A DNA stretch of 60,319 nt, counting the filler. It is 3 parts of 3 records of this genome, joined end to end, with 100 filler letters (N's around TTAATTAATTAA, not from the genome) between each part and the next. Parts side by side here need not be neighbours in the genome. Positions count along the whole stretch, not along the records: positions 23,412 to 47,412 come from SRR22947727_31; 2 more parts are not named here. One strand, 5' to 3'. The position numbers and the translations under genes were made by a program. The notes beneath the pieces are model-generated. The model worked only from the letters and a program-made list of their open reading frames with translations, searched no databases and was not told the origin of the DNA. Positions 1-60,319 of this stretch are shown here, one piece after another (positions within the stretch are counted from its first letter, which is position 1; every line of letters starts with the position of its first letter).

Positions 1-17
1 TCTTTTTTATTTTCCAC
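1..17 (-). CDS. Probable 5' end of the next gene (possibly CobT-like VWA partner of CobS), cut by window edge
   Basis: GTG GAA AAT AAA AAA begins 1 nt after the cobS stop. Identity is inferred only from the usual cobS-cobT order in alphaproteobacteria. Confidence 0.3.
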
Positions 18-18
18 T

Positions 19-996
19 TTATAAAGTGATATTAATAGACGACTCTGGCAAGTCTTCACCAAAACATCTTTGATAATATTCAGATATTATTTTTTTTTCT
101 AACTCGTCACATTTATTTAAAAATGTAATTCTAAATGCATAACCTTGATCTTTAAATATACTTGTATTCTCTGCCCAATGTAAAACAGTTCGAGGACTCA
201 TAACAGTGGAGATATCTCCATTGATAAAGCCCTTTCTTGTTAAATCAGCAACTTTTATCATATTTGATAAAAGTTCTTTTCCTTCTTTATTATTGAAGTC
301 TTTATTTTTTGCTAAAACTATTTCTAATTCTTTTTCAAACGGTAGATAATTCAGCGTAGAAACAATATTCCATCTATCCATCTGACCTTGATTAATTTGC
401 TGAGTACCATGATAAAGGCCAGTAGTATCTCCTAGGCCCACAGTATTTGTTGTTGCAAATATTCTAAAAAAGTCGTGTTGCTCTAGTACTTTATTTTTAT
501 CTAATAACGTAAAATTACCTTCACTCTCCAAAATTCTTTGAATTACAAACATAACATCAGGTCTGCCAGCATCATATTCATCAAATACGAGCGCTATAGG
601 GTTCTGAATTGACCAAGGTAAAATGCCTTCTTTGAATTCTGTAATTTGTTTTCCATCTTTTAAAACGATTGCATCTTTTCCAATTAAATCAATTCTACTT
701 ATGTGGCTATCTAAATTTACCCTGACACAAGGCCAGTTAAGTCTTGCAGCAACTTGTTCTATATGAGTAGATTTTCCTGTTCCATGATAACCTTGGATCA
801 ATACTCTTTTGTTAAAAGAAAATCCAGCCAAAATCGCTAAGGTTGTGTCTTTATCAAATTTATAATCAGGATCTAGCTTTGGTACATATTCATTTTTTTT
901 TGAAAAAGCGTTAACTTTCATATCACTTTCAAAACCAAAAGTTTGTTTTACTGATAATTTAATATCAGGTTTTTGTAGTAATTGTTGTGAACTCAT
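19..996 (-). CDS. cobS: Cobaltochelatase subunit CobS-like AAA+ ATPase (MoxR-related)
   Basis: Walker A GYHGTGKS, Walker [38 protein letters not shown]. Lies next to a J-domain gene and bolA. Confidence 0.93.
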
Positions 997-1508
997 TTTT
1001 TTCCTAAAGTTTTTTTTAGCTGACTATAAGCCAAAGTAATTTTTTTTAATTTCTCTTCAAATTTTTTGTTACCTTGGTTTTTATCAGGATGATATTTTTT
1101 TACAAGTTCTTTGAATTTTGTTTGAATTTGATCCCATTTTACCTCTAGATTTAAATCCATTACTTCTAAAGCATCTTTATCTTGTTGCGATACCTTTGTT
1201 TTTTTAAAATCTCTAAAATTTGAACTTTTGAATATATTTAACTTATCATCTAAAGCATTATTCCATAAAATATTAAAAAAATTATCAGAAGATCCAAAAG
1301 TTTTTGTTGATTTGTGCCATGTCAAATCTGACTTTATAAAAAATTCTATTTCTTGATCATTCATATTTTCAAAATAATTCCAATTTTTGTTAAAAATTTT
1401 TATATGATTTAAGCAGAGCAATCTGTATTTTTTGCTGTTATCTTTCTCAACAGGTGCTTTATAAGCTCCAATTTCGCTACAATTATCCCAATCACAAATA
1501 ATTTTCAT
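993..1508 (-). CDS. J-domain (DnaJ-family) protein with N-terminal Cys/His motif
   Basis: C-terminal J domain with KYHPDKN; N-terminal CDWDNC...CLNH. Overlaps cobS by 4 nt. Confidence 0.88.
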
Positions 1509-1538
1509 TAAATAATTCTATATAGTAAAACTAAATTA

Positions 1539-1796
1539 ATGAAAAATTATTTTGAAACAATTCAAGCAAAATTGAATAACGAGATAGAAATTGAAAGTAT
1601 TGAAATTGTTGATAATTCACATAAGCACAAGGGTCACAAATTCTTTTCTCCAGAAAAGTACCACTTACATTTAATAATTAAATCTCCATTCTTAAATTCT
1701 GTTTCAAGAGTAAGTGCCCAGAAAATGGTAATGAAAGTTTTAAAAGAGGATCTTAAAACCAAAATACATGCTTTAGAGATCAGTATTGAGAAATAA
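1539..1796 (+). CDS. bolA: BolA-family protein
   Basis: DNSHKHKGH, F..VSRV...MV...L, IHALEI motifs. Confidence 0.9.
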   Translation: MKNYFETIQAKLNNEIEIESIEIVDNSHKHKGHKFFSPEKYHLHLIIKSPFLNSVSRVSAQKMVMKVLKEDLKTKIHALEISIEK

Positions 1797-2891
1797 GCCT
1801 ACTTTTTTTTTTAAATCGTTAATTGTAATTTTATTTCTATTTGGCAAAGCTGTTTTTCCAATATTTTTTAAAAGTATAAAGTTTATCTTATCGTCATTAT
1901 TTTTTTTATCATTTTTAAGATAAGGAATTAATTTGTTAATTGAACTTTCTTTAGAATATTTTTTATAAGTAAAGTCTAACTTATTTTTTTCATAAACATT
2001 TTTAATTTGATTTAAAACTTTTATTGAACAAACTTTTTTTACAACAGAAAGTTTAGCAGCTAAAATCATACCTGATAAAACAGCTTCGCCATGAGTAATA
2101 TTTTTAGAATAATTATTTTTTACTTCAATAGCATGAGCAAAAGTGTGCCCAAAATTTAAAACCATTCTTAAACCTTTTTCATTTATATCTTTATTAACAA
2201 AATAAATCTTAATTTGACAACTTTTTTTGATCGCATAGATCAATTCTTTTTTTCTTTTAGTAAGAATTGACTTAGAATTTTTTTCCAACCAATTAAAAAA
2301 TTTTTTATCTTTTATAATTGAATGCTTTAAAATTTCAGCGTAGCCACAAATCATTTCTTTTTTTGGTAAAGAATTTAGAAATGACGTATCGCTAATAACC
2401 AACTTTGGTTGATAAAAAGAACCTATAAGATTTTTTCCATAAATAGAATTAACTCCAGTTTTTCCACCAATAGCAGAGTCTACTTGAGCAAGAAGGGTCG
2501 TTGGAATATTTATAAAATTTATTCCTCTTTTAAAAATACTTGATATAAAACCAGCAACATCTCCTACAATTCCACCACCAACAGCTATTATTAAATCAGA
2601 TCGGTTTAAGTTTTTTGATAATAACTTATTCAAATAATAATTTACTGCACTTAAAGACTTATTTTTTTCATTAGCATTAAAAGATAAAAATAATAAATTA
2701 TAATCCTTTAGTATATTTTTTAATTTACTTTTAAATTTACGAGGAACATTACCATCTACCAATAAAGCGATATTTTTTGTTTTTGGACATAATAATTTAA
2801 TTTTTTTTGGTAAAATTCTAAGTGTATTTTCACCAATTATAATTGAGTAATTATAGTTTTTATTTTGAAATTTAATTTCCTGATTTTTCAT
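1773..2891 (-). CDS. aroB: 3-dehydroquinate synthase
   Basis: GGGIVGDVAGF, PTTLLAQVDSAIGGKTG, LNFGHTFAHAIE, HGEAV. Confidence 0.97.
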   Translation of the reverse strand: MKNQEIKFQNKNYNYSIIIGENTLRILPKKIKLLCPKTKNIALLVDGNVPRKFKSKLKNILKDYNLLFLSFNANEKNKSLSAVNYYLNKLLSKNLNRSDLIIAVGGGIVGDVAGFISSIFKRGINFINIPTTLLAQVDSAIGGKTGVNSIYGKNLIGSFYQPKLVISDTSFLNSLPKKEMICGYAEILKHSIIKDKKFFNWLEKNSKSILTKRKKELIYAIKKSCQIKIYFVNKDINEKGLRMVLNFGHTFAHAIEVKNNYSKNITHGEAVLSGMILAAKLSVVKKVCSIKVLNQIKNVYEKNKLDFTYKKYSKESSINKLIPYLKNDKKNNDDKINFILLKNIGKTALPNRNKITINDLKKKVGLFLNTDL

Positions 2892-3387
2892 AAAAATTTA
2901 ATATTCTGTTTGCTATCTCTTGTGATTTTAGGGATTTACAACTTATTCTAAAATCAGCTTTATTATAAATTTTTTCTCTGTCGAAATAAATTTTTTTAAC
3001 CACTTCACTCGTTTTTTTTTTAAACAAAAGAGGTCTTTGCTTACTTTTTCCCAATCTTTCAATCAATTTATTTAATGGAAGATCTAACCAAAAACTAACG
3101 GATAGTTTTTTAGCACTTTTCCTTACTGTTTTGTTTAAGAAAGCACCTCCACCTAATGATATCACACAATTATTCTTTTTTAATTCTGATAAAGTTACTT
3201 TGCTTTCAATCGCTCTAAAGTAATCTTCACCTTTGTTTTTAAATATCAAGTTGATCGATAAACCCTCTTTTTGTTCAATTAATTTATCAACATCTATAAA
3301 ACTATATTGAAGTTTTTTAGCAAGGATCTTGCCAATAGTGGATTTTCCAACCCCCATCATACCGGTCAAAGTAAGGTTTTTTCCCAA
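2872..3387 (-). CDS. aroK: Shikimate kinase
   Basis: GMMGVGKST P-loop, GEDYFR, SLGGG, RPLL. TTG start preceded by AAGGAAG. Confidence 0.95.
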   Translation of the reverse strand: MGKNLTLTGMMGVGKSTIGKILAKKLQYSFIDVDKLIEQKEGLSINLIFKNKGEDYFRAIESKVTLSELKKNNCVISLGGGAFLNKTVRKSAKKLSVSFWLDLPLNKLIERLGKSKQRPLLFKKKTSEVVKKIYFDREKIYNKADFRISCKSLKSQEIANRILNFYEKSGN

Positions 3388-3459
3388 ATTAGCTTCCTTT
3401 TTGATTTTGATTTTTCATAAATATGTCTTATTTATTGAGTTTAAATCAATCCATAAAGT

Positions 3460-3639
3460 ATGCAACTTAAATACAATAGACAATCAAGTATAGGCAGTAC
3501 AATAATAAGAACTTTGTTAAAGTTATTTCTGTTAATTGTAATTTTTATTTTTGTAATTTTTTTAATAGAAAAAATAAACTTTCCTAATCCTGAAAAAAAA
3601 TATCAAATTGACGTTACTAATGAAATTAAAAAGCTTTAA
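3460..3639 (+). CDS. Small single-pass membrane protein, 59 aa (not in ORF track)
   Basis: Manual translation MQLKYNRQSSIGSTIIRTLLKLFLLIVIFIFVIFLIEKINFPNPEKKYQIDVTNEIKKL*. One hydrophobic segment; fills the gap and overlaps the next start. Confidence 0.75.
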   Translation: MQLKYNRQSSIGSTIIRTLLKLFLLIVIFIFVIFLIEKINFPNPEKKYQIDVTNEIKKL

Positions 3640-5362
3640 ATATTTTATAGGCTTATTAATCATTTTTTTTTATTCACCTTTATTTAGTGAAGAAAAAATA
3701 GATATTTGGAAGAACAAAAAAGAAATTACAACAAAAAATTCGCAAAACAGTCAAATAAATAAAAAAGGAATCCAGGATACACCCAACTCACAACTCTCTA
3801 AGCCATTAAATGCGGTAGAAAAAATTCAAATTCAAGAAAGTCCTACAATTGGGTCAGGTGAACAAAAAGTTTATGGTCTTTATGAACCAGCAAATTATGA
3901 TTTTGATTTGAATATGTGGTCAACAACAAAAGCTGAAGATTTAAGATTAAGTTTAAAAAGACTTAAGAAAGTCGAGCTTTCTAAATCTTCTAATGAAATA
4001 TTAGAAGCAATTTTATTTTCATTTTCATATCCACCACCCGACATGACAGAAAAAGAATTTGTTGATATAAAAGTTAATTGGTTGATCGAAAATGATCGAG
4101 CAGATTTGATAGAAAGTTTTTTAAAACAAAATGAACAATTTAATAGTAAAAAAAAGGCAGTTGAATATTTAGTTAATAAAAATATTGCAAGTGGAAATAT
4201 TAAAGAAGGGTGTGAAAAAATAAGATTTATTGATGCCAACATTAAAGATGCATATTTAGAAAAATTTAAGATTTATTGTTTAGTTTTTAATAATAAAAAA
4301 CCAGAAGCTCAGCTGTTATTAGATCTTTTGCGTGAACAAAAACAATCAAGTAAATTTTACGATGATAAGATTAATTTTCTTCTTGGTGTAACAGATAAAA
4401 CAAATGATAAAATTAATGAAGAAAGTTTATTAAATTTTTACCTTTCTAGTATTACTAATGTTGATTTTAAATATGAACCTACAAAAAAAACTAAACCAGA
4501 AATATGGACATATTTAAACTCAGCAAATTTAATTAAGCTTGAAGATGCTTCAGATAAAGAAAAATTGAAAGAATTAGAAATAGCAGCAAACAACAATCAA
4601 TTAGATAAAAAAAAAATTTTCGAAATTTATAAACAAATTCCTTTTAATCTAAACAATTTAATAAACGCAAAAAATAATTATCAAACATTAAATGACAGCG
4701 ATGCAAGGGCTTTAATTTACCAAAAATATTTATTATCAGAGTCTAATGATGCAAAAATAGAATATTTATTATTATTAGAAAAATTATTTAAAAAAAATAA
4801 TTACGCTAATATCTACACAAAATTTTTGAGTGATAAAATTGAGGAAATTGGCGTTAAAAACTTGCCAGAAGAATATCAAGAGACTGCTGCTGGAAAAATT
4901 GTTACCAATGAGGAACTGCTGTTAGGAAAAATTAAATACAATGATAAAGTTTTACATCAATCAAAAATTTTAAAGTACTATGTTGAAGGGGGAGATAAAA
5001 CAAAAATCCAAAAAGATATAAATAAAATTTTTAAAAAACTAACCAAAAATAATAAATATTTTATTTCTGCAAAAGATTTAGCTTTAGCAGACGCTCTTCT
5101 TAAAGATGGCTTTTCGTTACCATCAAATTTTAAATACAATGAGCTTATAAAACCAATAAATGTCCCAAATAACTTATTAAAGCTAGTTGATAATGATCAA
5201 AAAGCCTTTTTAGCATTAAAAATAGTAGAAATCATTGGCGAAGATGAACCTTACCAATTAGATTCAGAAACTATATTTTTTTTAACAAATCTTTTAAACA
5301 AAATGAACCTAGTGACCTTAAGAAATAAAGTTTTAAATTCTGCCCTACCATTAAGAACTTAA
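3620..5362 (+). CDS. Exported/periplasmic helical hypothetical protein
   Basis: Long ORF. ATG at 3620 gives a signal-peptide-like N-terminus (MKLKSFKYFIGLLIIFFYSPLFS). No catalytic motif recognised. Confidence 0.8.
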   Translation: MKLKSFKYFIGLLIIFFYSPLFSEEKIDIWKNKKEITTKNSQNSQINKKGIQDTPNSQLSKPLNAVEKIQIQESPTIGSGEQKVYGLYEPANYDFDLNMWSTTKAEDLRLSLKRLKKVELSKSSNEILEAILFSFSYPPPDMTEKEFVDIKVNWLIENDRADLIESFLKQNEQFNSKKKAVEYLVNKNIASGNIKEGCEKIRFIDANIKDAYLEKFKIYCLVFNNKKPEAQLLLDLLREQKQSSKFYDDKINFLLGVTDKTNDKINEESLLNFYLSSITNVDFKYEPTKKTKPEIWTYLNSANLIKLEDASDKEKLKELEIAANNNQLDKKKIFEIYKQIPFNLNNLINAKNNYQTLNDSDARALIYQKYLLSESNDAKIEYLLLLEKLFKKNNYANIYTKFLSDKIEEIGVKNLPEEYQETAAGKIVTNEELLLGKIKYNDKVLHQSKILKYYVEGGDKTKIQKDINKIFKKLTKNNKYFISAKDLALADALLKDGFSLPSNFKYNELIKPINVPNNLLKLVDNDQKAFLALKIVEIIGEDEPYQLDSETIFFLTNLLNKMNLVTLRNKVLNSALPLRT

Positions 5363-5379
5363 TTAAAATATAATTAATT

Positions 5380-5904
5380 ATGTCTAAAAGAGAAATTGTA
5401 ACTGAACCAGATCCAATTTTAAGAAAAAAAAGTGAAAATTTAGAGAAAGTTGATGATGAACTTAGAAGTTTATTAGATGATATGCTGGAAACAATGTATT
5501 CAGCGCCAGGAATTGGTCTTGCAGCGGTTCAGATAGGAATTTTGAAACGTTTAATTGTAATTGATATTTCCAAAGAAAAAGAAAAAAAAAATCCACTTTT
5601 CCTAATTAATCCTGAAATTATTTCAAAATCTAAAAATACTTCAATCTATGAGGAGGGGTGTTTATCTCTACCGGGTCATTACGCGGAAATCGAGAGACCA
5701 ACAGAATGTCATATAAAGTATGTTGATTACAATGGAACAGAAAAAGAAATTAGAGCAAATGGCCTTTTATCTACTTGCATACAACATGAAGTAGATCATC
5801 TTAATGGGATATTATTTATTGACTATTTATCTAAATTAAAAAAAGACATGATTGTAAAAAAATTAGTAAAACATAAAAAAGAATTGAATAAAATCATTTT
5901 ATAA
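5380..5904 (+). CDS. def: Peptide deformylase
   Basis: GIGLAAVQIG, EGCLSLP, QHEVDHLNG. Confidence 0.98.
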   Translation: MSKREIVTEPDPILRKKSENLEKVDDELRSLLDDMLETMYSAPGIGLAAVQIGILKRLIVIDISKEKEKKNPLFLINPEIISKSKNTSIYEEGCLSLPGHYAEIERPTECHIKYVDYNGTEKEIRANGLLSTCIQHEVDHLNGILFIDYLSKLKKDMIVKKLVKHKKELNKIIL

Positions 5905-5910
5905 AACTAG

Positions 5911-6837
5911 ATGGCTTTAAAAATAATTTTTATGGGAACACCAGACTTTGCTGTACCTATACTGAAGTCAATTTATGAGTCAAAACATAAAATTTTAGAA
6001 GTTTATACTCAGCCTCCTACAAAAAAAAATAGAGGTTTAAAAATACAAAACTCACCTATTCATGATTTTGCTAATAAATTAAATATTCCAGTACGCTATC
6101 CAATTTCTTTTAAAGATGATATCGAGATTGAACATATCAAAACAATAAATCCAGATATTATTATAGTAGTAGCTTACGGTAAAATTTTACCTGAAGCGCT
6201 ATTAAAAATAGAAAAAGTTTTATTCATAAATATTCATGCTTCTTTACTACCAAAGTGGAGGGGAGCTGCTCCCATACAAAGAGCAATTATGAATAGTGAT
6301 AGCGAAACAGGTTTATCAATAATGAAAGTAGAACCTAAGTTAGATACAGGACCAATTTTAATACAATCTAAAATAAAAATTACAAAAGAAATTAATTATG
6401 AGGAACTAAGTTCTCAAATGTCAAAATTAGGTGCAAAATTAATTTTAGAAGCTTTAGATTTAATTGAAAATGGTAAAGCTGAATTTATTCCTCAAAACGA
6501 AAAAGACGCAACCTACGCAAAAAAGATAGAAAAAAGTGAGTCAAAAATAAATTGGAACTTAGAAGCAAAAAAAATAGTTGCTAAAATTAATGCTCTTCAT
6601 CCAAACCCAGGCTCTTGGTTTCAGCTTAAGGGGTTAAGAATAAAAATAATAAAGGCTATTGAAATAAAAGCAAAAGGGGAACCTGGAGAAATAATTAATG
6701 AAGACCTTACAATCGCATGCTATCATAATGCAGTTAAAATTTTAGAGCTTAAAAAAGAGGGTAAAAAGAAAATGACAACAGCTGAATTTCTTAGAGGAAA
6801 AAAGATTGAAGTCGGATCAAATATTATTGATGTATAA
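5911..6837 (+). CDS. fmt: Methionyl-tRNA formyltransferase
   Basis: IFMGTPDFA, NIHASLLPKWRGAAPIQRAI, LDTGPI. Follows def. Confidence 0.98.
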   Translation: MALKIIFMGTPDFAVPILKSIYESKHKILEVYTQPPTKKNRGLKIQNSPIHDFANKLNIPVRYPISFKDDIEIEHIKTINPDIIIVVAYGKILPEALLKIEKVLFINIHASLLPKWRGAAPIQRAIMNSDSETGLSIMKVEPKLDTGPILIQSKIKITKEINYEELSSQMSKLGAKLILEALDLIENGKAEFIPQNEKDATYAKKIEKSESKINWNLEAKKIVAKINALHPNPGSWFQLKGLRIKIIKAIEIKAKGEPGEIINEDLTIACYHNAVKILELKKEGKKKMTTAEFLRGKKIEVGSNIIDV

Positions 6838-7570
6838 TTATTTAATCAAGATTGAATATAAAGGCACTAATTTTGTAGGATGGCAATATCAAAAAAATGG
6901 AGTTTCAATTCAAGAAAAGATAGAGAAAGCTTTAAAAAAAATTTTAAAATCAAAAATTAAAATTATTGGAGCCGGTAGAACTGATGCTGGGGTACATGCT
7001 TTAGGTCAATTTGCAAATTTTACTGTAAATAAAAAAATTGAAAATAAAAATAAATTCTTAAATTCTATTAATTTTTTCTTACAAAAAAACTTAATATCAA
7101 TAATAAATATTAACAATAAGAAAAAAGAATTTCATTCAAGATATAGCGCGAAAGAGAGAATCTATGAATATCAAATTATAAATAGACCAAGCTGTTTATC
7201 ATTAGATAGAGACACAGCATGGCACGTAAAAAAAAAAATTGATATAAGTCTTCTTAAAAAGGGAGCGAAAATTCTAGAAGGAAAACATGATTTTTCAACA
7301 TATAGAGCATCCTCTTGTTCAGCTAAATCCCCTGTAAAAAAAATGAATTGGATTAAAATCAAAAAAAATGGTGATAAAATTTTTATTAAGTTTAGCTCAA
7401 AGTCATTCTTGCAGAACCAAGTTAGATCTATGGTTGGATGTTTGCATTACTTGGCGATTAATAGATGGAGTTTAAATAATTTTAAAAAATCTTTTAAATC
7501 AAAAAAAAGAGCAGCGTGCGCACCCCCAGCGCCAGCCTGTGGTCTGTATCTCTATAACATTAAATATTAA
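6830..7570 (+). CDS. truA: tRNA pseudouridine(38-40) synthase
   Basis: IEYKGTNFVGWQ, GAGRTDAGVHA, FLQNQVRSMVG, APACGLYL. ATG at 6830 preferred over the track's TTG. Confidence 0.96.
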   Translation: MYNYLIKIEYKGTNFVGWQYQKNGVSIQEKIEKALKKILKSKIKIIGAGRTDAGVHALGQFANFTVNKKIENKNKFLNSINFFLQKNLISIININNKKKEFHSRYSAKERIYEYQIINRPSCLSLDRDTAWHVKKKIDISLLKKGAKILEGKHDFSTYRASSCSAKSPVKKMNWIKIKKNGDKIFIKFSSKSFLQNQVRSMVGCLHYLAINRWSLNNFKKSFKSKKRAACAPPAPACGLYLYNIKY

Positions 7571-7578
7571 AAAAAATT

Positions 7579-8334
7579 TTACTTGAATCCATATTTTTTT
7601 AGCGAGTTAATTGAAATTAGAAACAAAGATTTTAAGTTTTTAAAAAAATTTAGGTTGTTTAAATTTTTATTAATATACCAAAGCCAGTATAAATTTTTCA
7701 ATTTATTACTTGTCATCGATCCTTTTGTAATTCTATAGAAAGTACTATTTTCACTGAATTTTATTGCTTCATTAGTTTTTTTTAATATTTTACACTTAAA
7801 AGAAAAATCCTCTAAATTTTCTATTTTTGGAAATTTAATTGGACCAATTATTTTTCTAGATAGAATCATACAGCTTGTGCCTATTGAACTGTTATTAATA
7901 AATTCTTCGTAATTAAATGATTGAGGAGTCCATATTCTTCTTTTAAAAATTCTTTTTTTTTTATCAAAAAATGGAGTGTAGTCAGTATATGTAAAATCAT
8001 AATTATTTTTTTCCATAAAATCTATTTGATTTTGCAGCTTGTTTTTTGTCCACAGGTCATCAGCATCAATAAATGATATATATTTTGAGTTAGTCAGCCT
8101 CATTCCGAGATTTCTAGAAAAAGAAACACCCATATTTTTTTTTAAAAAATAAGAATGTATTTTTTTATGTGTATTATATTTATTTATAATTTGTTTTGAA
8201 TTATCAGTTGAGCAGTTGTCAATAATAATTAATTTCCAATCATTAAAAGTTTGATCAGTTACTGAATTGATTGTTTCCTCTAAGTATTTTTCTTTATTGT
8301 AGTTAGGTAAAATAATATCCAGTTTAAATTTCAT
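7579..8334 (-). CDS. GT2-family glycosyltransferase (TuaG-like)
   Basis: IILPNYN, IIIDNCSTDNS, SRNLG, FIDADDLW, ED motif. Confidence 0.9.
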   Translation of the reverse strand: MKFKLDIILPNYNKEKYLEETINSVTDQTFNDWKLIIIDNCSTDNSKQIINKYNTHKKIHSYFLKKNMGVSFSRNLGMRLTNSKYISFIDADDLWTKNKLQNQIDFMEKNNYDFTYTDYTPFFDKKKRIFKRRIWTPQSFNYEEFINNSSIGTSCMILSRKIIGPIKFPKIENLEDFSFKCKILKKTNEAIKFSENSTFYRITKGSMTSNKLKNLYWLWYINKNLNNLNFFKNLKSLFLISINSLKKYGFK

Positions 8335-8349
8335 TTAAGTTGAAATGTT

Positions 8350-9423
8350 TTACCTTAATTTTGATTTTTTCATATATTGATCAATTTGATCAATAGTTGC
8401 TTTAGAGGGAGATTTTTTTTTATTAACTACGTCGTAATACCATTTAATAGTATTATGTATGCCTTCTTTTGAGCTGAAGGAGGCTCTCCACTTTAAAGTT
8501 TTTTTAGCTTTATTAATATTTAATGTTAAATTTTTGTGTTCTTTAAACTTTATTTTCTGTTTGATTTTAAACTTACCTTTACCCCAAAAATTGATAATTA
8601 GTTTAACTACCTTCATAACAGTTATTTTATTGTTTGTTTCTGGACCAAAATTCCAATCAGAAGAAAATTTTTTTGGATTTTTAACCTGATTTTTGGCTAG
8701 CAACAGGTAACCCTTCAGGGGTTCCAAAACATGCTGCCAAGGTCTTATATAATTGGGATTTCGCACTATAATTGTCTGATTTGCTCTTATTGACTTGATG
8801 CAATCTGGGACCAATCTGTTATCTGACCAATCTCCGCCGCCAATAACATTTCCAGCTCTTGCGCTGGATATATAACAATTTTTTTTTAATGTTTTATAAA
8901 TTTCTCTATAAGATTTTATGACTAATTCTGCTGAAGCTTTAGATAGACTGTAGGGATCTTTTCCACCCAATCTATCTGTTTCTTTAAAATTCTTATTTTT
9001 ATTAGTATTTTCATAAACTTTATCAGTTGTTATGCATACTATTGATTTAACTGAATCACATTTTTTAGCAGCTTCAAGCACATTAAGAGTTCCTTTGAAA
9101 TTTACATCAAAAGTGTACATGGGTCTTTGATAAGAGTCATAGACTAGTGGTTGAGCGGCTAGATGAAAAATAATTTCAGGTTTGTTTTTTTTTATAAAGT
9201 TATTTAATTTATCAAAATCTCTAATGTCAAACAATTTTAAATTAATCTTTTTTTGTAAATTTAAGCTGTAGAATAATTTTTTATTTTTATTAGGACTATA
9301 ACCAGTTCCATAAACTTTTGCTTTTAATTTTAAAAGCCATTTACACAACCATGATCCTTTAAACCCAGTCACGCCAGTAACTAGAATTTTTTTGTTTTGG
9401 TAAAAACTAGTTAGGTTTTCCAT
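8350..9423 (-). CDS. rfbG: CDP-glucose 4,6-dehydratase
   Basis: VTGVTGFKGSWL, HLAAQPLV, TTDKVY, DPYSLSK, RAGNVIGGGDW, RPWQHVLEPL. Confidence 0.95.
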   Translation of the reverse strand: MENLTSFYQNKKILVTGVTGFKGSWLCKWLLKLKAKVYGTGYSPNKNKKLFYSLNLQKKINLKLFDIRDFDKLNNFIKKNKPEIIFHLAAQPLVYDSYQRPMYTFDVNFKGTLNVLEAAKKCDSVKSIVCITTDKVYENTNKNKNFKETDRLGGKDPYSLSKASAELVIKSYREIYKTLKKNCYISSARAGNVIGGGDWSDNRLVPDCIKSIRANQTIIVRNPNYIRPWQHVLEPLKGYLLLAKNQVKNPKKFSSDWNFGPETNNKITVMKVVKLIINFWGKGKFKIKQKIKFKEHKNLTLNINKAKKTLKWRASFSSKEGIHNTIKWYYDVVNKKKSPSKATIDQIDQYMKKSKLR

Positions 9424-10136
9424 GGAGCTTTTTTATTTTTTAACATACCTGACAGATATTTTTTATCTCTCATTGTATCCATACATTGCCAAAATTTATT
9501 ATGTTTAAAAGCCATTAGCTCACCCTTTTTTGACAATATTTCTAAGGGACTCTTTTCTAAAATCGTCTTGTCGTTTCTGATATATTTAAATATTTTTGTA
9601 TTAAAAACAAAAAAACCACCATTTATCCAACTTTTTGTTGCGACAGGTTTTTCCTCAAATTTTTTTACCTTATTTGCACTTAAATCAAGTTCTCCATATC
9701 GTGCAGGTGGCCTCACTGCAGTGACTGTAGCAATTTTTCCATGAGAAAGATGAAAATTATATAGTTTTTTTAAGTTTTGATTACTTAAGCCATCTCCATA
9801 AGTAAGCATAAAATTTTCTTTATTTTTAAAATATTTTTTTAACCTCAACAATCTACCACCCGTCATAGTTTTTAATCCGGTATTAATTGTTAAAATAGAA
9901 ATATTTTTAATTTTTTTTTTTTTAAAATAACTTTTTATTACATTTCCTTTATAGCCAGCGGCTAATAAAAAATTTTTAAAGTCATATTTTCTATATAAAT
10001 TCAATATATGTACTAAGATTGGTTCATTATCTATTTTAATCATTGGTTTTGGTTTGTTTTTAGTTTCTTCGAAGATTCTAGTTCCCAATCCTCCACATAA
10101 GATTACAATTTTGACTTTATTTAAATTATTTTCCAT
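9411..10136 (-). CDS. rfbF: Glucose-1-phosphate cytidylyltransferase
   Basis: LCGGLGTRI.EET..KPKPM, TMTGGRL, LTYGDG, WINGGFF, FWQCMDTMRD, APWK. Directly upstream of rfbG. Confidence 0.93.
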   Translation of the reverse strand: MENNLNKVKIVILCGGLGTRIFEETKNKPKPMIKIDNEPILVHILNLYRKYDFKNFLLAAGYKGNVIKSYFKKKKIKNISILTINTGLKTMTGGRLLRLKKYFKNKENFMLTYGDGLSNQNLKKLYNFHLSHGKIATVTAVRPPARYGELDLSANKVKKFEEKPVATKSWINGGFFVFNTKIFKYIRNDKTILEKSPLEILSKKGELMAFKHNKFWQCMDTMRDKKYLSGMLKNKKAPWKT

Positions 10137-10587
10137 TTTTAGATTTCTTCTTTTTTATTCTCCATCTCGATCCTTCTCTTACTATATAACCACAACAATT
10201 TTTTGAACCACATCGGCATTTATAATTTTTATAATCATCATCAAAACTAAACCCATAGTCATAAGAAAATTCCTCATTTTTTTTTATATCTTTTATTGAA
10301 TGTACCCAAACTTTTAAACCTTTCCCAGTTACCTCACAATTTGGATCGCATGAATGGTTAATTAGTCTAGCTGTATTAAACTTAAAGTCTCCATCAAGGT
10401 CGAATCTTTTATTTAAATTAAAAAGGTAAATTGCTTTTTCGTTATCGTACTTAGGATTTTCTTCAGCCACTTTTCTTGTAATAACTTTGCCTTTGTATTC
10501 TATTATCTTGGTTCCCTTTTTTATATCTCTAGTAGCATACAAACCTAAATTGTCAATTTTAGATCTTTTAGTTTTATATAGCCTCAC
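10126..10587 (-). CDS. SET-domain protein-lysine methyltransferase with post-SET motif
   Basis: GLYA..DI.KG, ARLINHSCDPNC, EEFSYDYG, post-SET CRCGSKNCCGYI. GTG start overlaps the dapE stop (GTGA). Confidence 0.93.
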   Translation of the reverse strand: MRLYKTKRSKIDNLGLYATRDIKKGTKIIEYKGKVITRKVAEENPKYDNEKAIYLFNLNKRFDLDGDFKFNTARLINHSCDPNCEVTGKGLKVWVHSIKDIKKNEEFSYDYGFSFDDDYKNYKCRCGSKNCCGYIVREGSRWRIKKKKSKNGK

Positions 10588-11741
10588 TTAAAATAGTCCT
10601 CGAGGATATTTTGATAGATTTTAGTTAAATTTTTTAAATCTTTTAAAGAGACACACTCATCAATCTTATGCATAGTCTTATTAACTAATCCAAATTCAAG
10701 GCAAGGAGAAATTTTTCTTATGAATCTTGCATCAGATGTACCCCCAGTTGTAGAAAATTTAGGTGTTATTTTAGTAACTTTTTTAATTATTTTTTTTGCC
10801 ATATAAATTGTGTCATTAGGTTTAGTTAGAAAAGACTCACCACTTACATGAAAGTCCATTTTAAATTTACATTTATTTTTTTTGCTTATACTTTTGACAA
10901 CTGTACTAACTTTTTTTTTTAAACTACTCGATGTGTGTAGATTATTAAATCTAATATTAAATTGAGCTCTTGCTGATGCTGGTATAACATTGGCCGCTTT
11001 ATTATCCACATTTATTGAAGTAAACTCTAAATTAGAAGGCTGAAAATTTTTATTTCCCTGATCAAGTTTTATTTTTTTAAGCTTTCTACATATTGCTACT
11101 AATGTATTAATTGGATTATTTACCAAGTGAGGGTAAGCAACATGACCTTGTGTACCTAAAATCTTGATTAAACCAGACAAGCTTCCACGCCTTCCGATTT
11201 TAATCATCTCTCCAAGTTTATTAGGATTTGTTGGCTCACCAACAATACAAAAATCTATTTTCTCTTTCTTTTTTTTTAAATAATCAACCACCTTTTTTGT
11301 TCCATTAATTGCCAAACCTTCCTCATCACCAGTAATTAAAAAACTTATGGAACCATTAAATCTTTTTTCTTTTTTTACAAATTTGTCTACAGCAACTAAA
11401 AAACAAGCAATGGAACTTTTCATATCATTAGCGCCTCTGCCTATTAAATAATTTTTTTTAACAATCGGCTTGAAAGGGTTGACTGTCCAATCTTTTATAT
11501 TCCCTGGAGGAACAACATCTGTATGTCCTGCATAACATAAATTAGGACCCTTTTTTCCTAATCTTGCATATAAATTTTTAATCGGTTTACTTTTTTTATC
11601 TTTAAACTCTAAAATTTTGCAATCGAAACCAAGTTTTTTTAATTGTTTAGTTAAATATCCTATTACCCCAGCATCTTTTGGGGTAACACTTGGAAATTTA
11701 ATCAGCTCTTTAGCTAATGTTAGTTCATTAATGTTAGGCAT
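10584..11741 (-). CDS. dapE: Succinyl-diaminopimelate desuccinylase
   Basis: GHTDVVP, GRGANDMKS, TGDEEG, GEPT, GHVAYPH, TGGTSDARF. Follows dapD. Confidence 0.97.
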   Translation of the reverse strand: MPNINELTLAKELIKFPSVTPKDAGVIGYLTKQLKKLGFDCKILEFKDKKSKPIKNLYARLGKKGPNLCYAGHTDVVPPGNIKDWTVNPFKPIVKKNYLIGRGANDMKSSIACFLVAVDKFVKKEKRFNGSISFLITGDEEGLAINGTKKVVDYLKKKKEKIDFCIVGEPTNPNKLGEMIKIGRRGSLSGLIKILGTQGHVAYPHLVNNPINTLVAICRKLKKIKLDQGNKNFQPSNLEFTSINVDNKAANVIPASARAQFNIRFNNLHTSSSLKKKVSTVVKSISKKNKCKFKMDFHVSGESFLTKPNDTIYMAKKIIKKVTKITPKFSTTGGTSDARFIRKISPCLEFGLVNKTMHKIDECVSLKDLKNLTKIYQNILEDYFK

Positions 11742-12568
11742 TAGTCTCTTAGTAAATCATTAATTGATGTTTTGCTTCTAGTTTTTGAGTCTACTTTTTT
11801 AACAATAACAGCGCAATACAATGAAGGACCATCTGGATTAGTTTTATTCGGCAAACTACCTGGAACAACAACAGAATATGCTGGAACTTTTCCATATGTA
11901 ATTTCTCCCGTAGCCCTATCAATAATTTTTGTAGATGCTCCTATGTAAACTCCCATTGAAATAACTGCTCCTTGTTCAACCAATACTCCCTCAGCTATTT
12001 CAGATCTAGCCCCAACAAAACAATTATCTTCAATTATTACTGGACCAGCTTGTAACGGTTCAAGCACACCACCTATTCCTGCTCCACCTGAGATATGACA
12101 ATTTTTCCCAACCTGCGCACAGGAACCAACCGAAGCCCAGGTGTCTATCATTGTACCCTCATCAACATAAGCTCCAAGATTCACAAAGGAAGGCATAAGA
12201 ACAACATTTTTTGCGATGAAAGAACCTCTTCTTACAACACCGTTAGGCACATGCCTGTAACCAGCTTTTTTCCAATCTTTTTCTTTCCATTTAACAGTCT
12301 TACCGGGGACTTTGTCATACCATGTTGTATATGGCCCTTTTGACATTGTCATTTTGTTAACTCTAAAACTTAAAAGAATAGCCTTCTTTATCCATTGATT
12401 AACAACCCATGACCCATCAATTTTATTAGCAACTCTTATTTTTCCAAAATCTACCAAATCAATAGTTTCATTAATTGCTTTAATAACTTTTTTATCTGAC
12501 TTAGGATTTATTTTTTCTTTTTGCTCAAAACTATTGTTTATAATTTTTTCTAATTTATCTGTGTTCAT
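11741..12568 (-). CDS. dapD: Tetrahydrodipicolinate N-succinyltransferase
   Basis: [48 protein letters not shown]. Confidence 0.98.
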
Positions 12569-13220
12569 TTATCTCCTTTAAAAATTTTGTAAGACTTCCA
12601 GTTTTATAATTAACAAATTCTTCGTCTGAATATTTTGCAGCCCAAGGTTCGTTATTTTCTATCCAAACTGTTTTCATTCCTAATTCATACGCAGGTTTTA
12701 AATTTCTGGCAATATCTTCAAAGAATATACAATATTCTGGCACGATTTTATAATTTTCTATAATTTTTTTATAGGGCTCTAGTGATGGTTTAGGGTAAAA
12801 ATCAGAGTCGACAATATCAAAAACGCCGTCAAACAATTGTTCTATCCCTATTCTTGATGTGACATTAGAGGCGTGAGCTTTAGAACCATTGGTAAAAATG
12901 ATTTTTTTTCCTTTCAATTTTTCAATTTCTTTTTTCAAAGGTTCATCTTTTTCTAAAAATTCAAGATCTACATCATGCACAAATTCTAAAAATTCATTAG
13001 CGTCTATATCATGGTTTTTAATCATACCATTTAAAGTTGTATTATATTCATGAAAATAATTTTTTTGAATTTTTTTTGCCTCTTCTAAACTTACTTTTAA
13101 TTTTTCTGAAATAAATTTAGACATTTTTTTATCAACTTGATCGAAAACTTTTGTATCTCCAGAGTAAAGGGTATTATCTAAATCAAACAACCAAAATTTT
13201 ATTTTAGATAAATCTTTCAT
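12555..13220 (-). CDS. HAD-family pyrimidine 5'-nucleotidase
   Basis: [27 protein letters not shown]. Usual position between argB and dapD. Confidence 0.9.
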
Positions 13221-14086
13221 TTTCTTATTAGCGTCCCAGAACCTTGATCAGAAAAAATTTCATGCAATATCGAATGAGGTTTCCTTCCATCAAGTATTAC
13301 AACTCCCCTAACTCCATTTTCAACTGCGTCAACACAATTTTTTATTTTAGGAATCATGCCGCCTTGAACAACTTTCCATTTAATAAGATTTTCAAGATCT
13401 AAAGGTTTTATTTCTGATATTAGTTTTTTTTTATCATCGTAGACTCCTTGGACATTTGTCATCAATAGCAATCTTCTAGATTTGAGTTTCTTTGCTATAG
13501 CGCTTGCAGCTGTATCGCCGTTTATATTATATGTTTGATTATTAGGACCAATGCCAAGTGGAGCAACAATAGGAATTTGATTTTGATTTAAAGAATTATT
13601 TAACAATTGAAAATTGATTTTATTTGGTATTCCAACAAATCCAAGTTCTTTTTTTTCAGGCTTAACTTCAATTACATTATTTTTTTTGGTATGAAATGAA
13701 ATTGCGCTAGAGCCTAATTTTTTTAAAGAGGAGACTATGTCTTGATTAAACTCAACAAGAACGTCCTCAACTACATTAATAATATCTTTATCAGTGACTC
13801 TTAAGCCGTCAATAAATTTTGATACAATTTTCTTCTTATCTAACTCTCTTTTTATTCTTGGTCCACCACCGTGAACTATTATGATTGAGAGACCTAATTT
13901 ATTTAAAATATTTATGTCTGAAACGAAATTATTAAAAACATTTCTATCGATTAAAACGTTTCCTCCATATTTAATTACAATTTTTTCTCCTTTGTACTTT
14001 AAAACATATTTTTGAACGTTATTTATGTCTGGAGCATTGTCAGGCCAAAATTTCTTTATTTCTTCAAACGAAATATCTTGAGACAT
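13217..14086 (-). CDS. argB: Acetylglutamate kinase
   Basis: VIKYGGN, VHGGGP, GLRVTD, NINGDTAA, GGMIPK. Confidence 0.97.
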   Translation of the reverse strand: MSQDISFEEIKKFWPDNAPDINNVQKYVLKYKGEKIVIKYGGNVLIDRNVFNNFVSDINILNKLGLSIIIVHGGGPRIKRELDKKKIVSKFIDGLRVTDKDIINVVEDVLVEFNQDIVSSLKKLGSSAISFHTKKNNVIEVKPEKKELGFVGIPNKINFQLLNNSLNQNQIPIVAPLGIGPNNQTYNINGDTAASAIAKKLKSRRLLLMTNVQGVYDDKKKLISEIKPLDLENLIKWKVVQGGMIPKIKNCVDAVENGVRGVVILDGRKPHSILHEIFSDQGSGTLIRK

Positions 14087-15784
14087 TTAATTTGTTTTAA
14101 CAGTTGTTTTTTTAACAATTACATATTGTTGAGCGATTGTTAAAATATTATTAACTGTCCAATAAACAACTAATCCTGAAGGGAATGAAGCTAAGATGAT
14201 TGTTAAGAACAATGGAAAAAATGCAAAAATTTTAGCTTGAATAGGATCTGTCGGTGCAGGGTTAAGTTTTTGCTGAACCCACATCGATGCACCCATCAAA
14301 ATCGGCCATATTCCAATTACCATAAAACTTGGAGGATCCCATGGTATTAATCCAAATAAATTAAAAATTGATGTTGGGTCAGCAGCTGAAAGATCTTTGA
14401 TCCACCCAAAGAAAGGCTGATGTCTCATTTCTAGAGAAATAAATAGCATTTTATAAATTGCAAAAAAGAAAGGTATTTGAATTAAAACCGGCAAACAACC
14501 TGAAGCAGGATTAATTTTTTCTTTTCTGTATAAAGCCATCATCTCTTGCTGAAGTTTAACCTTGTCGTCCTTATGAAGCTCTTTAAGTCTCGTCATTTCA
14601 GGCTGAACAGCTTTCATTTTTGCCATTGATCTAAACGAAAAGTTTGCGAGAGGAAAAAATATTAACCTAATAGCAATAGTAATTAAAACTATTGCAGTTC
14701 CAAAATTACCTGAAAGTTTAAATAAGTAGTCAATTACAAAAAATAAAGGCTTAGTAAAAAAGTAGAACCAACCCCAGTCTATAACTAAATCCAATTTACT
14801 AATATTTTGATTTTCAGCATATGTATCAATTGTCTCAACTTCTTTAGCCGCAACAAACAGCCTTAGACTGTTTTTTCCACTTGCAGAAGCATCAACTTTC
14901 ACGGGTTCATTGATTATATAATTAGCTTTAAAACTGTTATTATATTGAAAAGTTGATTTAAAATTTTTTCCTTTTTCTGGGACCAGAACGGTCATCCAGT
15001 ATTTATCTGTGATACCAAACCATCCTTCATTTGTTTCCCTTACTATTTTATTATCCTCTATATCGTCATAATCATCTTCTTTTAGCTCATCATCAAATAC
15101 CCCAATATATCCTTCGTGTGAGATGTAAAAATTTTGAATGTCATCAGGAATTTTGTTTCTTGTAATTTGAGCGTAAGGATAAAGTTCTATATTTTTTGGC
15201 GAATTATTTTTAATGCTTTGGCTGATTTTAAATAAATATTTGTCATCTAATTCGATTTTTTTCTTAAAAGTTACACCTTCTTGGTTATCCCATTTTAATG
15301 TTACTGGAGACGTGTTTGTTAAAATCTTATTGCCTTCCACCTGCCATTTGGAATTTTTAGTTGGAACCTTCACTTCATTACCAATGCTGGCCCAACCAGA
15401 CTCTACATAAAAACCATTTTCTGTTTGAGAAGGGTTTAAAAATTCAATATTTTTATCACCATCAACTTTTTGTTTGTGATTTTTAAAAGAAATGTCATCA
15501 ATTAATCCTCCTTCCAGAGAAATAGACCCGATAATATTATTATTTTCAATTTTGATTCTATCTGACTTTTTAATTGAGTCATTTCTTGAAATCTTCTTTT
15601 CAATATTTAATTGGTTTATTTCAGGTGCCTTGCTTGCACTAGGTTGTATAGAGTTGTCTTTTTTTTCTATTTGTTTATTTGTTTTATTTTCAATATTATT
15701 TTTTGGTGTTTCAAAAAAAGCACCCCAAAATAATAAAACTGACATGGATAAAGCGATAGCTACAAATACATTTCTATTATCCAT
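14087..15784 (-). CDS. yidC: Membrane protein insertase YidC
   Basis: IDWGWFYFFTKP, SMAKMK..QP, INPASGCLP.LIQIP, GLVVYW. Start placed at MDNRNVFVAIALS (15784). Confidence 0.97.
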   Translation of the reverse strand: MDNRNVFVAIALSMSVLLFWGAFFETPKNNIENKTNKQIEKKDNSIQPSASKAPEINQLNIEKKISRNDSIKKSDRIKIENNNIIGSISLEGGLIDDISFKNHKQKVDGDKNIEFLNPSQTENGFYVESGWASIGNEVKVPTKNSKWQVEGNKILTNTSPVTLKWDNQEGVTFKKKIELDDKYLFKISQSIKNNSPKNIELYPYAQITRNKIPDDIQNFYISHEGYIGVFDDELKEDDYDDIEDNKIVRETNEGWFGITDKYWMTVLVPEKGKNFKSTFQYNNSFKANYIINEPVKVDASASGKNSLRLFVAAKEVETIDTYAENQNISKLDLVIDWGWFYFFTKPLFFVIDYLFKLSGNFGTAIVLITIAIRLIFFPLANFSFRSMAKMKAVQPEMTRLKELHKDDKVKLQQEMMALYRKEKINPASGCLPVLIQIPFFFAIYKMLFISLEMRHQPFFGWIKDLSAADPTSIFNLFGLIPWDPPSFMVIGIWPILMGASMWVQQKLNPAPTDPIQAKIFAFFPLFLTIILASFPSGLVVYWTVNNILTIAQQYVIVKKTTVKTN

Positions 15785-16046
15785 TATTTTTCTTTCCGTT
15801 AATCTTGGTATGGTTAGGTACAAAATCATAATCTGATCCACCACCTAAGATTTTAAATGGGTGACAACTCAAAATTCTTCTTAAGCCAAATAAAGATCCT
15901 TTGTATAGACCATATTTTTTTAAAGATTCAATATAGTACTCAGAACAAGGAGTTAAATATCTACAATTATTTCCTAATAAAGGTGAAAATAAATATTTAT
16001 AAATCTTAATAAGTTTTATTTTTAAATTAACTAATATTTTATTCAT
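15777..16046 (-). CDS. yidD: Membrane protein insertion efficiency factor
   Basis: SPLLGNNCRY..PCSEY, RILSCHP. Sits between rnpA and yidC. Confidence 0.92.
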   Translation of the reverse strand: MNKILVNLKIKLIKIYKYLFSPLLGNNCRYLTPCSEYYIESLKKYGLYKGSLFGLRRILSCHPFKILGGGSDYDFVPNHTKINGKKNNG

Positions 16047-16397
16047 TTAAATCTTAATTTTATTAAAGCACTTTTCCATAACGGGCATTAATACAGTTTG
16101 TTTTTGTGTATAAGCATTTGGTTTACCCAAAACTATATATGTATAATCTTTACTAATTGCACCTCTTTTTTTCAGAAGTTTTTGAACAATAGCTTTTAGT
16201 TTCCTTCTTATTTTGTTTCTTTTAACGGCGTTACCGATTTTTTTTTTCATTACAAAGCTAATGAGTAAACTTGATTTATTTTCAGGTTGAAAAAAATTTT
16301 TTGTTGCAAAAATTGAAAAAAATTCTGAATGGATTCTTTTTTCTTTTAATGTTTTTTTGAATTGGTAGCTTTTTTTTAAGCTTTCAAGCTTAACCAT
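16047..16397 (-). CDS. rnpA: Ribonuclease P protein component
   Basis: KKIGNAVKRNKIRRKLK (RNR-like motif). Follows rpmH. Confidence 0.92.
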   Translation of the reverse strand: MVKLESLKKSYQFKKTLKEKRIHSEFFSIFATKNFFQPENKSSLLISFVMKKKIGNAVKRNKIRRKLKAIVQKLLKKRGAISKDYTYIVLGKPNAYTQKQTVLMPVMEKCFNKIKI

Positions 16398-16406
16398 TTA
16401 AATAGA

Positions 16407-16541
16407 TTATGTTGAAAGAGTTTTTCTTCCTTTTGCTCTTCGTCTGGCTATTAGCTGTCGACCAGTTTTAGTTGCCATTCTGGCACGAAAACCATGTCTT
16501 CGTTTTCTAACTAAATTGCTTGGTTGATAAGTTCTTTTCAT
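16407..16541 (-). CDS. rpmH: 50S ribosomal protein bL34 (not in ORF track)
   Basis: Manual translation [44 protein letters not shown], 44 aa. Confidence 0.98.
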
Positions 16542-16591
16542 AAATATTAAAAGGTATATATTTTAAATGATGTCTATTGTACAGGTAAAAT

Positions 16592-17308
16592 ATGAATAAA
16601 AGTATCAAGATTACCCTGGGATCAATTTATTTAATTATTTTGATTACTTTTTTATATTTTCTATTATCAAAATTCGACACCTCCCGAATTAGCGACTTTT
16701 CCTATTACAAAGAAATTCAAATTAATTTGGAGGAAATAATTGGAAAAAATTTAATAGTTAATCTCATTCTATTTTCAGTATTTTCAGTTATCTGGGTAGT
16801 GCTATTAGGATTTGGCTCACCTTTGCTTATTCTATCTGGAATTTTATTTGGCAAATGGGTTGGTACCGCTATTTCTACAGTATCTATTTCAGTTGGTGCT
16901 TTAAGTTTGTACATAATTGCAAGCTATTTCTTTAAAGATTTAGTAAATCAACTTTTAAAAGATAAATTTGAAAAATATATAGAACGTTTTCAAAGAAATG
17001 AATTTTATTATTTTTTTGCTTTTAGATTAGCCGGTGGTTTAGGAATACCGTTTTTTTTACAAAATGTACTGCCAGTAATTTTTAAAATGAAAAACTTCAA
17101 TTATTTTTTTGCCAGTTTTTTAGGTTTCGCCCCTATTTTTTTTATTTGGAATACAATCGGTTCAGGTATTAATAAATTTATTAAGGTGGCAGATGAATTT
17201 AATTTTATCAACCTAATTTTAAGTAGAGAAATTTACTTTCCTTTGATTATATTTATAATTTTAATTTTAGGATCTTTAATTGTAAAAAAAAAATTTTTTA
17301 ATGATTAA
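16592..17308 (+). CDS. DedA/VTT-domain (TVP38/TMEM64-like) membrane protein
   Basis: Several TM segments, SGILFGKWVG, FRL...IPF..QN, FFASFLGFAP. Confidence 0.85.
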   Translation: MNKSIKITLGSIYLIILITFLYFLLSKFDTSRISDFSYYKEIQINLEEIIGKNLIVNLILFSVFSVIWVVLLGFGSPLLILSGILFGKWVGTAISTVSISVGALSLYIIASYFFKDLVNQLLKDKFEKYIERFQRNEFYYFFAFRLAGGLGIPFFLQNVLPVIFKMKNFNYFFASFLGFAPIFFIWNTIGSGINKFIKVADEFNFINLILSREIYFPLIIFIILILGSLIVKKKFFND

Positions 17309-19031
17309 TATAAATAATAATAATCTAGTAAATGATCCTAGTCCTTATTTACAGCAACATAAAGATAATCCAGTTCATTGGCAAACATGGTCTCCAGATA
17401 TAATAAAAATTGCTAAGAATAAATCTAAACCAATTTTATTAAGTATTGGTTATGCAAGTTGTCACTGGTGTCATGTTATGGCGCATGAAAGTTTTGAAGA
17501 TAATGAAACAGCAGATTTAATGAATAAATATTTCATAAACATTAAAGTTGATAGAGAAGAAAGACCAGATCTTGACTTTGTATTTCAAAGTTCTTTTCAA
17601 CTTTTTAATCAAGCAGGCGGTGGTTGGCCTCTAACGATGTTTCTCGATGAAAATGGAGTTCCTTTTATGGGAGGAACTTATTTTCCAAAAAATCCTCAAA
17701 ACGGACTCCCTTCGTTTAAAGAAGTATTACAAAAGATTAATGACGCTTATCAAGAACAAAAAAAAAATATTATTCAGCAAAAAGATTTAATTATTAAAAA
17801 TTTAGATTTAAAAAAAAATTCAGTATTAAGTCAGGATCTAGAGCCAATCATTGAGACCTCTTTAACCTATCTGGATCCAATTAAAGGAGGATATAAAGGT
17901 GCACCTAAATTTCCTACATTTAATTTGTATGAAACACTTTTATATTTTTACAATAAGACAAAGCAAAAAAAATATTTAGATCCAGTAGTTCTAATAATTA
18001 ATCAAATTACTACTAAAGGAATTTACGATCACGTTGAGGGCGGAATTGCTAGATACACCGTCGACGAAAATTGGATCGTACCTCATTTTGAAAAAATGCT
18101 TTATGACAATACACAATTTATTCTACTTTTATCTAAGTATTGTAAAATTATTAACGAAGATTACTTTAAAAAAAAACTTGAACAGACAATAGAGTTTTTA
18201 AATAAGGAATTTATAAACAAAGATAATCTTTTAGGATCTGCTTTTGATGCTGATAGTGAAGGTGTAGAAGGAAAATATTATGTTTATGACCACGCAGAAA
18301 TAAAAGATATTGAAAATATTGGTAATTACTTTGAATTAGATCCTAAAGGAAATTGGGAAAATAAAACTATTTTAGTAGAAAAAAAAATACCTCCAAAAGA
18401 AATTATTGATAAACTTTTAATGATTAGAAGTAAGAAAAAAAAACCATTTTTTGATAGTAAAACTCAGTTAGATTTAAATTGTTTATGGATAAGTGCATTA
18501 ATTTCAGCTCATGATATTTTACCAAAAAATAGTTATTTAAAATTAGCTGAGGATTTTTATTCAAGAATAGAAGATAAATATATCAAGAAGAATATTCAAC
18601 ACAGCTACTCAAAAGAAGTAGTCTTTTTAGAGGATTATGCTTTTTTAATTAATGCATTGAATGACCTTTCGGATAAAACAATGAACTTTAGATACAAAGA
18701 TCAAGCTAAAAAATTATGTAAAGAGGCAATTACTAAATTTTATGTTGAAGAAAAACATATTTTCCAAAAAAACAAAATAACAAATAATGATATTTTTTTT
18801 AAGCCAATTGATATAGGTGACAATACAATACCAAATGGCAATGCAGTAATGCTAATTAATTTAATAAGGCTCGGAATGATGGAGGAAGCAAAAAAAATTA
18901 CAGATAGCCTTAATGGATATTTAAATATTTATAAAAATCATATGATGACAGCAATAAGGGCAATAGATTTTTTCAATAATATCAAAGAAGGAAAAAACTG
19001 TAACGAGCAAGGTTGTAAAATCGATGAATAA
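17301..19031 (+). CDS. Thioredoxin-domain protein of the YyaL/SSP411 (DUF255) family
   Basis: SPYLQQHKDNPVHW, SIGYASCHWCHVMAHESFE, KVDREERPD, GGWPL, VPHFEKMLYDN, DADSEG.EG. Confidence 0.93.
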   Translation: MININNNNLVNDPSPYLQQHKDNPVHWQTWSPDIIKIAKNKSKPILLSIGYASCHWCHVMAHESFEDNETADLMNKYFINIKVDREERPDLDFVFQSSFQLFNQAGGGWPLTMFLDENGVPFMGGTYFPKNPQNGLPSFKEVLQKINDAYQEQKKNIIQQKDLIIKNLDLKKNSVLSQDLEPIIETSLTYLDPIKGGYKGAPKFPTFNLYETLLYFYNKTKQKKYLDPVVLIINQITTKGIYDHVEGGIARYTVDENWIVPHFEKMLYDNTQFILLLSKYCKIINEDYFKKKLEQTIEFLNKEFINKDNLLGSAFDADSEGVEGKYYVYDHAEIKDIENIGNYFELDPKGNWENKTILVEKKIPPKEIIDKLLMIRSKKKKPFFDSKTQLDLNCLWISALISAHDILPKNSYLKLAEDFYSRIEDKYIKKNIQHSYSKEVVFLEDYAFLINALNDLSDKTMNFRYKDQAKKLCKEAITKFYVEEKHIFQKNKITNNDIFFKPIDIGDNTIPNGNAVMLINLIRLGMMEEAKKITDSLNGYLNIYKNHMMTAIRAIDFFNNIKEGKNCNEQGCKIDE

Positions 19032-19215
19032 AAAAAAGATTAATTGGGTAGCTTGGTTAATTCTAGTTATTTTATGGAATTATGGTTTTCCAAATGCAAC
19101 TCCACTTCAAGATGTACTGGTTGCCGTAATTTTGTCGATATTATTTATGATTATTGCAAAATTACAATCAAGAGACTTGCAAAATCCCAGTTCAAGAAGT
19201 AAATTTAAAAATTAA
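19024..19215 (+). CDS. Small two-helix membrane protein
   Basis: Two hydrophobic segments flank WNYGFPNATPLQD. Start overlaps the upstream gene. Confidence 0.65.
   Translation: MNKKKINWVAWLILVILWNYGFPNATPLQDVLVAVILSILFMIIAKLQSRDLQNPSSRSKFKN
19177..19205 (+). promoter_or_regulatory. Putative sigma70 promoter TTGCAA-N17-TAAATT
   Basis: -35 at 19177-19182, 17-nt spacer, -10 at 19200-19205. Followed by SD-like GAAGGGA and ATG at 19232. Confidence 0.5.
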
Positions 19216-19231
19216 TGAAGGGACGCTTATT

Positions 19232-19426
19232 ATGGGAATCCATTACGATTACAAATCTACACGTGGTGATAAAGCCATGAAAAAAGAGGCTAAGCGTAAA
19301 GCCAGAATAGAGCAAAGAAGGGCAAAGCGTTCCAACAGCAGTTCTAGTGAGTCCGAAGAAAAAATAATGCACGATATTGATAAGCCAATAACGTTAGAGG
19401 ACTTAACCAACCCAGACAAAAACTAG
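19232..19426 (+). CDS. Small charged hypothetical protein, 64 aa
   Basis: MGIHYDYKSTRGDKAMKKEAKRKARIEQRRAKRS...; ATG at 19232 has SD-like and promoter-like signals upstream. Confidence 0.7.
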   Translation: MGIHYDYKSTRGDKAMKKEAKRKARIEQRRAKRSNSSSSESEEKIMHDIDKPITLEDLTNPDKN

Positions 19427-19435
19427 TTATTTTTA

Positions 19436-19558
19436 ATGAAATCTTTTGAAAAAAAAGATTCTTTATTAAAAAACCGCGAGGATGCTCTAAAGAGAAACTT
19501 AAAAAAGAGAAAAAAATCAAAAAAAAGAAAAGAAAAAAATGTCAGTACTTTCAGATAA
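19436..19558 (+). CDS. Small basic protein, 40 aa (not in ORF track)
   Basis: Manual translation [40 protein letters not shown]. The AL..NL..RK pattern resembles, from recall, small alphaproteobacterial ORFs upstream of murA. Overlaps the dcd start. Confidence 0.6.
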
Positions 19559-20093
19559 ATGGATTAAAAAGATTACAAAAGAAAAAGGAATGATCAAGCC
19601 TTTTGTTAGTAAACAGGTGAGAAAAGGAAAGATTTCTTTTGGACTGTCCTCTTATGGATATGACGCCAGAGTTTCTAATGAATTTAAAATTTTTACAAAT
19701 GTTAACTCAGGTATAGTTGATCCTAAGGTTTTTAAAAAAGAGAGTTTTGTTACTAAAATTGGCAAAGAATGTATAATTCCTCCTAATTCCTTTGCTTTAG
19801 CAAGAACAATGGAATATTTTAAAATTCCTGATAATATTTTGGTAATTTGTTTGGGTAAATCAACCTATGCAAGATGTGGAATTATAGTGAATGTAACACC
19901 TCTAGAACCAGGATGGGAAGGTCATGTTACATTAGAATTTTCAAACACCACTCCTTTACCAGCAAAAATATATGCTAATGAGGGCGTGGCTCAATTTATC
20001 TTTTTGAGAGGCAATGAAAAACCAAGTGTTACCTACGCTAATAGAAAAGGTAAATACATGAAACAAAAAGGTGTAACACTCCCAAAAGTTTAA
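19539..20093 (+). CDS. dcd: dCTP deaminase
   Basis: [38 protein letters not shown]. Confidence 0.97.
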
Positions 20094-20101
20094 TTTCTTT
20101 A

Positions 20102-21361
20102 ATGGAAAAGTTAATAATTAAAGGCAAGAAAGAATTAAGTGGAAAAATTTCAATCTCTGGGTCTAAAAATGCAACCTTGCCAATCTTGGCAGCATCTATT
20201 CTTACCAATAAGGTTACTCTTAAAAATATTCCTTTGGTTAAAGATATTTTCACGATGGTTGAGCTTTTAAATTTTATTGGTTTAAGAGCAAAAATTCTTA
20301 AAAAAAAAAATATTATCAAAATTAACAACAATAGTAATAAAATAAATACACTAGCCCCTTATAAACTTGTTAAGACGATGAGGGCCGGAGTACTTGTTTT
20401 AGGTTCACTATTAACTAAATACGGTAAAGCAAAAGTATCTTTGCCTGGAGGATGCGCCATAGGCACAAGACCTGTTGACCTACATTTATTTGCTTTAAAG
20501 AAACTGGGAGCAAAAATAAGAATTAAAGATGGATACATAATAGCCGAAGCAAAAAATGGTTTAAAAGGCAATATTATTAAGTTTCCCAGTATTTCGGTGG
20601 GAGCAACAGAAAATGCATTGTTAGCTGCTGCTAAAGCAGAAGGAACAACAGTCCTTAAAAATTGTGCAATTGAGCCAGAAGTAAAAGACTTAATAAAATT
20701 TCTTAAAAAATTAGGGTTAATTATTAACTTAAAAGGTAGAAACATAATTATTAAACACAGGAAAATAAAAAATTTACAAATTATTCATAGTGTGATTTTT
20801 GATAGAATAGAACTTGGCACTTATTTGATCGCTAGCGCATTGCAGGTAAAAAATAATATAACAATCGATAAAATTGATCCAAAAATTATTAAGAGCGAAA
20901 TAAATATTTTGAAAAAAATAGGTGTTAAAATAAAACAAAAAAAAACATCAATCATAATTAAAAAAAATAAAAAATTAAAAAATATAAATATTTCAACAAA
21001 ACCCTACCCTGGCTTTCCAACTGATTTACAAGCTCAACTAATGGTGCTTTTAACTCAAGCAAACGGTGTTTCTAAAATAAGAGAGGATATATTTGAAAAT
21101 AGATTTATGCATGTACCAGAATTAAAAAGAATGGGAGCAGACATTGAAATTAAAAACAAGACAGCAATTATTAAAGGTCCCACTAAATTAACTGGAGCTG
21201 AAGTTATGGCTACAGACTTAAGAGCTTCAGTCAGTTTAGTTCTGGCTGGATTAGTAGCAGAAAATAGAACTATTATAAATCGTATTTATCATCTTGATAG
21301 AGGGTATGAATTTTTGGAAAGCAAATTAAAAAGTTGTAAAGCTGAAATTAAAAGGGTCTAA
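20102..21361 (+). CDS. murA: UDP-N-acetylglucosamine 1-carboxyvinyltransferase
   Basis: GSKNA.LP, LPGGCAIGTRPVDLH, SVGATEN, PGFPTDLQAQ, TDLRA, HLDRGYE. Confidence 0.98.
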   Translation: MEKLIIKGKKELSGKISISGSKNATLPILAASILTNKVTLKNIPLVKDIFTMVELLNFIGLRAKILKKKNIIKINNNSNKINTLAPYKLVKTMRAGVLVLGSLLTKYGKAKVSLPGGCAIGTRPVDLHLFALKKLGAKIRIKDGYIIAEAKNGLKGNIIKFPSISVGATENALLAAAKAEGTTVLKNCAIEPEVKDLIKFLKKLGLIINLKGRNIIIKHRKIKNLQIIHSVIFDRIELGTYLIASALQVKNNITIDKIDPKIIKSEINILKKIGVKIKQKKTSIIIKKNKKLKNINISTKPYPGFPTDLQAQLMVLLTQANGVSKIREDIFENRFMHVPELKRMGADIEIKNKTAIIKGPTKLTGAEVMATDLRASVSLVLAGLVAENRTIINRIYHLDRGYEFLESKLKSCKAEIKRV

Positions 21362-21362
21362 A

Positions 21363-21806
21363 ATGAAGCCTAAAAATCTTAAACTAATTGCAAGAAAAGA
21401 AGAAGATTTGAGAGTAGTATCCGCACATCTTCAAGACTCAATAGTAAGTGTTTCTGATATAGCTAACTTAAAGAAAAACAAAATTTTTCTTATGCAGCTA
21501 AATCGATTTATGTGGGAAGACGTTGAAAAAGGAGTATTTAGGAAAAATAAACGCATAAGGACAATTTTAAAATTTGAAAATGTTCTCAAAATATTATCAA
21601 AAAACATCAACCAACTTAGTAAAGATAAATTTTTAGATTTTCTAGCTATTGAAACAAATGTAACTCCTGATAATAACTATGAAATGAAAATTATTTTTGC
21701 TGGCGACTCAATAATAAAAGTAATTTCTGAGGTAATAGAGGTAACGCTAGATGATCAAGGAGAAGCCTGGGATACAAAAAGTAAACCAAAGCATCAAACA
21801 TTATAA
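21363..21806 (+). CDS. DUF2948-family protein
   Basis: LKLIA...EDL.VVSA.LQDS, NRF.WE, LDD.G..W. Usual murA-DUF2948-hisD position. Confidence 0.88.
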   Translation: MKPKNLKLIARKEEDLRVVSAHLQDSIVSVSDIANLKKNKIFLMQLNRFMWEDVEKGVFRKNKRIRTILKFENVLKILSKNINQLSKDKFLDFLAIETNVTPDNNYEMKIIFAGDSIIKVISEVIEVTLDDQGEAWDTKSKPKHQTL

Positions 21807-23104
21807 TGTTAAAAACTTTAAATTATAACAATCAAAATTCTTTGAAGATTCTAGAGTTATTTCTAGATAAGAGAAAATCTATTCAAAAAAATCAAACTTC
21901 AGCAGTAAGTAAAATTATTAAAAATGTAAAAAAAAATGGAGATAGAGCAGTTTTAAATTATGAAAAAAAATTTTCAAAAATCAAAAAAAAAACAAAAAAA
22001 TTATCTTTTTCAAATAAAGAAATAAATATTTTTTTAAGAAGAACTGATAAAGAATTAAAGAAAGCGATTGATTTAGCTTACAATCGAATAAAAAAATTTC
22101 ATTCAAAGCAAAAATTTTTATCCTATAAATTTAAAGATAAGTACAAGAATGAATTATCTTATAAATATTCACCTATTGAAAAAGTTGGTGTTTATGTTCC
22201 GGGTGGCACGGCAAGTTACCCGAGCACTGTTTTGATGAATTGCATACCCGCAATTGTTGCTGGAGTAAAAAATATATATTTAACTACACCAGCATTAGAC
22301 TCTAAAATAAATCCAGCTATAGTTTATGCTGCAAAAAAATGTGGTGTAAAAAAAATTTATAAAACTGGTGGAGCTCACTCAATAGCCGCATTTGCTTATG
22401 GAACAAAAAATTTTGAAAAGGTAGATAAAATAGTGGGCCCGGGAAATACATTTGTTGCTTGCGCAAAAAAAGAGGTGTTTGGTGATGTAGGAATTGATAT
22501 GGTAGCAGGGCCATCTGAAGTAAGTGTAGTAGCAGATAAATCTGCCGATCCAGATTTAGTTGCTGCGGACCTTATTGCCCAAGCAGAACATGATGTCAAT
22601 GCTCAATCCATTTTGATAACTGACAATAAGAATTTAATTAAATTAGTAAATTTATCTTTGAAAAAACAATTAATAAAATTACCAAAAAAAAAAATAGCAT
22701 CTCGAAGTTTAAAATATTTTGGATTAGCTATTTTTACTAAAAGTAAAAAAAAAATTATAGAAATAATTAATACAATTGCCCCAGAACATCTGGAACTTTG
22801 TACGAATTATAATAACGAAATTATTAAAGGTGTAAAAAATGCAGGGTCTATTTTTATAGGAAAATTTTCACCAGAGGCTATCGGAGATTATATAGCTGGA
22901 CCTAACCACGTTTTACCTACCTCAGGATCTGCTAGATTTTCATCAGGTCTATCAGTTAATGATTTTTTAAAAAAACACTCTTTAATAAAAATAACAAAAA
23001 CAGGTATTGAAAGATTAAGCGCATCGGTTATAAATTTAGCCAAGCATGAGAATTTAGAAGGTCATGCTAACTCAGTTAAAATAAGATTAAAAAAAGGAAA
23101 TTAA
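21806..23104 (+). CDS. hisD: Histidinol dehydrogenase
   Basis: GVYVPGG, KIVGPGN, IDMVAGPSE, QAEHD, APEHLE, GPNHVLPT. Confidence 0.97.
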   Translation: MLKTLNYNNQNSLKILELFLDKRKSIQKNQTSAVSKIIKNVKKNGDRAVLNYEKKFSKIKKKTKKLSFSNKEINIFLRRTDKELKKAIDLAYNRIKKFHSKQKFLSYKFKDKYKNELSYKYSPIEKVGVYVPGGTASYPSTVLMNCIPAIVAGVKNIYLTTPALDSKINPAIVYAAKKCGVKKIYKTGGAHSIAAFAYGTKNFEKVDKIVGPGNTFVACAKKEVFGDVGIDMVAGPSEVSVVADKSADPDLVAADLIAQAEHDVNAQSILITDNKNLIKLVNLSLKKQLIKLPKKKIASRSLKYFGLAIFTKSKKKIIEIINTIAPEHLELCTNYNNEIIKGVKNAGSIFIGKFSPEAIGDYIAGPNHVLPTSGSARFSSGLSVNDFLKKHSLIKITKTGIERLSASVINLAKHENLEGHANSVKIRLKKGN

Positions 23105-23311
23105 TTGGCTAAACAAGAAACTTTAGAATTTAAGGGGAAAGTAACAGAGCTTTTACCCAATGCTATGTTTAGAGTAAAATTAGAGAATAACCATGAAATT
23201 TTAGCTCATACTGCTGGAAAATTGAGAAAGAATAGAATTAGAGTTCTTGCAGGAGATAATGTTATGGTCGAAATGACGCCATATGATTTAACTAAAGGTA
23301 GAATTACTTTT
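23105..23311 (+). CDS. infA: Translation initiation factor IF-1 (last codons cut by contig end)
   Basis: [41 protein letters not shown] start after AAAGGA. Confidence 0.97.
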
Positions 23312-23411
23312 NNNNNNNNNNNNNNNNNNNNNNNNNNNNNNNNNNNNNNNNNNNNTTAATTAATTAANNNNNNNNNNNNNNNNNNNNNNNNNNNNNNNNN
23401 NNNNNNNNNNN
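23312..23411. other. Artificial contig linker
   Basis: N44-TTAATTAATTAA-N44, which places stops in all six frames. Confidence 0.98.
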
Positions 23412-23509
23412 ATAAAGTATATTTTATAAAAATTCCTTTTTTACTCAATTTTAATTTTATAAATTTGAAAAAAACACTTATAGAAATTGAAAAATAAGAA
23501 ATCTTAAAA

Positions 23510-24211
23510 TTAATTTTTTTTCTTAAAAATAAAACAAAATTCATTCATTTGGATTCTTTTAGGAAAAAAAAATAAAATAAATTTATATATTTGTCTTTTG
23601 TAAAATGTTTGAGGTAAGCCAACATAATACATTGTCCTATCAAGTTTAAATTTTTTTTTAAGAGCTTCAGAATTTAATATTTTTTTTGCTAACTTATATT
23701 GTATTAGCCATTGATGTTTGTGACCTGCTTTAGAGCCAACTAAATCTAGGCCATGCGTTAGAATTCCTTGTCCAAATAAAAACCTCAATCTAGATATTAA
23801 ATAATCTTCATTTGGTAAACTCACTACCACATATTTATTTGATTTTTTTAAAGCAATATTAAATAATTTTGTAAAAGTGTCTGTGTGTTCTAAAACATCC
23901 ATTATAGCAACACAATTAAATTTTTTTTTTAATCGATTTAAATAATTATCAGTTTTATTTGGTGTTTTAAAATATTTGATTTTTGAATTTTTATTGATTT
24001 TTTTTATACCAGCGTTAGCGTCAACACCCAAATAATCTATATTTTTTTTCATTAGACTCATCAAAATGCCATCGCCACATCCAATATCTAAAAAACTTTT
24101 AATATCAGTTTGATTTTTAATAAATAGTTTAATGAACGAGTATGATGCTGATGAAGGACCTTTTGAAAAAATAGTATTTTCTTTAATATAGATATTATTT
24201 AAATATTTCAT
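23510..24211 (-). CDS. Class I SAM-dependent methyltransferase
   Basis: FLDIGCGDG, YLGVD, DVLEH, VSLPN. Confidence 0.88.
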   Translation of the reverse strand: MKYLNNIYIKENTIFSKGPSSASYSFIKLFIKNQTDIKSFLDIGCGDGILMSLMKKNIDYLGVDANAGIKKINKNSKIKYFKTPNKTDNYLNRLKKKFNCVAIMDVLEHTDTFTKLFNIALKKSNKYVVVSLPNEDYLISRLRFLFGQGILTHGLDLVGSKAGHKHQWLIQYKLAKKILNSEALKKKFKLDRTMYYVGLPQTFYKRQIYKFILFFFPKRIQMNEFCFIFKKKN

Positions 24212-25310
24212 ATGTAAAATTTGCTAGTTTTTTGTTTCCACCTGGAAGTATATGCATGTCAAGAGGAATAAAATCTTCATAGTTAAATAAGTTAATTGGA
24301 TAATAAACATTATCATAAAAACTTTCTAAAAAGTTTACTATTTTAGATCTTCCAAAATTGATATTCTTATTAAACATAAAAATATTGCTATATTTGTCTT
24401 TAGATTCTTGAAATAAAAATTCATCATTAGGGATTATTATAAAAACACACTCAATTTTATAAGTACTACAGCGTTCATTAATGTGATTAATATGCTTTTG
24501 TGCAACATTTTTTTGAATTTCAAATTCATACTCTCCTGGATCAAATATTTGATTAAAATAATCAGGATTTCTTAAAGCTAACTTATAAAAATTTTCATTT
24601 AAAATTCCAGATGAAAAATCATTTTTTATATTTTCAGGGGTATCATTCATTTTTTGAATGGCTTCACTGAGACTTACCTCAAAATAAGTATTGGTATTAT
24701 AAATTTGTCGAACATAATTTTCGTCAATAGAATTTTTAAGAAAAAATTTTTTTATAAATTCTCTCCAAATAATATTAAGAGCTTTTGTTGATTTAATAAA
24801 ATTTTTTATTAAATTATTTTTTCTTTCTGAAGAATTAATGTCAGAATAATCAAAGATATTTTTGTTTTTAATTGATATATCTTCAATTCTTGAATTTTTT
24901 TTGTGATATCTAAACTCAAAAAAATCATTTCCTTCATACAGGTAAAATATAGCTTTTTTTAAATTAAGATTTGAATTTAAAGTATTTTGAAAACGGTTAA
25001 TATAATTTGCTATAGATGTTCCTGACATGCCAAAATTACAGACTTCATAATTTAGATACTTCTTTTCTAAGAGCTTTGAAATATTTTCTTCATTGTCACC
25101 ATACCATTCAGTAAATGAGTCGCCATAAATAGCTAGTATATTTTCTGTATTGCTACATTTATCAATTTTATCATCAATATTGTTATTTGACATATGGCCA
25201 TAACCTGGAAATAAATTTGGATTTAATGAGGCATATACTTCAAATAAAAATAAAGAAGCTATAGATGAGATAATAAAAATAAACATATAAACTAATAATT
25301 TTCTTTTCAT
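24195..25310 (-). CDS. Membrane-anchored SGNH/GDSL-fold protein
   Basis: N-terminal TM helix; blocks GDSF, NFGMSG, EGND and C-terminal DMH (DxH). Confidence 0.78.
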   Translation of the reverse strand: MKRKLLVYMFIFIISSIASLFLFEVYASLNPNLFPGYGHMSNNNIDDKIDKCSNTENILAIYGDSFTEWYGDNEENISKLLEKKYLNYEVCNFGMSGTSIANYINRFQNTLNSNLNLKKAIFYLYEGNDFFEFRYHKKNSRIEDISIKNKNIFDYSDINSSERKNNLIKNFIKSTKALNIIWREFIKKFFLKNSIDENYVRQIYNTNTYFEVSLSEAIQKMNDTPENIKNDFSSGILNENFYKLALRNPDYFNQIFDPGEYEFEIQKNVAQKHINHINERCSTYKIECVFIIIPNDEFLFQESKDKYSNIFMFNKNINFGRSKIVNFLESFYDNVYYPINLFNYEDFIPLDMHILPGGNKKLANFTYEIFK

Positions 25311-26086
25311 TTTTTATTTAACTCAAAAGCAAAACAATCTTTATCTATAAATTTCTTTTTATATCCTGATGAAATAATCTTATTTTCAATAATTTTTAAT
25401 TCGTTTTTCGATATAATGTTAAAATGATACTCAACTAGAATTTTATTAATTTTTCTCCCGTTTATTAAATTCATCATTCCATCTAAAACTTTCAGCTCGT
25501 AACCCTCTACATCTATTTTAATTAAATCAATTTTAAAATTAAATCTTTTTTTTTTATAAAAGTTATCTAATGATTTAATTATAATTTTTTGAATTTTATT
25601 TGAATATTTATATTTGTAGACAATTGAAGAAGAGCCCTCATTTTTCTCATGATAAACATTTATTATAGAGGATTTATTTTTATCTCCAATAGCAAAATTA
25701 TATATTTTACAATTTTTAATATTATTTAATGAAAGATTTTTTTTAATTATCTTAATTAATAATTTAACAGGCTCAAATGAGTATGTTTTTCCAAGATAAT
25801 TTTTTTTTGAGGCTAATACTGAATAATAACCTTCATTACAACCAATATCAAAAAAAATTGAATTTTTTTTTAAATTTTTAAAAACATAGTTGGTGATTTT
25901 ATATTCATAAATTTTTTGATCATTTAATAAAAGTCCAATAAAATTAAATGGGTCAATAAAAAATTTTATTCCATATCTTTTTAATTTTACTACTTTTCGT
26001 CTATTTAATGAGTTGCCATAAAATAAATTGATTAGAAATATACTTAGAAATGCTGGTCTAATTTTTAATATTATATTTTTAATCAC
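25307..26086 (-). CDS. FkbM-family methyltransferase
   Basis: FFDIGCNEGYYS, SFEP, LIKIDVEGYE. Confidence 0.92.
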   Translation of the reverse strand: MIKNIILKIRPAFLSIFLINLFYGNSLNRRKVVKLKRYGIKFFIDPFNFIGLLLNDQKIYEYKITNYVFKNLKKNSIFFDIGCNEGYYSVLASKKNYLGKTYSFEPVKLLIKIIKKNLSLNNIKNCKIYNFAIGDKNKSSIINVYHEKNEGSSSIVYKYKYSNKIQKIIIKSLDNFYKKKRFNFKIDLIKIDVEGYELKVLDGMMNLINGRKINKILVEYHFNIISKNELKIIENKIISSGYKKKFIDKDCFAFELNKK

Positions 26087-27830
26087 TCAATCTACTAATT
26101 ATGAAGTTTTCTAATACTAACACATCCATTTTTGTTCTTAAAAAACAATCAATAGCCTCCTCTGGTTTACATATTATTGGTTCATTTTCATTAAATGAAG
26201 TATTTAAAACCAATGGCACATTTGTAATTTCATAAAAATTATTTATTAAATTGTAGTATCTTTTATTAGTTTCTTTATAAACTGTTTGCAACCTTCCTGA
26301 ACCATCTACATGAGTAACTGCTGGTATTATTTTTCTTTTATCTTTTTTAATTTGAAATACTTTCATCATAAAAGGAACTTCATCATCAGTTTCAAACCAA
26401 TCAGAAACATGATCTCTCATAATTGATGGTGCAAAAGGTCTAAAACTCTCCCTTCTTTTAATCTTTATATTTAAAATTTCCTGCATATCTAATCTTCTAG
26501 GGTCTGCTAATATTGATCTATTGCCAAGAGCTCTTGGCCCCCACTCCATTTTTCCATGAAACCAACCTACAACTTTGCCATTTGATATTTCTTTAGCAAT
26601 TTTTTCAGTTAAAATATTATCTTTTTCAAAATAGCTTACTTCACAACTTTGATTTTCTAATCTATTTTTTTCTTTATCAATAACTAAACTTATTTGATCA
26701 TTCGTATATGAATTACCCCATGACGCATGTTTCATTGTAAATTTTTTCTCTTTTTTAAGAATTTTATGCCATGTTGTATAAGCAGCTCCAAGTGCACCAC
26801 CAGCATCACCTGCAGCTGGTTGAATATAAACTTTTTTAAAGGGTGTAAATTTTTTAATTTTACCGTTAGCTACTGAATTCATTCCACATCCTCCAGCAAT
26901 ACAAATATTTTCATTTTTATAAATTTTATAAATTTTATTTAAAAGATTAAAAAAAGCTTTTTCATATAGTGCTTGTGTTGAGTGTGCTAGATCTTTGTGA
27001 AATTGATTTATTTCATCATTTTTACCTCTAGGTTTACCTAAAATTTCACACATCTTATTTGAATAAAGATTACCAATTTTTAACTCACCATTCTCAAAAT
27101 CATAATTATGAAATGATTTGTGAAAAACATAATAATCTAAGTTTAATTTAAAAGTTCCATCTTCTTTTAATATTAGGATTTTTTCTAATTTATCTACTAA
27201 TGTTGGTTTTCCATAAGGAGCTAATCCCATTATTTTGTATTCATCACCATAATTATTAAATCCTAAAAATTGTGTTATTGATGAATAAAAAGCCCCTAGT
27301 GAATGGGGAAAAAATATTTTATTTTCAATTTTTATATTATTGTTTGAGCCATAACCCCATGCTGTACTAGAAAAATCACCAAATGCATCAACAGAAATAA
27401 TGCACGACTCTTTAAAAGGAGAAACATTAAATGCTGAAGATAAATGAGCTTCATGATGCTCAATATTAATTATTTTGCCTTTGAACTTATCCTCTGAAAA
27501 ATCTTTTTTTAAAATTTTATTTAGTGTTTCATATTTTTTCTTAAATTTTAATCTATCTAATATAAGATAAAGACTTGGCATATACCTTAGAATATGCAAA
27601 AATTTTTTAAACAAATTTACTTTAGGGTCCCTATTGATCGAAATATAATCGACATCCGAAAGTTTAATATTAGCCTCTTTAAGGCAGTGTTTAATCGATA
27701 ATATTGGAAAGCCTGCCCAATGTTTTATTCTTGTAATTCTTTCCTCCTCAATTGCAGTAATTAAAACACCATCATTAATAATGCATGCTGATGAGTCGGG
27801 ATGATACGCATTAATTCCTAAAATATACAT
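26079..27830 (-). CDS. O-carbamoyltransferase (NodU/CmcH family)
   Basis: EEER..RIKH, EHHEAH, EYKIMGLAPYG, AGGCGMNSVAN, GPRALGNRS, FRPFAPS, LNTSFN. Confidence 0.95.
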   Translation of the reverse strand: MYILGINAYHPDSSACIINDGVLITAIEEERITRIKHWAGFPILSIKHCLKEANIKLSDVDYISINRDPKVNLFKKFLHILRYMPSLYLILDRLKFKKKYETLNKILKKDFSEDKFKGKIINIEHHEAHLSSAFNVSPFKESCIISVDAFGDFSSTAWGYGSNNNIKIENKIFFPHSLGAFYSSITQFLGFNNYGDEYKIMGLAPYGKPTLVDKLEKILILKEDGTFKLNLDYYVFHKSFHNYDFENGELKIGNLYSNKMCEILGKPRGKNDEINQFHKDLAHSTQALYEKAFFNLLNKIYKIYKNENICIAGGCGMNSVANGKIKKFTPFKKVYIQPAAGDAGGALGAAYTTWHKILKKEKKFTMKHASWGNSYTNDQISLVIDKEKNRLENQSCEVSYFEKDNILTEKIAKEISNGKVVGWFHGKMEWGPRALGNRSILADPRRLDMQEILNIKIKRRESFRPFAPSIMRDHVSDWFETDDEVPFMMKVFQIKKDKRKIIPAVTHVDGSGRLQTVYKETNKRYYNLINNFYEITNVPLVLNTSFNENEPIICKPEEAIDCFLRTKMDVLVLENFIISRLSD

Positions 27831-27883
27831 TCAATATATATGCTTTATATATATTATTTTAAATATTTACAGATATATTACTA

Positions 27884-29224
27884 ATGGAGTTTATAAAGGG
27901 AAATTTAATAAAAATTACTCAAATGTTTTTTAAAACCTCAAGACTAAAAAAAAATATTTTTTCTGTGATTTCAATTACATCATTTAAAATTTTAACACAG
28001 ATTTTTTTTCCTCCTCTTATGATTTTTTTTTGGGGAGTTGATAATTTTGGTATTTGGGTATTTCTTATTTCTATTCCCAGTATTATTCAAATATTTAACT
28101 TTAATTTAACTGATGCATCAATTAATCAAATGTCAATATATAATGCTCAGAAAAAGTATAAGGAATCAAATAAGATATTTCAAAATACAATTGTATTTGT
28201 TCTTTTAAATATTTTATTTTTTTCCATGATGTTAATAATTTTTAATTTAGTAAAAGATTTTAATTTTACAATTTTAAATCAAATTAATGTTGAAGATTTA
28301 AAAATAATATTAATTTTATTATTTTCATCCGTTTATCTAAAATTATTTGAATCTATATTTACAACATCACTCTATTCAATTGGGAAGATTAATATTGGGA
28401 ATAATCTAGAAATTACAACTGATTTTTTTGCAAAATTCTTGATAATTTTTTCAGGAATATTTTACAACAATTTAATAGTGCCAGCTTTAATATATTTTAT
28501 TTTTAGTTTATTAAGATTTTTATTTAAATTTTATTTTTTTATAAAATTAAACAATCAATTAAATTTATCATTTAAATATGTATCAAAAAAAATAATTATG
28601 AGATTAATAAAACTATCAATTGGTCATATGTCTGATATATGGGCAAATTTAATAAGACATTCTGGTGTAATTTTTATTATCGGAATATTCTTAAATCCAT
28701 ACATGGTTGGATACATTTCTACTGTGAAAACTTTATTTTATTTTTTTCCCGCTTCTTTTTTCCTAAAAATTAATAGTGTTTCAAATTATGAATTTTCTAA
28801 TTTATTTGGTAAGAAAAAATTTAATTCTATTAAGAAATTTTTCTTTAAATATATTAAAATAATCCTAATATTAATATTGAGTTATTTTATTATATCTATT
28901 TTAATAGGCCCATATGTTTACAAAATATGGTTAAATAATGAGTATCAATTAAAAACACTGTTTTTATTAATCATTATTATTGATGCTAGCATGTTTATTT
29001 TAAGACAAGTCATGATATCACCCTTAACAGCTATAAACAAAAATATAACATTGGGAATTTCTGATTTTATATTTGCGATTATTGGAATTATGTTATTTTT
29101 TTTAAGTTTTTATTTCGCAAATAATTATATATATGCATTCACTTTAGTCGCAATTTGTTCAACACTAAGTTTAATATCCTCAATAATATATTCATTGTTT
29201 TTTTTTAAAAATATAAAAAAATGA
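27884..29224 (+). CDS. Wzx-like polysaccharide flippase (MOP superfamily)
   Basis: Many TM segments; N-terminal WG...FG.W pattern; glycan locus context. Start could be 27923. Confidence 0.75.
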   Translation: MEFIKGNLIKITQMFFKTSRLKKNIFSVISITSFKILTQIFFPPLMIFFWGVDNFGIWVFLISIPSIIQIFNFNLTDASINQMSIYNAQKKYKESNKIFQNTIVFVLLNILFFSMMLIIFNLVKDFNFTILNQINVEDLKIILILLFSSVYLKLFESIFTTSLYSIGKINIGNNLEITTDFFAKFLIIFSGIFYNNLIVPALIYFIFSLLRFLFKFYFFIKLNNQLNLSFKYVSKKIIMRLIKLSIGHMSDIWANLIRHSGVIFIIGIFLNPYMVGYISTVKTLFYFFPASFFLKINSVSNYEFSNLFGKKKFNSIKKFFFKYIKIILILILSYFIISILIGPYVYKIWLNNEYQLKTLFLLIIIIDASMFILRQVMISPLTAINKNITLGISDFIFAIIGIMLFFLSFYFANNYIYAFTLVAICSTLSLISSIIYSLFFFKNIKK

Positions 29225-29234
29225 AAAAAGGTTT

Positions 29235-30395
29235 ATGAATCCAAAACTAAAGTACATATTATCATGTTCTGGAAAAAATCATTATTTTGATATTGCAAAA
29301 ATTTTATCTAACAGAAATCAATTATCTAAAATTATTTGTGGATATCCTTGGTTTAAAATAAGAAAATATAATATTAATAAAGAATATGTTTCTGCAAATG
29401 GTCTATATAGAATTCTGAGAGAGCCATTAATTTCACAAAAAAAATTCAAAAGAATTGATGATTATCTAAATAATTTAAATTCTAAAAACATAGATAAAAT
29501 TACATCAAATCATATTAATAAAATCGACAATGCAGATGTTCTGATAGGTTTTGCTGGTGTTAGTTTAAATTCTGGTAAATTAATGAGAGAGAGAAAAAAA
29601 ATATATATTTGTGATAGCACATCTGCACACATTCAAGAACAAAGTAATATTCTAGCTGAAGAATATAAGGAGTTTTTAAATAAAAAATTTAGTATTGATC
29701 AAAAGGTTATCGATTATAAAATTGGTGAATATGAAAATGCAAATTTTATATTAACACCATCATCTTTTGTTAAAAAATCATTTGAAAAATTTAATTTTTC
29801 AAATATTAAAATATTAGAATTAGCAGCTGATACATCTCTTTTTTATCCAATTAATGAGATAAAAAAAAATAAAAATACATTTGATATAATATTTATCGGA
29901 AATATTTCTGTAAGAAAGGGATTACATTACTTAATTAAAGCATTTAATAATTTTAAACATCCAAATAAAAAATTACATATAGTTGGGTCTCAAACAGGAG
30001 ATAAAGATTTTTTTTACGATATGATTAAAGACGAAAGAATTGTTGTTTATGGGCATGTAAGCCAAGAAAAATTAAATAAAATAATTAATAAATGTAAGGT
30101 AAATGTTTTGCCAAGTATAGAAGATGGTTTTGGCTTGGTAGTACCACAAACTGCTGCAGCAGGATGTCCTAGTATTGTATCAGAAAATGCAGGAGCATCA
30201 GATATTGTTAAAAAAAATAAATCAGGATTTTCTATTACTGCAAGAAATTCAAGTTCAATAACTGAAAAATTACAATTATTAGCTGACGATAAAAATTTAC
30301 TTAATGAAATGTCACAAAATGCCTTAAATAACTCGAAGATAAATTCATGGGAAAATTATGTAACAAAGCTTAATGAAATAGTTGATCATCTATGA
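29235..30395 (+). CDS. GT4-family glycosyltransferase
   Basis: FIGNISVRKG, VLPSIEDGFGLVVPQTAAAGCP. Confidence 0.9.
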   Translation: MNPKLKYILSCSGKNHYFDIAKILSNRNQLSKIICGYPWFKIRKYNINKEYVSANGLYRILREPLISQKKFKRIDDYLNNLNSKNIDKITSNHINKIDNADVLIGFAGVSLNSGKLMRERKKIYICDSTSAHIQEQSNILAEEYKEFLNKKFSIDQKVIDYKIGEYENANFILTPSSFVKKSFEKFNFSNIKILELAADTSLFYPINEIKKNKNTFDIIFIGNISVRKGLHYLIKAFNNFKHPNKKLHIVGSQTGDKDFFYDMIKDERIVVYGHVSQEKLNKIINKCKVNVLPSIEDGFGLVVPQTAAAGCPSIVSENAGASDIVKKNKSGFSITARNSSSITEKLQLLADDKNLLNEMSQNALNNSKINSWENYVTKLNEIVDHL

Positions 30396-30406
30396 TATTA
30401 GCTAAG

Positions 30407-31963
30407 TTATGAACTTTTTTGTTTAGTTAATAAATTAAAAAAAAATCTAAACAAAATAATGATTAAAAAGGTTTGAGGCATAGTTCTTATAATAAAAGAA
30501 ATCCATAAGTGAACTTCTGAAGCTGAGAAAAAATTAAAAACCCCCATTGAACTTGTGTAAAAAAAAATAATAATAAACGGACTTAAAATATTTTTTTTAT
30601 TGTCATAAAATGAGTCAAAGAATATAAAAATTGGTATAAAGCAAAAAAGTAAAATCACATAAAACCATAAGTCAAAAATAATAAATAATGTCATAAGTGC
30701 AGAGCCTATATTAAGTGTAGAACCTTGATAATCTAAATTACCATAAAGAAAACTTGCAGTAGAGAATGTTGTATATTTCAATTTATTAAAATTATTATCA
30801 AAAATTTTAATTATTGGATTAGGGATAATAGATATAATTTTATTTAATTGTATATCTTTAAGTAATTGAAGTTTTCTATAACTAATATTTTTTTTAACAT
30901 TAATAAAGTTATCATGAACTTTAATAATATTAATTCTATTAAAAAAGGAAATTGAATAGTTATTCTCACTATAAAGTTCATATACATTATACTTTTTATC
31001 ATTATATAAATTTTTTTTATTTGATGATGAAAATAAACTCTTTATAAATGAGTTTACATTTTGTATAGGACTTCTATCAAAATAATTCTGCCTTTCTAAT
31101 AAAAAATTGGTTGATAATTTCTCAAGATGATTTGAAAAAGGTAAAATTAAAAATAAAATTATAAAAAAAACAAAATAATTTTTTTTATTTAATTTAATTT
31201 TATATAAAAAAAATAGAAATAAAAAAATTAAAACTGTAAGTAAAAAAAAATCAAACAACATGGACCTATTATTTCTAGCAATTGCAATAAACATTAAAAG
31301 TATTAGATAGATTAATAAATAGAGATTATTTATTTTTAAAAAATTTTTACTTTGGAAACATTTATTAAATAAAATAATAATTGGAACATAAACAAGATAA
31401 TTTAGTCCATTTAAAAAATCTTTAAAAATAGATAAATCACCAGTGTTCTGAAGATAATAAGGTGTATTTAAATCGTAAATTAAAAATTTTGATAAAATTG
31501 CAATTAAAGATAAAAAATAAAAAAAATTTTTATTATTAAATTCAAAAAGATTTAATCTTATAAATAAAGATGTAAATTTATTTCTTAATTTATTTTTAAA
31601 ATCACTTTTTATATAAATTAAATGACTAAATATAATTATAAAGTTAAAAATAGTTAAGTTTAGAATAGTAGATAATGGATAATTAAGATTTAATGTAATT
31701 ACCGATATTTCAAAACTTTTCAAATAAAGAACACCACCTAAATTAATAAAATTTGAAAAAAAAATAATCATCAATGTTATAGGAGCATCAAAAAAATATT
31801 TTTTATTAAAACAGTAAAATGTTGTTATAACATTTGAAAATATTAATAAGGTTAAACAATAAAAATCATTAATATTATTTATTAAAAAAAGTTGAATTGA
31901 AAATGCAATAAAAGTTAAAAAAAGAATAAAATTTCTTGCAGTAATTAATTGTATAGAGTTCAA
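30407..31963 (-). CDS. Polytopic membrane protein, probable Wzy-like polymerase
   Basis: Roughly 11-13 hydrophobic segments, NNRS motif after a TM, large loop in the C-terminal half. Function inferred from context. Confidence 0.6.
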   Translation of the reverse strand: MNSIQLITARNFILFLTFIAFSIQLFLINNINDFYCLTLLIFSNVITTFYCFNKKYFFDAPITLMIIFFSNFINLGGVLYLKSFEISVITLNLNYPLSTILNLTIFNFIIIFSHLIYIKSDFKNKLRNKFTSLFIRLNLFEFNNKNFFYFLSLIAILSKFLIYDLNTPYYLQNTGDLSIFKDFLNGLNYLVYVPIIILFNKCFQSKNFLKINNLYLLIYLILLMFIAIARNNRSMLFDFFLLTVLIFLFLFFLYKIKLNKKNYFVFFIILFLILPFSNHLEKLSTNFLLERQNYFDRSPIQNVNSFIKSLFSSSNKKNLYNDKKYNVYELYSENNYSISFFNRINIIKVHDNFINVKKNISYRKLQLLKDIQLNKIISIIPNPIIKIFDNNFNKLKYTTFSTASFLYGNLDYQGSTLNIGSALMTLFIIFDLWFYVILLFCFIPIFIFFDSFYDNKKNILSPFIIIFFYTSSMGVFNFFSASEVHLWISFIIRTMPQTFLIIILFRFFFNLLTKQKSS

Positions 31964-32013
31964 AATATGTTGTTTAAAAATTATTATATATAATAAGTTA
32001 GATAAAAATATAA

Positions 32014-33042
32014 ATGAAAATATTATTTCTTGGAACTAAATTTGGTAATTCTTATCTACAATATAAAGCACTTAAAAGAGTATGCAACAATGTAGATTTT
32101 TTAGATGGTTATAATTGTTTTAAATTTAAACAAATAATTAAAACATTATTCGTTCATTTTAATCCTAAAATTTTTGAAAATAAAATAAATAGATATATTC
32201 TTAAAAATATAAAAAATAATTATGATTTGATTTATATTAAATCAGGTGAATTAATTGGAAAAAAATTAATTGATGAATTAAAAAAGAGAGCAAAAAAAAT
32301 AGTTTTTTTCTGTAATGATAATCCTTTTGTCTCGAGAGATAAAAACAAATGGAAACTTTTTTTAGAATCTGGGAAGTATTTTGATTTGATTGCTTTTCAA
32401 GATAAATCTAGAATTGCACTCTCTAAAAAATTTGGTATTAAAAAAACACTTTTAATATTGCCTCCATATGACGACAAAATACATATAGAACATAAAATTT
32501 CTAGATTATCAAAAAAAAAAATATCAAATGATGTTATATTTGTTGGTACTTGGTCAATCGAAAAAAGTCTATTTTTACAAAAATTAATTAAATTAGGATT
32601 AAATATCAAAATTTTTGGTTCTAGATGGGACAAAGACAAAAATTATAAAAAATTTAAAGAAAGAATATCAATCGGACACTTATATAATAAAGATTATGCC
32701 AAGATTATTCAATCTGCAAAAATTGCAATTTGTTTATTTGAAAAAAAAAACCTAGATACAATTACTGCTAGATCTATTGAGATCCCTGCTATTGGAACTT
32801 TTTTATGTTCTAAAAGAACAAAATCAATGGAAAAAATTTTTATTGAAAACAAAGAAGCAATTTTTTTTGATAATCCAACTGAATGTGTAAAGAAATGTAA
32901 GTATTATTTAAGTAATCCAAAAAAAAGAAATAATATATCTTCTATGGGGAAAAAAAAAATTACTAAAATTTTAAAACCTACAAACGTCAATCTTATTAAA
33001 AAAATAATAATAGAAGTTTTTAAAAATAAAAAAAATAAATGA
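32014..33042 (+). CDS. CgeB/YkvP-like glycosyltransferase
   Basis: DNPF, DVIFVGTW, IFGSRW, TARSIEIPAIG. Confidence 0.82.
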   Translation: MKILFLGTKFGNSYLQYKALKRVCNNVDFLDGYNCFKFKQIIKTLFVHFNPKIFENKINRYILKNIKNNYDLIYIKSGELIGKKLIDELKKRAKKIVFFCNDNPFVSRDKNKWKLFLESGKYFDLIAFQDKSRIALSKKFGIKKTLLILPPYDDKIHIEHKISRLSKKKISNDVIFVGTWSIEKSLFLQKLIKLGLNIKIFGSRWDKDKNYKKFKERISIGHLYNKDYAKIIQSAKIAICLFEKKNLDTITARSIEIPAIGTFLCSKRTKSMEKIFIENKEAIFFDNPTECVKKCKYYLSNPKKRNNISSMGKKKITKILKPTNVNLIKKIIIEVFKNKKNK

Positions 33043-34118
33043 AAATTAAATACTATCGTAATTTTGATCTTGATCGAAGACCTAGCATGAACCAATATGC
33101 AGATCAATTATTAAATTATCAATCTAAAATTTTTACTGATTATGAAATAAGTTTATTTAAACCTTCTGAAGATTATATTTCAAAAATTATTTTTTCTCAA
33201 AAATGGAAAGCAAGATATTTAAGATATATTTCATATTCTAGACAAATCAAAAAACTACCTAAACATGATATAGCTCACGTTTGTGATCAACAATATGCTC
33301 AAATTGTAAATTCATTAAATAGTAAAATTAAGTTTATAACGGTACATGATCTAGTGCCTTTAGTTTTTCAAAATATACTCAAAAAGAAAGCTTATTTAAG
33401 TATTCACTCACTTAAATACTTAAAATACTATACCAAAGTTTTTACAATTAGTGAAAATACAAAAAAAGATATAATTAAGTACACAGATTGTCATGAAGAT
33501 CAAATTATAGTTATAATGAGATCAGTTGAAAATTTTTTTAATGACTCTGCTATTGATAAAGAAAATATATGTCGTAAATATAATTTACCTTTTAATAAAA
33601 AGAAAATTTTAATAGCAGGTAATATATTTTATAAAAATATCCAAACATCTCTCGAAGTACTTAAAAAACTTAATCAACAAAGAAATGATGTTATTTTTAT
33701 TCAAATAGGAAGTAATAATGAAATTTCAGGAGAAAAAATTCATAATAACAATCTTTATAAAATACCATTTATCAAAAGAGATGAATTGCCTTCAATCTAT
33801 AAAATTTCTAATCTTTTATTTTATCCTTCTAAATACGAGGGTTTTGGAATGCCTTTATTAGAGGCAATGAGTTGTGGTTTGCCCGTTGTATGTAGCAATA
33901 ACTCCTCGATTCCAGAAGTAGTTGGTGATGCTGGCCTAATGTCTGATTGTAAAGATATAGATAGATTTATAAAAAACATATATTCCATTATTGATGATGA
34001 AATATTTTCCAATCAATTAAAAATAAAATCATTAGCTAGATCAAAAAATTTTAATAATGACAATTTTCATAAACGTTTAATAACTCATTACAAAAATGAA
34101 CTTAATAGAGCAACTTAA
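33039..34118 (+). CDS. GT4-family glycosyltransferase (MtfB-like)
   Basis: TVHDLVP, SENTKKD, YPSKYEGFGMPLLEAMSCGLPV, SIPEVVGDAG. Confidence 0.92.
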   Translation: MKIKYYRNFDLDRRPSMNQYADQLLNYQSKIFTDYEISLFKPSEDYISKIIFSQKWKARYLRYISYSRQIKKLPKHDIAHVCDQQYAQIVNSLNSKIKFITVHDLVPLVFQNILKKKAYLSIHSLKYLKYYTKVFTISENTKKDIIKYTDCHEDQIIVIMRSVENFFNDSAIDKENICRKYNLPFNKKKILIAGNIFYKNIQTSLEVLKKLNQQRNDVIFIQIGSNNEISGEKIHNNNLYKIPFIKRDELPSIYKISNLLFYPSKYEGFGMPLLEAMSCGLPVVCSNNSSIPEVVGDAGLMSDCKDIDRFIKNIYSIIDDEIFSNQLKIKSLARSKNFNNDNFHKRLITHYKNELNRAT

Positions 34119-35260
34119 TTTTTAAATAAAATATTATACAATTTGTTTTTATTAACTTTTAAATTATAATTTTCGTTAAAACATCTAATTGCATTTAATG
34201 ACATTAATTTCAACTCTTTGTCACTTAAATTATTAAAACTAATGAGACCTTTTATAATTCCATTTAAATTATTTTTAAAAACTATTCCTGATTTATATTT
34301 ATTTATTTCTCTATAAATATTTACTTTATTAGAAATTAAAATTGGTCTACAAACGCTCAAAGACTCTACTAACGAAACACCAAAATTTTCACTATGTGAT
34401 GGAAGAATCATGGCAGATGACTTTATCATTGCACCATATTTTAAATTATTATCAAGAATCTTTTTTGACAAAAAAACTTTTTCTTCCAGCTTATATTTTT
34501 TAACCATCAATCTAATTTTGTTTTTGTAAATATTTTCTGATCCTGCTAGAAATAAATTAAAGTTTAATTCTTTTTTAACTTTGTGATAAGCTTTTATCAA
34601 TAAATCACATCCTTTTTTTTCATGAAATCTTCCTAGAAAAAGTAAAGTTCTCTTATTTTTTAGTTCAGGATATCTTTCATTAAAAATTTTAAGTAATTTT
34701 TTTTTATTAATTTGTTTTTTAAATATTCCATATCCAGCAACTTTTTTTGTAATATTGTTAGTATTTACATAAGTATTACTTAATAGTTTTTTTTCAATTC
34801 CTGTTGTTAAAAGTATAGCTTTAGAGTCAATTAAATTTTTTTTTCCAACTAAAAACCAATAAATTTGTTTCTTAATTTTTTTTAAAAAATCATTCTTAAA
34901 ATATGGATCAAGAGTTCCATGAATATATACAAAGTATTTTTTTTTTAATAATAACCTTGATATCAAACTTCCATAAGTCCATACACCATCAACAATAAAG
35001 ACATCATAATTATATCTATTCTTAAGAAGCCATTTTGTTAGTTTAATACTAAAACCAAATTTACCTATTCCAGGACCCATATTTATAATCTTAATTTTAT
35101 TTGATCCTTGAAAAGATGAATTTTTACTATCCGAAGTTAATATTTCAATATCTACATTTTTTTCCAATAAATTCATTGAATTTTCTATTACAGAAGTGGC
35201 TATACCTCCATCTGCAGGATCAAGAGTATGTACTATCCTGAGAACTTTTTTATTTTTCAT
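34115..35260 (-). CDS. GT4-family glycosyltransferase (homologue of 57360-58514)
   Basis: HGTLDP, FLGRFHEKKG, LPSHSENFGVSLVESL. Confidence 0.92.
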   Translation of the reverse strand: MKNKKVLRIVHTLDPADGGIATSVIENSMNLLEKNVDIEILTSDSKNSSFQGSNKIKIINMGPGIGKFGFSIKLTKWLLKNRYNYDVFIVDGVWTYGSLISRLLLKKKYFVYIHGTLDPYFKNDFLKKIKKQIYWFLVGKKNLIDSKAILLTTGIEKKLLSNTYVNTNNITKKVAGYGIFKKQINKKKLLKIFNERYPELKNKRTLLFLGRFHEKKGCDLLIKAYHKVKKELNFNLFLAGSENIYKNKIRLMVKKYKLEEKVFLSKKILDNNLKYGAMIKSSAMILPSHSENFGVSLVESLSVCRPILISNKVNIYREINKYKSGIVFKNNLNGIIKGLISFNNLSDKELKLMSLNAIRCFNENYNLKVNKNKLYNILFKN

Positions 35261-35267
35261 TTATTAT

Positions 35268-35951
35268 TTATTTTTTTGCAGATTCTATTTTTTCGGAAAG
35301 AATAAAATCATCTATATTATCAATATCTATGGAATTTATCTTATCAACATTATAAAAGAAAAGTTTTTTACCTATTCGATTTTTCATCTTTATATAAGTT
35401 TTTGCTGATGTAAGGAATATTGTATTATTTATTTTATATAATTTTTTTAGTGTTTGAGTATTTGGCCAAAATGTTTTTTTAGGATTATAATTAAAAGGTT
35501 TTTTTTCATCAAAAATAAAATCTTGAACAACATTAGCACCCACTAAAGTATCGTATTCTTTGATTTTTTTTTTATAATCATCAATTGCATCTTTATAATT
35601 CTTTTCATCAAAAAAAGGACTCGTTACATGTGTCCAAAGAATATGATCATCTTTATTAAATAGTTTTGATGCATGACTAATAAGATCGTCAGTTTTTGTT
35701 TTACTAGAGGCTAATTTTTTAGGCCTAATATCTATTTTAATTTTATTTGATCTTAAATTTCTAGCATAACGAATTATTTTTAAGTCATCAGTTGATAGTA
35801 TTATTTGGTTAATCTCTTTTACTTTTAATAATTGTTTTAATTTCAACTCAACTAAACCAAACTTATATTTATGAAATTTTTTAATATTTTTATTTTTTAC
35901 TCTTTGGCTTCCAGATCTACACGGTAAAAAAGCTTTGACACTAATTCTCAT
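35268..35951 (-). CDS. Acylneuraminate (nonulosonate) cytidylyltransferase, NeuA-like
   Basis: PCRSGSQRVKNKN, ILSTDD, TSPF, SIDIDNIDDF. Confidence 0.88.
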   Translation of the reverse strand: MRISVKAFLPCRSGSQRVKNKNIKKFHKYKFGLVELKLKQLLKVKEINQIILSTDDLKIIRYARNLRSNKIKIDIRPKKLASSKTKTDDLISHASKLFNKDDHILWTHVTSPFFDEKNYKDAIDDYKKKIKEYDTLVGANVVQDFIFDEKKPFNYNPKKTFWPNTQTLKKLYKINNTIFLTSAKTYIKMKNRIGKKLFFYNVDKINSIDIDNIDDFILSEKIESAKK

Positions 35952-36004
35952 ATGAATTTTTACTTAAATATGTTATAATTAATTTAATTAATGAATAATA
36001 TATA

Positions 36005-36778
36005 ATGTTTTCTTTTAAAAACATAAAAATAAATAAAGCTCCTTTTCCACTTTTAATGATTGATAATTTTATTTCAAAAGAATCGTGTATTAAAATAAAG
36101 AATTCGATCTTACTTAATAAGAAATATGATGATTTGGTCATGAATGGTAGAAAAAGGATTAATAAAGGTTCTGATAATTTCAAAGTATTCATTAATAATA
36201 ACAAGGAAATTAAAAAGATGTATTATAATTTAAATAAAATTTCTTTTTTCAATAAAATAAATAAATATTTAGATCTTTATTTTAAAGACGATCACTGGAC
36301 GATGAAAAATAAAATCTTAAAATTTTCAAAAAAAAATTACGGGCTACAAAAAGGAAAAAAATTCACAAAAAGCTTTGATAAGATAAAGAAAAGAAATACT
36401 CTAAATTTAGATATTGATTTTTCATGTTCTGAGAATGGTTATTTTAGAGAAGCTCATAGAGATAGAGAAACTCGTGTGATAAATTTTTTACTTTATCTAA
36501 ATACAACAAAAGTTAAAGAGGGTGGTAAACTAGAAATATTTGATTTAAAAAAAAATAAATACAAATTATATTCAAGATTTCCATCAATGAAGCATATAGT
36601 TAAAAAATATAGTTTAAAGCCAGTTTCTTCAAGATTCATTTTTTTTAGATCAACTCCAAATTCTTATCATGGAGTATCAAAATTTAACTCTTTACATGGA
36701 AAAAGAGTTTTTTTATATGGGAGTTACTCTCTAAACAATAAAGTTAAATGGTCAAACAAACAGTCATTCCTTAAATGA
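36005..36778 (+). CDS. 2OG-Fe(II) oxygenase superfamily protein
   Basis: HRD...FLLYLN...GG.L...SYHGV...R (HxD...H triad plus 2OG-binding Arg). Confidence 0.82.
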   Translation: MFSFKNIKINKAPFPLLMIDNFISKESCIKIKNSILLNKKYDDLVMNGRKRINKGSDNFKVFINNNKEIKKMYYNLNKISFFNKINKYLDLYFKDDHWTMKNKILKFSKKNYGLQKGKKFTKSFDKIKKRNTLNLDIDFSCSENGYFREAHRDRETRVINFLLYLNTTKVKEGGKLEIFDLKKNKYKLYSRFPSMKHIVKKYSLKPVSSRFIFFRSTPNSYHGVSKFNSLHGKRVFLYGSYSLNNKVKWSNKQSFLK

Positions 36779-37630
36779 TTCTTCAAAATCTTTAAATTCA
36801 TAAGCATCGAAAATACCCTCTTTTGTTAAATTAAAAACTTTAACATCTGTTTTCTTAATTTTTTTACTCATTGCATGCCATTGTTTTATACCTCTAGAAG
36901 AAGTAATCATATCATTTGCATAAAGTAACGAATTATGTTCTTGGTAATCTTTATCTTTACCATCCCAATGACTATTTTCATTGCACATCAACTTTGCAAG
37001 CCCATTACCTTCTAGACCCATTATATTTATATCCTTTGATCCAAGATATATAGAAAGTGTTATTGCACATTCCATAACTGTACCACCAACAGAAATCATT
37101 TTTGTAATATCATGTTTGTATTTTCCATTTAGTAAAGAAACGTTGTTTAATTTTACCCAATAAAACTGAGAATTATTTCTAAATTTGCTAAATTTTTCTA
37201 AATAATACCAATTTGCATTAAGTATTATTTTTACTTCAGGAGATTTCTCTAAAATACTATCGATATAAGATATTGGCCATCTTCCATATGCTAACTTATT
37301 GTCAATAAATAAATGAAACTTAGGTGTTAATTTAGAATATTCTGGATGACTAAATGATCGATTTACCATTATTATATTTTTTGATCTCAATTTACTTATA
37401 TCATAATTATTTATAGAAGGTCCCATCCCTATAATATAAATCTTCTGATTTAGTAATATGTTTTTTAAAGATATATTTTTTTTTAAAAAGTAAAATCTAT
37501 TTGAAAGATAATAAAAAAAATAAAAATTAATGTTTTTTATTTGAATAATAATTTCTAATACAAAGTTCTCTATAAAAGATATTAAGTTGCTTAACTTATC
37601 ACGTCCATTGTTTATTGACTGATTTTTCAT
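36764..37630 (-). CDS. DUF115/Maf-like protein (candidate nonulosonate transferase)
   Basis: IYIIGMGPSI, IMVNR, TV...AI.L.IYLG.K.I.IMGLE, VFNLT..G pattern. Near the NeuA-like gene. Confidence 0.65.
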   Translation of the reverse strand: MKNQSINNGRDKLSNLISFIENFVLEIIIQIKNINFYFFYYLSNRFYFLKKNISLKNILLNQKIYIIGMGPSINNYDISKLRSKNIIMVNRSFSHPEYSKLTPKFHLFIDNKLAYGRWPISYIDSILEKSPEVKIILNANWYYLEKFSKFRNNSQFYWVKLNNVSLLNGKYKHDITKMISVGGTVMECAITLSIYLGSKDINIMGLEGNGLAKLMCNENSHWDGKDKDYQEHNSLLYANDMITSSRGIKQWHAMSKKIKKTDVKVFNLTKEGIFDAYEFKDFEESFKE

Positions 37631-37732
37631 ACTTAATATTTGTAAAATTTTCTATAAATGATTGCTATATTATATAAAATTTTTGTATATTTCAATTTTA
37701 GAGTAAGCAATGTATAATTTTATAATCAATAT

Positions 37733-38515
37733 ATGAACACTAAAAATAGAGTTATTAGAGAGAAAAAATCTCATGAAGAAGATGATATTTTAAAAGAAAG
37801 TTTTAAATTAAAAAACAAATTTAGACATATTACTTTGTATCCTGGTGTTCAAATATTAATGAAAAAATTTGAGAGTTTTTATGAAAATTCTTCAAATCTA
37901 GTTGTTTTGGACTTTGGTTGTGGCAAAGGTTTTGATAGTTTAAAATTATTAAAATCAGGTGCAACTGTATATGGAATTGATATTGCTGAAAATTATATTA
38001 AAGAGTCAATTGAACTTGCAAAAAAAAATGGATTTTCAGAAGATACATTTAAATTTCAAGTTATGGATGCACACCACCTTGAATTTGAAGATGATAAATT
38101 CGATTTAGTGATTGGAAATGGTATCCTTCATCATTTGGACAAAGAATTGGCAATTAAATCAATATATAAGGTATTAAAACCTGGGGGAAGATTGGTATTT
38201 AAAGAACCTTTAGCTGATAACCCATTATTAAAGATATTCAGATTATTAACACCTAAAGCAAGGACTATAGATGAAGAACCTTTTTCAAAAAAAGACCTTA
38301 AACATATGATTGATCCCAAACTATGGGAAACAAATGATATGTTTTTTTGTGGTATTTTATCCGCACCAATGGCAATGATCACTTCTATATTGCTACCTAA
38401 ATATCCAAATAATTTATTTTTAAAAATTACAAATTTTTTTGAAAAAAAATTAAATAAGTTTTATTTTTTTCAATCCTGGAATCAATACTGTTTAATAAAC
38501 TTAAAAAAAAAATAG
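37733..38515 (+). CDS. Class I SAM-dependent methyltransferase
   Basis: VLDFGCGKG, GIDI, VMDAH, GILHHL, VLKPGG. Confidence 0.92.
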   Translation: MNTKNRVIREKKSHEEDDILKESFKLKNKFRHITLYPGVQILMKKFESFYENSSNLVVLDFGCGKGFDSLKLLKSGATVYGIDIAENYIKESIELAKKNGFSEDTFKFQVMDAHHLEFEDDKFDLVIGNGILHHLDKELAIKSIYKVLKPGGRLVFKEPLADNPLLKIFRLLTPKARTIDEEPFSKKDLKHMIDPKLWETNDMFFCGILSAPMAMITSILLPKYPNNLFLKITNFFEKKLNKFYFFQSWNQYCLINLKKK

Positions 38516-39702
38516 TGTTAAAGATTATTATTCATGATTATGCTGGTCATCCATTTCAATTAGAACTTTCAAAACAATTATCAAAAAAATTCATAGTTTA
38601 TCATTTTTATTATCAAAATGATTATGGGCCAAAAGCAGATTTTAAAGATCATTTAAATGATAAACTTAAGATTAAAGGAATTGGCAAAAATATCAGTTAT
38701 GACAAAAATAATTTTATAACAAGATTTTTTAAAGATCTGGAATATGGAAAAGAAGTATCAAAACAAATTTCTGAAATTAAACCTGATATTGTTATATCTG
38801 GAAATTGTCCAACTCTAGCACAAGAATTAATAATCAAATCATGTCATAAGAATAATTCTAAATTCGTAATATGGGTGCAAGATTTTTATTCTCATGCAGT
38901 TAAGTTATTATTAAAAAAAAAGATTTCTTTTTTTTCTTATCCAATTTCATTTTTATTTGAATATTTAGAAAAAAAACAATTAAATCAAGCTGATAAGTTA
39001 ATAATTATTTCAAATAATTGGGTAAAAAAACTTTCATCATGGAATGTTGAAAACAAAAAAATTCATTATATTCCAAATTGGGGTGATATTAAAAATATCA
39101 AGTATTTAGAAAAAAAACCTACTTCTTTTTTAGATAAAAATTCTTTTGAAATTAATAAATTTAAAATAATTTATACTGGCACATTGGCTTTAAAACATAA
39201 TCCTAAAATAATTACTAATATTGCTATAAATAATAAAGATATTGATATTTTAGTTATCGGAGCTGGGTCAGGATTTCAAAAATTAAAAAATATGAAAAAT
39301 ATACCCTTAAATATAAAAATGTTACCTCTCCAGCCTTATAAAAAAATGAGTGATATTTTAAACTCTGCAGATGTTTTGCTTGGAATTTTAAGTAAAGATG
39401 CATCGAAATTTTCTGTTCCTTCCAAAATATTAAATTATCTTTGTGCGGGAAAACCGATTATACTTTCTGCACCAAAAGATAATTTAGCAGCAACTATAAT
39501 TAGTGAATCAAAATCTGGAAAAACATTTGAACCACAAGATTTAAACGGAGTAAATAATTTTTTAAAAATTTTGATGACTGACTCTACAATAAGACAAAAA
39601 TATTCATTAAATGCCAGAGATTATGCTGAAAATAATTTTAAAATTGAAAAAATATCATTAAAATTTGAAAATATAATAAATAATCTTAATATTAATAAAT
39701 GA
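38515..39702 (+). CDS. GT4-family glycosyltransferase (WbuB/WcaI-like)
   Basis: WVQD, IPNW, YTGTL..KH, SVPSKILNYLCAGKPI. GTG start. Confidence 0.88.
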   Translation: MLKIIIHDYAGHPFQLELSKQLSKKFIVYHFYYQNDYGPKADFKDHLNDKLKIKGIGKNISYDKNNFITRFFKDLEYGKEVSKQISEIKPDIVISGNCPTLAQELIIKSCHKNNSKFVIWVQDFYSHAVKLLLKKKISFFSYPISFLFEYLEKKQLNQADKLIIISNNWVKKLSSWNVENKKIHYIPNWGDIKNIKYLEKKPTSFLDKNSFEINKFKIIYTGTLALKHNPKIITNIAINNKDIDILVIGAGSGFQKLKNMKNIPLNIKMLPLQPYKKMSDILNSADVLLGILSKDASKFSVPSKILNYLCAGKPIILSAPKDNLAATIISESKSGKTFEPQDLNGVNNFLKILMTDSTIRQKYSLNARDYAENNFKIEKISLKFENIINNLNINK

Positions 39703-40721
39703 GCAATATTGTTATTTTTGGCGGCTCAGGTTTTATAGGTTTGCATTTTATTGAACACTTATTAATCAATAGAAATTTCAATTGTATTTACTCAGTTGAT
39801 ATTAAAGAACCAGTAGAAGCATTTAGAATAAATCAATATAAAAAACTAAAAAATAACAAAAAAATTATCTTTATTAAAAAAGATATTAAAGATTCTCTAA
39901 TAGAATTGAATATTAAAAATGTTGATTTAATTGTTGATTTTGCAGCTGTACATAAAGAACCAGGTCATAATGAAAATGAATACTATGATACTAATGTTAA
40001 CGGTTCAAAAAATATTTGTGAATTTGCTAAACATGTAGATTGTAAAAATATAATTTTTACTAGTTCTATTTCAGTATATGGAATTGGAGATCATAAAAAA
40101 AATGAAAATACTGAACCCAATCCTTCTACCCCTTATGGAAAATCAAAATTAATTGCAGAAAAAAATTATTTAAATTGGCAAAATGATAATCCAAAAATAA
40201 GATTTCTTACTATTTGTAGACCAGGTGTAGTTTTTGGTCCTGGAGAAAATGGAAACGTAACTAGATTGATTAAAGCTATTAAAAAAAGAATTTTTTTTTA
40301 TATGGGTAATAAAAAATTAAAAAAAGGTGGAATTTACATTAAAGAATTAGTTAATACTTTAACTTGGTTTAATAATAATCAAATAACACAAAAATTTAAC
40401 AATGTAGAACTTTACAATGCTACTTTTTACCCCTGTCCTACTATTTATGATTTTGTAACCTCTATATCAAATATAATTGAAATTAAAAATAATCACTTTG
40501 AGTTACCTAAGAATCTAATAAAATTTCTAATATTCTTATCATCTTTTATTACAAAGAATTTAGATGCAAAAAGCAACTATCACTATAAACGTTTAAATAA
40601 ATTGTTTGTTTCTAACTTTATAAAACCAGATATATTGTTAAAAAATAATTATAAATATTTATATAATTTGGAGTCCTCTTTACTTGACTGGAAAAAAACT
40701 AATAGCTCAGACTGGGATTGA
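39699..40721 (+). CDS. NAD-dependent nucleotide-sugar epimerase/dehydratase
   Basis: GGSGFIG, FTSSISVYG, YGKSK, RPGVVFGPG. Confidence 0.92.
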   Translation: MSNIVIFGGSGFIGLHFIEHLLINRNFNCIYSVDIKEPVEAFRINQYKKLKNNKKIIFIKKDIKDSLIELNIKNVDLIVDFAAVHKEPGHNENEYYDTNVNGSKNICEFAKHVDCKNIIFTSSISVYGIGDHKKNENTEPNPSTPYGKSKLIAEKNYLNWQNDNPKIRFLTICRPGVVFGPGENGNVTRLIKAIKKRIFFYMGNKKLKKGGIYIKELVNTLTWFNNNQITQKFNNVELYNATFYPCPTIYDFVTSISNIIEIKNNHFELPKNLIKFLIFLSSFITKNLDAKSNYHYKRLNKLFVSNFIKPDILLKNNYKYLYNLESSLLDWKKTNSSDWD

Positions 40722-40751
40722 TTGGTATTTAACTTATAACTTCAAGTAATT

Positions 40752-42512
40752 TTAATTTTTAGAAAAAATTTTTTTTATTTCTTTATCAATATCTATTTTG
40801 TCAATTTCATTAAATTTATTATCTGAACTATTTTCTTTATTAAAATAATTTTTATTATCAAACACATTGGTAACAATTTTAGTTTTAGATAATGAGTCTG
40901 TTAAATCATCAATTTTTCTGGAAATACTACTTTTTTCTTTTTCAATTTCTTCCAATTGATCTTTGATTAATTTATATTTTTTTTGTGAATTAGATAATTC
41001 ATGACTTAACCTTAAGTTCTCATCCTGGTGAAAATTAAGCTTTTGTTTTATACTTTTTAGCTCATTTTCTTGTGGATGTAGATCTTCATTAGATTTTACT
41101 TTTAATAATTCGGAATTTAATTTCTCATTATTTTGAATTAATGCTTTTGCATTATTTTTGAGAGAAAATATTTCTTTTTTCAAATTATCGTTCATATCAT
41201 TAAGTAGTTTTTCACTATCTTTTAATAACTTAACTTGACTATCATCATTTAAAGTTTTTTGCTCATCTTCAAGCTCTTTATTTTTTTGCAATAATGAGTT
41301 TTCACTAATTATAAAATTGGTAATTTGCTTATTTAATAGATCGTTCTTTTTTAATATTTTTTCCTTATCAGCAATTATTGATAAAACATTATGCTCCATA
41401 TCTTTATTTTCATCTTTTATTTTATTATTAACTTTAACTAAATCACTATTAGTATTTGAAATAAGATCTAATTTTTTATGTAGAGATGAATTTTCTTTAT
41501 CTAGTAATTCTTTAGTTTGTAATAATTCAATTTTTTCATTGTTCAACTTCTTAATATTATCATCTAAGAATATTTTCTCCTCTTTAAAATTACTCTGTTC
41601 TAATTCATGTTCAGCTACTTGATTTTGATACTTATCATTAATTTCTATCAAAAGTTCTTTATTTTTTGAAAGTAGATTGATTTCTTTTTGAAGTTCTTCA
41701 TTATTAAAAATTAGTATTTTCTTATTTTCACTTATTAATTTTAATTCATGCTTTAAATTTTTTATTTCATTAAATAAATGATTTTTTGTATCTGTTAATA
41801 TTAATATATTATTTTCATTTGTCTTGTTAGAATTATCTAATTTACCATTGTAAATTAGAAGATTGTCAATCTTATCCTTAAATTTTAAATTTGATTTTTC
41901 TAAAGCTTCATTAGTTTCATTAATTAAAATTAATGATTTTTTCATTTCCAAATGATCAATTTTAAGTTTTTTATTTTCGTCTCGCAATTCTTCATTGTCT
42001 ATTAAAGTTATATCAAGTTTTTTTTGAATTTGAGATATCTTGAAATTTAAAATTTTTTCATTATTTGCTAATTCTTTAATTTTATTTTTTAATTCTTTAT
42101 TTATTATTAAATTTCTATAATCATTTTTTCTTAATTCTGATAAATAAACTTTTAATTTTTTAATCTCAACTTGTTGATCAATAATAATTTTTAAAGAATT
42201 TTTTTTAATTTTTTTATTAAATAATTTAAACAACTCATCAATAATATTTTGATTATCAGTAGTTTTATTTTCGTGAATCGTTGAATTATTTTGATCTATC
42301 TTTTTAAGATTATCAGTTTTTATATTTTTTGATTTTACTTCCTTATTAATAATTAATAATTCTGCTTTATCTAATATATTCTGTTTTTTTTTTAATTCCT
42401 TTTTATCTTGTTTTTTTTTAAGTTCTAAATTTGGTGCTTTATCTTTTTTATTGATGCTTAATATTTTTTCACTTGCATCAATTATTTCTTTTATAGAAAA
42501 AATTTTAATCAT
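40752..42512 (-). CDS. Long soluble coiled-coil protein of unknown function
   Basis: 586 aa with extended heptads and 21-residue periodicity; no signal peptide or TM seen. Directly downstream of wzc and the WcaJ-like gene. Confidence 0.85.
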   Translation of the reverse strand: MIKIFSIKEIIDASEKILSINKKDKAPNLELKKKQDKKELKKKQNILDKAELLIINKEVKSKNIKTDNLKKIDQNNSTIHENKTTDNQNIIDELFKLFNKKIKKNSLKIIIDQQVEIKKLKVYLSELRKNDYRNLIINKELKNKIKELANNEKILNFKISQIQKKLDITLIDNEELRDENKKLKIDHLEMKKSLILINETNEALEKSNLKFKDKIDNLLIYNGKLDNSNKTNENNILILTDTKNHLFNEIKNLKHELKLISENKKILIFNNEELQKEINLLSKNKELLIEINDKYQNQVAEHELEQSNFKEEKIFLDDNIKKLNNEKIELLQTKELLDKENSSLHKKLDLISNTNSDLVKVNNKIKDENKDMEHNVLSIIADKEKILKKNDLLNKQITNFIISENSLLQKNKELEDEQKTLNDDSQVKLLKDSEKLLNDMNDNLKKEIFSLKNNAKALIQNNEKLNSELLKVKSNEDLHPQENELKSIKQKLNFHQDENLRLSHELSNSQKKYKLIKDQLEEIEKEKSSISRKIDDLTDSLSKTKIVTNVFDNKNYFNKENSSDNKFNEIDKIDIDKEIKKIFSKN

Positions 42513-42570
42513 AGGAATACAACTAAAAGTTTAATATCTGATTTAAGAGAATCTGTAAATAGCTTAGGTT

Positions 42571-43986
42571 TTAATCGCCTTTGTATCTAATTAAAGCATA
42601 GAAAGTTTTAAATATTATGTATAAATCAAGCCAAATAGTCCAATTATTGAGATACCAAAGGTCAAATTCCATTCTTCTTTTCATCACTTCAGGCTTTGGT
42701 GTTGCGCCCCTAAGTCCATTTACTTGAGCCCATCCTGTTAATCCAGGATTACATTTATGTCTTTTTAAAAAATTACTAAATAAAGCTGCGTACTTTATAT
42801 CATGTTCAACCATATGTGGTCTTGGTCCAACAATTGACATATCACCTATTAAAACGTTATAAAATTGAGGTAGCTCATCAATACTATATCTTCTAATAAT
42901 TTTGCCAAATTTTAATACTCTTTTATCTCCATCTTGAACTTGAATTGTTTTGTCAAAAGTTTCTTTTCTTAAAGTTCTGAGTTTGTATATTTTGAACCTT
43001 CTACCATCCCAACCTGTTCTATTCTGAGTAAATAATAATGGAAACCCATCCTCTAAATAAATAAAAATCATAGCTATCAATAATAAAGGGAAAGATAATA
43101 ATAAAAATATTATTGAAAATAATTTATCTAATATAATTTTAATAAATAAAGCGATACCATGAAAACGTGATATTTCATAAAATTTAAAATCAAATTTATC
43201 TGCTAACAACTTTTTACCAGAAAGTTCATATTTGGTATTTAAATCAACAATTAATATATCCACAGAAAATTTTAGTATCTTTAATAGCGAATCTTCTATT
43301 TGAGTCTTACTTGTGTCTAAAAGCCATACCTGTCCCAATGCATGGTATTCCAATATAGATCTAATATCATCATTATTACTAAAAATTGGAAACTTAATTT
43401 CACTTTTTAATAAATTTTCATTATGTAGGTGAATATCTAAAATGATACAGCATTTAAAAACATAAATTTGGTCAAACTTATTACTTAATATTTTTTTTAT
43501 TTGCGCATAATTTCCTACTAACATTATATTTTTTTGAATTACATTTTTATTAACTAAGTAATCATAAAGAAAATTGAAAAATATCTTCGACAAAGCAAAA
43601 ATAAAAATTAAAAATATCAATGAATACAGGTAAGAAAAATCTAATATAAATTTATTCTGAAATATAAAAAATAGTGAAAAAATAATAATATTAGATACTA
43701 CAAAAATAAGAAGATCTTCTTTAATAAAAGAAATAAAATTTCTTTTATAATTTAATTCTTTTTTATTAATCAAACTAATTAAAAAATAAGTTAAACTTAA
43801 AATTATAGAAAAAAAATAATACTTAGATTGAGTATAGATGTTAAAATCAAACAAATCATAAATAGTGTTTTTTTCTAAAATTGAAAATATGTAATATGAT
43901 AATAAAATTATTATAGTTTTGCTTATGCTTACAAAAAGTATGAAGGCAGAATCATTATTTTGAAAAACTTTCTCAAGTTTAAACAT
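42571..43986 (-). CDS. Undecaprenyl-phosphate sugar-1-phosphate transferase (WcaJ-like priming transferase)
   Basis: Four N-terminal TMs; FKIYKLRT, SIDELPQF.NVL.GDMSIVGPRPH, PGLTGWAQVNG, DLWY. Confidence 0.93.
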   Translation of the reverse strand: MFKLEKVFQNNDSAFILFVSISKTIIILLSYYIFSILEKNTIYDLFDFNIYTQSKYYFFSIILSLTYFLISLINKKELNYKRNFISFIKEDLLIFVVSNIIIFSLFFIFQNKFILDFSYLYSLIFLIFIFALSKIFFNFLYDYLVNKNVIQKNIMLVGNYAQIKKILSNKFDQIYVFKCCIILDIHLHNENLLKSEIKFPIFSNNDDIRSILEYHALGQVWLLDTSKTQIEDSLLKILKFSVDILIVDLNTKYELSGKKLLADKFDFKFYEISRFHGIALFIKIILDKLFSIIFLLLSFPLLLIAMIFIYLEDGFPLLFTQNRTGWDGRRFKIYKLRTLRKETFDKTIQVQDGDKRVLKFGKIIRRYSIDELPQFYNVLIGDMSIVGPRPHMVEHDIKYAALFSNFLKRHKCNPGLTGWAQVNGLRGATPKPEVMKRRMEFDLWYLNNWTIWLDLYIIFKTFYALIRYKGD

Positions 43987-43988
43987 TA

Positions 43989-46115
43989 TTAATTTTTTGT
44001 ATAATATTGGGGGCTATAGCTGTAATAATAACTATAATAGCTGTCTTTTGATGTATCAAGATCATTCATAATGATGCCATCAACCTTTGCACCAACATTT
44101 TGAATTTTTTTGATTGAAGACATAAATGAAGCTGTTCTAGTTTCCTCTGATCTTATTACAAATAAGTTATAATCAGATGCTTGAGCAAGAATTAATGTAT
44201 CCGACACTGGTTGAACAGGTGGGGAGTCAATTATTACATAGTCATACTCTAATTTCAAAACATCAAAGAATTTTTTTACCTGCTCCTTGTTAACAATGTC
44301 TGACATATCAAATCTTTTTTCTCCTGAGGTAATAATATCAAGTTCTGTTCCTGGGACTTTGAATATTACATTTTTTAATTGAGCCATACCTGAAATAATT
44401 TCACCTAATCCTAAAATTTCCTTATCAAATTGATAAAAACCATTCAAAACTGATGGTCTTCTAATATCAGCCTCTATAAATAAGACTTTACTGGATTTTT
44501 CTAAAGACAAAGCAAGGTTGAAGGCAAAGGTTGTTTTTCCCTCAGATGGGTTGCTTGAGGTCACAAGATAGCTTTTATTTTTATGGAATTTTGACTCTAT
44601 TATTGCTCTTGAAGATCTTATTGATTCAGCAAAGCTCGATGAGGCATCTTCTATAAACATCTGTAATATATGATAACCTCTTTTTAAAAGTTCTACTCTT
44701 GGTAAAATTCCAATTTGAGGAATATTCGAAGACTCTAATGCTTCTGGACTTTTTATAACAGATGTATTCATTTCTCGATAATACAATAAAAACAAAACTC
44801 CTAATGCAGAGATTAAAAATGCCGTCATAGTAGATTTTAAAGGTGTAGGCGCAAAAGGACTAGAAGGTAAATTTGGAGTTTCTATAATTTTAAGTTTAGA
44901 AACTTGCAGATTTTGAGCTTCATTAGTTTCTTTTACTCTCTGTAAAAAAGATTCATATAACTTTTTACTACTCTCAACTTCTCTGGAAAATTGAAGCATT
45001 CCAGATTCTTTTTCTTCAATATCTCTAAGTTCATTAGTTGCTTTTTGCATTTCCTCCTCTGAAATTTGAATAAAATTATTAAGATTGCTAAGCTCGAATG
45101 CCTTTTGTTGAATAGTTTCATTTAAGATATCTTTTAATTGATTTTCTAAACTTCCATTTAATTCATTTGCCTGAATTATTTTTGGATGTTTATCGGTATA
45201 TATTAACAACAGGGATTGAATATTACTTTTATTTGCGTCTAAACTTTTTTTTATGTTTGAAATCTGATCAACAGATCTAAGATCTTCAACAGCCATTAAT
45301 GCTTCAACATCACCATCAGCTACTTTTATTGATAATAAATCATTTTGTTGTTTTTGATAATTACTTTTTGCTTCAATAATTCTTTTAGATATTGATTGAA
45401 TTTCATTAATTTTTAATTCTTTTACACTGCCAGTATCAACAAGGTTGTTTTCTCTTTTGTATTTAGATAGTTTTTTTTCTGCAATATTCATTTGAACAAC
45501 TAACTCTTTTAATCTTTCGGTAATTTTTATATTTGCATAATTGGTTATCTTAATTTTACTATCTATTTCATATCTTTGATAACTTTCAATAATACTATTT
45601 AATGCTAACTGTGATATTTTAGGATTCTTTGATACGAAAGATAATTCCAAAACATCACTTCTTGGTAAATTGTTTACAGTAAAATTTCTAGATAGTATTG
45701 ATTTTAAAAAGGCTTTGTCTACGACTTGTTTTTTGTTTAAAATTCTTTGAAAAAAATTTTGAGTATCTTGGGCATATAAATTTTTAAATTGAGTAATGTT
45801 TTTTTTATCAGCTAAGATATACTCATAAACTTCATCACTTTTTAGGATTGCCATTTGATTATTTATTCTATTATTGAGAGACTCAAGTGAATAAACCTCT
45901 TCTATGTTAGTAAAGTTTTGCTCGTCTGGTGCAACAACTATAGTTGCACTACTAAGATATTTTTTTTCTTGATTTAGTGAAAATAAAAGAGTTATTAAAG
46001 AGATCAATAAAGTTATTAAAACTAAATTTTTAAAATTTTTTTTGGCAACCATTAAAAAAAATTTAAAATCTCCAACATCAAAAATATCTAGTAATGATTT
46101 TATTTTATCTGTCAT
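43989..46115 (-). CDS. wzc: Polysaccharide co-polymerase / BY-kinase (Wzc/GumC)
   Basis: Two TMs around a coiled periplasmic domain; SSNPSEGKTT, IEADIRRP, IIDSPP; C-terminal Tyr cluster SYYSYYYSYSPQYY. Confidence 0.93.
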   Translation of the reverse strand: MTDKIKSLLDIFDVGDFKFFLMVAKKNFKNLVLITLLISLITLLFSLNQEKKYLSSATIVVAPDEQNFTNIEEVYSLESLNNRINNQMAILKSDEVYEYILADKKNITQFKNLYAQDTQNFFQRILNKKQVVDKAFLKSILSRNFTVNNLPRSDVLELSFVSKNPKISQLALNSIIESYQRYEIDSKIKITNYANIKITERLKELVVQMNIAEKKLSKYKRENNLVDTGSVKELKINEIQSISKRIIEAKSNYQKQQNDLLSIKVADGDVEALMAVEDLRSVDQISNIKKSLDANKSNIQSLLLIYTDKHPKIIQANELNGSLENQLKDILNETIQQKAFELSNLNNFIQISEEEMQKATNELRDIEEKESGMLQFSREVESSKKLYESFLQRVKETNEAQNLQVSKLKIIETPNLPSSPFAPTPLKSTMTAFLISALGVLFLLYYREMNTSVIKSPEALESSNIPQIGILPRVELLKRGYHILQMFIEDASSSFAESIRSSRAIIESKFHKNKSYLVTSSNPSEGKTTFAFNLALSLEKSSKVLFIEADIRRPSVLNGFYQFDKEILGLGEIISGMAQLKNVIFKVPGTELDIITSGEKRFDMSDIVNKEQVKKFFDVLKLEYDYVIIDSPPVQPVSDTLILAQASDYNLFVIRSEETRTASFMSSIKKIQNVGAKVDGIIMNDLDTSKDSYYSYYYSYSPQYYTKN

Positions 46116-46255
46116 ATCAATTTGGGTTATTTTAGTTGAATAATAAATTTTAGCGACTATATTTTGTAATAAAAGTTATGTTGAAAAATATAGCTTTTGT
46201 TGATTTTAAAGCATTATCTTTAATATTTTTATCCTATATTATATTACTTTTAGAA

Positions 46256-47389
46256 ATGACGATTATAAAAAAAATATTAAATGTATATATTGTATTATTA
46301 TTTTTAAATAGCTGTGTATCTCTTCCCGGTATTAATAAAAATCCTCAAAGTCAAAAACCTAATGAAAAAATTATACCTAATGAATACTCTATAAATGATG
46401 TAGAGATTAATCTTGTAGATTTGAATTCATTGACCGAAGATGAAATTGACAAACATAATAGAGATAAGGTTGAAGAGCTTGACTATAAAGTTAATAAAAT
46501 TTCAAACATTTATAACTATAAATATGAGTATATTTTAGGTGCAGCTGACAGCATATCAATTGATCTTACAGATACCGATGATTTAGATGGCACATATTTA
46601 ATTGATCAATATGGAATGATCGATTTACCTTTTATAGGAAAAATTAAATTAGCAGATTTAACTTTAAATGAAGCACAAAATATTTTAATGGAAGTTATAA
46701 AAGGATATTACAAAAATCCAGACATTCAATTAGAGATCCAAACTTACAATAGTAGTAAAATTCATATTGTTGGGGCTGTAAGAAACCAATTAACAATAAA
46801 CTTAGATCAAAAACCTATAAGATTAATAGAAGCTGCTATACAAGCTAACTTTAATCCCTCTTCTGAAGACAAGCTTTATGGAACCAAAGGTTTTTTAAGA
46901 AGAGAAGGAAAAGTTTATAAAATTAATTTAGCTAATGCGTTTAAAAGTGAAGATGAAAAAGAAAATTTTTATTTAAAGAAAGATGATGTTCTTTTTATTG
47001 ATAGAAATTCAGAATCAATACACGTATTCGGTGAAGTATTAAAACCAGGAGTTTATTATCCAAACTTAGATTATTCATTAACTGAACTAATTTCAACCAG
47101 TGGTTTAAATCAACTTACTGCAAATGCAAAAAACGTTTACGTTATAAGAGAAAAAAATAATTCTTTTTTAGAAATTAATATATTTAAGTTAAACATAAGA
47201 AACCCTATAAACTTAGTACTTGGAAGAAAATTTTTACTTCAAAAAAAAGATATTATATTTATTCCACCTACAGAAATTGTAAAATGGAATAGAGCTATAA
47301 GTTTATTGTTGCCTCAGACAGATTTGTTTAAATCATACAACCCTATTATTAACAATGGACTGCGAACATATAGAGAAGAACCTCAATAA
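46256..47389 (+). CDS. wza: Outer-membrane polysaccharide export lipoprotein
   Basis: ATG at 46256 gives a signal peptide with lipobox LNSC; G.IDLPFIG PES domain, SLBB repeats, C-terminal KWNRAISLLLP helix. Confidence 0.92.
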   Translation: MTIIKKILNVYIVLLFLNSCVSLPGINKNPQSQKPNEKIIPNEYSINDVEINLVDLNSLTEDEIDKHNRDKVEELDYKVNKISNIYNYKYEYILGAADSISIDLTDTDDLDGTYLIDQYGMIDLPFIGKIKLADLTLNEAQNILMEVIKGYYKNPDIQLEIQTYNSSKIHIVGAVRNQLTINLDQKPIRLIEAAIQANFNPSSEDKLYGTKGFLRREGKVYKINLANAFKSEDEKENFYLKKDDVLFIDRNSESIHVFGEVLKPGVYYPNLDYSLTELISTSGLNQLTANAKNVYVIREKNNSFLEINIFKLNIRNPINLVLGRKFLLQKKDIIFIPPTEIVKWNRAISLLLPQTDLFKSYNPIINNGLRTYREEPQ

Positions 47390-47412
47390 TTTTTTTTATC
47401 TAATATAAAAAA

Positions 47413-47512
47413 NNNNNNNNNNNNNNNNNNNNNNNNNNNNNNNNNNNNNNNNNNNNTTAATTAATTAANNNNNNNNNNNNNNNNNNNNNNNNNNNNNNNN
47501 NNNNNNNNNNNN
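47413..47512. other. Artificial contig linker
   Basis: N44-TTAATTAATTAA-N44, identical to the first linker. Confidence 0.98.
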
Positions 47513-47645
47513 GTGACGTTGGATGATTAACTAATTTTTTTTCTTTGTAATCTAAGTTTAAATTTCTACTTATTTTATCATTTGATGTGTCTAATAATTT
47601 TTCTGATGCATCGACAATTTCTTTTATAGAAAAAATTTTAATCAT
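47513..47645 (-). CDS. 5' fragment of a second copy of the coiled-coil gene (cut by contig end)
   Basis: MIKIFSIKEIVDASEKLL versus MIKIFSIKEIIDASEKIL at 42512. First 29 coding nt are identical (47617-47645 = 42484-42512). Confidence 0.85.
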
Positions 47646-47688
47646 TATACAACTTCAGGTTTATTTAATTCTGTAGCAATGTCTACAC

Positions 47689-47718
47689 AAAAAAAAGTGC
47701 TAATTGACTCACTTTTTT
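47689..47718 (-). terminator. Possible weak intrinsic terminator
   Basis: Inverted repeat AAAAAAGTG-N10-CACTTTTTT ending in an 8-T run on the minus strand, just after the stop at 47728. The stem is AT-rich. Confidence 0.3.
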
Positions 47719-47727
47719 AATAATCTT

Positions 47728-48459
47728 TTATTTAATAATAATTTTTTCATTTAAAACGATTTGAAACAATTTAAATGACTTTAAGTATCTTGGCAAAAAT
47801 ACACTAGGTTTGAATAAAATTCTAATAAACCAACCTAAAAAAAACTTATCGAAAATTTGATTTATTGGTGCTTGGTCTTTTGTAAAAAAAGATATTGCTG
47901 CTCCAGTACAAATAATTTTTGTTTTCTTTTTTAAATTTTTTTTTAAATAAAAACCTAAAATCTCTTGAACACCTCCTCCCAAATTTAAAATAATAAAATC
48001 TGGTTTTAAATTATTAGCTATCTGTAATAATTTTTTATCTTTTATTTTTAATTCATTGTAAATAGGGGAAATATAATTAAATAACTTATTTCTAGGAATT
48101 CCTAAATTAGTAAAAAAAAGTTTATTATTTGTTGAAAGTTCTGAATTTGGATCTACTGACAATATCTTAATATTTTTATTCTTCTTAAATTGGTTAAAAA
48201 GTAGTTTTAAAAAAAGATATCCTGAAAACTTTTTTACACTAATATTCTTTAATATTTTTAATAATAAAACAAGATACCCACTATCAAAGAAAACATAATC
48301 AGAATTTCTTAAAGATCTTAAATATTTTTTATCTTCATTTATTGTTGCAAGACCAGGACCTGAAGGGAAAACAAATAATCCTGATTTTTTAATTATCTTT
48401 GTAAAATCTTTTTTATTAAGATTGATAAATTTTATTTTCTTAAATAATATAAATATCAT
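47728..48459 (-). CDS. WecB/TagA/CpsF (GT26) glycosyltransferase
   Basis: FFDSG, KFSG, LNLGGGVQE, CTGAAISF, LGWFIR...P...LPRY. Confidence 0.85.
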   Translation of the reverse strand: MIFILFKKIKFINLNKKDFTKIIKKSGLFVFPSGPGLATINEDKKYLRSLRNSDYVFFDSGYLVLLLKILKNISVKKFSGYLFLKLLFNQFKKNKNIKILSVDPNSELSTNNKLFFTNLGIPRNKLFNYISPIYNELKIKDKKLLQIANNLKPDFIILNLGGGVQEILGFYLKKNLKKKTKIICTGAAISFFTKDQAPINQIFDKFFLGWFIRILFKPSVFLPRYLKSFKLFQIVLNEKIIIK

Positions 48460-48608
48460 ATTAAATTATTAAAATTTGTTAACAAGCATACTAATTAACT
48501 TTTGTTTAGATTTTTATACACTTTTTTGATTAATATTTACTTATCTAAAAATAAATTTACTACTATATATGTTGGTAATGAAGCAAAATATTAAAAAATA
48601 ATTCTAAA

Positions 48609-49931
48609 ATGCCTTTAAATATTTCATTCTTAAATTCAAATGATAAAAAAAGAATAAAAAAAAATATATACGGTAATGGTTTCAATTTTTTATTAACCAT
48701 TTTATCTCAGTTATTCTACATTCCCATAATGTTATTATCATGGGGTGCTACACAAACTGGTTATTGGATATTTTTTATTGCAGTCCCGTCAATCTTAAGT
48801 TTTTGGAAATTAGATTTTAGCGAAGCATCAAGACAAGAACTTACATTGAACAAGAAAAAAAATCCAAATGTAGTATACTCAATAAGTTTAATTTTTACTT
48901 TATTGACTGTCGTAATTTTTGGTATGATTTATTTTTTTATAAATCTAAATTTTTTAGAAAATTTCGAAGCTATTAAAAATCACAATATAACTAGTTTAAA
49001 TATTATATTAATCCTAATTTTCTATGGATTTTCTTTAGAGCTTATAACAAATAATCATTTAATATTAACTCAATATAAAGGTAAAACTTATATATCGGAA
49101 ATAATAGTTGGCCTGTATATAGCACTTGAAAGAATCTTGATTCCCTTAATTGGTTTTATTACAATTAATTTATTATATGCAGCTATTGCATACGCCATAA
49201 TTAAAACTTTAAAATTTATAACAGTAAAATTTATAATAAATTTGTCAGTTACTTTTAAATTAAATTTCTTTAAAATTACAAAAAAAGAAATAATAAATAT
49301 TTTTATAAAATCTAAAAATATTTATTATTATAATATATCAAATATAATTAATGTTTCAGGTTTTACATATTTTATAGCATATTTTTTTAGTCCAGAAATT
49401 ATTACTTTAGTGAATGCGCTTCAAACGATGTTTAAATTTTTAGTACTTAGGATTAATAGAGTTTTCATTGATGTGTTTTCGTTTGAATTTGGCAATTTTT
49501 ATTCAAAAAAAAAATACTCTAATATTGTAAATGCGTATAATTTTCAAAAAAAATATGTCTATATATTCTTATTATCATTTTTAATCATTGGCTATTTTAT
49601 AGGACCTTACATCTTCAATTATTGGACAATAGATAAATTTACTGAATTTCGTTCTGTCATTGTACTTGTGATTTTAGAATGTATTTTTACAATGTTAGCA
49701 TATAATGAGATTTTATTAGGTATGGCTTTAAATAAATTGAAAAAAATTACTTTTTATGCACTAGTTATAAATATTTTATCTTTTGGCTGTTTATTATTTT
49801 TTGAAAATTTAAGATTAGATCTTAATAATATTTATTACATACTTATACTAAAAAGTTTTTTTATATACTTAATGAATAAAAATTATAATTTAAAACTTAT
49901 TAATAATTTACTAGTAAAAAAAAGTATTTAA
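48609..49931 (+). CDS. Wzx-like polysaccharide flippase
   Basis: Many TMs; N-terminus SQLFYIPIMLLSWG...GYW...VPS resembles 27884-29224. Confidence 0.75.
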   Translation: MPLNISFLNSNDKKRIKKNIYGNGFNFLLTILSQLFYIPIMLLSWGATQTGYWIFFIAVPSILSFWKLDFSEASRQELTLNKKKNPNVVYSISLIFTLLTVVIFGMIYFFINLNFLENFEAIKNHNITSLNIILILIFYGFSLELITNNHLILTQYKGKTYISEIIVGLYIALERILIPLIGFITINLLYAAIAYAIIKTLKFITVKFIINLSVTFKLNFFKITKKEIINIFIKSKNIYYYNISNIINVSGFTYFIAYFFSPEIITLVNALQTMFKFLVLRINRVFIDVFSFEFGNFYSKKKYSNIVNAYNFQKKYVYIFLLSFLIIGYFIGPYIFNYWTIDKFTEFRSVIVLVILECIFTMLAYNEILLGMALNKLKKITFYALVINILSFGCLLFFENLRLDLNNIYYILILKSFFIYLMNKNYNLKLINNLLVKKSI

Positions 49932-49932
49932 A

Positions 49933-50706
49933 ATGTTTAAACAATACATCAAATCAAAAATATTTAACTTACAAAATTATCTAAATATTAGAATATATTC
50001 TAATATTAAAAAACATAAAATAGTTGAGTTGATAAAATTACTAAAAGTAAAAAATCATGGTTATAAACTTTTAAGGTACGGTGATGACCATGATGGTGGA
50101 TATTTGATCCCAGATATTAAAAATATTAAATTTTGTTATACCGTTGGTGTTGGAAATACAATAAAATTTGAAAAAGATTTAGGGAAGAAAGTTAAATTTT
50201 TTTTAGCAGATAGGAGTGTCAAAAAACCAAATCTCAATAATTCAAAATTTATAAAAAAATTTGTTGGTACTTACAATGATAAAGATATGATTAATGTCAA
50301 TGATTGGATTAAAGATTCGAAGAATACACCTTGTATATTAAAAATTGATGCAGAAGGATCAGAGTATGAAATACTACATGCTATAAATAACTTTTATCTA
50401 AAAAAAATTAAAATCTTGATTCTTGAATTTCATAATCTACATTTAATTTCTAATAAGTATTTTTATTCATATGTTTTTAATTGTTTAAAGAAAATTGATA
50501 AATATTTTGTAGTTTCTCATTTACACCCAAATAATAATTTTCCATTAATAAATTTTTATAATTTGAAAATACCTAGGGATCTGGAAGTTACATTTTTGAA
50601 TAGAAAATATATTAAATATAGCAAAAAAACACGATTACCACATAAATTAGATAAACCAGGAATTAAGGATAAGAATAACATCATAATGCCAAATTATTTT
50701 TATTAA
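49933..50706 (+). CDS. FkbM-like (Methyltransf_21/22-type) methyltransferase
   Basis: RYGDDHDGGY, GVG....FE, ILKIDAEGSEY, LEFH, HLHPNN. Confidence 0.8.
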   Translation: MFKQYIKSKIFNLQNYLNIRIYSNIKKHKIVELIKLLKVKNHGYKLLRYGDDHDGGYLIPDIKNIKFCYTVGVGNTIKFEKDLGKKVKFFLADRSVKKPNLNNSKFIKKFVGTYNDKDMINVNDWIKDSKNTPCILKIDAEGSEYEILHAINNFYLKKIKILILEFHNLHLISNKYFYSYVFNCLKKIDKYFVVSHLHPNNNFPLINFYNLKIPRDLEVTFLNRKYIKYSKKTRLPHKLDKPGIKDKNNIIMPNYFY

Positions 50707-50732
50707 TTCGATTTATCAATTTGTAAAAAATT

Positions 50733-51710
50733 ATGATTAAAGAAAAATTTAGATTAACTCTTATTATAAAAATTTTAATTAAGATATTTATTCCAATAAG
50801 ATTCTATAAAGTTATTTATTTTTTATATGAAACATTAATTTTTTTAAACAAAAAAAACATTTATTTATATTTTGATTATGCTTTTTTTTTAGCAAAAAAC
50901 AAAAACTATACAAAGATATTGTTAAAATATAAAGATGCATTAAATTGTGTAGAAAGAAAATTTCACCCCAAGTTATGCTTTGAGATAGGGTTAATTTATT
51001 TTAATTTTATAAAAACGAAAGATAACGATGATGAGTATTATCTATCACAACCCTACTTTTTAAAAAAATTTAATAATTCAATTAATAAGATTATATACCC
51101 ACCTAAATTAATATTGAGTAAAATTAATTTTAATAAAGATTTATTAAATAAAATTTATGAATTTAAAAGAAAAACAAATATATCCTCTTCAAAATCAAGA
51201 ATAAATTTTCATAAAGAGTCTTTTTTTGATAAGAAAACAGGGACCTTTCAATCGCATCACAACATTCACCATGAAAAGCAATTTAATAAATTTTATTTAA
51301 ACCTAGAAAAAAAAATAAATAATATTATTAATAAATGCTTCAATAACCAAAAATATCATCTAAAAATTAAAAACATGTGGTTTTTAATTGTAAAAAAGGG
51401 CGGTAACGTAGAAATGCATAAGCACTATGCAGATTTATCAGGAGTTGTATATTTAAAAGTTTCAAATAAACAAAGTAAATCTGGCTTATTTATAGAAAAT
51501 CCTAAACAGAACTTAAAATTATTAGATCTTAGAGATGATTTAGATTTATCTAAAACTTTGAATATAAATAATAAGTTGTTTAAATTTAACCCATCAAATA
51601 ATAACTTGATAATATTCAACTCTTATTTAAATCATTCAGTAATAGACACAAATCAAGAAGATGAAGATAGAATTTCATTGGCATGGGATGCTGATTTTAT
51701 TATAAGCTAA
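50733..51710 (+). CDS. Putative 2OG-Fe(II) oxygenase (TIGR02466-like) with N-terminal extension
   Basis: W....KGG...HKH...LSGVVYL, LIIFNSYLNHSV, RISLAW. Confidence 0.8.
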   Translation: MIKEKFRLTLIIKILIKIFIPIRFYKVIYFLYETLIFLNKKNIYLYFDYAFFLAKNKNYTKILLKYKDALNCVERKFHPKLCFEIGLIYFNFIKTKDNDDEYYLSQPYFLKKFNNSINKIIYPPKLILSKINFNKDLLNKIYEFKRKTNISSSKSRINFHKESFFDKKTGTFQSHHNIHHEKQFNKFYLNLEKKINNIINKCFNNQKYHLKIKNMWFLIVKKGGNVEMHKHYADLSGVVYLKVSNKQSKSGLFIENPKQNLKLLDLRDDLDLSKTLNINNKLFKFNPSNNNLIIFNSYLNHSVIDTNQEDEDRISLAWDADFIIS

Positions 51711-51720
51711 TTAGTTATTT

Positions 51721-52344
51721 ATGAAAAATTATCACATTGGCTGTGGATATAAAATTGGAAAAAATTGGTTTAACTATGATGTGAGCCCAATAGCATTTAT
51801 AGATAAATTTGATTTATTAAATAAATTTTTAAAACTTAATTCTAAACGTTTTCCAAAAGAAATAATATTTGGTGACATAACAAAAAAAAAGCTTTGTGAA
51901 GAAAATGATGCTGATAACATTTATTTATCACATGTTTTAGAACATCTTTCTAGAGATAAAGCAATCATTGCATTACAAAATATTTATTTAATGCTTAAAC
52001 CTGGTGGATGTTTTAGAGTTATTGTACCCTCTCTTTCAGAAAGAATACGGGAATATCAAAAAAATAATGATGGTGATAAATTTATGAAAAGTTTAGGTTG
52101 TGTCAATGAACATGAGGATAAAAGTTTTTGGCACAAGTTAAGATTTTTAATAGGCAATTCGAGACATAAATGGATGTATGATGAAAAATCATTACTAAGG
52201 TTGTTGCAAATGACTGGTTTTAAAAATATTCAGCAGTGCACTTATAATGACTCTAAAATTGAAGTTTTTAGTGAGGTGGAAGAACAAGGAAGATTTTTTG
52301 AGGATAATTGCTATTTAGCAGTGGCCATGCAATGCTCAAAGTAA
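51721..52344 (+). CDS. SAM-dependent methyltransferase-domain protein
   Basis: HIGCG, SHVLEHL, LKPGG.FRVIVP, HKWMYD. Confidence 0.85.
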   Translation: MKNYHIGCGYKIGKNWFNYDVSPIAFIDKFDLLNKFLKLNSKRFPKEIIFGDITKKKLCEENDADNIYLSHVLEHLSRDKAIIALQNIYLMLKPGGCFRVIVPSLSERIREYQKNNDGDKFMKSLGCVNEHEDKSFWHKLRFLIGNSRHKWMYDEKSLLRLLQMTGFKNIQQCTYNDSKIEVFSEVEEQGRFFEDNCYLAVAMQCSK

Positions 52345-53612
52345 ATCAAAATTTTATTAAATCAAAAAATAAAAATATACTAATTTCAAATGGTTATAAA
52401 GATTTTCATCTAACTTCTGCTGCAAAAGTTTTATTATCTGATAAAACTAAACTAATTTTATATTCTGGATTTTTCTTAAATAATTTTTTTATTAATTTTA
52501 TTAAGTTTTTTAAAATAAATAATCATAAAATTAATAAATTAATTCTTAGAAGACAAGGAATTAAAAGTAAATATTTAAAAACCTTTTTTTTAGGAGAGTT
52601 TTTACATGAAATTGGAATTATTTTTAAAAATAAATTTAATTTAAAAAAAATATCAGATATTATTATTATTTACAGTTATCGCTTATATGCAAATAAGTTG
52701 CAAAAATATATCAACAAAAATAAACAAAATATCAATATTTATCATTTTCGTGCAGGTTATGGTGGGCGCTCAATTAAAACTGCAAAGTTTTTAGGTATTA
52801 AAACTATTTGTGATCATTCAATAGCACATCCATCTATGATCAATTATATGATCAATAATGGTGGAAAATTTCCAAATAAGAAAATTAAACCACCAAATAA
52901 TTTTTGGAAACTTGTTTTGCAAGACTTAGAAGATGCTGATTTTATTTTAGTGAATTCTAATTTTGTAAAAAAAACATTGGTCTATATGAATATTTCCTTT
53001 AACAAGATACATGTTATTTACACTGGATTAGAAAATAAATATTTTAGATTATTAAAAAAAAAAAATTTTTTTCAAATTAATAAAAGTAAAATAAAATTTC
53101 TTTTTGTAGGTGGAGTTAATAAAAGAAAAGGATTTGATGAAATTGTTTCAGCTATAAATTTGTTGATTAAAAATAATCGTAATTTTGAGTTTCATATTGT
53201 TGGTTCTTTAACTAAGGAATTTAACGATAAGTATATTTCTTTTTTAAAAAAAAGTTCTGTTAAATTTCATGGCATTAAAAATTATAAAGAGATAATGGAT
53301 ATAATGTACAAATCAGATGTATTTGTTTTTCCATCAAATGTAGAGGGTTCTGCAAGAGTTATTTTTGAAGCAATGGCTTGTGGATGTCCAATTATTACAA
53401 CAAAGAATACCGGTTCAATTGTTAAAAATAAAGAAAATGGATTTATTGTAGACAGTGGTGATTATAAAAGTGTTTACTTAGCAATGCTCAAGTTCATTAA
53501 TAATCCTGGACTTATTAGCTTATATGGGAAAAAAAATGAAAAAATTATCAGACAAGAATATCACCCTAAAAAATATGCTGAAAAACTAATAAAATATTAT
53601 AAGTCTACTTAA
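52332..53612 (+). CDS. GT4-family glycosyltransferase
   Basis: VNSNFVK, FVGGVNKRKG, VFPSNVEGSARVIFEAMACGCP. ATG at 52332 preferred. Confidence 0.9.
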   Translation: MLKVNQNFIKSKNKNILISNGYKDFHLTSAAKVLLSDKTKLILYSGFFLNNFFINFIKFFKINNHKINKLILRRQGIKSKYLKTFFLGEFLHEIGIIFKNKFNLKKISDIIIIYSYRLYANKLQKYINKNKQNINIYHFRAGYGGRSIKTAKFLGIKTICDHSIAHPSMINYMINNGGKFPNKKIKPPNNFWKLVLQDLEDADFILVNSNFVKKTLVYMNISFNKIHVIYTGLENKYFRLLKKKNFFQINKSKIKFLFVGGVNKRKGFDEIVSAINLLIKNNRNFEFHIVGSLTKEFNDKYISFLKKSSVKFHGIKNYKEIMDIMYKSDVFVFPSNVEGSARVIFEAMACGCPIITTKNTGSIVKNKENGFIVDSGDYKSVYLAMLKFINNPGLISLYGKKNEKIIRQEYHPKKYAEKLIKYYKST

Positions 53613-54806
53613 GTGTTCAATTTTTATTGCCTAATATTTGCTTTATCTTTTCATTTTAGTATTGATTTTGTAGGAAACCTATATGTAGCGCAAATAATAA
53701 TCATTTTAACATTTATATTTTTTTATTTTCACAAGGATCGAAATTTAAAAAATAGTAAAATTCTAAATAATATTATTATTTTTGGTTTTTTCTGGCTAAT
53801 TGGACAAATAATATCTGATATTATTAATCAAAGCATATTTAATGATTATGCTAGAGGTATCACGAAAATTATCGTTACAATAATGTCTTTTTATGTATTT
53901 TTTAAAATTGATCTAAAAATTAAAAATGGCCTCATAAAGATTTTAAGTTGGATTGTTGTGGTAAAAATACTTTTCCTTTTAATGGATATAAATTCTTTTA
54001 ATGAATTTAAAAATTACTGGAAAATGGGACTCGGAACATCAATTTCTATAATAGTTATAATATATTTAAATCATAGAAATAATTATAAAAGCAATACAAC
54101 AATATTTTTTTTAATCATATTGGCATTTTTGTCTTTATACTTTGAAACCAGATATTTATTTATTGTGAATCTCATTTCTGCATTATTTATATATTTAAGT
54201 AATCAACAAAATAGATATACAATTTTTAAATTTACCTTAAAACATAATTTTTACATAATTATATTTACTGCATTGTCTGTTTATATTTTTCAATATTTAT
54301 TAAAATCAGACATGCTGCCCAAAATTTTATATGAAAAAACAATATCACAACAAGGTAACTATGGACTACTTTTAGGTGGAAGATCAGACCTTATAGGAGG
54401 ACTTAAAGCCATCGCAGACTCTCCATTTATAGGTCATGGTAGTTGGGCAAAAGATTGTTTTTATACCGACTATGTTAATAATTTTTTATTGATTAATGAA
54501 TATGGTAAGACATTTACAGACAAAAATTGTCTAATACCTGGGCATTCAATTATATTAGAAGCGTGGATATATTCTGGTTTTATGGGTTTAATTTTCTGGA
54601 TATATATATTTGTTATTTTAATAAAAAGAATCAAATTTAATTTTATTCACACAAGTAAATTTTATTTGATATTAATTTTTTTAAATACAATTGTAATTTG
54701 GGATTTTTTTCTTTCACCTTATGGTGGTACAAGGATGATTGAGTTTCCTCTGTATTTGGCAATTTTGTTTTTTTTAAATAAGAATAAAGAATTACAAAAT
54801 GACTAA
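53613..54806 (+). CDS. Wzy polymerase / O-antigen ligase family membrane protein
   Basis: About 10 TMs; ETR, GR, SPFIGHG and HS..LE.W...GFMG (Wzy_C-like pattern). GTG start. Confidence 0.78.
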   Translation: MFNFYCLIFALSFHFSIDFVGNLYVAQIIIILTFIFFYFHKDRNLKNSKILNNIIIFGFFWLIGQIISDIINQSIFNDYARGITKIIVTIMSFYVFFKIDLKIKNGLIKILSWIVVVKILFLLMDINSFNEFKNYWKMGLGTSISIIVIIYLNHRNNYKSNTTIFFLIILAFLSLYFETRYLFIVNLISALFIYLSNQQNRYTIFKFTLKHNFYIIIFTALSVYIFQYLLKSDMLPKILYEKTISQQGNYGLLLGGRSDLIGGLKAIADSPFIGHGSWAKDCFYTDYVNNFLLINEYGKTFTDKNCLIPGHSIILEAWIYSGFMGLIFWIYIFVILIKRIKFNFIHTSKFYLILIFLNTIVIWDFFLSPYGGTRMIEFPLYLAILFFLNKNKELQND

Positions 54807-55614
54807 ATTTTCAATTATAACTATTTCAAAAAATCAAGGAAAATTTATCAAAAAATGTATTGATAGTATTTTAGAACAAAATTTAAAAAACTTTGAACAC
54901 ATTGTAATTGATGCAAATTCAGACGATCAAACACATTCAATATTAAAAAAATATAATCATGAAAATTTAATAATTAAGATTGAAAAAGATAAGGGAGCAG
55001 CTGATGGCTTAAACAAAGGCTTTGCATTATCAAAAGGTAAGATTTTATGCTTTATTAATTCTGATGATTATTTATTACCAAAAATTTTAAATCAAATAGA
55101 AATTGAATTTAGTAAAAACACAAAATTAGAAATGATTATAACTCCAGGAATCATAGTTAATGAAAAAGAAAGGGTAATAAATAAAGTTTATCCAAGTTTT
55201 CCTACACCTAAGAAGTATGTTTATGGTATATGTACTTTTTTTCAACAAGGGATATTTTTTAAGTCTGATCTTTTCAACAAAACAAATGGATTTAATGTAT
55301 CTAATAAAACAAATTGGGATGGAGAATTATTTCTTGATTTATTAAAGAATGTTTCTAAAGAAAATATTTTAAGATTAGATATTGAGTCTGCAGCTTTTAA
55401 AATGCACACAGGATCAATCACTTCTTTAAAAAATAATGAAGTAGAATACGAAATAAATCAAAGAAGATTATTTAATAAAATTTATGGTTTAAAAGCGAAA
55501 AAATCACAAATTAAAAAATATTTATTTTTTTTAGCACAAATATTAACAGATCCGAAATGGTTTTACCATAAGGTTCGATACCTAATAAAATATGGAAGAC
55601 TAAATACTAAATAA
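54799..55614 (+). CDS. GT2-family glycosyltransferase (WcaE-like)
   Basis: FSIITIS, IDANSDD, EKDKG..DGLNKG, FINSDD. Confidence 0.9.
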   Translation: MTKFSIITISKNQGKFIKKCIDSILEQNLKNFEHIVIDANSDDQTHSILKKYNHENLIIKIEKDKGAADGLNKGFALSKGKILCFINSDDYLLPKILNQIEIEFSKNTKLEMIITPGIIVNEKERVINKVYPSFPTPKKYVYGICTFFQQGIFFKSDLFNKTNGFNVSNKTNWDGELFLDLLKNVSKENILRLDIESAAFKMHTGSITSLKNNEVEYEINQRRLFNKIYGLKAKKSQIKKYLFFLAQILTDPKWFYHKVRYLIKYGRLNTK

Positions 55615-55622
55615 AATATGAA

Positions 55623-56657
55623 TTAAATTAAATTAACAAATGATTTATAAAGCATTTTTTTATTTGCTTTAACTTTATTTTGATTAATTAAATTAATCCA
55701 ATTTTTCATTAATAGAATATTAAAATTAAACTTTTTATACTTTAATTGATTATAATTTTTTTCAAGAAATTTATTATCCATTTTATTCCAATCTTTAACA
55801 ATAATCACAGGCATATTTTTGTATAATGATATTAATTTGTTATTTTTTAAAATGATTGGTATTGACCCCAGTAATATTGTTTCCCAGAATCTATGAGTAT
55901 CAACACCATTACCATCTGGACATGCAACAAATTTATATTTTTTTATTTCTTTCCATGTTTGTTCTTGAGTTATTCTTTTATTTTGAAAGACACATAAATT
56001 TTTGGGAATTTTTTTAAAACATTTATTTCTTGATGAATTTAATCTAAAATGAAAATTACAATATATTTTACTTTCTCTAATACATTTCATTCTAATTGTT
56101 TTAATGAAAATTTTTTCAAAATGTTTTGGTAAAATTTTTCTTGGACCCCTTCTATTTAAAGAAAATCTAGAATGCAAATCAACACCAATAGGTAAATTTA
56201 TCAATTTATTATGATTAATAAGTAAATTTTGAGAGTACATTTTTTCTAAATATTTATTATTGAGCAAAGTTTGAATATTTTTAATTTTTCGGTTAACTGA
56301 TCTATCAGAATTACCAGAAATTATGATAAATTTATTAAAAATTTTTGGTAAATATTTTTTTATAAAAATTTCAATTGCATCAGTTGGTACGTAATAGATA
56401 TTATCTTTTTTATGGATTTTTAAACTTTCTTCTTGAAATGAATTGGTAGAAAAATAATTTAAAAAAACCCTACTACTAATAAATTTAATATTTTTTAGTT
56501 GTATTTTATTTTTTTTATAATCATTATTAAATTTTCTTAAATTTAACTTATAATAAATAATAAATTCATAGATATAAAATAAATAATATTTTAACTGATT
56601 TCTAAAAATTAAAATTTTTTTTGGAATTTTTTGTTTTAAAAAATTCTTAATTTTCAT
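55623..56657 (-). CDS. Exostosin/GT47-like protein
   Basis: YKFVACPDGNGVDTHRFWETILLGSIPI resembles the exostosin C-terminal signature. Confidence 0.65.
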   Translation of the reverse strand: MKIKNFLKQKIPKKILIFRNQLKYYLFYIYEFIIYYKLNLRKFNNDYKKNKIQLKNIKFISSRVFLNYFSTNSFQEESLKIHKKDNIYYVPTDAIEIFIKKYLPKIFNKFIIISGNSDRSVNRKIKNIQTLLNNKYLEKMYSQNLLINHNKLINLPIGVDLHSRFSLNRRGPRKILPKHFEKIFIKTIRMKCIRESKIYCNFHFRLNSSRNKCFKKIPKNLCVFQNKRITQEQTWKEIKKYKFVACPDGNGVDTHRFWETILLGSIPIILKNNKLISLYKNMPVIIVKDWNKMDNKFLEKNYNQLKYKKFNFNILLMKNWINLINQNKVKANKKMLYKSFVNLI

Positions 56658-56658
56658 T

Positions 56659-57360
56659 TTATTTGACTTTAATAAAAAAATAATCTGCTTGATTTATATC
56701 TTGAGTTAAAAAACTTTTATTTATTATTTTGATTAATTTAAAATTATTTTTTTTTAGAAATAAACTAATATCTTTTAATGTATGTTGTTTTTTATAAACT
56801 TCATGAGACGATAGTTCTATTAAAATATATTTTATTCTACTTAAATTCTTTTTAGAACCCATTAACACATTTTTTTCATATCCTTGAACATCAAGTTTTA
56901 AGAAAATATTTTTTTGTAAGGGTAATTTAATTAATGTATCAAGTTTTGTGACTTTTATCTTAATTTTATCAATAATTTTATAAATTGATTTTTTTAATAT
57001 ATTTGGTTCGAGTATGGATGAACTATCTTCTTTATCTGTAATATTTAAATAATCAAACCCATCTTTATTTCCAAGGCATAGATTAAAAAATTTTGACTTA
57101 TTGGATAGTATTTTTTTTTGAATATTTAGATATTTAATTTGAGGTTCAAAAGAATATATTTTTGAATTAGGAAAATAATAATTAAATAAAATTGAAAATT
57201 GACCTTTATTAGAACCTACATCTAATAATAAATCTACTTTTTCTAAATCTTTCAAAATATCTTTGGTTTCAAATAATGGACAAACACCATTAATATAACT
57301 TTTATAAAAATTAGGATATAATAAACACAATACAATTTTTTTAATTTTGAGTAGAAGCAT
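56659..57360 (-). CDS. FkbM-family methyltransferase
   Basis: LDVGSNKGQF, SFEP, SSSIL, LKLDVQGYE. Confidence 0.92.
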   Translation of the reverse strand: MLLLKIKKIVLCLLYPNFYKSYINGVCPLFETKDILKDLEKVDLLLDVGSNKGQFSILFNYYFPNSKIYSFEPQIKYLNIQKKILSNKSKFFNLCLGNKDGFDYLNITDKEDSSSILEPNILKKSIYKIIDKIKIKVTKLDTLIKLPLQKNIFLKLDVQGYEKNVLMGSKKNLSRIKYILIELSSHEVYKKQHTLKDISLFLKKNNFKLIKIINKSFLTQDINQADYFFIKVK

Positions 57361-58514
57361 TATTTATTATTTCTTCTTAATATAGATATCAATTTAACTT
57401 GATTATATTTTAGATTAAAACATTCATTAAAACAGTTTATTGCGTTTAATCGCATTTTTCTTTTTGAAAGTTTTTTAAGATTTATATATTGAATTATTGC
57501 TTCACTGAAACTCTTAACATTATTGTTACAAATCAGTCCACTTTTATATTTTATTATCTCTTCGTATATATTTACTTTATTTGTTGTAATTACTGGTTTA
57601 CCAAAGGAAAGTGACTCAACAATTGATACACCAAAATTTTCACCATTTGACGCAAGCAGCATACCCTCAGAAGAAGCGATAGCACCATATTTTAATTCAC
57701 CTAAGATTATTGATGACCATATAATGTTATTTTCTAATTTTAATTTTTTAGATAATTTTATTAGTTTTTTTTTATAATCATTGTTCGGACCAGCCATTAA
57801 AATTTTGATCTTATAATTTTGATCCACCACTTTTTTAAGAGATTTAATTAATATATCGCAACCTTTTTTTTCATGAAATCGGCCAAGATATATGAAAAAA
57901 GTTTCATTTTTTAATATAGAAAATTGTTTTTTAAATAATTTAATAGAATTTATTTTATTAAAATTAGATTTTAATATTCCATAATTAATTACGTTTAGTT
58001 TAATTCCTTTTGTATCTACAAAGGTTTTTTTCAAACTTTTTTTTTCATTTTTTGATGTTAATAATACAGAATCTGCACTAATTAAGTTTTTTTTTTCCAG
58101 TAAAAACCAATAAATTTTCTTTTTAAGAAGCTTAAATCTTTCAAATGAGAAAAATGGATCTAATTGACCATGTGTAAAAACAAAATAATTTTTTTTTAAA
58201 ATTAATCTCGCTAATAAAGAATTAAATTGCCATAGACCATGAATAATATATTTTTCATAATTATGTTTATTTTTTAATAACCAAAAAAATAATTTTAAAT
58301 TAAATGAATAGTTACCAATTGATGGGCCTAAGTTATTAATTTTAATATCCTTACCTTTATAAAAATTTGATTTTTTTTTATCATTAGTCACTATATCGAC
58401 ATCAAAATTATTTTGATTTAAAATTTTTGTACTATCAATTGTTGCTATTGAGGGACCACCATATTTTGGATCTAGAGAATTTATTATTCTTAAAATTTTT
58501 ATTTTTTTTACCAT
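57360..58514 (-). CDS. GT4-family glycosyltransferase (homologue of 34115-35260)
   Basis: HGQLDP, YLGRFHEKKG, ENFGVSIVESL. Confidence 0.92.
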   Translation of the reverse strand: MVKKIKILRIINSLDPKYGGPSIATIDSTKILNQNNFDVDIVTNDKKKSNFYKGKDIKINNLGPSIGNYSFNLKLFFWLLKNKHNYEKYIIHGLWQFNSLLARLILKKNYFVFTHGQLDPFFSFERFKLLKKKIYWFLLEKKNLISADSVLLTSKNEKKSLKKTFVDTKGIKLNVINYGILKSNFNKINSIKLFKKQFSILKNETFFIYLGRFHEKKGCDILIKSLKKVVDQNYKIKILMAGPNNDYKKKLIKLSKKLKLENNIIWSSIILGELKYGAIASSEGMLLASNGENFGVSIVESLSFGKPVITTNKVNIYEEIIKYKSGLICNNNVKSFSEAIIQYINLKKLSKRKMRLNAINCFNECFNLKYNQVKLISILRRNNK

Positions 58515-58520
58515 TTTAAG

Positions 58521-59345
58521 TTATATCTTTTTAAGGATTTTTTTTATTTCTTTGTCGACCTGGCTTCTAAACCAAAAAGAATGATAGTAACAAAATTTAA
58601 TACCAATTTTCATATCTAATATTCCTAATTTTATAAAAAATCTATATATAAATAATAAATATGGTCTTATCCAAAATGGTAACAAATAAAATAAATTTTT
58701 ATAAAATCTTGCTCTTTGTCTTGGATCAAAATTTAATTTTCCTTCTAATATATTTTTATTTACTGTTTTATTAACTAAACTTTTAGCCATAAGTTTGGCC
58801 CATTTTAAATGTCTTTTTTTCCACTCTGATAAATTCATTGGATTTTTATCGTGAATATAACCATTTAATTTTTTTATTTTGTTTGTTGATACAAAATGTT
58901 GATCATATAATAACTCTTCACAAGTTGCCTTTCCTGATTGGAATAATCTTAAATGCCATGGATTTAATCCTGAAAAATTCAATTTTTTTCCTAAAAAATA
59001 GTTTTTTCTTTTTATAATATATGAGTTTTGATTGTTAACATTTATTGCGATTTTGATTGAATTTATTGCTTCGTTATCTAGAACTTCATCTGAGTCTAAA
59101 TGTAATTGCCAATGAAAATTATTTTTTATTTTTTTAATTATCCAATTTCTTTGGTCTGAATAATTTGTAAATTTTCTTTGATATATTTTAGAATTATGTT
59201 TTTTACAAATTTGTATAGTTTTATCTTTTGAGTATGAGTCTACTACAATAATATTTTTTGATAATTTTTTTGCTTCTAAAATTGATTTATTTATAATTTT
59301 TTGAGAATTAAATGTAAGAAAAATTACTGCAATTTTTTTTTTCAC
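58521..59345 (-). CDS. GT2-family glycosyltransferase (WaaE/KdtX-like)
   Basis: VVDSYSKDKT, QRNW, LDSDE, RLF, LGILD. Confidence 0.88.
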   Translation of the reverse strand: MKKKIAVIFLTFNSQKIINKSILEAKKLSKNIIVVDSYSKDKTIQICKKHNSKIYQRKFTNYSDQRNWIIKKIKNNFHWQLHLDSDEVLDNEAINSIKIAINVNNQNSYIIKRKNYFLGKKLNFSGLNPWHLRLFQSGKATCEELLYDQHFVSTNKIKKLNGYIHDKNPMNLSEWKKRHLKWAKLMAKSLVNKTVNKNILEGKLNFDPRQRARFYKNLFYLLPFWIRPYLLFIYRFFIKLGILDMKIGIKFCYYHSFWFRSQVDKEIKKILKKI

Positions 59346-59400
59346 TATTTAACCAAATTTTAATTATAATTATTTAACTTATTATATAAACTTAAAATAT

Positions 59401-60319
59401 CTAATCTCCTTTATACTTAATTAGTGCATAAAAAGTCTTAAATATAATGTATAAATCTAACCATATAGTCCAATTATTCAAATACCATAAATCAAATTCC
59501 ATACGCCTTTTCATAATTTCTGGTTTTGGTGTTGCTCCTCTTAATCCATTAACTTGTGCCCAACCCGTCAAACCTGGATTGCATTTGTGTCTTTTTAAAA
59601 AGTTAAAAAATAAATTTGAATAATGAATATCATGCTCAACCATATGTGGCCTAGGGCCTACTATTGACATATCGCCTTTTAAGACATTAAAAAATTGAGG
59701 CAATTCATCTATACTAAATCTTCTAATCATTTTACCAATTTTCAATAATCTCTGATCATCTTTTGTTACTTGTTTTGTTTTATCAAAACTTGTTTTTCTT
59801 AAAGATCTTAATTTATAAATTTTAAATCTTCTGCCATCCCAACCAGTTCTGTTTTGTGTAAACATTATAGGAAAACCATCTTCTAAATATATGGCAATAC
59901 TAAATATCAGTAAAATTGGAGCAGATATAATCAAAAATATGATAGATAAAATTTTATCAAGTAATATTTTAATAAACAAACTAATACCATAAAACCTCGA
60001 ATACTCAAAAAATTCATATTTGTATTTATTCCCTAAAAGTTGATCACCTTTAAGATTTATATTATCTTCTAAATGAATACTAAGTGTGTCAACAGAAAAT
60101 TGAATAATTTTATTAAAAGCTTTGTCTTTTTTTTTATCTTTTGCATTTAAAATCCAAATTTGACCCAATGAATGATACTCTAAAATAGATCTAATATCTT
60201 CATCTTCATTAAAAATAGGAAATTTAAATTCACTTCTAAAGTATTTAATATTATGATTTTTAAAATCTGTAATTAAGCAACATTTAAATACAAAAATTTT
60301 ATCAAATTTTTCTCTTAAT
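59401..60319 (-). CDS. Second WcaJ-like priming sugar-1-phosphate transferase (5' part outside window)
   Basis: Same motifs as 42571-43986. The frame stays open to the window edge (LREKFDKIFVFKCCLITD...DIRSILEYHSLGQIW), aligning with the first copy, so the track's start at 60168 is internal. Confidence 0.93.
   Translation of the reverse strand, partial: LREKFDKIFVFKCCLITDFKNHNIKYFRSEFKFPIFNEDEDIRSILEYHSLGQIWILNAKDKKKDKAFNKIIQFSVDTLSIHLEDNINLKGDQLLGNKYKYEFFEYSRFYGISLFIKILLDKILSIIFLIISAPILLIFSIAIYLEDGFPIMFTQNRTGWDGRRFKIYKLRSLRKTSFDKTKQVTKDDQRLLKIGKMIRRFSIDELPQFFNVLKGDMSIVGPRPHMVEHDIHYSNLFFNFLKRHKCNPGLTGWAQVNGLRGATPKPEIMKRRMEFDLWYLNNWTIWLDLYIIFKTFYALIKYKGD

Follow-up and report, generated by a model that had tools for sequence, protein, structure and literature searches.

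Introduction

Export of surface polysaccharides through Wza and Wzc is described with a fixed parts list, and the choice of the export site in Gram-negative bacteria is only partly known. In the Wzx/Wzy-dependent systems of this type, such as those for group 1 capsules, colanic acid and holdfasts, Wzy-type chains are polymerised in the periplasm, whereas the pathway of WbdD is of the ABC-transporter type with polymerisation in the cytoplasm. RocS of Streptococcus pneumoniae is a coiled coil with a terminal amphipathic helix and acts as a chromosome-segregation factor encoded outside the capsule locus. According to the accessible text of two studies, the location of pneumococcal capsule synthesis is set through the BY-kinase system (PMC10233549), and RocS is a lineage-specific partner of the capsule tyrosine kinase that binds CpsD (PMC12203958). 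Since deletion of rocS did not move CpsC (PMC10233549, same portion of the text), RocS is only a partial precedent for the protein considered here. In Klebsiella pneumoniae, the accessory protein RmpD binds Wzc and changes capsule chain length (PMC10294653, accessible part). We use RocS, RmpD and the pneumococcal BY-kinase as analogies, not as homologies.

The polysaccharide island of Pelagibacterales (SAR11) described below likewise contains Wza, a Wzc with Walker A motif and tyrosine-rich tail, WcaJ, WecG and an O-antigen-ligase-like (Wzy_C) gene. It differs from the known Wza-Wzc systems by a constant extra gene for a cytoplasmic coiled-coil protein, the rod protein, and it is usually neighboured by a large FecR-domain protein and a small membrane protein. 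In contrast to RocS, the rod gene occurs only in the island and encodes 239 to 586 aa, and whereas RmpD is small, the rod protein is long and soluble; binding of the rod protein to the Wzc kinase would be the feature shared with both. Among the papers within reach of our literature search, which did not extend to most subscription papers, none dealt with the rod protein or with a Wzc island in Pelagibacter. According to a paper from 2025, no capsular envelope is known from Pelagibacterales, and the part of its text that is accessible does not mention wzc or wza (PMC11898729). The main text of a preprint on 135 complete genomes, as far as accessible, contains no mention of wzc, coiled coils or FecR (10.64898/2026.04.03.716430).

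Results

Polysaccharide genes in the window

The window, by which we mean the whole stretch of 60,319 nucleotides that was analysed, consists of three contigs joined by two identical artificial linkers (N44-12 nt-N44), so that the gene order across the linkers is not biological. The GC contents of the contigs are 27.7%, 22.5% and 21.2%. The following features surround the rod gene:

42571..43986, minus strand: wcaJ-type priming sugar transferase, 471 aa (PF02397)
43989..46115, minus strand: wzc polysaccharide co-polymerase/tyrosine kinase, 708 aa (Pfam Wzz, GNVR and AAA_31 matches; alignment)
46178..47389, plus strand: wza outer-membrane export protein (Poly_export and SLBB, Pfam)
47413..47512, no strand: artificial contig linker (N44, 12 nt with stops, N44), with an identical copy at 23312-23411
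47728..48459, minus strand: wecG/tagA-family glycosyltransferase (PF03808), upstream of the second family copy
59401..60318, minus strand: second wcaJ, 70% identical to the first, with its 5' end beyond the window

In the alignment, the Wzc of the window has the Walker A motif and the tyrosine-rich tail, and wza is divergent from wzc-wcaJ. Membrane proteins encoded at 48609-49931, 27884-29224 and 30407-31963 occupy the usual places of flippase and polymerase; Pfam gave no match for the proteins starting at 48609 and 30407 at E 0.01 and none for the one at 27884 at E 0.1, and NCBIfam matched none of the three. A promoter scan stayed at chance level (16 found, compared to 17.8 in shuffled sequences) and no terminator was found. 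Contigs from RNA libraries of two studies cover pieces of the ORF at 40752-42512 and two of them bridge the gap to wcaJ, with DNA in the libraries as a possible source.

The rod protein and its predicted architecture

The rod gene begins 58 nt past the wcaJ stop (42571) and is read in the same direction as wzc-wcaJ. It is composed of the following parts:

40752..42512, minus strand: long-form coiled-coil protein, 586 aa (P0001); no Pfam or NCBIfam match; 47 homologues
42456..42512, minus strand: conserved N-terminal helix H1, residues 1-19, long form only (alignment; model helix 7-19; PopZ comparison)
42261..42455, minus strand: disordered basic linker, residues 20-84, net charge +9, variable among homologues (pLDDT <50; charge)
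42183..42254, minus strand: conserved motif of a basic amphipathic helix and a turn, residues 87-110, where the rod begins; a candidate for anchoring to a membrane or a polyanion (alignment; hydrophobic moment 0.60, net +3)
41091..42203, minus strand: segmented coiled-coil rod, residues 104-474, of varying length across the family (model; hydropathy; spacing tallies)
40755..41069, minus strand: CTD, residues 482-586, with a 60-residue coiled coil, a disordered spacer and a helix at 575-583; the only part common to all forms (alignment; model)

Part of what a preliminary description of this DNA had read from the letters held up. ORF coordinates and Pfam agree with a 586-aa ORF lying 58 nt downstream of, and co-oriented with, wzc-wcaJ; the lack of a signal peptide and of transmembrane segments fits a 19-residue hydropathy that peaks at 0.8; and its figure of about 400 helical residues is close to the sum of 406 for the AlphaFold helices 104-334, 359-423, 426-474 and 482-542. 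The hydrophobic period of residues 104-334 is 3.5, a value reached in 9 of 500 shuffles, and the coiled-coil assignment made there is sound. The AlphaFold model (49 sequences; mean pLDDT 71.5, pTM 0.26) additionally contains helices 7-19 and 87-97 and the terminal helix 575-583, with disorder at 20-84 and between 542 and 575. The protein is predicted to be cytoplasmic, without a membrane-spanning segment, and at the established rise of 0.148 nm per residue its helix is predicted to measure approximately 60 nm.

Pfam and NCBIfam returned no match to any named family, and the full-length match to a characterised family that the preliminary description had mentioned as an argument against its proposal was not found. 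Fold searches gave two matches with the full model (E 4.6 and 4.9) and nothing but generic long helices with the short-form model (best Z 6.9). Because these matches were weak or generic, the family is neither assigned to a known fold nor established as a new one. PDB sequence searches yielded generic coiled coils, with E 0.054 for the best CTD match, and the Pfam search of 50 CTDs (table for the first member, tally) yielded only sub-threshold coiled-coil families. An Atlas search with the homologue P0019 returned three unnamed clusters of the same kind and one lead of 0.84. SMC proteins, which have Walker A/B ATPase head halves and a hinge, were rejected as relatives because of the missing Pfam/NCBIfam match and the all-helical model, and the label 'chromosome segregation ATPase' on 2 of the 47 homologues was not borne out. 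ZapB gave only a generic match of 63 columns (E 0.0015) and is a pure coiled coil of about 80 aa, compared to 239-586 aa in the family. A phospho-tyrosine site in the CTD was likewise discarded; tyrosine is present in 39 of 50 sequences, but the window protein has histidine.

Forms and distribution of the family

The named ones among the 47 homologues found in the protein search are hypothetical proteins of Pelagibacterales or bear an automatic label; P0026 and P0027 looked chimeric and were excluded from later alignments. Searched against 1.84 billion representatives, which are listed without taxonomy, a profile of the CTD (last 114 residues) matched 190 clusters at E<=1e-10, a number that rose to 274 at the looser threshold of E<=1e-3. 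With clustering at 50% identity, the family comprises at least 190 clusters, and 42 of the 150 listed clusters were inspected; one match to the profile, P0094 with 3881 aa, was a repeat-protein false positive. The CTD was not found in 400 other alphaproteobacterial genomes, the single match in this set of 401 being the Pelagibacterales seed itself. In viral contigs, none of 31 pattern matches was confirmed as a family member, and a contig scan with a single protein as query returned only 2 loci. The family is real, unnamed and restricted to Pelagibacterales.

Three forms, designated long, short and 'B', have only the CTD in common. The long form (299-586 aa) consists of H1, linker, basic mid motif and rod, whereas the short form of about 240 aa has a different amphipathic N-terminus and fewer than 90 rod residues ahead of the CTD; the 'B' form comes after a zinc-ribbon coiled-coil gene in one clade. 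Between two conserved motifs, the spacing in the long form ranges from 120 to 394 residues, and rod length changes mostly in steps of 7 residues: among 74 sequences, which as relatives are not independent, 40 fall into one heptad register, 15 into a second and 19 elsewhere. The N-terminal part has been swapped between versions that carry basic amphipathic helices. In the long form this helix (residues 87-104) has a hydrophobic moment of 0.60 and a net charge of +3; in the short form, the N-termini had moments of 0.53-0.68 in all six tested, with net charges of +2 to +5 in five and 0 in one. No link between rod length and the length of the FecR protein was seen by eye in 9 genomes.

Association with the Wza-Wzc island

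Among 401 Pelagibacterales genomes, the CTD (E<=1.4e-19) and wzc (E<=1e-10) were detected in the same 15 genomes, and neither was detected in the other 386. These genomes are incomplete, and the wzc search used a single Wzc query with 2 candidates scored per genome. Of 13 weaker CTD matches (E>1e-5), 12 were SlyX-like ORFs of 68-91 aa, and one (L137) had no matching ORF. In an overlapping sample of 251 genomes at family level, the full-length profile was found in 10 and wzc in 11, the eleventh containing a divergent family copy directly after wcaJ.

Inspection of 16 genomes (the 15 plus G002) placed the rod gene inside the island in every case. It follows wzc directly in 3 genomes and wcaJ directly in 4; in 4 others wcaJ and a phosphatase precede it, in 1 wcaJ and two further genes, and the last 4 have it at the far island end. 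In 12 of the 16 it is therefore at most 3 genes downstream of wzc, while in the remaining 4 it is at the distal island end. The proposal of the preliminary description that the protein is a dedicated accessory factor came out well in its own test, with homologues accompanying wzc in 15 of 15 cases among the 401 genomes and lying in the island in 16 of 16. The rod protein is a fixed companion of the Pelagibacterales Wza-Wzc export island.

The usual module comprises the small membrane protein, the FecR-domain protein, the O-antigen-ligase-like gene, wza, wzc, often wcaJ, and the rod gene. In G001, G073 and G127, where a long WcaJ was not found, the rod gene remains beside wzc, which weakens the suggestion of the preliminary description that WcaJ is a partner. 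It is also kept in G139, where the FecR protein was not found; the FecR protein was likewise not found in the fragmented genome G320. The islands of G001, G073 and G127 (L001, L099, L105) are minimal, comprising wza, wzc, the ligase-like gene, the FecR protein and the rod gene; they lack wcaJ, have a wecG at most, and may draw their substrate from another polysaccharide cluster. Among 69 metagenome loci, many of them short, 43 contained a polysaccharide gene and 21 wzc, wza or a wcaJ-like gene. In 8 of 45 metagenome loci (L003, L004, L006, L031, L033, L034, L043, L045), the gene upstream encodes a CapD-type dehydratase and the stretch examined is without wzc; several of these loci contain DegT, acetyltransferase and short sugar transferase genes.

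Several further observations concern the neighbourhood of the module. The FecR-domain protein (685-1907 aa) adjoins the O-antigen-ligase-like gene and wza in most islands (L001 2594-5161; G124 762594-768317; G127 92401-94458) and is a candidate for a glycosylated surface protein or polysaccharide anchor. One Wzc clade (L008 4958-8737; G029, G093, G124, G338) has a fixed run of metallophosphoesterase, long rod gene, zinc-ribbon coiled-coil gene and second CTD gene. A low-molecular-weight tyrosine phosphatase (PF01451, Wzb) was not found in 3 of 5 island genomes searched (G099, G029 and G150, all with a Wzc kinase) and none was inside the islands; the metallophosphoesterase of the clade, which is located between wcaJ and the rod gene, may stand in for Wzb. 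One island of G150 retains what is left of two decayed genes, a second wcaJ and a further CTD gene (C1 467841-468245 and 483293-483592), a trace of island recombination. The FecR-less island L110 (G139 C2 15002-19525) is flanked by a long secreted-looking protein and a 574-aa neighbour, which by eye we take to resemble a two-partner secretion pair.

A second family member in the window

47513..47645, minus strand: first 44 codons (5' end) of a second family member, truncated at the contig end; 39/44 residues identical to a 583-aa member in L064

The match to the full-length 583-aa protein makes this fragment a true, if truncated, family member. Of the near-identity of N-termini reported in the preliminary description, the first 18 residues retain 16 matches, but over the length of the fragment only 21 of 44 agree. 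The second copy lies on a separate contig with a wcaJ of its own, is cut by the linker and follows wecG rather than wzc/wcaJ, so the statement that the gene occurs in "both loci" does not stand as given. Since the two loci are on different contigs, their presence is also a weak argument for recurrence within one genome. Both layouts, with the rod gene either directly after wcaJ or at the far end of the island, exist elsewhere as alternative single islands, and each of the 15 wzc-positive genomes has one wzc locus. For these two reasons it is plausible that the assembly combines two strains, and the two "loci" of the window may be allelic islands. Runs X15 and X16 contain all sampled words of the wzc-wcaJ-rod stretch; for the contig with the second copy, the 32 of 638 pieces that were listed include only ones of at most 31 bases from these runs. 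This pattern fits two strains, with the proviso that missing cover proves nothing.

Comparison with Wzc sequences

Distances between CTDs and between Wzc kinase domains were correlated over 26 loci (rho 0.58, 0 of 2000 permutations), mainly due to one clade of 11 that is common to both trees, and within the Wzc group of the window rho was 0.32 (90 of 2000 permutations). The correlation largely reflects shared descent. In G162, a Wzc kinase domain 96% identical to that of the window is paired with a 239-aa form whose CTD is only 40% identical; because of this pairing, the comparison shows no interface that co-evolves tightly. A gene of this kind is thus required, but its alleles can be exchanged, which is easier to reconcile with a docking motif or a general role in structure than with a tight interface or an exact ruler. 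Complex prediction for the Wzc kinase domain with the CTD, run without alignments, gave a median of 0.33 (0.28, 0.35, 0.33) compared to a mark of 0.34, while three controls gave 0.00; we take this outcome as evidence neither of binding nor of its absence.

Discussion

As a tentative explanation, which we prefer to the others considered and which keeps the suggestion of a Wzc scaffold or localiser made in the preliminary description, the rod protein may be a coiled-coil scaffold in the cytoplasm, tethered to the membrane, that clusters the Wzc/Wza machine or sets its position. The basic amphipathic helices near the N-terminus would, judging from helix statistics, bind the inner membrane, the rod would oligomerise and set a reach rather than an exact distance, and the CTD with its terminal helix might dock on the cytoplasmic kinase of Wzc. 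Wzc is proposed as docking partner because, of the genes that always accompany the rod gene, it alone encodes a cytoplasmic domain of some size. The island genes all travel together, however, so that co-occurrence names no partner; wza and the O-antigen-ligase-like gene accompany the rod gene as well, in 4 of the 16 genomes the gene sits at the island border at a distance from wzc, the 8 CapD-type loci show no wzc in the stretch examined, and the co-occurrence could arise from linkage alone. Such linkage is the core of an explanation that we regard as unlikely, in which the gene is a passenger at a conserved island edge, inherited together with wza-wzc and unrelated to export in its role, e.g. 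as a decoy or another accessory. The gene is often the last of the island, before galE or a gcvT-like gene; its sequence changes much faster than that of Wzc, other versions replace it at the same site, and some copies have decayed, one in G150 to a remnant with stops and one in G180 that is broken at its 3' end. Yet G150 retains intact copies beside the remnant, and in 401 genomes the gene was never seen without wzc nor missing where wzc was present, across Wzc alleles of 44% to 91% identity and different chromosomal neighbourhoods. A passenger would also have to account for a rod gene that stays while glycosyltransferases, wcaJ and FecR come and go.

Comparably unlikely in our estimation is a self-assembling protein of the intermediate-filament-like crescentin/FilP kind, which would line the membrane as a filament or lattice needed during synthesis of this envelope layer, without binding Wzc directly. 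The head, the segmented coiled-coil rod, the tail and the lack of any known or catalytic domain resemble crescentin and FilP, rod architecture varies in that family as well, and conserved ends with a heptad-stepped rod would suit end-to-end assembly. The same features agree with the definition of rod-domain proteins (a segmented coiled coil of >80 residues, flanked by head and tail, without a known domain) in the accessible part of PMC2680258. According to that part of the text, such proteins are nevertheless common and were found in 21 of 26 genomes, which makes the architecture unspecific. In the PDB sequence search, crescentin appeared only among generic coiled-coil matches (E 6.5e-4), below myosins and dynactin; the family differs from crescentin and FilP in being accessory and island-linked, with generic coiled-coil likeness only. 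Short forms with fewer than 90 rod residues before the CTD also speak against a filament, and a shape protein would not be expected in just 4% of genomes. Very improbable is a ruler in the manner of WbdD, advanced in the preliminary description, in which rod length sets the chain length of the polymer. The family does share with WbdD a coiled-coil spacer of variable length within a polysaccharide locus, and conserved ends with an intervening rod that varies mostly by heptads would suit a ruler. The rod protein lacks the terminating enzyme domain of WbdD, however, with no kinase or methyltransferase domain in Pfam and NCBIfam and no globular domain in the model, and the pathway is of the Wzc/Wza type, in which polymerisation is periplasmic and out of reach of a cytoplasmic rod. 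Near-identical Wzc alleles moreover accompany 586-aa and 239-aa forms, and the gene persists in minimal islands without wcaJ.

The remaining alternative, which we consider quite unlikely, is a remote stand-in for PopZ, i.e. a polar hub with a ZitP-like zinc-ribbon partner that would confine the polysaccharide to one pole as a holdfast-like adhesin. The short N-terminal helix, the disordered linker with a hydrophobic motif, the helical C-terminus and, in one Wzc clade, the Zn_ribbon_4 coiled-coil gene that follows the rod gene together with a second CTD gene resemble the PopZ (DUF2497, PF10691)/ZitP arrangement. Over 13 columns, H1 and the N-terminal helix of PopZ align in the expected register. 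Of 80 family N-termini, 62% exceed the 99th percentile of the scores for 614 background N-termini, and 53 of the 80 members have a short hydrophobic linker motif similar to one in PopZ linkers. The zinc-ribbon neighbour has tryptophan at the position that ZitP needs for PopZ binding (PMC5182065, accessible part). PopZ (PF10691) itself was not found in 5 of 5 Pelagibacter genomes (G099, G029, G073, G150, G180), compared to 84 of 101 genomes of the class, a tally that includes the genome G447, flagged as unpublished. However, hhalign of H1 gave a probability of 2% (E 0.02) and that of the C-terminal domains 0.07%, with 29 PopZ genes and their C-termini as comparison set, and the mean H1 score of 14.5 (99th percentile of the background 13.5) is far from the 66 of PopZ against itself. 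PF10691 (DUF2497) matched neither P0001 nor any of 50 CTDs. The linker at residues 20-84 is basic (net +9) with one proline or glycine, not acidic and proline-rich as in PopZ, the rod is long, and the short and B forms are without H1. The Zn_ribbon_4 gene occurs in 5 of 5 genomes tested, with or without an island, and none adjoins the rod gene in the window. Each of the 5 Pelagibacter genomes tested was found to encode a membrane protein with a ZitP-like zinc ribbon. The protein is not a PopZ; the N-terminal likeness is a weak helix pattern and the resemblance a loose one of design.

For the biology of SAR11, the most abundant marine bacteria, the island indicates a second system for surface polysaccharides in 15 of 401 genomes, which has a bearing on phage receptors, grazing and particle attachment. 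A bolder reading, to which we give little credence at present, is that a mobile island of the capsule or holdfast type, found in approximately 4% of SAR11 genomes, brings along its own lineage-specific cytoskeletal scaffold of up to 60 nm for positioning, which would replace the missing PopZ and Wzb, dock on Wzc and site a coat or adhesin. With at least 190 clusters, and wzc in every case seen, the family is a direct candidate for an additional component that positions or regulates Wza-Wzc export. If the scaffold role is true, the rod proteins would represent a new class of obligate component for Wza-Wzc systems.
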